NCBI GenBank assembly: GCA_020854825.1
Contig: JAHKLY010000007.1
Coordinates: 1 to 11,934 of the forward strand
Direction: 5' to 3'
Length of the DNA: 11,934 bases
DNA from: Candidatus Micrarchaeota archaeon
GTDB taxonomy: Archaea > Micrarchaeota > Micrarchaeia > Anstonellales > JAHKLY01
The notes beneath the pieces are model-generated. The model was not told the origin of the DNA, did no database searches, and saw only the letters and a list, made by a program, of their open reading frames with translations. The translations under genes were made by a program, and so were the position numbers. Every line of letters starts with the position of its first letter. Positions within the stretch are counted from its first letter, which is position 1. Positions 1 to 11,934 of the stretch are shown here, one piece after another.

Positions 1-228
1 ACTCTTATCCTAGGCAACAACCAAATCTCAGACATTAGCGCACTCTCCACCCTCACAAACTTACAACAACTTTACCTAAACAACAACCAAATCTCAGACA
101 TAAGCGCACTCTCCACCCTCACAAACTTAAATTATCTTGACCTAAACAACAACCAAATCTCAAACATTAGCACACTCTCCACCCTCTCAAACTTAAATTG
201 GCTTTACCTACGGGACAACCAAATCTCA
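1..228 (+). repeat. 66-bp tandem LRR-coding repeats, module 1 (4 units, first one partial)
   Basis: Recurrent scaffold aac caa atc tca (g/a)ac at(t/a) agc (g/a)ca ctc tcc acc ctc (a/t)ca aac tta at 66-nt spacing. Confidence 0.95.
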
Positions 229-3200
229 ACAAATCCCTTATGTCCTGCATCTGCTGAGCAAAATGCAACTTACGAAACATTAGAAGGTTATGGATGTTCA
301 ATCAATTGGGATTCACAATCCGAAGCAATTTGTGATGACGCTTGTGATAATGATGAAGATGGATTAGTGGATTGTGATGACAGCGATTGTGATGAAGATG
401 AGGCGTGTGAAGAAGAATGCACTCCAATCTCAATCCCTGACTCAGGCTTATTAAATGCAGTTTGTTCTGCATTAGGAGAAGACCCGGGATGCACAGTTAC
501 AGACTGCGATGCATTAACATTAACTGAACTATGGGCGAAGGATAGAGAAATCTCAGATTTAACAGGAATAGAATATTTCACAAACTTAAATACTCTTATC
601 CTAGGCAACAACCAAATCTCAAACATTAGCGCACTCTCCACCCTCTCAAACTTAAATTTTCTTTACCTATACAGCAACCAAATCTCAGACATAAGCGCAC
701 TCTCCACCCTCACAAACTTACAAGGTCTTTCCCTATGGGACAACCAAATCTCAGACATAAGCGCACTCTCCACCCTCACAAACTTAAATACTCTTGAACT
801 AGGCGGCAACAAAATCTCAGACATAAGCGCACTCTCCGGCCTCTCAAACTTAACTAAACTTTACTTAGGATCTAATCAGATTTCAATAAATCCAGAATGT
901 CCTGCGTCAGCTGTTCAACTAAGTATTAAAGCAGTATTAGAAGTATTGGGATGTTATGTTGATTGGTCTTCACAATCCGAAGCAATTTGTGATGATGGTT
1001 GTGATAATGATGAAGATAGATTAGTGGATTGTGATGACAGCGATTGTGATGAAGATAAAGCGCCTTTAGAATGTGCATTTACTGCATTGTGTCCAGATTG
1101 TGAAGTATGTGCAGGTGAACCAATGGGTTGTGATAAATTTGGAGCCACACCAGAAGAATGTAATGTACAATTAGGATGTGAACTAGTCCAGGAAAGCGTT
1201 TGCATATTAGGTGTAGATTGCGGTTCTTATGGAGAAGAGAGTGCATGTACAAAAGGAGGATGTTGTGATTGGGTGGATGTTAAAGGACAATGGCAATGTA
1301 CACAAAATTTTGATTGTAGTATTTATCAAAATGGACAGCAATGCTCTGGAAATCCATGCTGTTTATGGACATTAGGTTCTCCAGTTTGTAGTGGAACACC
1401 TGTTGCATGCGAAGACAGAGCCAAAGAAGAGTGTATTCTTGGCTGTTTAGTAGGTGGATATACAGATGACGAATCAGTAACATGTTATTCTGATAATGAG
1501 TGTTCAGTTTCTTGTGAAGTTGAAGAAGAAGTTGTATGCGAAGATAATAGTGTGTGTAAAATAGTTGCTTGTGACTCTGGAGAAAATTGTGATGAGTTTA
1601 TATTTGAAGATGCTTGTGGAAATGGAACTTGTAGCGATGAAGAATATGATATTACTATGTATTGCGGAGTTAATACAAACAGACTCCAATGCAGTGAGTA
1701 TGCAATAAATAATTTGATATACGCACATGGTGATGGAGTATGTGTTTTATTATATCATAACCAAGTAGGGATGAATAGCAATGAATTTTTAAATTATTGT
1801 GATTTTATTGGGGGCGAACGTGAGATTCCAAAAGAAGGTGAATCATTAACAGCAACAATATGTGATTGTGAAACTGAAGAACTTGTTTGTGATGGCTATA
1901 GAATTTGTAATGCTGGCCAAGGGCCAAATGAACAATTCTGCGGTTCAGGAACTTGTGGAGGAATAGAATATGAAGTAAACTCATATTGTCAATTATTTGT
2001 TGATTCTTTAGAAGAATGTGCAGAAGCTGTATTAAACCCAAATGTAATGACAGCATACCCCTATTATAGTGATGGAAATTGTATGATAGCAAATTATGAA
2101 GGTTCTGGTGCAGATGAAAGTCAATTCCAACAAGATTGTGCATTGATGGGTGCAACAACATCGCCAGTTCCTTTATCTGCAACAATGACTGCATGTGATT
2201 GCTCAGTAGACTGCAGTGATCCTGCAAATATTGATAAATTGGAATGTTGTTTTGACCCAACTGATAATTCAACCTTCTATAATAGGGTGTCAGTAGTAAA
2301 TAATATATTATACTTAATACAATCTGTTAGATTATGTGAAGGCGACTTTTACTTGCCAGCTCATGATGATTGGTATTATAATTCATACGGCCAACCCACC
2401 CCACCAAATGGGGAAGGTTTTGCGATTATAATGTCTGCAGAAGATGTGATATTATATGGGCCTCAATCCGGACCAGCAGTAATGAGAGGAAATAATACAG
2501 GGGTTGGTATTTGGATGCATGGTTCAAACAATATTATTGATGGGAATAATAATCTAATAATACAAGATTATTCAACTGCAATATTGGCAGAATCAATAAT
2601 AAGTAATCCTTTTGAATATAATATTAAGAATTTAATAATAAATGATGTTGCTAAAGGAATTCATATAAGGCCAAATCTTTTACTTATGCAACAAAGCCAG
2701 GTGACATACGGCAATATACAAAATGTTAATATAGACGGAACCTGTGGTACTGGAATTAAATTTGAACAAGCAAGCTTCAATAATGAGTTATTTGGTTTAA
2801 CAAAAGGGACAATTGAAAATTGTGAGATGGAATGCAACCAGCCTTATACAGGATTTAATGCAGATGTAAGAAATGTAATTTTAATAGCTAAAGACTCATT
2901 AGAAGTATTAAATGGAAATGATGCATTAATGACTACAAAACGAAAGGATGAAAATGTAGGGATTGAAGGCAATTTACAATATAATTCTGTGAATATAAAA
3001 ATTGATCCTGCTCAAAAAGCCCAATACGAACAAGGAAAAATTTTAAAATTTGAAGAGCCAGTAGATTTCATTAGAGGGGATTCAGGCAATTCATTATCAA
3101 TCAAAGAAAAAGAAACAGGAGTATATGGTATTGCATGGAAATCAGATTTGATAAACATAAGTAAAAACTTGCCAATGAACGCAGTTAATTTTGATAATAA

Positions 3201-4956
3201 ATTTATTTCTCTTGATTCACAGGAGATTCTAGAATATATTGAAGAGAAAACTATTGAAGTAACATTAGAATTAACTTCAGATATGGAATGTTCAAAGGCC
3301 ATAGTCTATAAATCCTCATCACATGTTGAGAATAGAGAAGCTATATTAACAGACATAAATAAAGAAGCAGTAATAAGAAATGGCCAATCAACAGTTGATT
3401 ATATCACAGTAACTTCTTGTGTTGATCCTGTATTGTTTGATCCTCAAGGAAATGATATAATTAATGGATATATTGTTTTTGAAGTAATGAACGGCCAATG
3501 GAGTTCATATACAGTCGCACAAGAGGGAGTTCCGGAGATTATAAGTATTGAAATAACACCGCAAGAGCCGACAAAAGACGATGATTTAGTTTGCACAGCC
3601 ATAGCTGTGAGTGATGAAGTAGACGAATTAAACGTAACGTTTACTTGGACAGAAGAAGGTGCGCCTTTCTCAATATCTGAAAATACAATTTCTTGTGAAT
3701 CTGGAGAAGAATGCACTGATACACTTTCTTCAGATGAAACATATTCAGACCAAGTATGGACCTGTACAGTAATTGCTTTTGATGGCGAAGAATATTCAAG
3801 TGAAGAATCAGATACAGTAACAATTCATATGGGTGAATTACCAGATGAAATCTGCGATGATGGCATTGATAATGATGGGGATGGTTTAGTAGACTGTGAA
3901 GACCCAGATTGTGATAATGAAACTTGTGATATTGGAAAAGTATGTATTAATTATGAATGTATATCTCCTACATCTCCATCAAGACCTTCACCTACTCCTT
4001 CAAATCCTAATTTAGAAATTGATACAATTGGGGAATATTGTGTTGGTGAAGAAATAACTTTTATAATAACTGATGAGTATAGTGATTTAATATCAACAGC
4101 AAAAATAGAGGAATCAAAAGTAAAATTAGGAACATTAGGATACACAAATTCAATTGGAGAATTTAGATATATATTTGAAAACACAGGAAATTACAGGATA
4201 GATGTATATAAATCAAGATATAATCCTGCATATCAATATATTTCAGTATCTGATTGTACAGGTTATTGTACTAGCAATAATGACTGTTTAACAGGATATT
4301 ATTGTGATGGAACGCAGTGTGTTGAATTAGAATGTTTACCTGGATTTACAGTATCAGGACATTCATGTGTTGCTCCTAAAGAATGTCAAACAGACAGTAA
4401 TTGTAAGCATGATCAATATTGTTCAGATGAAGGGTATTGTGAAATAGTTGAATGTGATTGCGGATATATAGCAGATCATCAATGTAATGAATATGAATGT
4501 TGTTCTGATATAGATTGCAAAGTGCCTATAGAATTATGTGTTAATAATGTTTGTACCCCAGTAAGTGATGATATAATAGAACAAACAGAAGGATCAAAAG
4601 AAGATTCAGCAATTGAGAGATTTGAGAAAAAACTATTGAATATAAAATCAAAATTAGGAGAATTATATATATTAATTGAGGAAGCAAAAATTACCGGACA
4701 AAATATAGATGAAATGCAAGAATTATTAGAACAAGCAAGAGCTTATGTATTACAAGGAGATTTTGAAAACGCAGAATTAACAATACAAAAAGCAAAATTC
4801 CAAGTAGAGGGTGAAGATAAAGATACAAGAATTGTGTATTTAGCATTATTGATAATTGTATTATTAATTTCAATGATGGTTTGGCACAATAAAACAAAAG
4901 CAGCAAATCATATAAAAACAAAAAATACTAAGAAAAAAACAAGAAAGAAAAGATAA
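1..4956 (+). CDS. Giant membrane-anchored surface protein (5'-truncated, >=1651 aa): tandem internalin-like LRR modules, Cys/Asp-rich CDDGxDNDxDGLVDC motifs, Cys-rich repeats, probable beta-helix and Ig-like domains, coiled coil, C-terminal TM helix and basic tail
   Basis: Frame +1 is open from base 1 (TLILGNNQISDISALSTLTNL...) into the listed ORF, so GTG 367 is an internal Val. 22-aa LRRs of the form LxxLxLxxNQISDISALSxLxN. C-terminal IVYLALLIIVLLISMMVW followed by a Lys/Arg-rich tail. Stop TAA at 4954-4956. Domain names come from motif recognition, not a database search. Confidence 0.9.
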   Translation, partial: TLILGNNQISDISALSTLTNLQQLYLNNNQISDISALSTLTNLNYLDLNNNQISNISTLSTLSNLNWLYLRDNQISTNPLCPASAEQNATYETLEGYGCSINWDSQSEAICDDACDNDEDGLVDCDDSDCDEDEACEEECTPISIPDSGLLNAVCSALGEDPGCTVTDCDALTLTELWAKDREISDLTGIEYFTNLNTLILGNNQISNISALSTLSNLNFLYLYSNQISDISALSTLTNLQGLSLWDNQISDISALSTLTNLNTLELGGNKISDISALSGLSNLTKLYLGSNQISINPECPASAVQLSIKAVLEVLGCYVDWSSQSEAICDDGCDNDEDRLVDCDDSDCDEDKAPLECAFTALCPDCEVCAGEPMGCDKFGATPEECNVQLGCELVQESVCILGVDCGSYGEESACTKGGCCDWVDVKGQWQCTQNFDCSIYQNGQQCSGNPCCLWTLGSPVCSGTPVACEDRAKEECILGCLVGGYTDDESVTCYSDNECSVSCEVEEEVVCEDNSVCKIVACDSGENCDEFIFEDACGNGTCSDEEYDITMYCGVNTNRLQCSEYAINNLIYAHGDGVCVLLYHNQVGMNSNEFLNYCDFIGGEREIPKEGESLTATICDCETEELVCDGYRICNAGQGPNEQFCGSGTCGGIEYEVNSYCQLFVDSLEECAEAVLNPNVMTAYPYYSDGNCMIANYEGSGADESQFQQDCALMGATTSPVPLSATMTACDCSVDCSDPANIDKLECCFDPTDNSTFYNRVSVVNNILYLIQSVRLCEGDFYLPAHDDWYYNSYGQPTPPNGEGFAIIMSAEDVILYGPQSGPAVMRGNNTGVGIWMHGSNNIIDGNNNLIIQDYSTAILAESIISNPFEYNIKNLIINDVAKGIHIRPNLLLMQQSQVTYGNIQNVNIDGTCGTGIKFEQASFNNELFGLTKGTIENCEMECNQPYTGFNADVRNVILIAKDSLEVLNGNDALMTTKRKDENVGIEGNLQYNSVNIKIDPAQKAQYEQGKILKFEEPVDFIRGDSGNSLSIKEKETGVYGIAWKSDLINISKNLPMNAVNFDNKFISLDSQEILEYIEEKTIEVTLELTSDMECSKAIVYKSSSHVENREAILTDINKEAVIRNGQSTVDYITVTSCVDPVLFDPQGNDIINGYIVFEVMNGQWSSYTVAQEGVPEIISIEITPQEPTKDDDLVCTAIAVSDEVDELNVTFTWTEEGAPFSISENTISCESGEECTDTLSSDETYSDQVWTCTVIAFDGEEYSSEESDTVTIHMGELPDEICDDGIDNDGDGLVDCEDPDCDNETCDIGKVCINYECISPTSPSRPSPTPSNPNLEIDTIGEYCVGEEITFIITDEYSDLISTAKIEESKVKLGTLGYTNSIGEFRYIFENTGNYRIDVYKSRYNPAYQYISVSDCTGYCTSNNDCLTGYYCDGTQCVELECLPGFTVSGHSCVAPKECQTDSNCKHDQYCSDEGYCEIVECDCGYIADHQCNEYECCSDIDCKVPIELCVNNVCTPVSDDIIEQTEGSKEDSAIERFEKKLLNIKSKLGELYILIEEAKITGQNIDEMQELLEQARAYVLQGDFENAELTIQKAKFQVEGEDKDTRIVYLALLIIVLLISMMVWHNKTKAANHIKTKNTKKKTRKKR
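313..1056 (+). repeat. 87-bp direct repeat closing each LRR module (313-399 and 970-1056)
   Basis: Encodes SQSEAICDDxCDNDEDxLVDCDDSDCDED. Three mismatches in 87 nt by manual comparison. Confidence 0.92.
580..885 (+). repeat. 66-bp tandem LRR-coding repeats, module 2 (5 units)
   Basis: Same scaffold as module 1. Bases 592-621 are identical to 1-30. The last unit is diverged at synonymous sites. Confidence 0.95.
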
Positions 4957-4965
4957 ACAACTAAT

Positions 4966-5001
4966 TTGGATATTTTAAATATCCAATCTCTCTTTATTTT
5001 T
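4966..5001 (+). terminator. Hairpin plus T-rich tract after the LRR gene
   Basis: TTGGATATT-tta-AATATCCAA (4966-4986) followed by TCTCTCTTTATTTTT, starting 10 nt after the stop codon. Confidence 0.55.
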
Positions 5002-5048
5002 ATTAATTTCTAGATAATTTAAAATATAAAAAATGCAGGGGACGTGAT

Positions 5049-5112
5049 TTATTCTTCCTGTTTTTTCTTTTTAGTACAGGTTTTTCTTTTTTCTTAAAAA
5101 AGAAAAAAGTGT
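5049..5112 (-). other. tRNA-Leu intron 2 (64 nt, T-loop position 58/59)
   Basis: Central helix GTTC/GAAT with AAA bulges on both sides (relaxed BHB). Removal restores T-loop TTCAAAT. The exact register is inferred from BHB geometry because AAA occurs at both ends. Confidence 0.8.
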
Positions 5113-5159
5113 TTGAACACGCGAAGGCACTAAGCCACAGGGTCCTAAGCCCTGCCCGT

Positions 5160-5225
5160 TTAGCCAACCAATTTCCTAGTTCTTTTTTTTCTAGGTTTTC
5201 TTTTCTTTCAAGAAAAGAAAGGCTA
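5160..5225 (-). other. tRNA-Leu intron 1 (66 nt, D-loop position 21/22)
   Basis: BHB-like junction: central helix GGTC/GGCT, 3-nt bulges AAT and AAA, intron-side helix AGCC/GGTT. Cutting after the second bulge nucleotide on each side restores GGTCAAACGG. Confidence 0.85.
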
Positions 5226-5351
5226 TTGACCACTCCGGCACCCCTGCAATTAAATGTGAGTGGGAGTCATAAAACAAAGTTTTATTCAACCCCTGCGAAC
5301 ACTAAGTGTATAAATAATAATCGAAAAAGATAAAAAACAAGATGCAAGTGA

Positions 5352-5504
5352 TTACTTGACTGTTTTAAGGTCTTTTTTCTTTGGTCTCAGGTATGTGTAT
5401 CCGCATTTTCTGCATTTTTTAGCTCCTTTTTTATTTCTAGCTTTGCATTTTTTGCATATCCATATTTTTATTATTTGTGCATCTGCTTCTGGAAATTTTC
5501 CCAT
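5352..5504 (-). CDS. rpl40e: 50S ribosomal protein L40e (eL40), 50 aa
   Basis: Manual translation [50 protein letters not shown], with the C-x2-C-x-ARN...KCRKCG..LRPK zinc-ribbon signature of archaeal L40e. Shorter than any ORF in the track. Confidence 0.95.
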
Positions 5505-5507
5505 AAT

Positions 5508-5514
5508 ATCACCT
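5508..5514 (-). promoter_or_regulatory. Archaeal Shine-Dalgarno site of rpl40e
   Basis: AGGTGAT on the minus strand, 3 nt upstream of the ATG. Confidence 0.75.
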
Positions 5515-5741
5515 AAACATAATTTTATAAGTAAATTTATATATTAATTGTGTAAAGAACCATATTTAAACATTATGTTTTATAAAAATAATGTATTTTA
5601 GTCAGTTATATGTATAAAATAAGGTATGTTGTTTATATACCTAGTTTAAGTAAGTATGAATCTTACAGTCTTCGTCGTTTTGTAAATCAAAACGCTTTTG
5701 ACATCTATCTTTAATGGGCAGTTGTCAAATAAAGTGTGACA

Positions 5742-5828
5742 TTGATGTCAAATATTTGAATATATAATATTCAAATGCCTTTGACATTTTTGATGTCAAA
5801 TATTTGAATATATAATATTCAAATGCCT
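5742..5828 (+). repeat. 39-bp perfect direct repeat (5742-5780 and 5790-5828) built from palindromes and ending in the first 4 nt of tRNA-Thr
   Basis: TTGATGTCAAATATTTGAATATATAATATTCAAATGCCT occurs twice with period 48. Each copy is also preceded by TGACA. Confidence 0.92.
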
Positions 5829-5860
5829 CGGTAGCTCAGAGGTAGAGCGATCGCCTTGTA

Positions 5861-5923
5861 AGCACCTTTTCTTTGGAAAGAAAAGTTGCACCAAAAGAAA
5901 TTTTAATTCTCTTTTGATAGGAA
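5861..5923 (+). other. tRNA-Thr intron 1 (63 nt, canonical position 37/38)
   Basis: Central helix CTTG(32-35)/TAGG(5918-5921) with bulges TAA and AAA. Confidence 0.85.
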
Positions 5924-5944
5924 AGCGATAGGTCGGGGGTTCAA

Positions 5945-6042
5945 TTGGCCTTTTTCTTTCTTTTGAGAAAAGAAAGAAAAACCTCAACGAAAAAGAAAGA
6001 AAATGAGGTTTCTTAAAAAAAGGAAGAAGTAGATAAGAACAA
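5945..6042 (+). other. tRNA-Thr intron 2 (98 nt, T-loop position 58/59)
   Basis: Perfect central helix GTTC(5939-5942)/GAAC(6037-6040) with AAT bulges on both sides. Removal restores T-loop TTCAATT. Confidence 0.85.
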
Positions 6043-6065
6043 TTCCCTCCCGGGGCTTTTTATTT

Positions 6066-6827
6066 TTATATACTAATTATGCCAAATAAGTATAAAATAA
6101 AAATAATTACGGGTTGATGTAAAAAATAAATAATTAACGAATGTCTGCCAATATAATTTAAAGCATCTACTAATTTATTATTTGGATCTTTAATAAATCT
6201 AAATTGTCTTTTATAATTTTTATAAAACATATTCCCTAAAGATAGCCCTATTAATACAATGCCAAACCAAGGTAAAATTGGAAAATAATCAAATGTATTA
6301 AAATGATGTGGTATAAATCCCAACCAGAATAATTCATTAACATTGAACTGCAGGGTTTGTAAATAAAAACCAGTAATGATAATAAGAATACCAATAATTA
6401 AATTATAAATATTTTTTTCTTTTATTAAATTAAATTTAAGAAATGGAATAGAAAGAATTATTGAAATTCCAATTAAATGTAGTATTCCAAATCTGATAAA
6501 ATTATTGGGAAAAATTAGCCAAGTGATACTACTTATTATTAACCCAAGAGAAAATATTTTTAAACCTCTTAAAAATAATTTTATATATCTGTTTGATTTA
6601 TCAATCTGGTTTTTTGAATAACTTAATGTTAAAGAAATTCCTACTAATAAAAGAAAAAGAATAGCTGCACTTCTACCTATTAATAAAAATAAGGCAGAAT
6701 GAATATCAAATGCATAGTTTCCAAAATATGATAAATCAAATAAGAGATGATATATGATCATTAAAATTATGGCAATTCCTCTAAGAGAATCTATCTCCCA
6801 AAATCTATTTATTTTAGAATTTTTCAT
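6066..6827 (-). CDS. DUF1624 / heparan-alpha-glucosaminide N-acetyltransferase (HGSNAT)-like multi-pass membrane protein, 253 aa
   Basis: Family motifs RFWEIDSLRGIAIILMIIYH, FGILHLIG, DYFPILPWFG and GRHSLIIYFLHQP, plus several hydrophobic helices. Confidence 0.88.
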   Translation of the reverse strand: MKNSKINRFWEIDSLRGIAIILMIIYHLLFDLSYFGNYAFDIHSALFLLIGRSAAILFLLLVGISLTLSYSKNQIDKSNRYIKLFLRGLKIFSLGLIISSITWLIFPNNFIRFGILHLIGISIILSIPFLKFNLIKEKNIYNLIIGILIIITGFYLQTLQFNVNELFWLGFIPHHFNTFDYFPILPWFGIVLIGLSLGNMFYKNYKRQFRFIKDPNNKLVDALNYIGRHSLIIYFLHQPVIIFILYLFGIISI

Positions 6828-6848
6828 TATACTCTATTGATATATACC

Positions 6849-6863
6849 ATTTAAGTTTTTAAA
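6849..6863 (-). promoter_or_regulatory. Possible BRE/TATA promoter for the DUF1624 gene (near-leaderless)
   Basis: Minus-strand TTTAAAAACTTAAAT lies about 25 nt upstream of ATG 6827 and no SD is visible. The AT-rich background weakens this call. Confidence 0.35.
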
Positions 6864-6871
6864 TTAAACGT

Positions 6872-6891
6872 AAAAATAAAAAAAAAAGAAA
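6872..6891 (-). terminator. Oligo-T archaeal terminator after the large minus-strand gene
   Basis: TTTCTTTTTTTTTTATTTTT immediately after the stop codon on the minus strand. Confidence 0.6.
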
Positions 6892-9800
6892 TTAAGGTTT
6901 GAAATCTTTACTTGAACTTTCTTTATTAACACTTGTTGTTGGTGGTTTTATTGAATTAGTATCTGGTTTATTATATCCTTCGTATATTTTTTCAATTCCA
7001 TCTTTTGTTTGTATATATTTATCAATTGTTAGTAAAGATTTACATTCTCCGTCAAGACATACATATCCAAATGGACAGTATTCTATAGAAGATCTCATCA
7101 CCCCATTTATATCGCAGAAGTATTCATATAAACTTAATTCATCTCTGCAATTGTCTTTCTTACTTTCTCCTAAATATGTTGTTTCTCCATAGTTGAATAT
7201 ATTATATCCTTCATCTGAATCAATACATTCTCCGGTTAATAAGTTCAATACACAATCAATAGAGCAGGTTACTGAATTACTTGGGTATATAGATAAATCA
7301 ATTACTTCATCACATATATTGTCTCCTATATTGTTACCTGTAGATGTATCTAATAAGATATCTATTTCATTTCTGCACAAATAGTTATCTTCAATTATAT
7401 TATAATATGCTCCATTAGAGAATAATCCACGATAACAGGTAGTAACACTATTAGATATTATTTCATTGTTATTTCCCAATATATAAATTCCATCTCCCAT
7501 TGTTTCTTCACATACTATTGTATTATCAGTAATTTTACTATTATGTGTATTTAATAAAAGAAGTGACCCCATACTTAAAAGTGTTTCTTCATCATTTTCA
7601 ATTATATTTCTTTCAATTGTCAAATTATCGGAATTCATGAAGTCTAATGGAGCGATAAGGAAATAAATTCCTTCAGTTCGTATAGTGTTATCAATAATTT
7701 CAGAATTTAGTGTATATGTTCCGTATATTGATGAAAATCCTTCAAACGTATTATTTTGTATTTTTGAATTATTAAAGAATGAAGTTCCAATTCCGTAATT
7801 TATAAATTTAATATTTTTTATTGTAATTCCATTTAAGTAATTTCCTTCATCTCTATATTCTGTTTTTTTTATTGAGTATGTTTCTTGTTGTTCTTCTGAA
7901 TTTCTTGTATCTTCTTCATACCATATATTGCCTATAATTACTGTATTATTACCTTCAATAACTATATTATCTGCACCAATAGTTATATTTCCAAAAACTT
8001 CGTATTCTCCTTCGCAGAAAATTGTATCTTCCATAATTATCATTCCTGCATAAGGTTCAACACATTCTCTTAATTCGCATCTTAGATCATCTCCAAACAC
8101 TTCATAAACTGAACATTCATTATCAGTACATGTACAATCTCCTAAACAATCATTTGGTACATTAGAATATTCATAATAATCTAATCCTACACATCCACTT
8201 AATGCAGAACAATCTGTATCTTCACAATCATTTTCTGCATCACATTCTGCATCGCAATCAGTTACTGAACATTCATGTGTTAAATCAACAGTTCCTAAAG
8301 TACATGATTCTGTTTCTTCATTACATGTTGATGTAAATCCACCAAAGAAATCCCATGTAAATGGATTTGCATCTGGATTATTATTACATGTTTCAATACT
8401 TAGTAAATTATTTCCAGAACAATCTACAGGTGTACCTGCTTGGCATTCAGTTATTCCATCTAATAATTCAGTACATGTTTCTTGTCCATCGCAATATATT
8501 TCATTATCACATTCTTCGATAATTGTTGAATCATATGCAATACATTCTCCTGCAGAACAAGAATAATCAGAGTATATTCTATTTGTTCCATCACAAGATT
8601 CTGTATTATATGTATTACAGTTTTCTAATTCTATTGTTTCTGCTACACAAATATTTTCTTCACAAATACCTTCGGTTTGCATTATTAAATCTCCAGTGCA
8701 ATAAATAGTATTTAATGAAGAACAATCTGAATCACTTTCGCAAGTGGTTTCTCCTATTAAATTAAATCCAAAACATCCCCATTCATTTTCTGTTTCAACT
8801 TCTCTTACATCACATACTTTTGTTAATAATGATGGTGCAACAGGATTATGCGGAGTATCTACTATTTGTTTACCAATTGATACACTTCCTCTGTATAAAT
8901 ATTCTCCTAAATAAGAATAATGGAAGTATATTTTTTCTTCTGTTATTTCATCAACAATAATTGTATATCCACCAAAATGATATTCTTCTCTTTCAATTCC
9001 ATTTGGGATATATAATTGGAGATGTTCACATTCGTGACAGTTTGTACATCTATAATCGTTTTCATAAATTTCATATATTGAACATTCATTATCAGTACAT
9101 AAACAGTCATCCAAACAAGTGTTTGGTACATTAGAATATTCATAATAATCTAATCCTACACATCCACTTAATGCAGAACAATCTGTATCTTCACAATCAT
9201 TTTCTGCATCACATTCTGCATCACAAGATTCTACTGAACATTCATGTGTTAATTCAATTGTTCCAATTGTACATGCCCTTACATCTTCATTACATGTTGA
9301 TGTAAATCCACCAAAGAAATCCCATGTAAATGGATTTGCATCTGGATCATTTGTACATGTTGCAATACCTGCTAAATTATTTCCTGAACAATCTACAGGA
9401 ACACCTTCTTGACAACCAAAATCTAAATTACAATATTCAGTTCCATCACAATAAATACCATTATCACAATATGAATGATCTGGTTCATAAGTACATTCAA
9501 AGATTGCATAACAGTTACCTATTGCACATTCAACTCCTTCATTACAATCTGTATTTTGAGTTTCATCATATATTACATATCCATCTGCATCACATAATGC
9601 ACAAATTCCTGCATCTTGTCCATCACTTGAGCAATCACTCCAATGTCCCACAATACATAATTTTTCACCAGCACAAATTCCTTCTCCACATTCTTCAGTG
9701 ATTTCATCTACAATCATATCACAATTATCGTCTATTCCATTACATATTTCTTCCATTTCTGGATTAACGAAATAATTTAAATCATTGCAATCTGTATTAT

Positions 9801-11934
9801 CTTCAACATATCCTTCTGCTGGATAATCTGTACAAGTTTCAAATGTATTTGTTGGATCTCCATATCCATCTCCATCTGAATCTCTATAGTATGTATATAT
9901 AGGTAAATCTTCATCAATTTCTCCATTACAATTATCATCTATTCCATTACATATTTCTTCTGCGTCAGGATGAACATTAGGATTTGAATCATCACAATCT
10001 CCACATTCTAAATCCCATCCATCTCCATCAGCATCTGTGCCTGTTAATGTATATTCGAAATCCATTGAACATTCATTTTCAGTACATACACAATCATCCA
10101 AACAAGTGTTTGGTACATTTGAATAAGTTCTATATTTTCCCGCATAGCATCCACTTAAATCTTCACAATCTGTATCTTCACAATCATTTTCTGCATCACA
10201 TTCTGCATCACAATCAGTTACTGAACATTCATGTGTTAAATCAACAGTTCCTAAAGTACATGATTCTGTTTCTTCATTACATGTTGATGTAAATCCAGCA
10301 AAGAAATCCCATGTAAATGGATTTGCATCTGGATTATTATTACATGTTTCAATACTTAGTAAATTATTTCCAGAACAATCTACAGGTGTTCCACTTAAAC
10401 ATGATGGTTCTCCGCCTGTTAATATAGAGCACATTTCATTTCCATTACAGAATAATCCATCATCACAATTATCTTCTTCATATACTCTGTTTATCACACA
10501 TTGCGTTTCAATTTCTTCACTACAGGTATAATCTTCATACATTATTAATGAACCATCGCAGAAATAATTATTTAATCTATTACAATCTTCTAATCCTGCA
10601 TTTTGTGAAATACATTTATGTTCTGAATTACAAACTCCTTCTCGTGTTATTATTAAATCTCCAGAACAATATGTATAATCTAAATGTTCACATTCAATAT
10701 CTTCCCAACATTCTGCTACATTAAAAATAAATGTTTCTTGTAATTCGCATATCCCATTATCTAATCTGATAGTTATATTATGTTCGCCATAATCCAACCA
10801 GTATGGAACAATAGGTTCAAATTCTTCAGATCTTGAATCTTTTGAATCTCTAGTTAATTCAGTTACATCCCAACCCCAATCTCTATAATCAAAATTATTA
10901 ATTTCAAAATAAATTATATCTCCATTTGATACCCAAGAATATTCTGGAGGCGAAATTAAAATTATATTTGGAGTACTATACACTCCAATATTCCAATGTT
11001 CTGAATGAGTATTAAATTCTCCATCAGTTACAGAAACATACCATTCGTATTCTCCTTGTTCTAAATCAATGGAATAACTTTCTTCTTCAGTTGTATGTGT
11101 AGTTATTTCTTCTCCTCCTTGTAAAATATGAAGTGTATATATTAATGTATCTTCATTTAAGTCGTTTCCTTCCCAAGTAAATTCAATGGAATTTCCACAA
11201 ACACCTAATTCATTTTCTGGAGAAATTAATTCAATTGTTGGTGGATAATTTGTATCTACTTTAAATCTCCATTCCTCACTAACTTGTGTATTATATCCAT
11301 CGTTTGCTACTACATACCAATACATATATTCTTCGCATTCTTCAAATCCATTAAATAAGAATAGAGTACTATATCCAGAATATATAGGAGAATAACTTTT
11401 TCCTCCATGTATGTTTGTTTCACATGAAAGATATACTGTATATTGTATTGTATCTGAAAATTCACTTTCTCCTCTCCATATTAAAGGTATTGCACCACCT
11501 TCATTTACATTTATAGTTATATCATTTTCAGGGCTAATTAAATCTATTGTTAATGAACTTGGATTATTTATACAAACTCCATTATTACAAAAAGTTCCAA
11601 ATGGACATGAGGTTTCAAATGTTATTAATTCAGTTCCATCGCAATAGTGTTCTGTAATTTTTGTTTCATCAACACAATAATCCTCGTAACTTCCTAATCT
11701 ATTTGTTGTAATTCCAAATATAGTTAATATTGGTCCCCCATCTGAATCTTCACAAAATTCAGGACATTCATTTTCCCAATTTGATAATCCAGTATCAGAA
11801 TATTCTCCATCAAAAGCAATTGCTTCACAAGTTATAATCGTACATTCAATATTATTACCAGGATAAATTGCATCTAAATCACATAAAGTTCCTGTTTCAC
11901 AAATACCTTCTGTTTCATAACCTTCTTGTAAAAT
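6892..11934 (-). CDS. Giant Cys/acidic-rich extracellular protein (5'-truncated, >=1680 aa): Ig/FN3-like domains, three ~110-aa Cys-rich repeats, two MopE-like 'EICNGIDDNC' putative metal-binding motifs, right-handed beta-helix (NosD/pectin-lyase-like), CxDSD modules
   Basis: The frame has no stop from 11325 to the window end (ILQEGYETEGICETGTLC...CEAIAFDGEYS...CEDSDGG...), so ATG 11325 is internal. Motifs DADGDG..DCDDSNPNVHPDAEEICNGIDDNC and NSKIQNNTF/NSEIIDNTI/NLTIERNII/NSKITDNTI. No C-terminal TM helix. Confidence 0.9.
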   Translation of the reverse strand: MLQEGYETEGICETGTLCDLDAIYPGNNIECTIITCEAIAFDGEYSDTGLSNWENECPEFCEDSDGGPILTIFGITTNRLGSYEDYCVDETKITEHYCDGTELITFETSCPFGTFCNNGVCINNPSSLTIDLISPENDITINVNEGGAIPLIWRGESEFSDTIQYTVYLSCETNIHGGKSYSPIYSGYSTLFLFNGFEECEEYMYWYVVANDGYNTQVSEEWRFKVDTNYPPTIELISPENELGVCGNSIEFTWEGNDLNEDTLIYTLHILQGGEEITTHTTEEESYSIDLEQGEYEWYVSVTDGEFNTHSEHWNIGVYSTPNIILISPPEYSWVSNGDIIYFEINNFDYRDWGWDVTELTRDSKDSRSEEFEPIVPYWLDYGEHNITIRLDNGICELQETFIFNVAECWEDIECEHLDYTYCSGDLIITREGVCNSEHKCISQNAGLEDCNRLNNYFCDGSLIMYEDYTCSEEIETQCVINRVYEEDNCDDGLFCNGNEMCSILTGGEPSCLSGTPVDCSGNNLLSIETCNNNPDANPFTWDFFAGFTSTCNEETESCTLGTVDLTHECSVTDCDAECDAENDCEDTDCEDLSGCYAGKYRTYSNVPNTCLDDCVCTENECSMDFEYTLTGTDADGDGWDLECGDCDDSNPNVHPDAEEICNGIDDNCNGEIDEDLPIYTYYRDSDGDGYGDPTNTFETCTDYPAEGYVEDNTDCNDLNYFVNPEMEEICNGIDDNCDMIVDEITEECGEGICAGEKLCIVGHWSDCSSDGQDAGICALCDADGYVIYDETQNTDCNEGVECAIGNCYAIFECTYEPDHSYCDNGIYCDGTEYCNLDFGCQEGVPVDCSGNNLAGIATCTNDPDANPFTWDFFGGFTSTCNEDVRACTIGTIELTHECSVESCDAECDAENDCEDTDCSALSGCVGLDYYEYSNVPNTCLDDCLCTDNECSIYEIYENDYRCTNCHECEHLQLYIPNGIEREEYHFGGYTIIVDEITEEKIYFHYSYLGEYLYRGSVSIGKQIVDTPHNPVAPSLLTKVCDVREVETENEWGCFGFNLIGETTCESDSDCSSLNTIYCTGDLIMQTEGICEENICVAETIELENCNTYNTESCDGTNRIYSDYSCSAGECIAYDSTIIEECDNEIYCDGQETCTELLDGITECQAGTPVDCSGNNLLSIETCNNNPDANPFTWDFFGGFTSTCNEETESCTLGTVDLTHECSVTDCDAECDAENDCEDTDCSALSGCVGLDYYEYSNVPNDCLGDCTCTDNECSVYEVFGDDLRCELRECVEPYAGMIIMEDTIFCEGEYEVFGNITIGADNIVIEGNNTVIIGNIWYEEDTRNSEEQQETYSIKKTEYRDEGNYLNGITIKNIKFINYGIGTSFFNNSKIQNNTFEGFSSIYGTYTLNSEIIDNTIRTEGIYFLIAPLDFMNSDNLTIERNIIENDEETLLSMGSLLLLNTHNSKITDNTIVCEETMGDGIYILGNNNEIISNSVTTCYRGLFSNGAYYNIIEDNYLCRNEIDILLDTSTGNNIGDNICDEVIDLSIYPSNSVTCSIDCVLNLLTGECIDSDEGYNIFNYGETTYLGESKKDNCRDELSLYEYFCDINGVMRSSIEYCPFGYVCLDGECKSLLTIDKYIQTKDGIEKIYEGYNKPDTNSIKPPTTSVNKESSSKDFKP
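8110..10392 (-). repeat. Three dispersed intragenic ~330-bp repeats (about 8110-8436, 9079-9405, 10066-10392)
   Basis: Each encodes PVDCSGNNL...PDANPFTWDFF.GFTSTCNE...CDAECDAENDCEDTDC...YSNVPN.CL.DC.CT.NECS. 8209-8433 vs 10165-10389 differ at 2 of 225 nt. 8153-8253 is identical to 9122-9222. Confidence 0.93.

What the first reader, a model, noticed from the sequence alone, without database searches (positions are those of the whole stretch)
5049..6042. All four tRNA introns carry a hairpin plus mirror-repeat (intrastrand triplex) motif with covarying sequence
Seen, reading in tRNA sense, each intron is Y-arm / short loop / R-arm / spacer / mirror of R-arm. Thr-58/59: TTTTTCTTTCTTTT-gag-AAAAGAAAGAAAAA (5968-5981), then AAAAAGAAAGAAAA (5990-6003), an exact 14-nt mirror. 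Thr-37/38: CTTTTCTTT-gg-AAAGAAAAG, then AAAAGAAA (5893-5900), an exact 8-nt mirror. Leu-58/59: R-arm A6-G-A5, then A5-G-A6, an exact 12-nt mirror. Leu-21/22: R-arm AAGAAAAGAAAA, then AAAAAAAAGAA, the mirror minus one G. Tract length and G spacing differ between introns, yet the third tract follows its own R-arm, which looks like covariation. Established: this geometry defines an intramolecular triplex, R.R-Y on this strand and the parallel Y.R-Y (T.A-T, C+.G-C) type on the complementary strand. Intrastrand-triplex repeats are known as bacterial intergenic elements (PIT/BoxC type in E. coli). Inference: these introns derive from, or function as, triplex-forming elements. I do not know of this being described for archaeal tRNA introns.
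Basis: partly seen in the sequence, partly recalled or inferred. Interest (0 to 1): 0.9.

Follow-up and report, generated by a model that had tools for sequence, protein, structure and literature searches.

The report
Triplex-type repeat inside archaeal tRNA introns
The introns of two archaeal tRNA genes carry a hairpin followed by a purine tract that mirrors one hairpin arm, a three-part design that recurs with matching sequence changes across a whole archaeal order and fits a three-stranded fold.

Summary
All four introns of tRNA-Thr(UGU) and tRNA-Leu(UAG) hold a pyrimidine arm, a short loop, a purine arm, a 6-8 nt spacer and a purine tract that mirrors the purine arm.

A hairpin-only scan of the 828-kb genome found 56 such hairpins. 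In 26 of them a perfect mirror tract follows within 32 nt, against a mean of 0.2 in shuffles. Over 14 genomes of the order, mirror beat direct copy 117 to 8. It won all 52 unique cases where the two differ by two or more matches. Internal G-C pairs face G in the third tract in 205 of 212.

The same module also lies outside introns, just after stop codons and after tRNA 3' ends. It is therefore a dispersed element that forms the core of most introns here.

Only base-triple pairing is known to require this geometry. The closest known kind is the bacterial BoxC/PIT/TMECO intrastrand-triplex repeat.

Whether RNA or DNA folds, and what the fold does, is untested. I found no description of it in the open literature searched. 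Verdict: real, a new variant of a known kind, of high interest.

The parts
5825..6057 (+). tRNA-Thr(UGU) gene with two introns (233 nt; spliced 72 nt)
   Evidence: Read. In-silico removal of both introns gives a 72-nt tRNA-Thr (tgt) by ARAGORN.
5861..5923 (+). Thr intron 1, anticodon loop (37/38-compatible), 63 nt. Equivalent placements run from 5860-5922 to 5864-5926.
5866..5900 (+). Module in Thr intron 1: Y-arm 5866-5874, loop 5875-5876, R-arm 5877-5885, spacer 5886-5892, third tract 5893-5900
   Evidence: mirror 8 of 9.
5945..6042 (+). Thr intron 2, T-loop (58/59-compatible), 98 nt. Equivalent placements run from 5942-6039 to 5947-6044.
5951..6003 (+). Module in Thr intron 2: Y-arm 5951-5964, loop 5965-5967, R-arm 5968-5981, spacer 5982-5989, third tract 5990-6003
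   Evidence: mirror 14 of 14. A near-identical intron lies in G000 C2:75323-75449 (90% over 127 nt).
5982..6008 (+). Competing hairpin 2: 5982-5986 pairs with 6004-6008, leaving the third tract in its loop
   Evidence: RNA fold. Not a general feature of the family.
5034..5247 (-). tRNA-Leu(UAG) gene with two introns
   Evidence: Read. ARAGORN finds Leu (tag) of 85-89 nt after removal of both introns.
5162..5227 (-). Leu intron 1 in the D-loop, about 66 nt; exact borders not fixed
   Evidence: In each of 4 DNA runs a contig joins 5159 to 5226, skipping 66 nt. The shorter side is only 24 nt, so this may be another tRNA-Leu gene.
5180..5220 (-). Module in Leu intron 1: Y-arm 5220-5210, loop 5209-5208, R-arm 5207-5197, spacer 5196-5191, third tract 5190-5180
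   Evidence: mirror 10 of 11.
5051..5114 (-). Leu intron 2, T-loop, 64 nt (one of several equivalent placements)
5061..5107 (-). Module in Leu intron 2: Y-arm 5107-5096, loop 5095-5093, R-arm 5092-5081, spacer 5080-5073, third tract 5072-5061
   Evidence: mirror 12 of 12. The same intron type lies in G000 C2:3625 and C3:74140.

Best explanation
The four introns are built around one copy each of a dispersed, self-folding module. Its parts are a pyrimidine arm, a 2-4 nt loop, a complementary purine arm, a 6-8 nt turn that is often a C...G mini-palindrome, and a purine tract that is the mirror of the purine arm.

The module is kept by selection for three-strand complementarity. The first two tracts form a Watson-Crick hairpin. 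The third tract folds back antiparallel to the purine arm, so that A faces A-T/U pairs and G faces G-C pairs. This is an intramolecular 'paperclip' triple helix.

The module spreads among tRNA genes as the core of introns cut out by the splicing endonuclease. It also sits in 3' trailers of tRNA genes and just after protein-gene stop codons.

I commit to the transcript (sense RNA) as the place where it folds. There it would act as an autonomous, compact, probably nuclease-resistant fold that keeps long U-rich and A-rich stretches from pairing with the tRNA exons. It may also stabilise the excised intron or the RNA 3' end.

Shown: the tract relations, their co-variation, the spacing, the contexts and the order-wide spread. 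Inferred: that a triplex forms, that it forms in RNA, and what it does. The confidence given is for the whole statement including the RNA level. That the module is selected for a triplex fold in some nucleic acid I put at about 0.65.
For: Mirror, not direct copy:
- 117 to 8, with 27 ties, among the 152 of 208 hairpins that have a third tract; 52 of 52 unique cases with a difference of 2 or more.
- Strongly asymmetric arms are mirrored, such as A5-GAGAG to GAGAG-A5 in G011. G018 holds both A6GA3G to GA3GA6 and A3GA5G to GA5GA3.

Co-variation:
- 75 distinct R-arms in 121 unique elements.
- 1277 of 1309 triples are T/A/A or C/G/G.
- Internal C-G pairs face G in 205 of 212. This speaks for base-specific contact and against A-minor docking.
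- Own versus non-self tracts: 0.28 versus 2.06 mismatches.

More than chance: 26 of 56 G000 hairpins have a perfect mirror, against a shuffle mean of 0.2.

Fixed register: the spacer is 8 nt in 17 of 40 G000 copies and 25 of 35 G011 copies, otherwise mostly 6. Typical spacers are CCCTCGGG, CGTTCACG, CCCTAGGG, CTTCGG and CCTTGG.

Spread: the pattern occurs in 78 of 121 genomes of the order. Overlapping-match counts are far above the backwards control in G000 (167 v 2), G001 (145 v 6), G011 (159 v 0), G018 (79 v 3) and G070 (107 v 0).

Transcript-level hints:
- All 32 intron copies of G000 that have a third tract lie in tRNA sense (read by eye).
- A T-loop motif lies on the element's strand only in 43 cases and on the opposite strand only in 9.
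- Five copies start 1-5 nt after same-strand stop codons.
- Some turns are the RNA tetraloop types C(UUCG)G and C(CUUG)G; that naming is recalled knowledge.

A splicing endonuclease gene is present: 414 aa, with an N-terminal domain and two catalytic-type stretches.
Against: - No tool here folds three strands, and no RNA data exist for this organism.
- On the sense strand the triples would be of the purine type. Holder et al. [quoted passage not shown] A-rich purine triplexes are also weak in DNA (recalled).
- Hairpin stems hardly ever hold G.U. Only 8 mismatches occur in 100 elements (T:G 3, C:A 1). That is unusual for a selected RNA helix.
- In the Thr and Leu T-loop introns a second hairpin would hold the third tract in its loop and compete with a full triplex.
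- Near protein genes both orientations occur. 11 of 100 copies lie after a same-strand stop. 13 of 100 lie within 60 nt of an opposite-strand stop.
- The outermost C-G pair faces C, not G, in 14 of 45.
- Loci of relatives were picked by a Y-R-R pattern. There the presence of a purine tract is by selection, though the mirror-versus-direct outcome is not.
- Copies within a genome are paralogues, so the sign tests overstate independence.
Confidence: 0.4

Rival explanations
1. The same module acts as DNA. It would be an A/T-rich counterpart of the bacterial BoxC/PIT/TMECO intrastrand-triplex repeats. It would fold when a strand is single, during replication, behind RNA polymerase or in a mobile intermediate. 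Its presence in introns would be secondary: insertions in tRNA genes survive only where splicing removes them.
For: - The block order (Y stem, loop, R stem, loop, R stem) is that of TMECO, which forms a DNA triplex in vitro (PMC4666352; abstract and section 16).
- There are almost no G.U pairs in stems.
- Copies lie outside transcribed introns: inter-tRNA spacers, positions after stop codons, and a tandem array in G040 locus L026.
- The complementary strand offers T.A-T-rich pyrimidine-type triples, the more stable kind at neutral pH (recalled).
- Contigs of public DNA runs break at the modules, as expected of a dispersed repeat.
Against: - A structure that either DNA strand can form does not predict the strong co-orientation with tRNA genes (32 of 32 by eye; 43 to 9).
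- No IS200/RAYT-type Y1 transposase was found in G000, which is 97.6% complete. Its occurrence in the order (32 of 121) does not follow element load: G004 and G007 have none, while the element-free G003 has four.
- The bacterial elements showed no promoter or terminator activity and no in vivo effect (passage).
Confidence: 0.25
2. The mirror relation is selected for a reason other than a triple helix. One example is a protein that reads the hairpin and the single-stranded purine tract together. Another is a transcription pause or termination signal made of a T-rich arm plus purine mirror repeats on the non-template strand.
For: - Copies sit right after stop codons and tRNA 3' ends.
- The Y-arm holds T5-T6 runs, which are archaeal termination signals (recalled).
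- The third tract is often predicted in a hairpin loop, that is, exposed.
Against: - No known protein mode of recognition calls for a mirror rather than a direct or inverted repeat.
- A dyad-symmetric dimer would select direct or inverted repeats.
- Termination inside 39 tRNA introns would be harmful.
- G opposite G-C in 205 of 212 pairs is what base triples predict.
Confidence: 0.15
3. Only the hairpin matters. The third tract is an inherited passenger of a young, recently amplified intron family and is under no selection of its own.
For: - Many copies are identical. One 14-bp arm pair occurs 10 times in G000.
- Whole introns are shared between different tRNA genes, for example G000 C2:22235, C2:112830 and C3:187231.
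Against: - 75 distinct R-arms across 12 genomes in at least 6 families each carry their own mirror.
- A passenger would drift or be lost. Instead mismatches to the element's own tract average 0.28.
- An ancestor would have had to be a mirror by chance, and every later arm change would have had to be copied into the third tract.
Confidence: 0.07
4. The third tract is a direct repeat of the R-arm that offers the Y-arm an alternative Watson-Crick partner, making a two-state switch.
For: In the window each R-arm is nearly self-mirror, so a direct copy fits almost as well: 13 of 14, 7 of 9, 11 of 12 and 9 of 11.
Against: - Direct beats mirror in only 8 of 152 cases.
- In all 52 unique cases where the two differ by 2 or more, the mirror wins.
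Confidence: 0.02
5. Chance resemblance between low-complexity A-rich tracts in a genome of 28% G+C.
For: A/T-rich triplex motifs with short stems are common in scrambled genomes (PMC4666352 section 16).
Against: - 26 perfect mirrors were observed, against a mean of 0.2 and a maximum of 3 in 300 shuffles.
- Stems are 8-16 bp.
- The backwards-pattern control is near zero in element-rich genomes.
Confidence: 0.01

Closest known systems
BoxC / PIT / TMECO intrastrand-triplex repeats of E. coli and other bacteria (Hoyne et al. 2000 as cited; Holder et al. 2015, PMC4666352, read)
   Same: - Same block order on one strand: pyrimidine stem, loop, purine stem, loop, purine stem that mirrors the second.
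- Dozens of dispersed copies per genome.
- Patchy distribution among relatives.
- The complementary strand carries the pyrimidine-type version.
- No assigned function.
   Different: - Archaeal, not bacterial.
- A-rich (about 80% T/A/A triples) rather than G/C-rich.
- Arms of 8-16 nt of many different sequences with three-way co-variation, rather than one conserved consensus.
- Second loop 6-8 nt rather than 3.
- Most copies in G000 lie inside tRNA introns and are co-oriented with transcription, whereas PIT elements showed no orientation rule (passage).
Archaeal tRNA introns at non-canonical positions, and intron families shared between tRNA genes (Thermoproteales intron transposition; Kaneta et al. 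2018, PMC5829648, passages read)
   Same: - Several introns per tRNA gene, in the D-loop, anticodon loop and T-loop.
- Near-identical introns in different tRNA genes.
- A splicing endonuclease gene is present.
- Standard tRNA finders miss the genes, as that paper notes for DPANN lineages.
   Different: No triplex-type or mirror-repeat core has been described for such introns in the papers found (searches; the Asgard census preprint has no occurrence of 'triplex', 'purine' or 'hairpin').
RNA triple helices that protect RNA 3' ends (ENE with A-rich tract, MALAT1 type); recalled, not read here
   Same: - A hairpin plus a genome-encoded A-rich tract that folds back on it.
- Location at 3' ends of transcripts for part of the copies.
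- The complementary strand of the module has the U-rich, stem-loop, U-rich, A-rich order of those elements.
   Different: On the transcribed strand there is one U-rich and two A-rich tracts, so the triples would be A.A-U and G.G-C, not U.A-U. No sequence or family relation exists; Rfam gives no match in the window.
GAA.TTC-type purine mirror repeats and H-DNA that impede transcription when the purine strand is the non-template strand; recalled, not read here
   Same: A-rich purine mirror repeat on the non-template strand, and an orientation bias with respect to transcription.
   Different: Here a complementary pyrimidine arm lies on the same strand, so the fold can close within one strand. The tracts are short and interrupted by a fixed turn.

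Membership tests
Archaeal endonuclease-spliced tRNA intron | Interrupts a tRNA gene; removal restores a canonical cloverleaf | tested here: met
   A 72-nt tRNA-Thr(tgt) and an 85-89-nt tRNA-Leu(tag) are found by ARAGORN only after both stretches are removed. ARAGORN is permissive, so exact borders rest on canonical loop sequences.
Archaeal endonuclease-spliced tRNA intron | Bulge-helix-bulge or relaxed variant at the exon-intron junctions | not tested
   Minimum-energy folds were not examined for the motif, and no BHB scanner was on hand.
Archaeal endonuclease-spliced tRNA intron | The genome encodes a splicing endonuclease | tested here: met
   G000 C3 holds a 414-aa frame with PF02778 and two PF01974 stretches. 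The subunit type (two-unit or three-unit) was not determined.
Intrastrand-triplex repeat (BoxC/PIT/TMECO kind; ITxF definition) | Three consecutive blocks on one strand; block 2 is the reverse complement of block 1 | tested here: met
   Perfect stems of 8-16 bp. Only 8 mismatches occur in 100 elements when up to 2 are allowed.
Intrastrand-triplex repeat (BoxC/PIT/TMECO kind; ITxF definition) | Block 3 is the mirror of block 2, giving A.A-T and G.G-C triads | tested here: met
   1277 of 1309 triples are canonical. The mirror beats the direct copy 117 to 8.
Intrastrand-triplex repeat (BoxC/PIT/TMECO kind; ITxF definition) | Short loops (ITxF 1-6 nt; Hoyne et al. 0-10 nt, as quoted) | tested here: inconclusive
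   Loop 1 is 2-4 nt in most copies. Loop 2 is mostly 8 nt, sometimes 6 or 10. This lies inside the wider definition and outside the narrower one.
Intrastrand-triplex repeat (BoxC/PIT/TMECO kind; ITxF definition) | More frequent than in scrambled sequence | tested here: met
   26 v 0.2; backwards control near zero.
Intrastrand-triplex repeat (BoxC/PIT/TMECO kind; ITxF definition) | Forms a triplex in vitro (CD, NMR, melting) | not testable with these tools
   No three-strand folding tool is available; this is bench work.
TMECO sequence family proper | The G/C-rich 9-nt stem consensus given in PMC4666352 section 16 | tested here: not met
   The arms here are about 80% A/T and variable. The architecture is the same, but this is not the same sequence family.
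REP-like repeat mobilised by a Y1 (IS200/RAYT) transposase | A cognate Y1 transposase gene in genomes that carry the repeat | tested here: not met
   PF01797 gives 0 matches in G000, G004 and G007, all rich in the element. It is present in 32 of 121 genomes without relation to element load.
ENE / MALAT1-type RNA triple helix | Two U-rich strands clamp one A-rich strand (U.A-U) | tested here: not met
   The transcribed strand has one pyrimidine and two purine tracts. Only the complementary strand has that order.

The most novel reading that the evidence does not exclude
A natural, long (8-16 triples) purine-type RNA triple helix (A.A-U and G.G-C) folds in archaeal pre-tRNA introns, tRNA trailers and mRNA 3' ends. 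It is kept by three-way co-variation across a whole order. It serves as a self-contained stability and insulation module, and perhaps as the vehicle by which these introns spread. This would overturn the view that RNA cannot form the purine motif. It would also be the first triple-helix RNA element of Archaea.
Probability: 0.25. Interest if true: 0.92.

Novelty: new variant of a known kind. Interest (0 to 1): 0.78.

Why it matters
Natural intramolecular triplexes have mostly been argued from single conserved sequences. Here dozens of different arm sequences each carry their own mirror tract, across many genomes. That is the kind of comparative evidence that established RNA secondary structures, now applied to a third strand.

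The finding ties a non-B-form motif to a defined biological setting: introns, trailers and 3' ends in genome-reduced archaea whose tRNA genes standard finders miss. The motif also gives a practical handle for finding the hidden tRNA genes and introns of these lineages.

Long-standing questions become directly testable with a few oligonucleotides and one recombinant endonuclease. Do A-rich purine-type triplexes form in RNA? What do BoxC/PIT-like repeats do? How do endonuclease-spliced introns spread?

Tried and rejected
- Strand test by wobble pairs. I counted stem mismatches in 100 oriented elements, allowing up to 2 mismatches. Only 8 were found (T:G 3, C:A 1, T:T 3, C:T 1), too few to tell an RNA strand.
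- Hairpin 2 as a general part. The spacer's 5' half pairs with bases after the third tract in the window's T-loop introns. Across genomes this is not more frequent than in a permutation control (G000 25 v 19.9, G011 4 v 8.4, G018 9 v 11.0; G007 8 v 4.6). Rejected as a family feature.
- Y1 transposase association: rejected.
- Orthologue comparison with the same-genus genome G001. The best match to the Thr locus is a tRNA with anticodon GTT that carries the same anticodon-loop intron type but no T-loop intron. No clean orthologous pair was obtained, so no per-site compensatory count was made.
- Naming the organism. The search for related loci with the 253-aa acyltransferase found no relative. 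The lineage is given only as the unnamed order of the genome search. 'DPANN-like' is my guess from genome size, G+C content and tRNA disruption.
- Rfam on G000 C7:5600-7100, C2:220200-220800 and C1:36600-37700. Only partial tRNA hits and chance-level matches appeared. The context of the two modules at C7:6359-6475 stays unknown.
- No RNA holder was listed among public runs. The DNA contigs laid showed no letter differences and a few length differences at 5060, 5190, 5964 and 5967. They break at the modules. These results bear on assembly only.
- One search was a translation of the wrong frame and gave nothing.
- A full tRNA and intron census of G000 was not achieved. The contexts of the 56 hairpins were assigned by eye from flanking sequence, with frame and G+C checks.
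- The per-genome rows carry wrong genome labels for loci L056-L069. This was corrected from then on, and the totals are unaffected.
- Supplementary files of the papers were not opened. The ITxF tables of Holder et al. may list A/T-rich motifs in archaeal genomes that I could not see.
Full report
WHAT IS THERE.
The window is a whole 11,934-bp contig (C6) of an 828-kb genome. The genome has 28% G+C, 7 contigs and 97.6% completeness. ARAGORN and Rfam find no tRNA in the window.

Read by eye, a tRNA-Thr(UGU) gene lies on the plus strand at 5825-6057 and a tRNA-Leu(UAG) gene on the minus strand at 5247-5034. Each is broken by two intervening stretches.
- Removing 63 nt from the anticodon loop and 98 nt from the T-loop gives a 72-nt tRNA-Thr with canonical loops.
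- Removing about 66 nt from the D-loop and 64 nt from the T-loop gives a tRNA-Leu of 85-89 nt.
- ARAGORN accepts many neighbouring placements, so borders are known only to within a few bases.
- A contig in each of four public DNA runs joins 5159 to 5226, skipping 66 nt, which is the D-loop stretch. With only 24 nt on its shorter side, it may come from another tRNA-Leu gene.
- The genome encodes a 414-aa splicing endonuclease with an N-terminal domain and two catalytic-type stretches.

THE OBSERVATION.
Mirror matches are 14 of 14, 8 of 9, 12 of 12 and 10 of 11.

The four cases are weak on their own. Each R-arm is nearly its own mirror image, so a direct copy fits only one base worse. The test had to come from more copies and from asymmetric arms.

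GENOME-WIDE.
I scanned G000 for perfect pyrimidine-arm/purine-arm hairpins of 8 bp or more, with no reference to any third tract. The scan gave 56 loci.
- In 26 of them a perfect mirror of the R-arm follows within 32 nt. In 41 the match reaches k-1.
- Mononucleotide shuffles of the downstream 32 nt give means of 0.2 and 2.6, with maxima of 3 and 6 in 300 shuffles.

By eye from the flanks, with frame and G+C checks, the 56 hairpins fall into these contexts:
- 39 interrupt tRNA-like exons, in the D-loop, anticodon loop, variable-loop/T-stem region and T-loop. Of these, 32 have the third tract.
- 5 lie in spacers or trailers beside tRNA genes.
- 5 start 1-5 nt after the stop of same-strand frames of 105-892 codons. 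One more (C2:61052) is intergenic.
- 2 lie in an unidentified G+C-rich context on C7.
- 4 are plain hairpins inside long frames with no convincing third tract.

About ten intervening stretches in the same tRNA genes have no such hairpin. 'All introns' therefore holds for the window, not for the genome.

THE ORDER.
A degenerate pattern (ten pyrimidines, 2-4 nt, ten purines, 5-12 nt, nine purines) matched in 78 of 121 genomes sampled from the order. Counts of overlapping matches far exceed the backwards control in several families:

| Genome | Pattern matches | Backwards control |
|---|---|---|
| G000 | 167 | 2 |
| G001 | 145 | 6 |
| G004 | 81 | 10 |
| G007 | 55 | 0 |
| G011 | 159 | 0 |
| G018 | 79 | 3 |
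| G070 | 107 | 0 |
| G083 | 125 | 7 |

Many genomes have none.

I fetched about 1 Mb around such matches from 13 genomes and ran the same hairpin-first analysis.
- Of 208 hairpins, 152 have a third tract.
- The mirror fits better than the direct copy in 117, worse in 8 and equally in 27.
- Among unique arm-plus-tract pairs the split is 93, 8 and 26.
- In all 52 unique cases where the two differ by two or more matches, the mirror wins.

The asymmetric cases are decisive: A5-GAGAG followed by GAGAG-A5 in G011, and A2-GAG-A4-G-A3 followed by its reverse in G073. G018 holds both A6-G-A3-G with G-A3-G-A6 and A3-G-A5-G with G-A5-G-A3.

The relatives' loci were chosen by a pattern that demands a purine tract. 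Its presence there is by selection, but the mirror-versus-direct outcome is not.

CO-VARIATION.
- 121 unique elements hold 75 distinct R-arms.
- 1277 of 1309 aligned triples are T/A/A or C/G/G.
- Internal C-G pairs face G in 205 of 212.
- The outermost C-G pair is the exception (G 30, C 14, A 1).
- The mirror of an arm misses its own tract by 0.28 bases on average and the tracts of other arms by 2.06.
- Copies within a genome are paralogues and genomes are kin, so the p-values printed overstate independence. The number of distinct, individually matched arm sequences is the sounder measure.

ANATOMY.
- Loop 1 is 2-4 nt in most copies.
- The spacer is 8 nt in most copies and 6 nt in many others.
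- The spacer usually starts with C and ends with G, and is often a small palindrome (CCCTCGGG, CGTTCACG, CCCTAGGG, CTTCGG, CCTTGG, CCCTGG).
- This is a tight turn that sets the third tract antiparallel beside the R-arm, in register from the first base.
- Stems are almost free of mismatches: 8 in 100 elements when two are allowed.
- In the window's T-loop introns a 5-bp helix between the spacer and the bases after the third tract is predicted. Such a helix would hold the tract in a loop and compete with a full-length triplex. Across genomes it is not more common than in a permutation control.

WHAT IT IS.
A mirror repeat cannot arise from the usual copying errors, which give direct or inverted repeats. 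It also cannot serve Watson-Crick pairing.

The only nucleic-acid structure known to call for a hairpin plus a mirror of its purine arm is an intramolecular triple helix. On this strand it would be the purine type (third strand antiparallel to the purine arm, A.A-T/U and G.G-C). On the complementary strand it would be the pyrimidine type.

G opposite G-C pairs argues for base-specific contact and against minor-groove docking of adenines.

The same block order defines the BoxC/PIT/TMECO repeats of enterobacteria and cyanobacteria. Holder et al. 2015 showed that these form a DNA triplex in vitro and linked them with genomic instability, without an assigned function (PMC4666352: abstract, passages and sections 15-16 read). 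The archaeal module is not a member of that sequence family, being A-rich and variable. It is the same kind of object.

RNA OR DNA?
For the transcript:
- Every intron copy in G000 with a third tract lies in tRNA sense (32 of 32 by eye).
- A crude test with a T-loop motif within 220 nt gives 43 on the same strand only, 9 on the opposite strand only, 11 on both and 54 with none, out of 117.
- Copies hug stop codons and tRNA 3' ends in sense.
- Some turns are of RNA tetraloop types.

Against the transcript:
- The paper cited above states that purine-motif triplexes cannot form in RNA (passage). From memory I recall an old report of a poly(A.A.U) helix, which I could not check.
- G.U pairs are nearly absent.
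- Near protein genes both orientations occur.

No Y1 transposase accompanies the element. No RNA run holds this organism (listed under Tried and rejected).

I put about 0.4 on a transcript-level fold, 0.25 on a DNA-level element, 0.15 on a selected mirror for some other reason, and the rest on the lesser rivals.

NOVELTY.
Full-text searches gave these results:
- 'tRNA intron' with 'triplex' and 'archaea': 2 unrelated papers.
- 'tRNA intron' with 'mirror repeat': none.
- 'tRNA introns' with 'DPANN': 6 papers.
- tRNA/introns/Woesearchaeota/bulge-helix-bulge: listing seen.

None of these listings points to this motif. I read passages of only two of the papers. Kaneta et al. 2018 (passages) report that tRNA sets of DPANN lineages cannot be completed by prediction. 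A 2026 preprint on Asgard tRNA introns has no occurrence of 'triplex', 'purine' or 'hairpin'.

The library holds open-access papers only, and supplements were closed. 'Not described' therefore means not found there.

VERDICT.
This is a new variant of a known kind, in a new setting. Interest 0.78.

Noticed in passing
window 5742-5828: A 39-nt exact direct repeat lies at 5742-5780 and 5790-5828, with 48-nt spacing. It duplicates the stretch just upstream of tRNA-Thr together with the gene's first four bases. Each copy holds a 23-nt near-palindrome. Similar 'tgacat...gatgtca' palindromes precede other tRNA genes of G000, for example at C3:226548. This may be a promoter or leader motif.
   Followed up: partly
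G000 whole genome: Standard finders recover few tRNA genes in a 97.6% complete genome. ARAGORN with introns finds 11, several with implausible 200-400-nt introns. Rfam tRNA gives 7 matches over threshold and 25 at E up to 10. Most tRNA genes carry two or three intervening stretches.
   Followed up: partly
G000 C2:22235, C2:112830, C3:187231; also C2:3625, C3:74140 and window 5051-5114: Whole T-loop introns, including spacer and 3' tail, are near-identical in different tRNA genes. This is a sign of intron spread between genes at the same tRNA position.
   Followed up: no
G000 C4:81290-81323 and C3:226740-226840: A second T-loop intron type without the Y/R module is shared by two tRNA genes on opposite strands. 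It starts after 'ggttcaa' with a 'cgcgaagcgttgag...' hairpin.
   Followed up: no
G000 C7:6359-6475: Two modules 90 nt apart lie in a G+C-rich, non-coding context that matches no Rfam family. Their spacer type equals that of the anticodon-loop intron at C2:220587. This may be a split or otherwise hidden tRNA, or another RNA.
   Followed up: partly
G000 C3:138880-139000: The module that follows the stop codon of a 549-codon frame runs into a tandem array of a 13-nt A-rich unit.
   Followed up: no
G040 locus L026 9661-9830: Three modules stand in tandem, an array rather than single insertions, after a 530-codon frame.
   Followed up: no
G011 loci (L045, L055, L070, L072 and others): In this family the module has conserved flanks: GAGCC or GAGGC before the Y-arm and GTATAA or GTAAAA after the third tract. 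This holds both in tRNA introns and elsewhere. The mobile or functional unit is therefore longer than the three tracts.
   Followed up: no
G001 locus L002 (minus strand of about 1150-1620): The same-genus genome carries the window's anticodon-loop intron type (same arms and same third tract) in a tRNA with anticodon GTT that has no T-loop intron.
   Followed up: partly
window 1-4956 and 6892-11934: The tRNA pair is flanked by two very large open frames that run off the contig. One has leucine-rich repeats. The other has MopE-type metal-binding and NosD-like domains. An HGSNAT-type acyltransferase lies at 6066-6827.
   Followed up: partly
G000 C4:107279: One module lies antisense, directly upstream of a tRNA gene. 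It is the only clear orientation exception near a tRNA gene in G000.
   Followed up: no

Follow-up and report, generated by a model that had tools for sequence, protein, structure and literature searches.

Mirror-symmetric purine modules in tRNA introns of a Micrarchaeota-like archaeon as a probable mobile element family

We observed that two tRNA genes in the window (the whole stretch of 11,934 nucleotides that was analysed), tRNA-Leu(TAG) and tRNA-Thr(TGT), are interrupted by four segments that share one core, which consists of a pyrimidine run (Y), a short loop, a complementary purine run (R1), a linker of 6-8 nt and a second purine run (R2). The initial annotation had proposed one intron family at three tRNA positions in two tRNAs, and the presence of this core in all four introns, at 21/22, 37/38 and twice 58/59, bears that proposal out. 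We consider it likely that the four segments are protein-spliced (bulge-helix-bulge, BHB) introns of two real tRNA genes and, as part of the same judgement, that the module they carry is a repeated and recently mobile element of an ARMAN/Micrarchaeota-like (DPANN) lineage. The genes, as read by eye, and their introns are as follows.

5247-5034, minus strand: tRNA-Leu(TAG) gene; exons 5247-5226, 5159-5113 and 5048-5034, the final base of the third exon being the discriminator
5225-5160, minus strand: Leu-i1, 66-nt intron at position 21/22 (border of D-loop and D-stem); helix GGTC (exon) / GGCT (intron)
5112-5049, minus strand: Leu-i2, 64-nt intron at T-loop position 58/59; helix GTTC / GAAT
5826-6057, plus strand: tRNA-Thr(TGT) gene; exons 5826-5860, 5924-5944 and 6043-6057
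5861-5923, plus strand: Thr-i1, 63-nt intron at the canonical position 37/38; helix CTTG / TAGG
5945-6042, plus strand: Thr-i2, 98-nt intron at T-loop position 58/59; helix GTTC / GAAC

Positions 5049 and 6042 are thus the 3' ends of Leu-i2 and Thr-i2. In the unspliced window, ARAGORN and Rfam each reported no tRNA. When the four segments were removed by coordinate, ARAGORN returned a tRNA-Thr(tgt) and an 84-nt tRNA-Leu(tag), and the three exons of tRNA-Thr(TGT) align with intronless orthologues in the genomes G003, G013, G029 and G039. The intron boundaries were set by the BHB rule, together with paralogues and orthologues. They rest on the BHB rule because ARAGORN, when combined with BHB-compatible cuts, accepted many alternative cuts, some of them with odd anticodons. 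Across the source genome of the window (G000; 828 kb, 97.6% complete, about 28% G+C with a range of 27.5-31%), standard tRNA finders reported 11 tRNAs, several with doubtful anticodons.

The 3' tetramer of each intron pairs with exon bases 3-6 nt upstream of the 5' cut, as had been claimed from the sequence, and all four helices can form, with G-U pairs needed in three. The central helix of Thr-i2 (GAAC/GTTC) has four Watson-Crick pairs and that of Leu-i2 (GAAT/GTTC) has three with one G-U, while those of Thr-i1 (TAGG/CTTG) and Leu-i1 (GGCT/GGTC) each have two Watson-Crick and two G-U pairs. The BHB layout (a 4-bp central helix with 3-nt bulges) therefore gives 4/4 pairs in all four introns if G-U is allowed; since the outer helices are partly weak, the motif is of the relaxed form. 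The GGCT of Leu-i1 also pairs perfectly with an AGCC inside Leu-i1 itself, and the cut of Thr-i1 is ambiguous, AAGC being repeated at the junction. The motif AGGAA was found close to the 3' end of all four introns, and AGGAAGAA is common to both 58/59 introns (Leu-i2 and Thr-i2), in agreement with the initial description. Rfam matched no family in the window, so no ribozyme core was found.

The host has the enzymes that such introns would require. G000 encodes one 414-aa EndA with a full-length match (E = 2e-136) to PDB 4FZ2, the epsilon2 splicing endonuclease of ARMAN-2, which has a broad substrate specificity according to passages of PMC3488258 and PMC3239211. RtcB is also present in G000. 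The host is a tiny archaeon of symbiont type, and its lineage, as judged from sequence, is ARMAN/Micrarchaeota-like, not Thermoproteales.

In metagenome DNA contigs from four of four runs, position 5159 was joined to 5226, with exactly the 66-nt Leu-i1 missing. Since the shorter side of this joint is only 24 nt, it probably belongs to an intronless gene of another organism or to a paralogous one. Apart from this joint, the metagenome contigs showed only breaks and, over the repeat cores, an increase in summed depth. A search of sequencing runs for a 1.6-kb stretch of this DNA gave no RNA run.

The long Y/R hairpin was predicted as the minimum-energy fold of Leu-i1, Leu-i2 and Thr-i1. The initial annotation had described, for three introns, a long hairpin that continues into a second stem opening with CCT and closing with AGG. 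Folding predicts that stem for Leu-i1, Leu-i2 and Thr-i2, but the minimum-energy fold of Thr-i2 lacks the long hairpin, its pyrimidine run being paired elsewhere. The CCTCA/TGAGG stem of Thr-i2 holds R2 in its loop. In the predicted fold of Leu-i1, an AGCC/GGCU stem closes the structure, which also has a Y/R hairpin of 10 bp and a CCUAG/CUAGG stem, and in Thr-i1, R2 is predicted to pair with a pyrimidine run further downstream. Against 200 shuffles, the fold Z-scores were -3.2 (Leu-i1), -3.1 (Leu-i2), -2.2 (Thr-i1) and -2.1 (Thr-i2).

The module itself is non-coding and about 40-55 nt long. In each of the four introns, R2 repeats R1 as its mirror image, either exactly or with a single exception.

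5220-5180, minus strand: Leu-i1 core; Y 5220-5210, loop 5209-5208, R1 5207-5197, linker 5196-5191, R2 5190-5180; R2 against the mirror of R1, 10/11 positions
5107-5061, minus strand: Leu-i2 core; Y 5107-5096, loop 5095-5093, R1 5092-5081, linker 5080-5073, R2 5072-5061; R2 the exact mirror of R1 (12/12), 11/12 in direct order
5866-5900, plus strand: Thr-i1 core; Y 5866-5874, loop 5875-5876, R1 5877-5885, linker 5886-5891, R2 5892-5900; R2 against the mirror of R1, 8/9
5951-6003, plus strand: Thr-i2 core; Y 5951-5964, loop 5965-5967, R1 5968-5981, linker 5982-5989, R2 5990-6003; R2 the exact mirror of R1 (14/14), 13/14 in direct order

The preference for mirror order is not confined to the window. 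Among 39 hairpins that were asymmetric and had a purine partner downstream, R2 fitted R1 better in mirror than in direct order in 34, with 3 ties and 2 losses, and in the same set full-length matches numbered 23 in mirror and 2 in direct order. In a partner-swap test, a hairpin's own R2 matched in full in 9 of 21 classes, while none of 62 swapped partners did so. At loci of other genomes the mirror order won 26 times, tied 6 times and lost 4 times; the relation persists in G004 with a linker of 53 nt, and the symmetry of the three-part module is kept in 26 of the 151 sampled genomes of the phylum.

We further estimated the size of the family in G000. The genome holds 46 full cores, compared with 1-4 in five third-order Markov genomes. 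For copies outside the window, host and position were read by eye. By this reading, tRNA genes for many amino acids contain 34 of the 46 cores, at no fewer than five kinds of position (T-loop 16, anticodon loop 8, D-loop or D-arm 5, positions 53-55 4, other 1), so that D-loop, 53-55 and 59/60 sites are added to the 21/22, 37/38 and 58/59 sites of the window. Five further cores follow stop codons, five lie in spacers beside tRNA genes, and two sit in a GC-rich host (C7:6338-6475) to which Rfam gave no match. The element is therefore more than an intron: the five copies after stop codons begin 1-5 nt downstream of the stop of genes that include S10-like, DnaK-like and thermosome genes.

The four introns of the window had been noted to share one polarity relative to their tRNAs. 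All four are indeed co-oriented, and the same was seen genome-wide, with the orientation of the copy being that of the gene in 34/34 intronic and 5/5 post-stop copies. This strict co-orientation could be caused by selection rather than by the mechanism of insertion.

Comparisons within G000 and with relatives supported recent movement of the copies. Thr-i2 is identical at 91 of 98 positions to the T-loop intron of an unrelated tRNA-Cys(GCA) on another contig, and a 58-nt stretch of Leu-i2 recurs with 100% identity at two places in G001, a genome of the same genus. The first of these is the T-loop intron of a different tRNA, whose orthologue in G000 has no T-loop intron; the second adjoins a gap in the assembly and might be that copy again. 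Thr-i1, in its 5' half, is almost identical to the tRNA-Asn(GTT) intron at 37/38 in G001. Across 19 orthologous tRNA pairs of G000 and G001, intron presence or absence differed at 9 sites (3 occupied only in G001 and 6 only in G000), and same-site intron replacements were seen as well. These counts are of presence and absence, and whether a given site was gained or lost is our inference. The initial annotation had suggested a comparison of orthologues in close relatives. G001 yielded no orthologue of the window's tRNA-Leu(TAG) or tRNA-Thr(TGT); in other relatives, the tRNA-Thr(TGT) orthologues were intronless in 4/4 of those read and the tRNA-Leu(TAG) orthologues in 7/10, the other 3 having a T-loop intron of another kind. 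The earlier proposal of a non-coding element that spreads into tRNAs, and that the host can tolerate since splicing removes it, is thus supported by the relatives, the copies, their orientation and their identities.

No mobilising enzyme had been seen in the window, and in the whole of G000 (97.6% complete) no match was found to RVT_1 (reverse transcriptase), Y1_Tnp (Y1 transposase) or the TnpB zinc-ribbon. Among five element-rich genomes searched, Y1_Tnp was present in only 2. A route through RNA intermediates, which had also been raised, is without support here, since the search gave neither a reverse transcriptase nor a Y1 transposase or TnpB. G001, G004 and G005 all lack the copy that follows the thermosome stop codon in G000, and its absence from the congener points to spread at the DNA level.

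We suggest that new copies would enter the DNA in a single orientation. Within tRNA genes they would persist only where the intron ends and the flanking exon can form a bulge-helix-bulge, from which the broad-specificity epsilon2 endonuclease of the host could excise the intron and RtcB could rejoin the exons. Outside genes they would persist in spacers, strikingly often 1-5 nt downstream of a stop codon. Gain, loss and the exchange of one copy for another would take place over the time that separates species of one genus. As none of the mobilising enzymes sought was found in the genome, movement would most likely rely on the host's recombination or repair, or on an enzyme provided in trans.

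Other explanations of the family were weighed against this one. In a genome of 27.5-31% G+C, with runs that hold only A and G or only T and C, the likeness of the introns might come from low complexity, and the Markov genomes do give 72-96 Y/R hairpin orientations with a stem of at least 7, compared with 136 in the real genome. However, at a stem of at least 9 the real genome has 98 and the Markov genomes 2-8, the full modules are far in excess, linker motifs are shared, and copies are identical at 91/98 and 58/58 positions, the latter in a different tRNA of the congener. Together with the partner-swap controls, the Markov genomes rule out a coincidence of low complexity, and we give chance likeness next to no credence. 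It is also improbable, in our view, that the introns are old and vertically inherited, homogenised by gene conversion between tRNA genes, with the differences being losses only and with no transposition. Conversion could be guided by the flanks of the T-loop and D-loop, which nearly all tRNAs have in common; introns occupy the same two positions in paralogous tRNA-Leu genes; and several orthologous introns of G000 and G001 are 95-100% conserved. The shared sites of the tRNA-Leu paralogues could come from common descent or from gene conversion; position 21/22 is occupied by a family intron in tRNA-Leu(TAA), and in tRNA-Leu(GAG) by one of a different kind. Against this reading, one subfamily (T3CT4CT2 core, CCCTAGGG-type linker) occurs at D-loop, 21/22, anticodon-loop and 53-55 positions, and copies exist outside tRNA genes, the thermosome copy being private to G000. 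It is further opposed by orthologues that are intronless in most other families of the order, and by the intron sites occupied in only one of the two congeners, three in G001 and six in G000.

The module might instead be a signal that serves the host and was recruited repeatedly, rather than a selfish element: a terminator or protection of RNA 3' ends, a handle for pre-tRNA processing or for a chaperone, or a precursor whose excision yields a stable small or circular RNA. The five copies just after stops always lie in the gene's direction, one copy is found 3' of tRNA-Trp in both G000 and G001, and the pyrimidine run is T-rich and resembles the oligo-T runs that act as archaeal terminators. 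The symmetry kept in those 26 of 151 genomes of the phylum also argues for selection on the module itself. Yet a terminator inside the 34 tRNA-gene sites would be harmful, intron sites turn over fast, and decayed copies exist, for example with deletions in R2 (cluster 14). The thermosome copy is not conserved in the three relatives, which leaves a conserved terminator role at orthologous gene ends unsupported for that gene. On balance, we regard a host-serving signal as unlikely, and favour the reading as a mobile module in putatively spliced introns.

What the mirror symmetry does for such a mobile module can be addressed more tentatively. We take the R1/R2 mirror relation, seen across many variants and genomes, as a putative triple-helix signature. 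It may reflect a three-stranded fold of RNA or single-stranded DNA, in which R2 would lie in the groove of the Y:R1 helix, and which the element would need. A bolder suggestion, which we hold to be possible but rather doubtful, is that the module is a new, small and non-autonomous mobile element of DPANN archaea, encoding no enzyme, which colonises gene ends, and tRNA genes in the form of introns already fit for splicing, and is defined by an intramolecular purine-motif triple helix that would enable copying to new sites, or else recognition or processing. The triple helix of this suggestion would arise either within the transcript or, in DNA, within the non-template strand once displaced. For RNA strands, long triple helices of the purine motif are disfavoured. 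ViennaRNA yields only the Y/R1 hairpin, as base triples are outside its model. In three of the window's introns a predicted stem encloses R2, so a full-length triplex is excluded in those predicted folds.

Two known kinds of triple helix invite comparison. H-DNA has been described for duplex genomic homopurine mirror tracts, which form intramolecular purine-motif (R.R-Y) triplexes. In the same way, R1, the short spacer and R2 of the module make a homopurine mirror repeat, and Y, R1 and R2 on one strand would suffice for a triplex that folds back through a turn of 6-8 nt, with the pyrimidine motif expected on the complementary strand. H-DNA differs in that it is described for duplex tracts, whereas here the tract belongs to a mobile module or intron and the triplex is a hypothesis drawn from sequence. 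In the triple-helix stability elements of RNA, such as the ENE of PAN and the MALAT1 3' end, two U-rich strands surround one A-rich strand (U.A-U). Like the module, these are structured elements that bring a purine tract together with a U-rich helix near the 3' ends of RNAs, but the sense strand of the module has one pyrimidine and two purine strands.

Small, non-autonomous, strand-specific hairpin repeats that occur in one orientation, have short target motifs and are moved by HUH/Y1 enzymes are known as the IS200/IS605-derived PATE/MITE and the REP-RAYT systems. The module is likewise small, strand-specific, hairpin-centred, non-coding and found in one orientation beside short target motifs. 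It differs from them in lacking paired end hairpins, in a genome without a Y1 transposase, and in that many of its copies are spliceable introns inside tRNA genes. Retro-mobile introns of the group II type are set apart by the lack of RVT_1 in G000 and of any Rfam family in the window.

The closest precedent is in the Thermoproteales, where similar BHB introns were described in diverse tRNAs at non-canonical positions (Fujishima et al. 2010, as summarised in PMC4033280 and cited in PMC3239211). According to these summaries, several introns occur per gene, rapid intron gain was inferred, and the endonuclease has a broad specificity (PMC4033280; PMC3239211). Here, too, similar introns occur in different tRNA species and at different positions, and their presence varies between related genomes. 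The present family belongs to another phylum, with an epsilon2 endonuclease rather than an (alpha-beta)2 one; and, as compared with the summaries of the 2010 study, it is defined by a structured Y/R1/mirror-R2 module and also has copies outside tRNA genes, just after stop codons. In Candidatus Micrarchaeum acidiphilum ARMAN-2, disrupted tRNA genes have introns that include the T-loop positions 53/54 and 59/60, and the introns quoted are short, 13 and 25 nt (PMC3239211). The passages on ARMAN-2 agree with our case in the type of EndA, in varied intron positions that include the T-loop, and in strict and relaxed BHB motifs. The window introns differ in being 63-98 nt long and in forming a family, and those passages mention no shared module. 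A literature search on tRNA introns with mirror repeats, triple helices and DPANN or Micrarchaeota (titles and abstracts, subscription papers excluded) gave no paper that describes the module. On these comparisons, the module would extend known archaeal tRNA intron transposition with a new structured variant.

The way in which archaeal tRNA genes acquire introns is not settled, and it is from the similarity of intron sequences in one crenarchaeal order that transposition has been inferred. The tRNA sets of genomes such as this one are badly under-called, since standard tRNA finders miss intron-broken genes. The mirror-purine tract offers a concrete and cheaply testable structural hypothesis, that of a natural three-stranded fold. 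Of the tRNA genes compared between two species of the same genus, about half differ, and near-identical copies lie in unrelated tRNAs and in spacers, so that intron gain, loss and replacement can be studied here almost in real time.

G000, the source genome (828 kb in 7 contigs, about 28% G+C, estimated completeness 97.6%), yielded 11 tRNAs with ARAGORN and 25 Rfam matches, of which 7 were above cut-off. Neither ARAGORN nor Rfam found a tRNA in the 11.9-kb window, which makes up contig C6 in full. Few tRNAs were recovered by these finders because copies of a short module interrupt the tRNA genes. Both strands of the window were read by eye, and we observed two tRNA genes in pieces, with intron limits placed by the archaeal bulge-helix-bulge (BHB) rule:

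5247-5034, minus strand: tRNA-Leu(TAG), in pieces
5225-5160, minus strand: Leu-i1, intron of 66 nt at position 21/22
5112-5049, minus strand: Leu-i2, intron of 64 nt at position 58/59
5826-6057, plus strand: tRNA-Thr(TGT), in pieces
5861-5923, plus strand: Thr-i1, intron of 63 nt at position 37/38
5945-6042, plus strand: Thr-i2, intron of 98 nt at position 58/59

By this rule, the last bases of the 5' exon are one strand of a 4-nt helix followed by two bulge bases; the intron likewise closes with the 4 nt that complement this strand, again followed by two bulge bases. With the introns cut out by coordinate, ARAGORN read the remaining sequences as tRNA-Thr(tgt) and as tRNA-Leu(tag) of 84 nt. 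Since alternative cuts in these tRNAs were likewise accepted, the exact limits rest on the BHB rule and on the relatives. In all four sludge-metagenome runs, DNA contigs joined 5159 to 5226, skipping exactly the 66 nt of Leu-i1. The shorter side of these junction contigs is just 24 nt, so the junction probably comes from a tRNA-Leu gene that lacks the intron, either in another organism or as a paralogue.

The initial annotation had noted a family resemblance among the four introns, and this was confirmed. The AGGAA and AGGAAGAA motifs were present and the introns shared one polarity relative to the tRNA, as it had described. The four 3' tetramers could indeed pair with the upstream exon, two of the four central helices needing two G-U pairs; the GGCT tetramer of Leu-i1 also pairs with AGCC in the same intron. 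Minimum-energy folding gave the long pyrimidine/purine hairpin in three introns; in the fourth, Thr-i2, the pyrimidine run paired elsewhere. A second stem (CCT...AGG), which had been seen in three introns, was predicted for Leu-i1, Leu-i2 and Thr-i2. Fold z-scores ranged from -3.2 to -2.1.

Directly upstream of tRNA-Thr lies a ~57-nt tandem duplication (5737-5825) with two palindromes (TGACAT..ATGTCA and AATATT..AATATT type). Its units each end in AAATGCCT, a copy of the tRNA's first bases. Either duplication of a promoter region or a past rearrangement may account for it. Mini pseudo-tRNA pieces (a copy of the tRNA's first 8 nt, a short hairpin and a AAAATCCC...-type 3' end) were seen upstream of tRNA genes at C1:37600-37700, C1:11000-11065 and C2:900-960 (module clusters 0, 2 and 3), and may be left over from recombination at tRNA loci. 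Between the two window tRNA genes is a basic 50-aa ORF (5352-5504, minus strand) with two CxxC pairs, presumably resembling ribosomal protein L40e. The window also encodes an HGSNAT-type acyltransferase (6066-6827) and two very large ORFs running off the contig ends (1-4956, plus; 6892-11934, minus), one with leucine-rich repeats and the other with MopE-type metal-binding and NosD-like repeats; both are probably surface proteins. The match to the 16S rRNA model (1478 positions) extends over 3766 nt at C4:89709-93474, indicating ~2.3 kb of insertions in the gene; the 23S rRNA match in G000 had no comparable excess length.

Scanning the genome for perfect pyrimidine/purine hairpins placed the four window introns in a genome-wide family. 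In each core, a loop of 2-7 nt separates a pyrimidine run (Y) from its purine complement (R1), and a linker, usually 6-8 nt long, leads on to another purine run (R2). When R2 was required, G000 had 46 cores, whereas five third-order Markov genomes had 1-4 each. The copies had linker motifs in common (CCTCAACG, CGTTAACG, CCCTAGGG and CCTGTACT types), which shows homology and not just compositional likeness.

Context of the 46 cores, assigned by eye from the flanks
Inside tRNA genes: 34 copies
1-5 nt past the stop codon of an ORF: 5 copies
In spacers adjoining tRNA genes: 5 copies
In a GC-rich host on contig C7: 2 copies

Copies within tRNA genes occupied the T-loop (16), the anticodon loop (8), the D-loop or arm (5), the region around 53-55 (4) and one site elsewhere. 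The ORFs preceding the post-stop copies were S10-like, DnaK-like, the thermosome, an 892-aa protein and a 105-aa protein, and one spacer copy lay directly 3' of tRNA-Trp. Every intronic copy (34 of 34) and every post-stop copy (5 of 5) had the orientation of its gene. At C7:6338-6475 (L057), GC-rich segments, in which Rfam recognised no family, are flanked by two modules, and the segment between these carries C-box-like (GTGATGA) and D-box-like (CTGA) motifs. Behind the thermosome module (C3:138903-139010, L013) are ~7 tandem 13-nt purine-rich units (CAAAAGAACAAAA type), a repeat absent from the flank in the same-genus genome G001.

We observed that R2 repeats R1 in reverse order, which sets it apart from direct and inverted copies alike. 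In an unbiased test, among 39 asymmetric G000 hairpins with a downstream purine partner, mirror order was better than direct order in 34, equal in 3 and worse in 2, with 23 full matches for mirror versus 2 for direct. In a partner-swap test on 21 distinct patterns, the own partner matched fully in 9/21 and swapped partners in 0/62. Of 151 genomes sampled from the phylum, 26 contained the module according to a covariance model, which detected it in no genome of two families (0/46 and 0/25). At loci of these other genomes, mirror order was better in 26, equal in 6 and worse in 4; these included new G-spacing patterns and one 53-nt linker. The latter, in the tRNA-Leu(GAG) T-loop intron of G004 (L021), is expanded by two extra GC-rich hairpins, and R2 nevertheless remains an exact mirror of R1 (13/13).

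Mirror repeats cannot arise by template copying. The simplest reading of these sequences is selection for a putative three-stranded structure that folds back on itself. In it, R2 of the sense strand would lie antiparallel to R1 of a Y:R1 helix (purine motif), and the complementary strand would use the pyrimidine motif. Long RNA purine-motif triplexes are disfavoured, and a triplex would face competition from the stem that is predicted to enclose R2 in three of the window introns.

G000 encodes one splicing endonuclease (414 aa), matching PDB 4FZ2 over its full length (E = 2e-136). The 4FZ2 protein is the ARMAN-2 epsilon2 endonuclease, which at non-canonical positions cuts strict as well as relaxed motifs (PMC3488258; PMC3239211). 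RtcB is also encoded, with a large insertion: in its single 937-aa open frame (C1:3685-6369), the two family-match parts are ~450 residues apart, which suggests an intein-like insertion. The search for mobilising enzymes, which the initial annotation had proposed, found neither a reverse transcriptase nor a Y1 transposase in G000, nor any domain of the TnpB type; Y1_Tnp occurred in 2 of 5 element-rich genomes. Movement through an RNA intermediate has no support here.

The movement of the G000 introns resembles in its working the intron transposition that has been inferred for Thermoproteales (summarised in PMC4033280). G000 belongs to the lineage from which disrupted tRNA genes and the epsilon2 endonuclease have been described before (PMC3239211). 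The present family differs from known cases in being defined by a structured module, by mirror symmetry and by copies outside introns. We found no description of such a module in the literature searched.

Thr-i2 and the T-loop intron of tRNA-Cys(GCA) were identical at 91 of 98 positions in unrelated genes, their differences clustering at the exon-facing ends. In the orthologue comparison suggested earlier, tRNA-Thr(TGT) was intronless in all four genomes read (G003, G013, G029 and G039, of other families of the order), and tRNA-Leu(TAG) in 7 of 10 (G026, G038, G029, G008, G036, G024 and G037). The remaining three (G019, G031 and G012) had a T-loop intron of another kind, and none of the ten, all from other families, had the 21/22 intron. 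Just 3' of the intronless tRNA-Leu(TAG) of G038 (L023) are two tandem element-like units (Y/R hairpin, CCTGCACT linker, purine run, CAGGAAAAAC, then the tRNA's final 9 nt), which look like remains of an intron and 3' exon from a gene turned intronless.

G001 gave 37 model matches; for the two tRNAs of the window, no orthologue was found there. In the 19 orthologous tRNA pairs read between G000 and G001 (exon identity 95-100%), nine intron sites were filled in one genome only. Six were filled in G000 (tRNA-Leu(GAG) 21/22, tRNA-Leu(TAA) 21/22, tRNA-Ala(CGC) T-loop, tRNA-Thr(CGT) T-loop, tRNA-Asp D-loop and one further T-loop) and three in G001 (tRNA-Ala(TGC) D-loop, the next tRNA's T-loop and the tRNA-Cys anticodon loop). 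The G001-only T-loop intron has a 58-nt core 100% identical to Leu-i2. Several shared sites held an intron of a different subfamily, with Y, R1 and R2 all changed in step. Mobility of the proposed mini-intron was thus supported, but that description is too narrow, since the module also lands at gene ends. In G001, G004 and G005, the flank of the orthologous gene lacks the copy that G000 carries past the thermosome stop codon. The element therefore moves at the DNA level, and its movement is not confined to tRNA genes.
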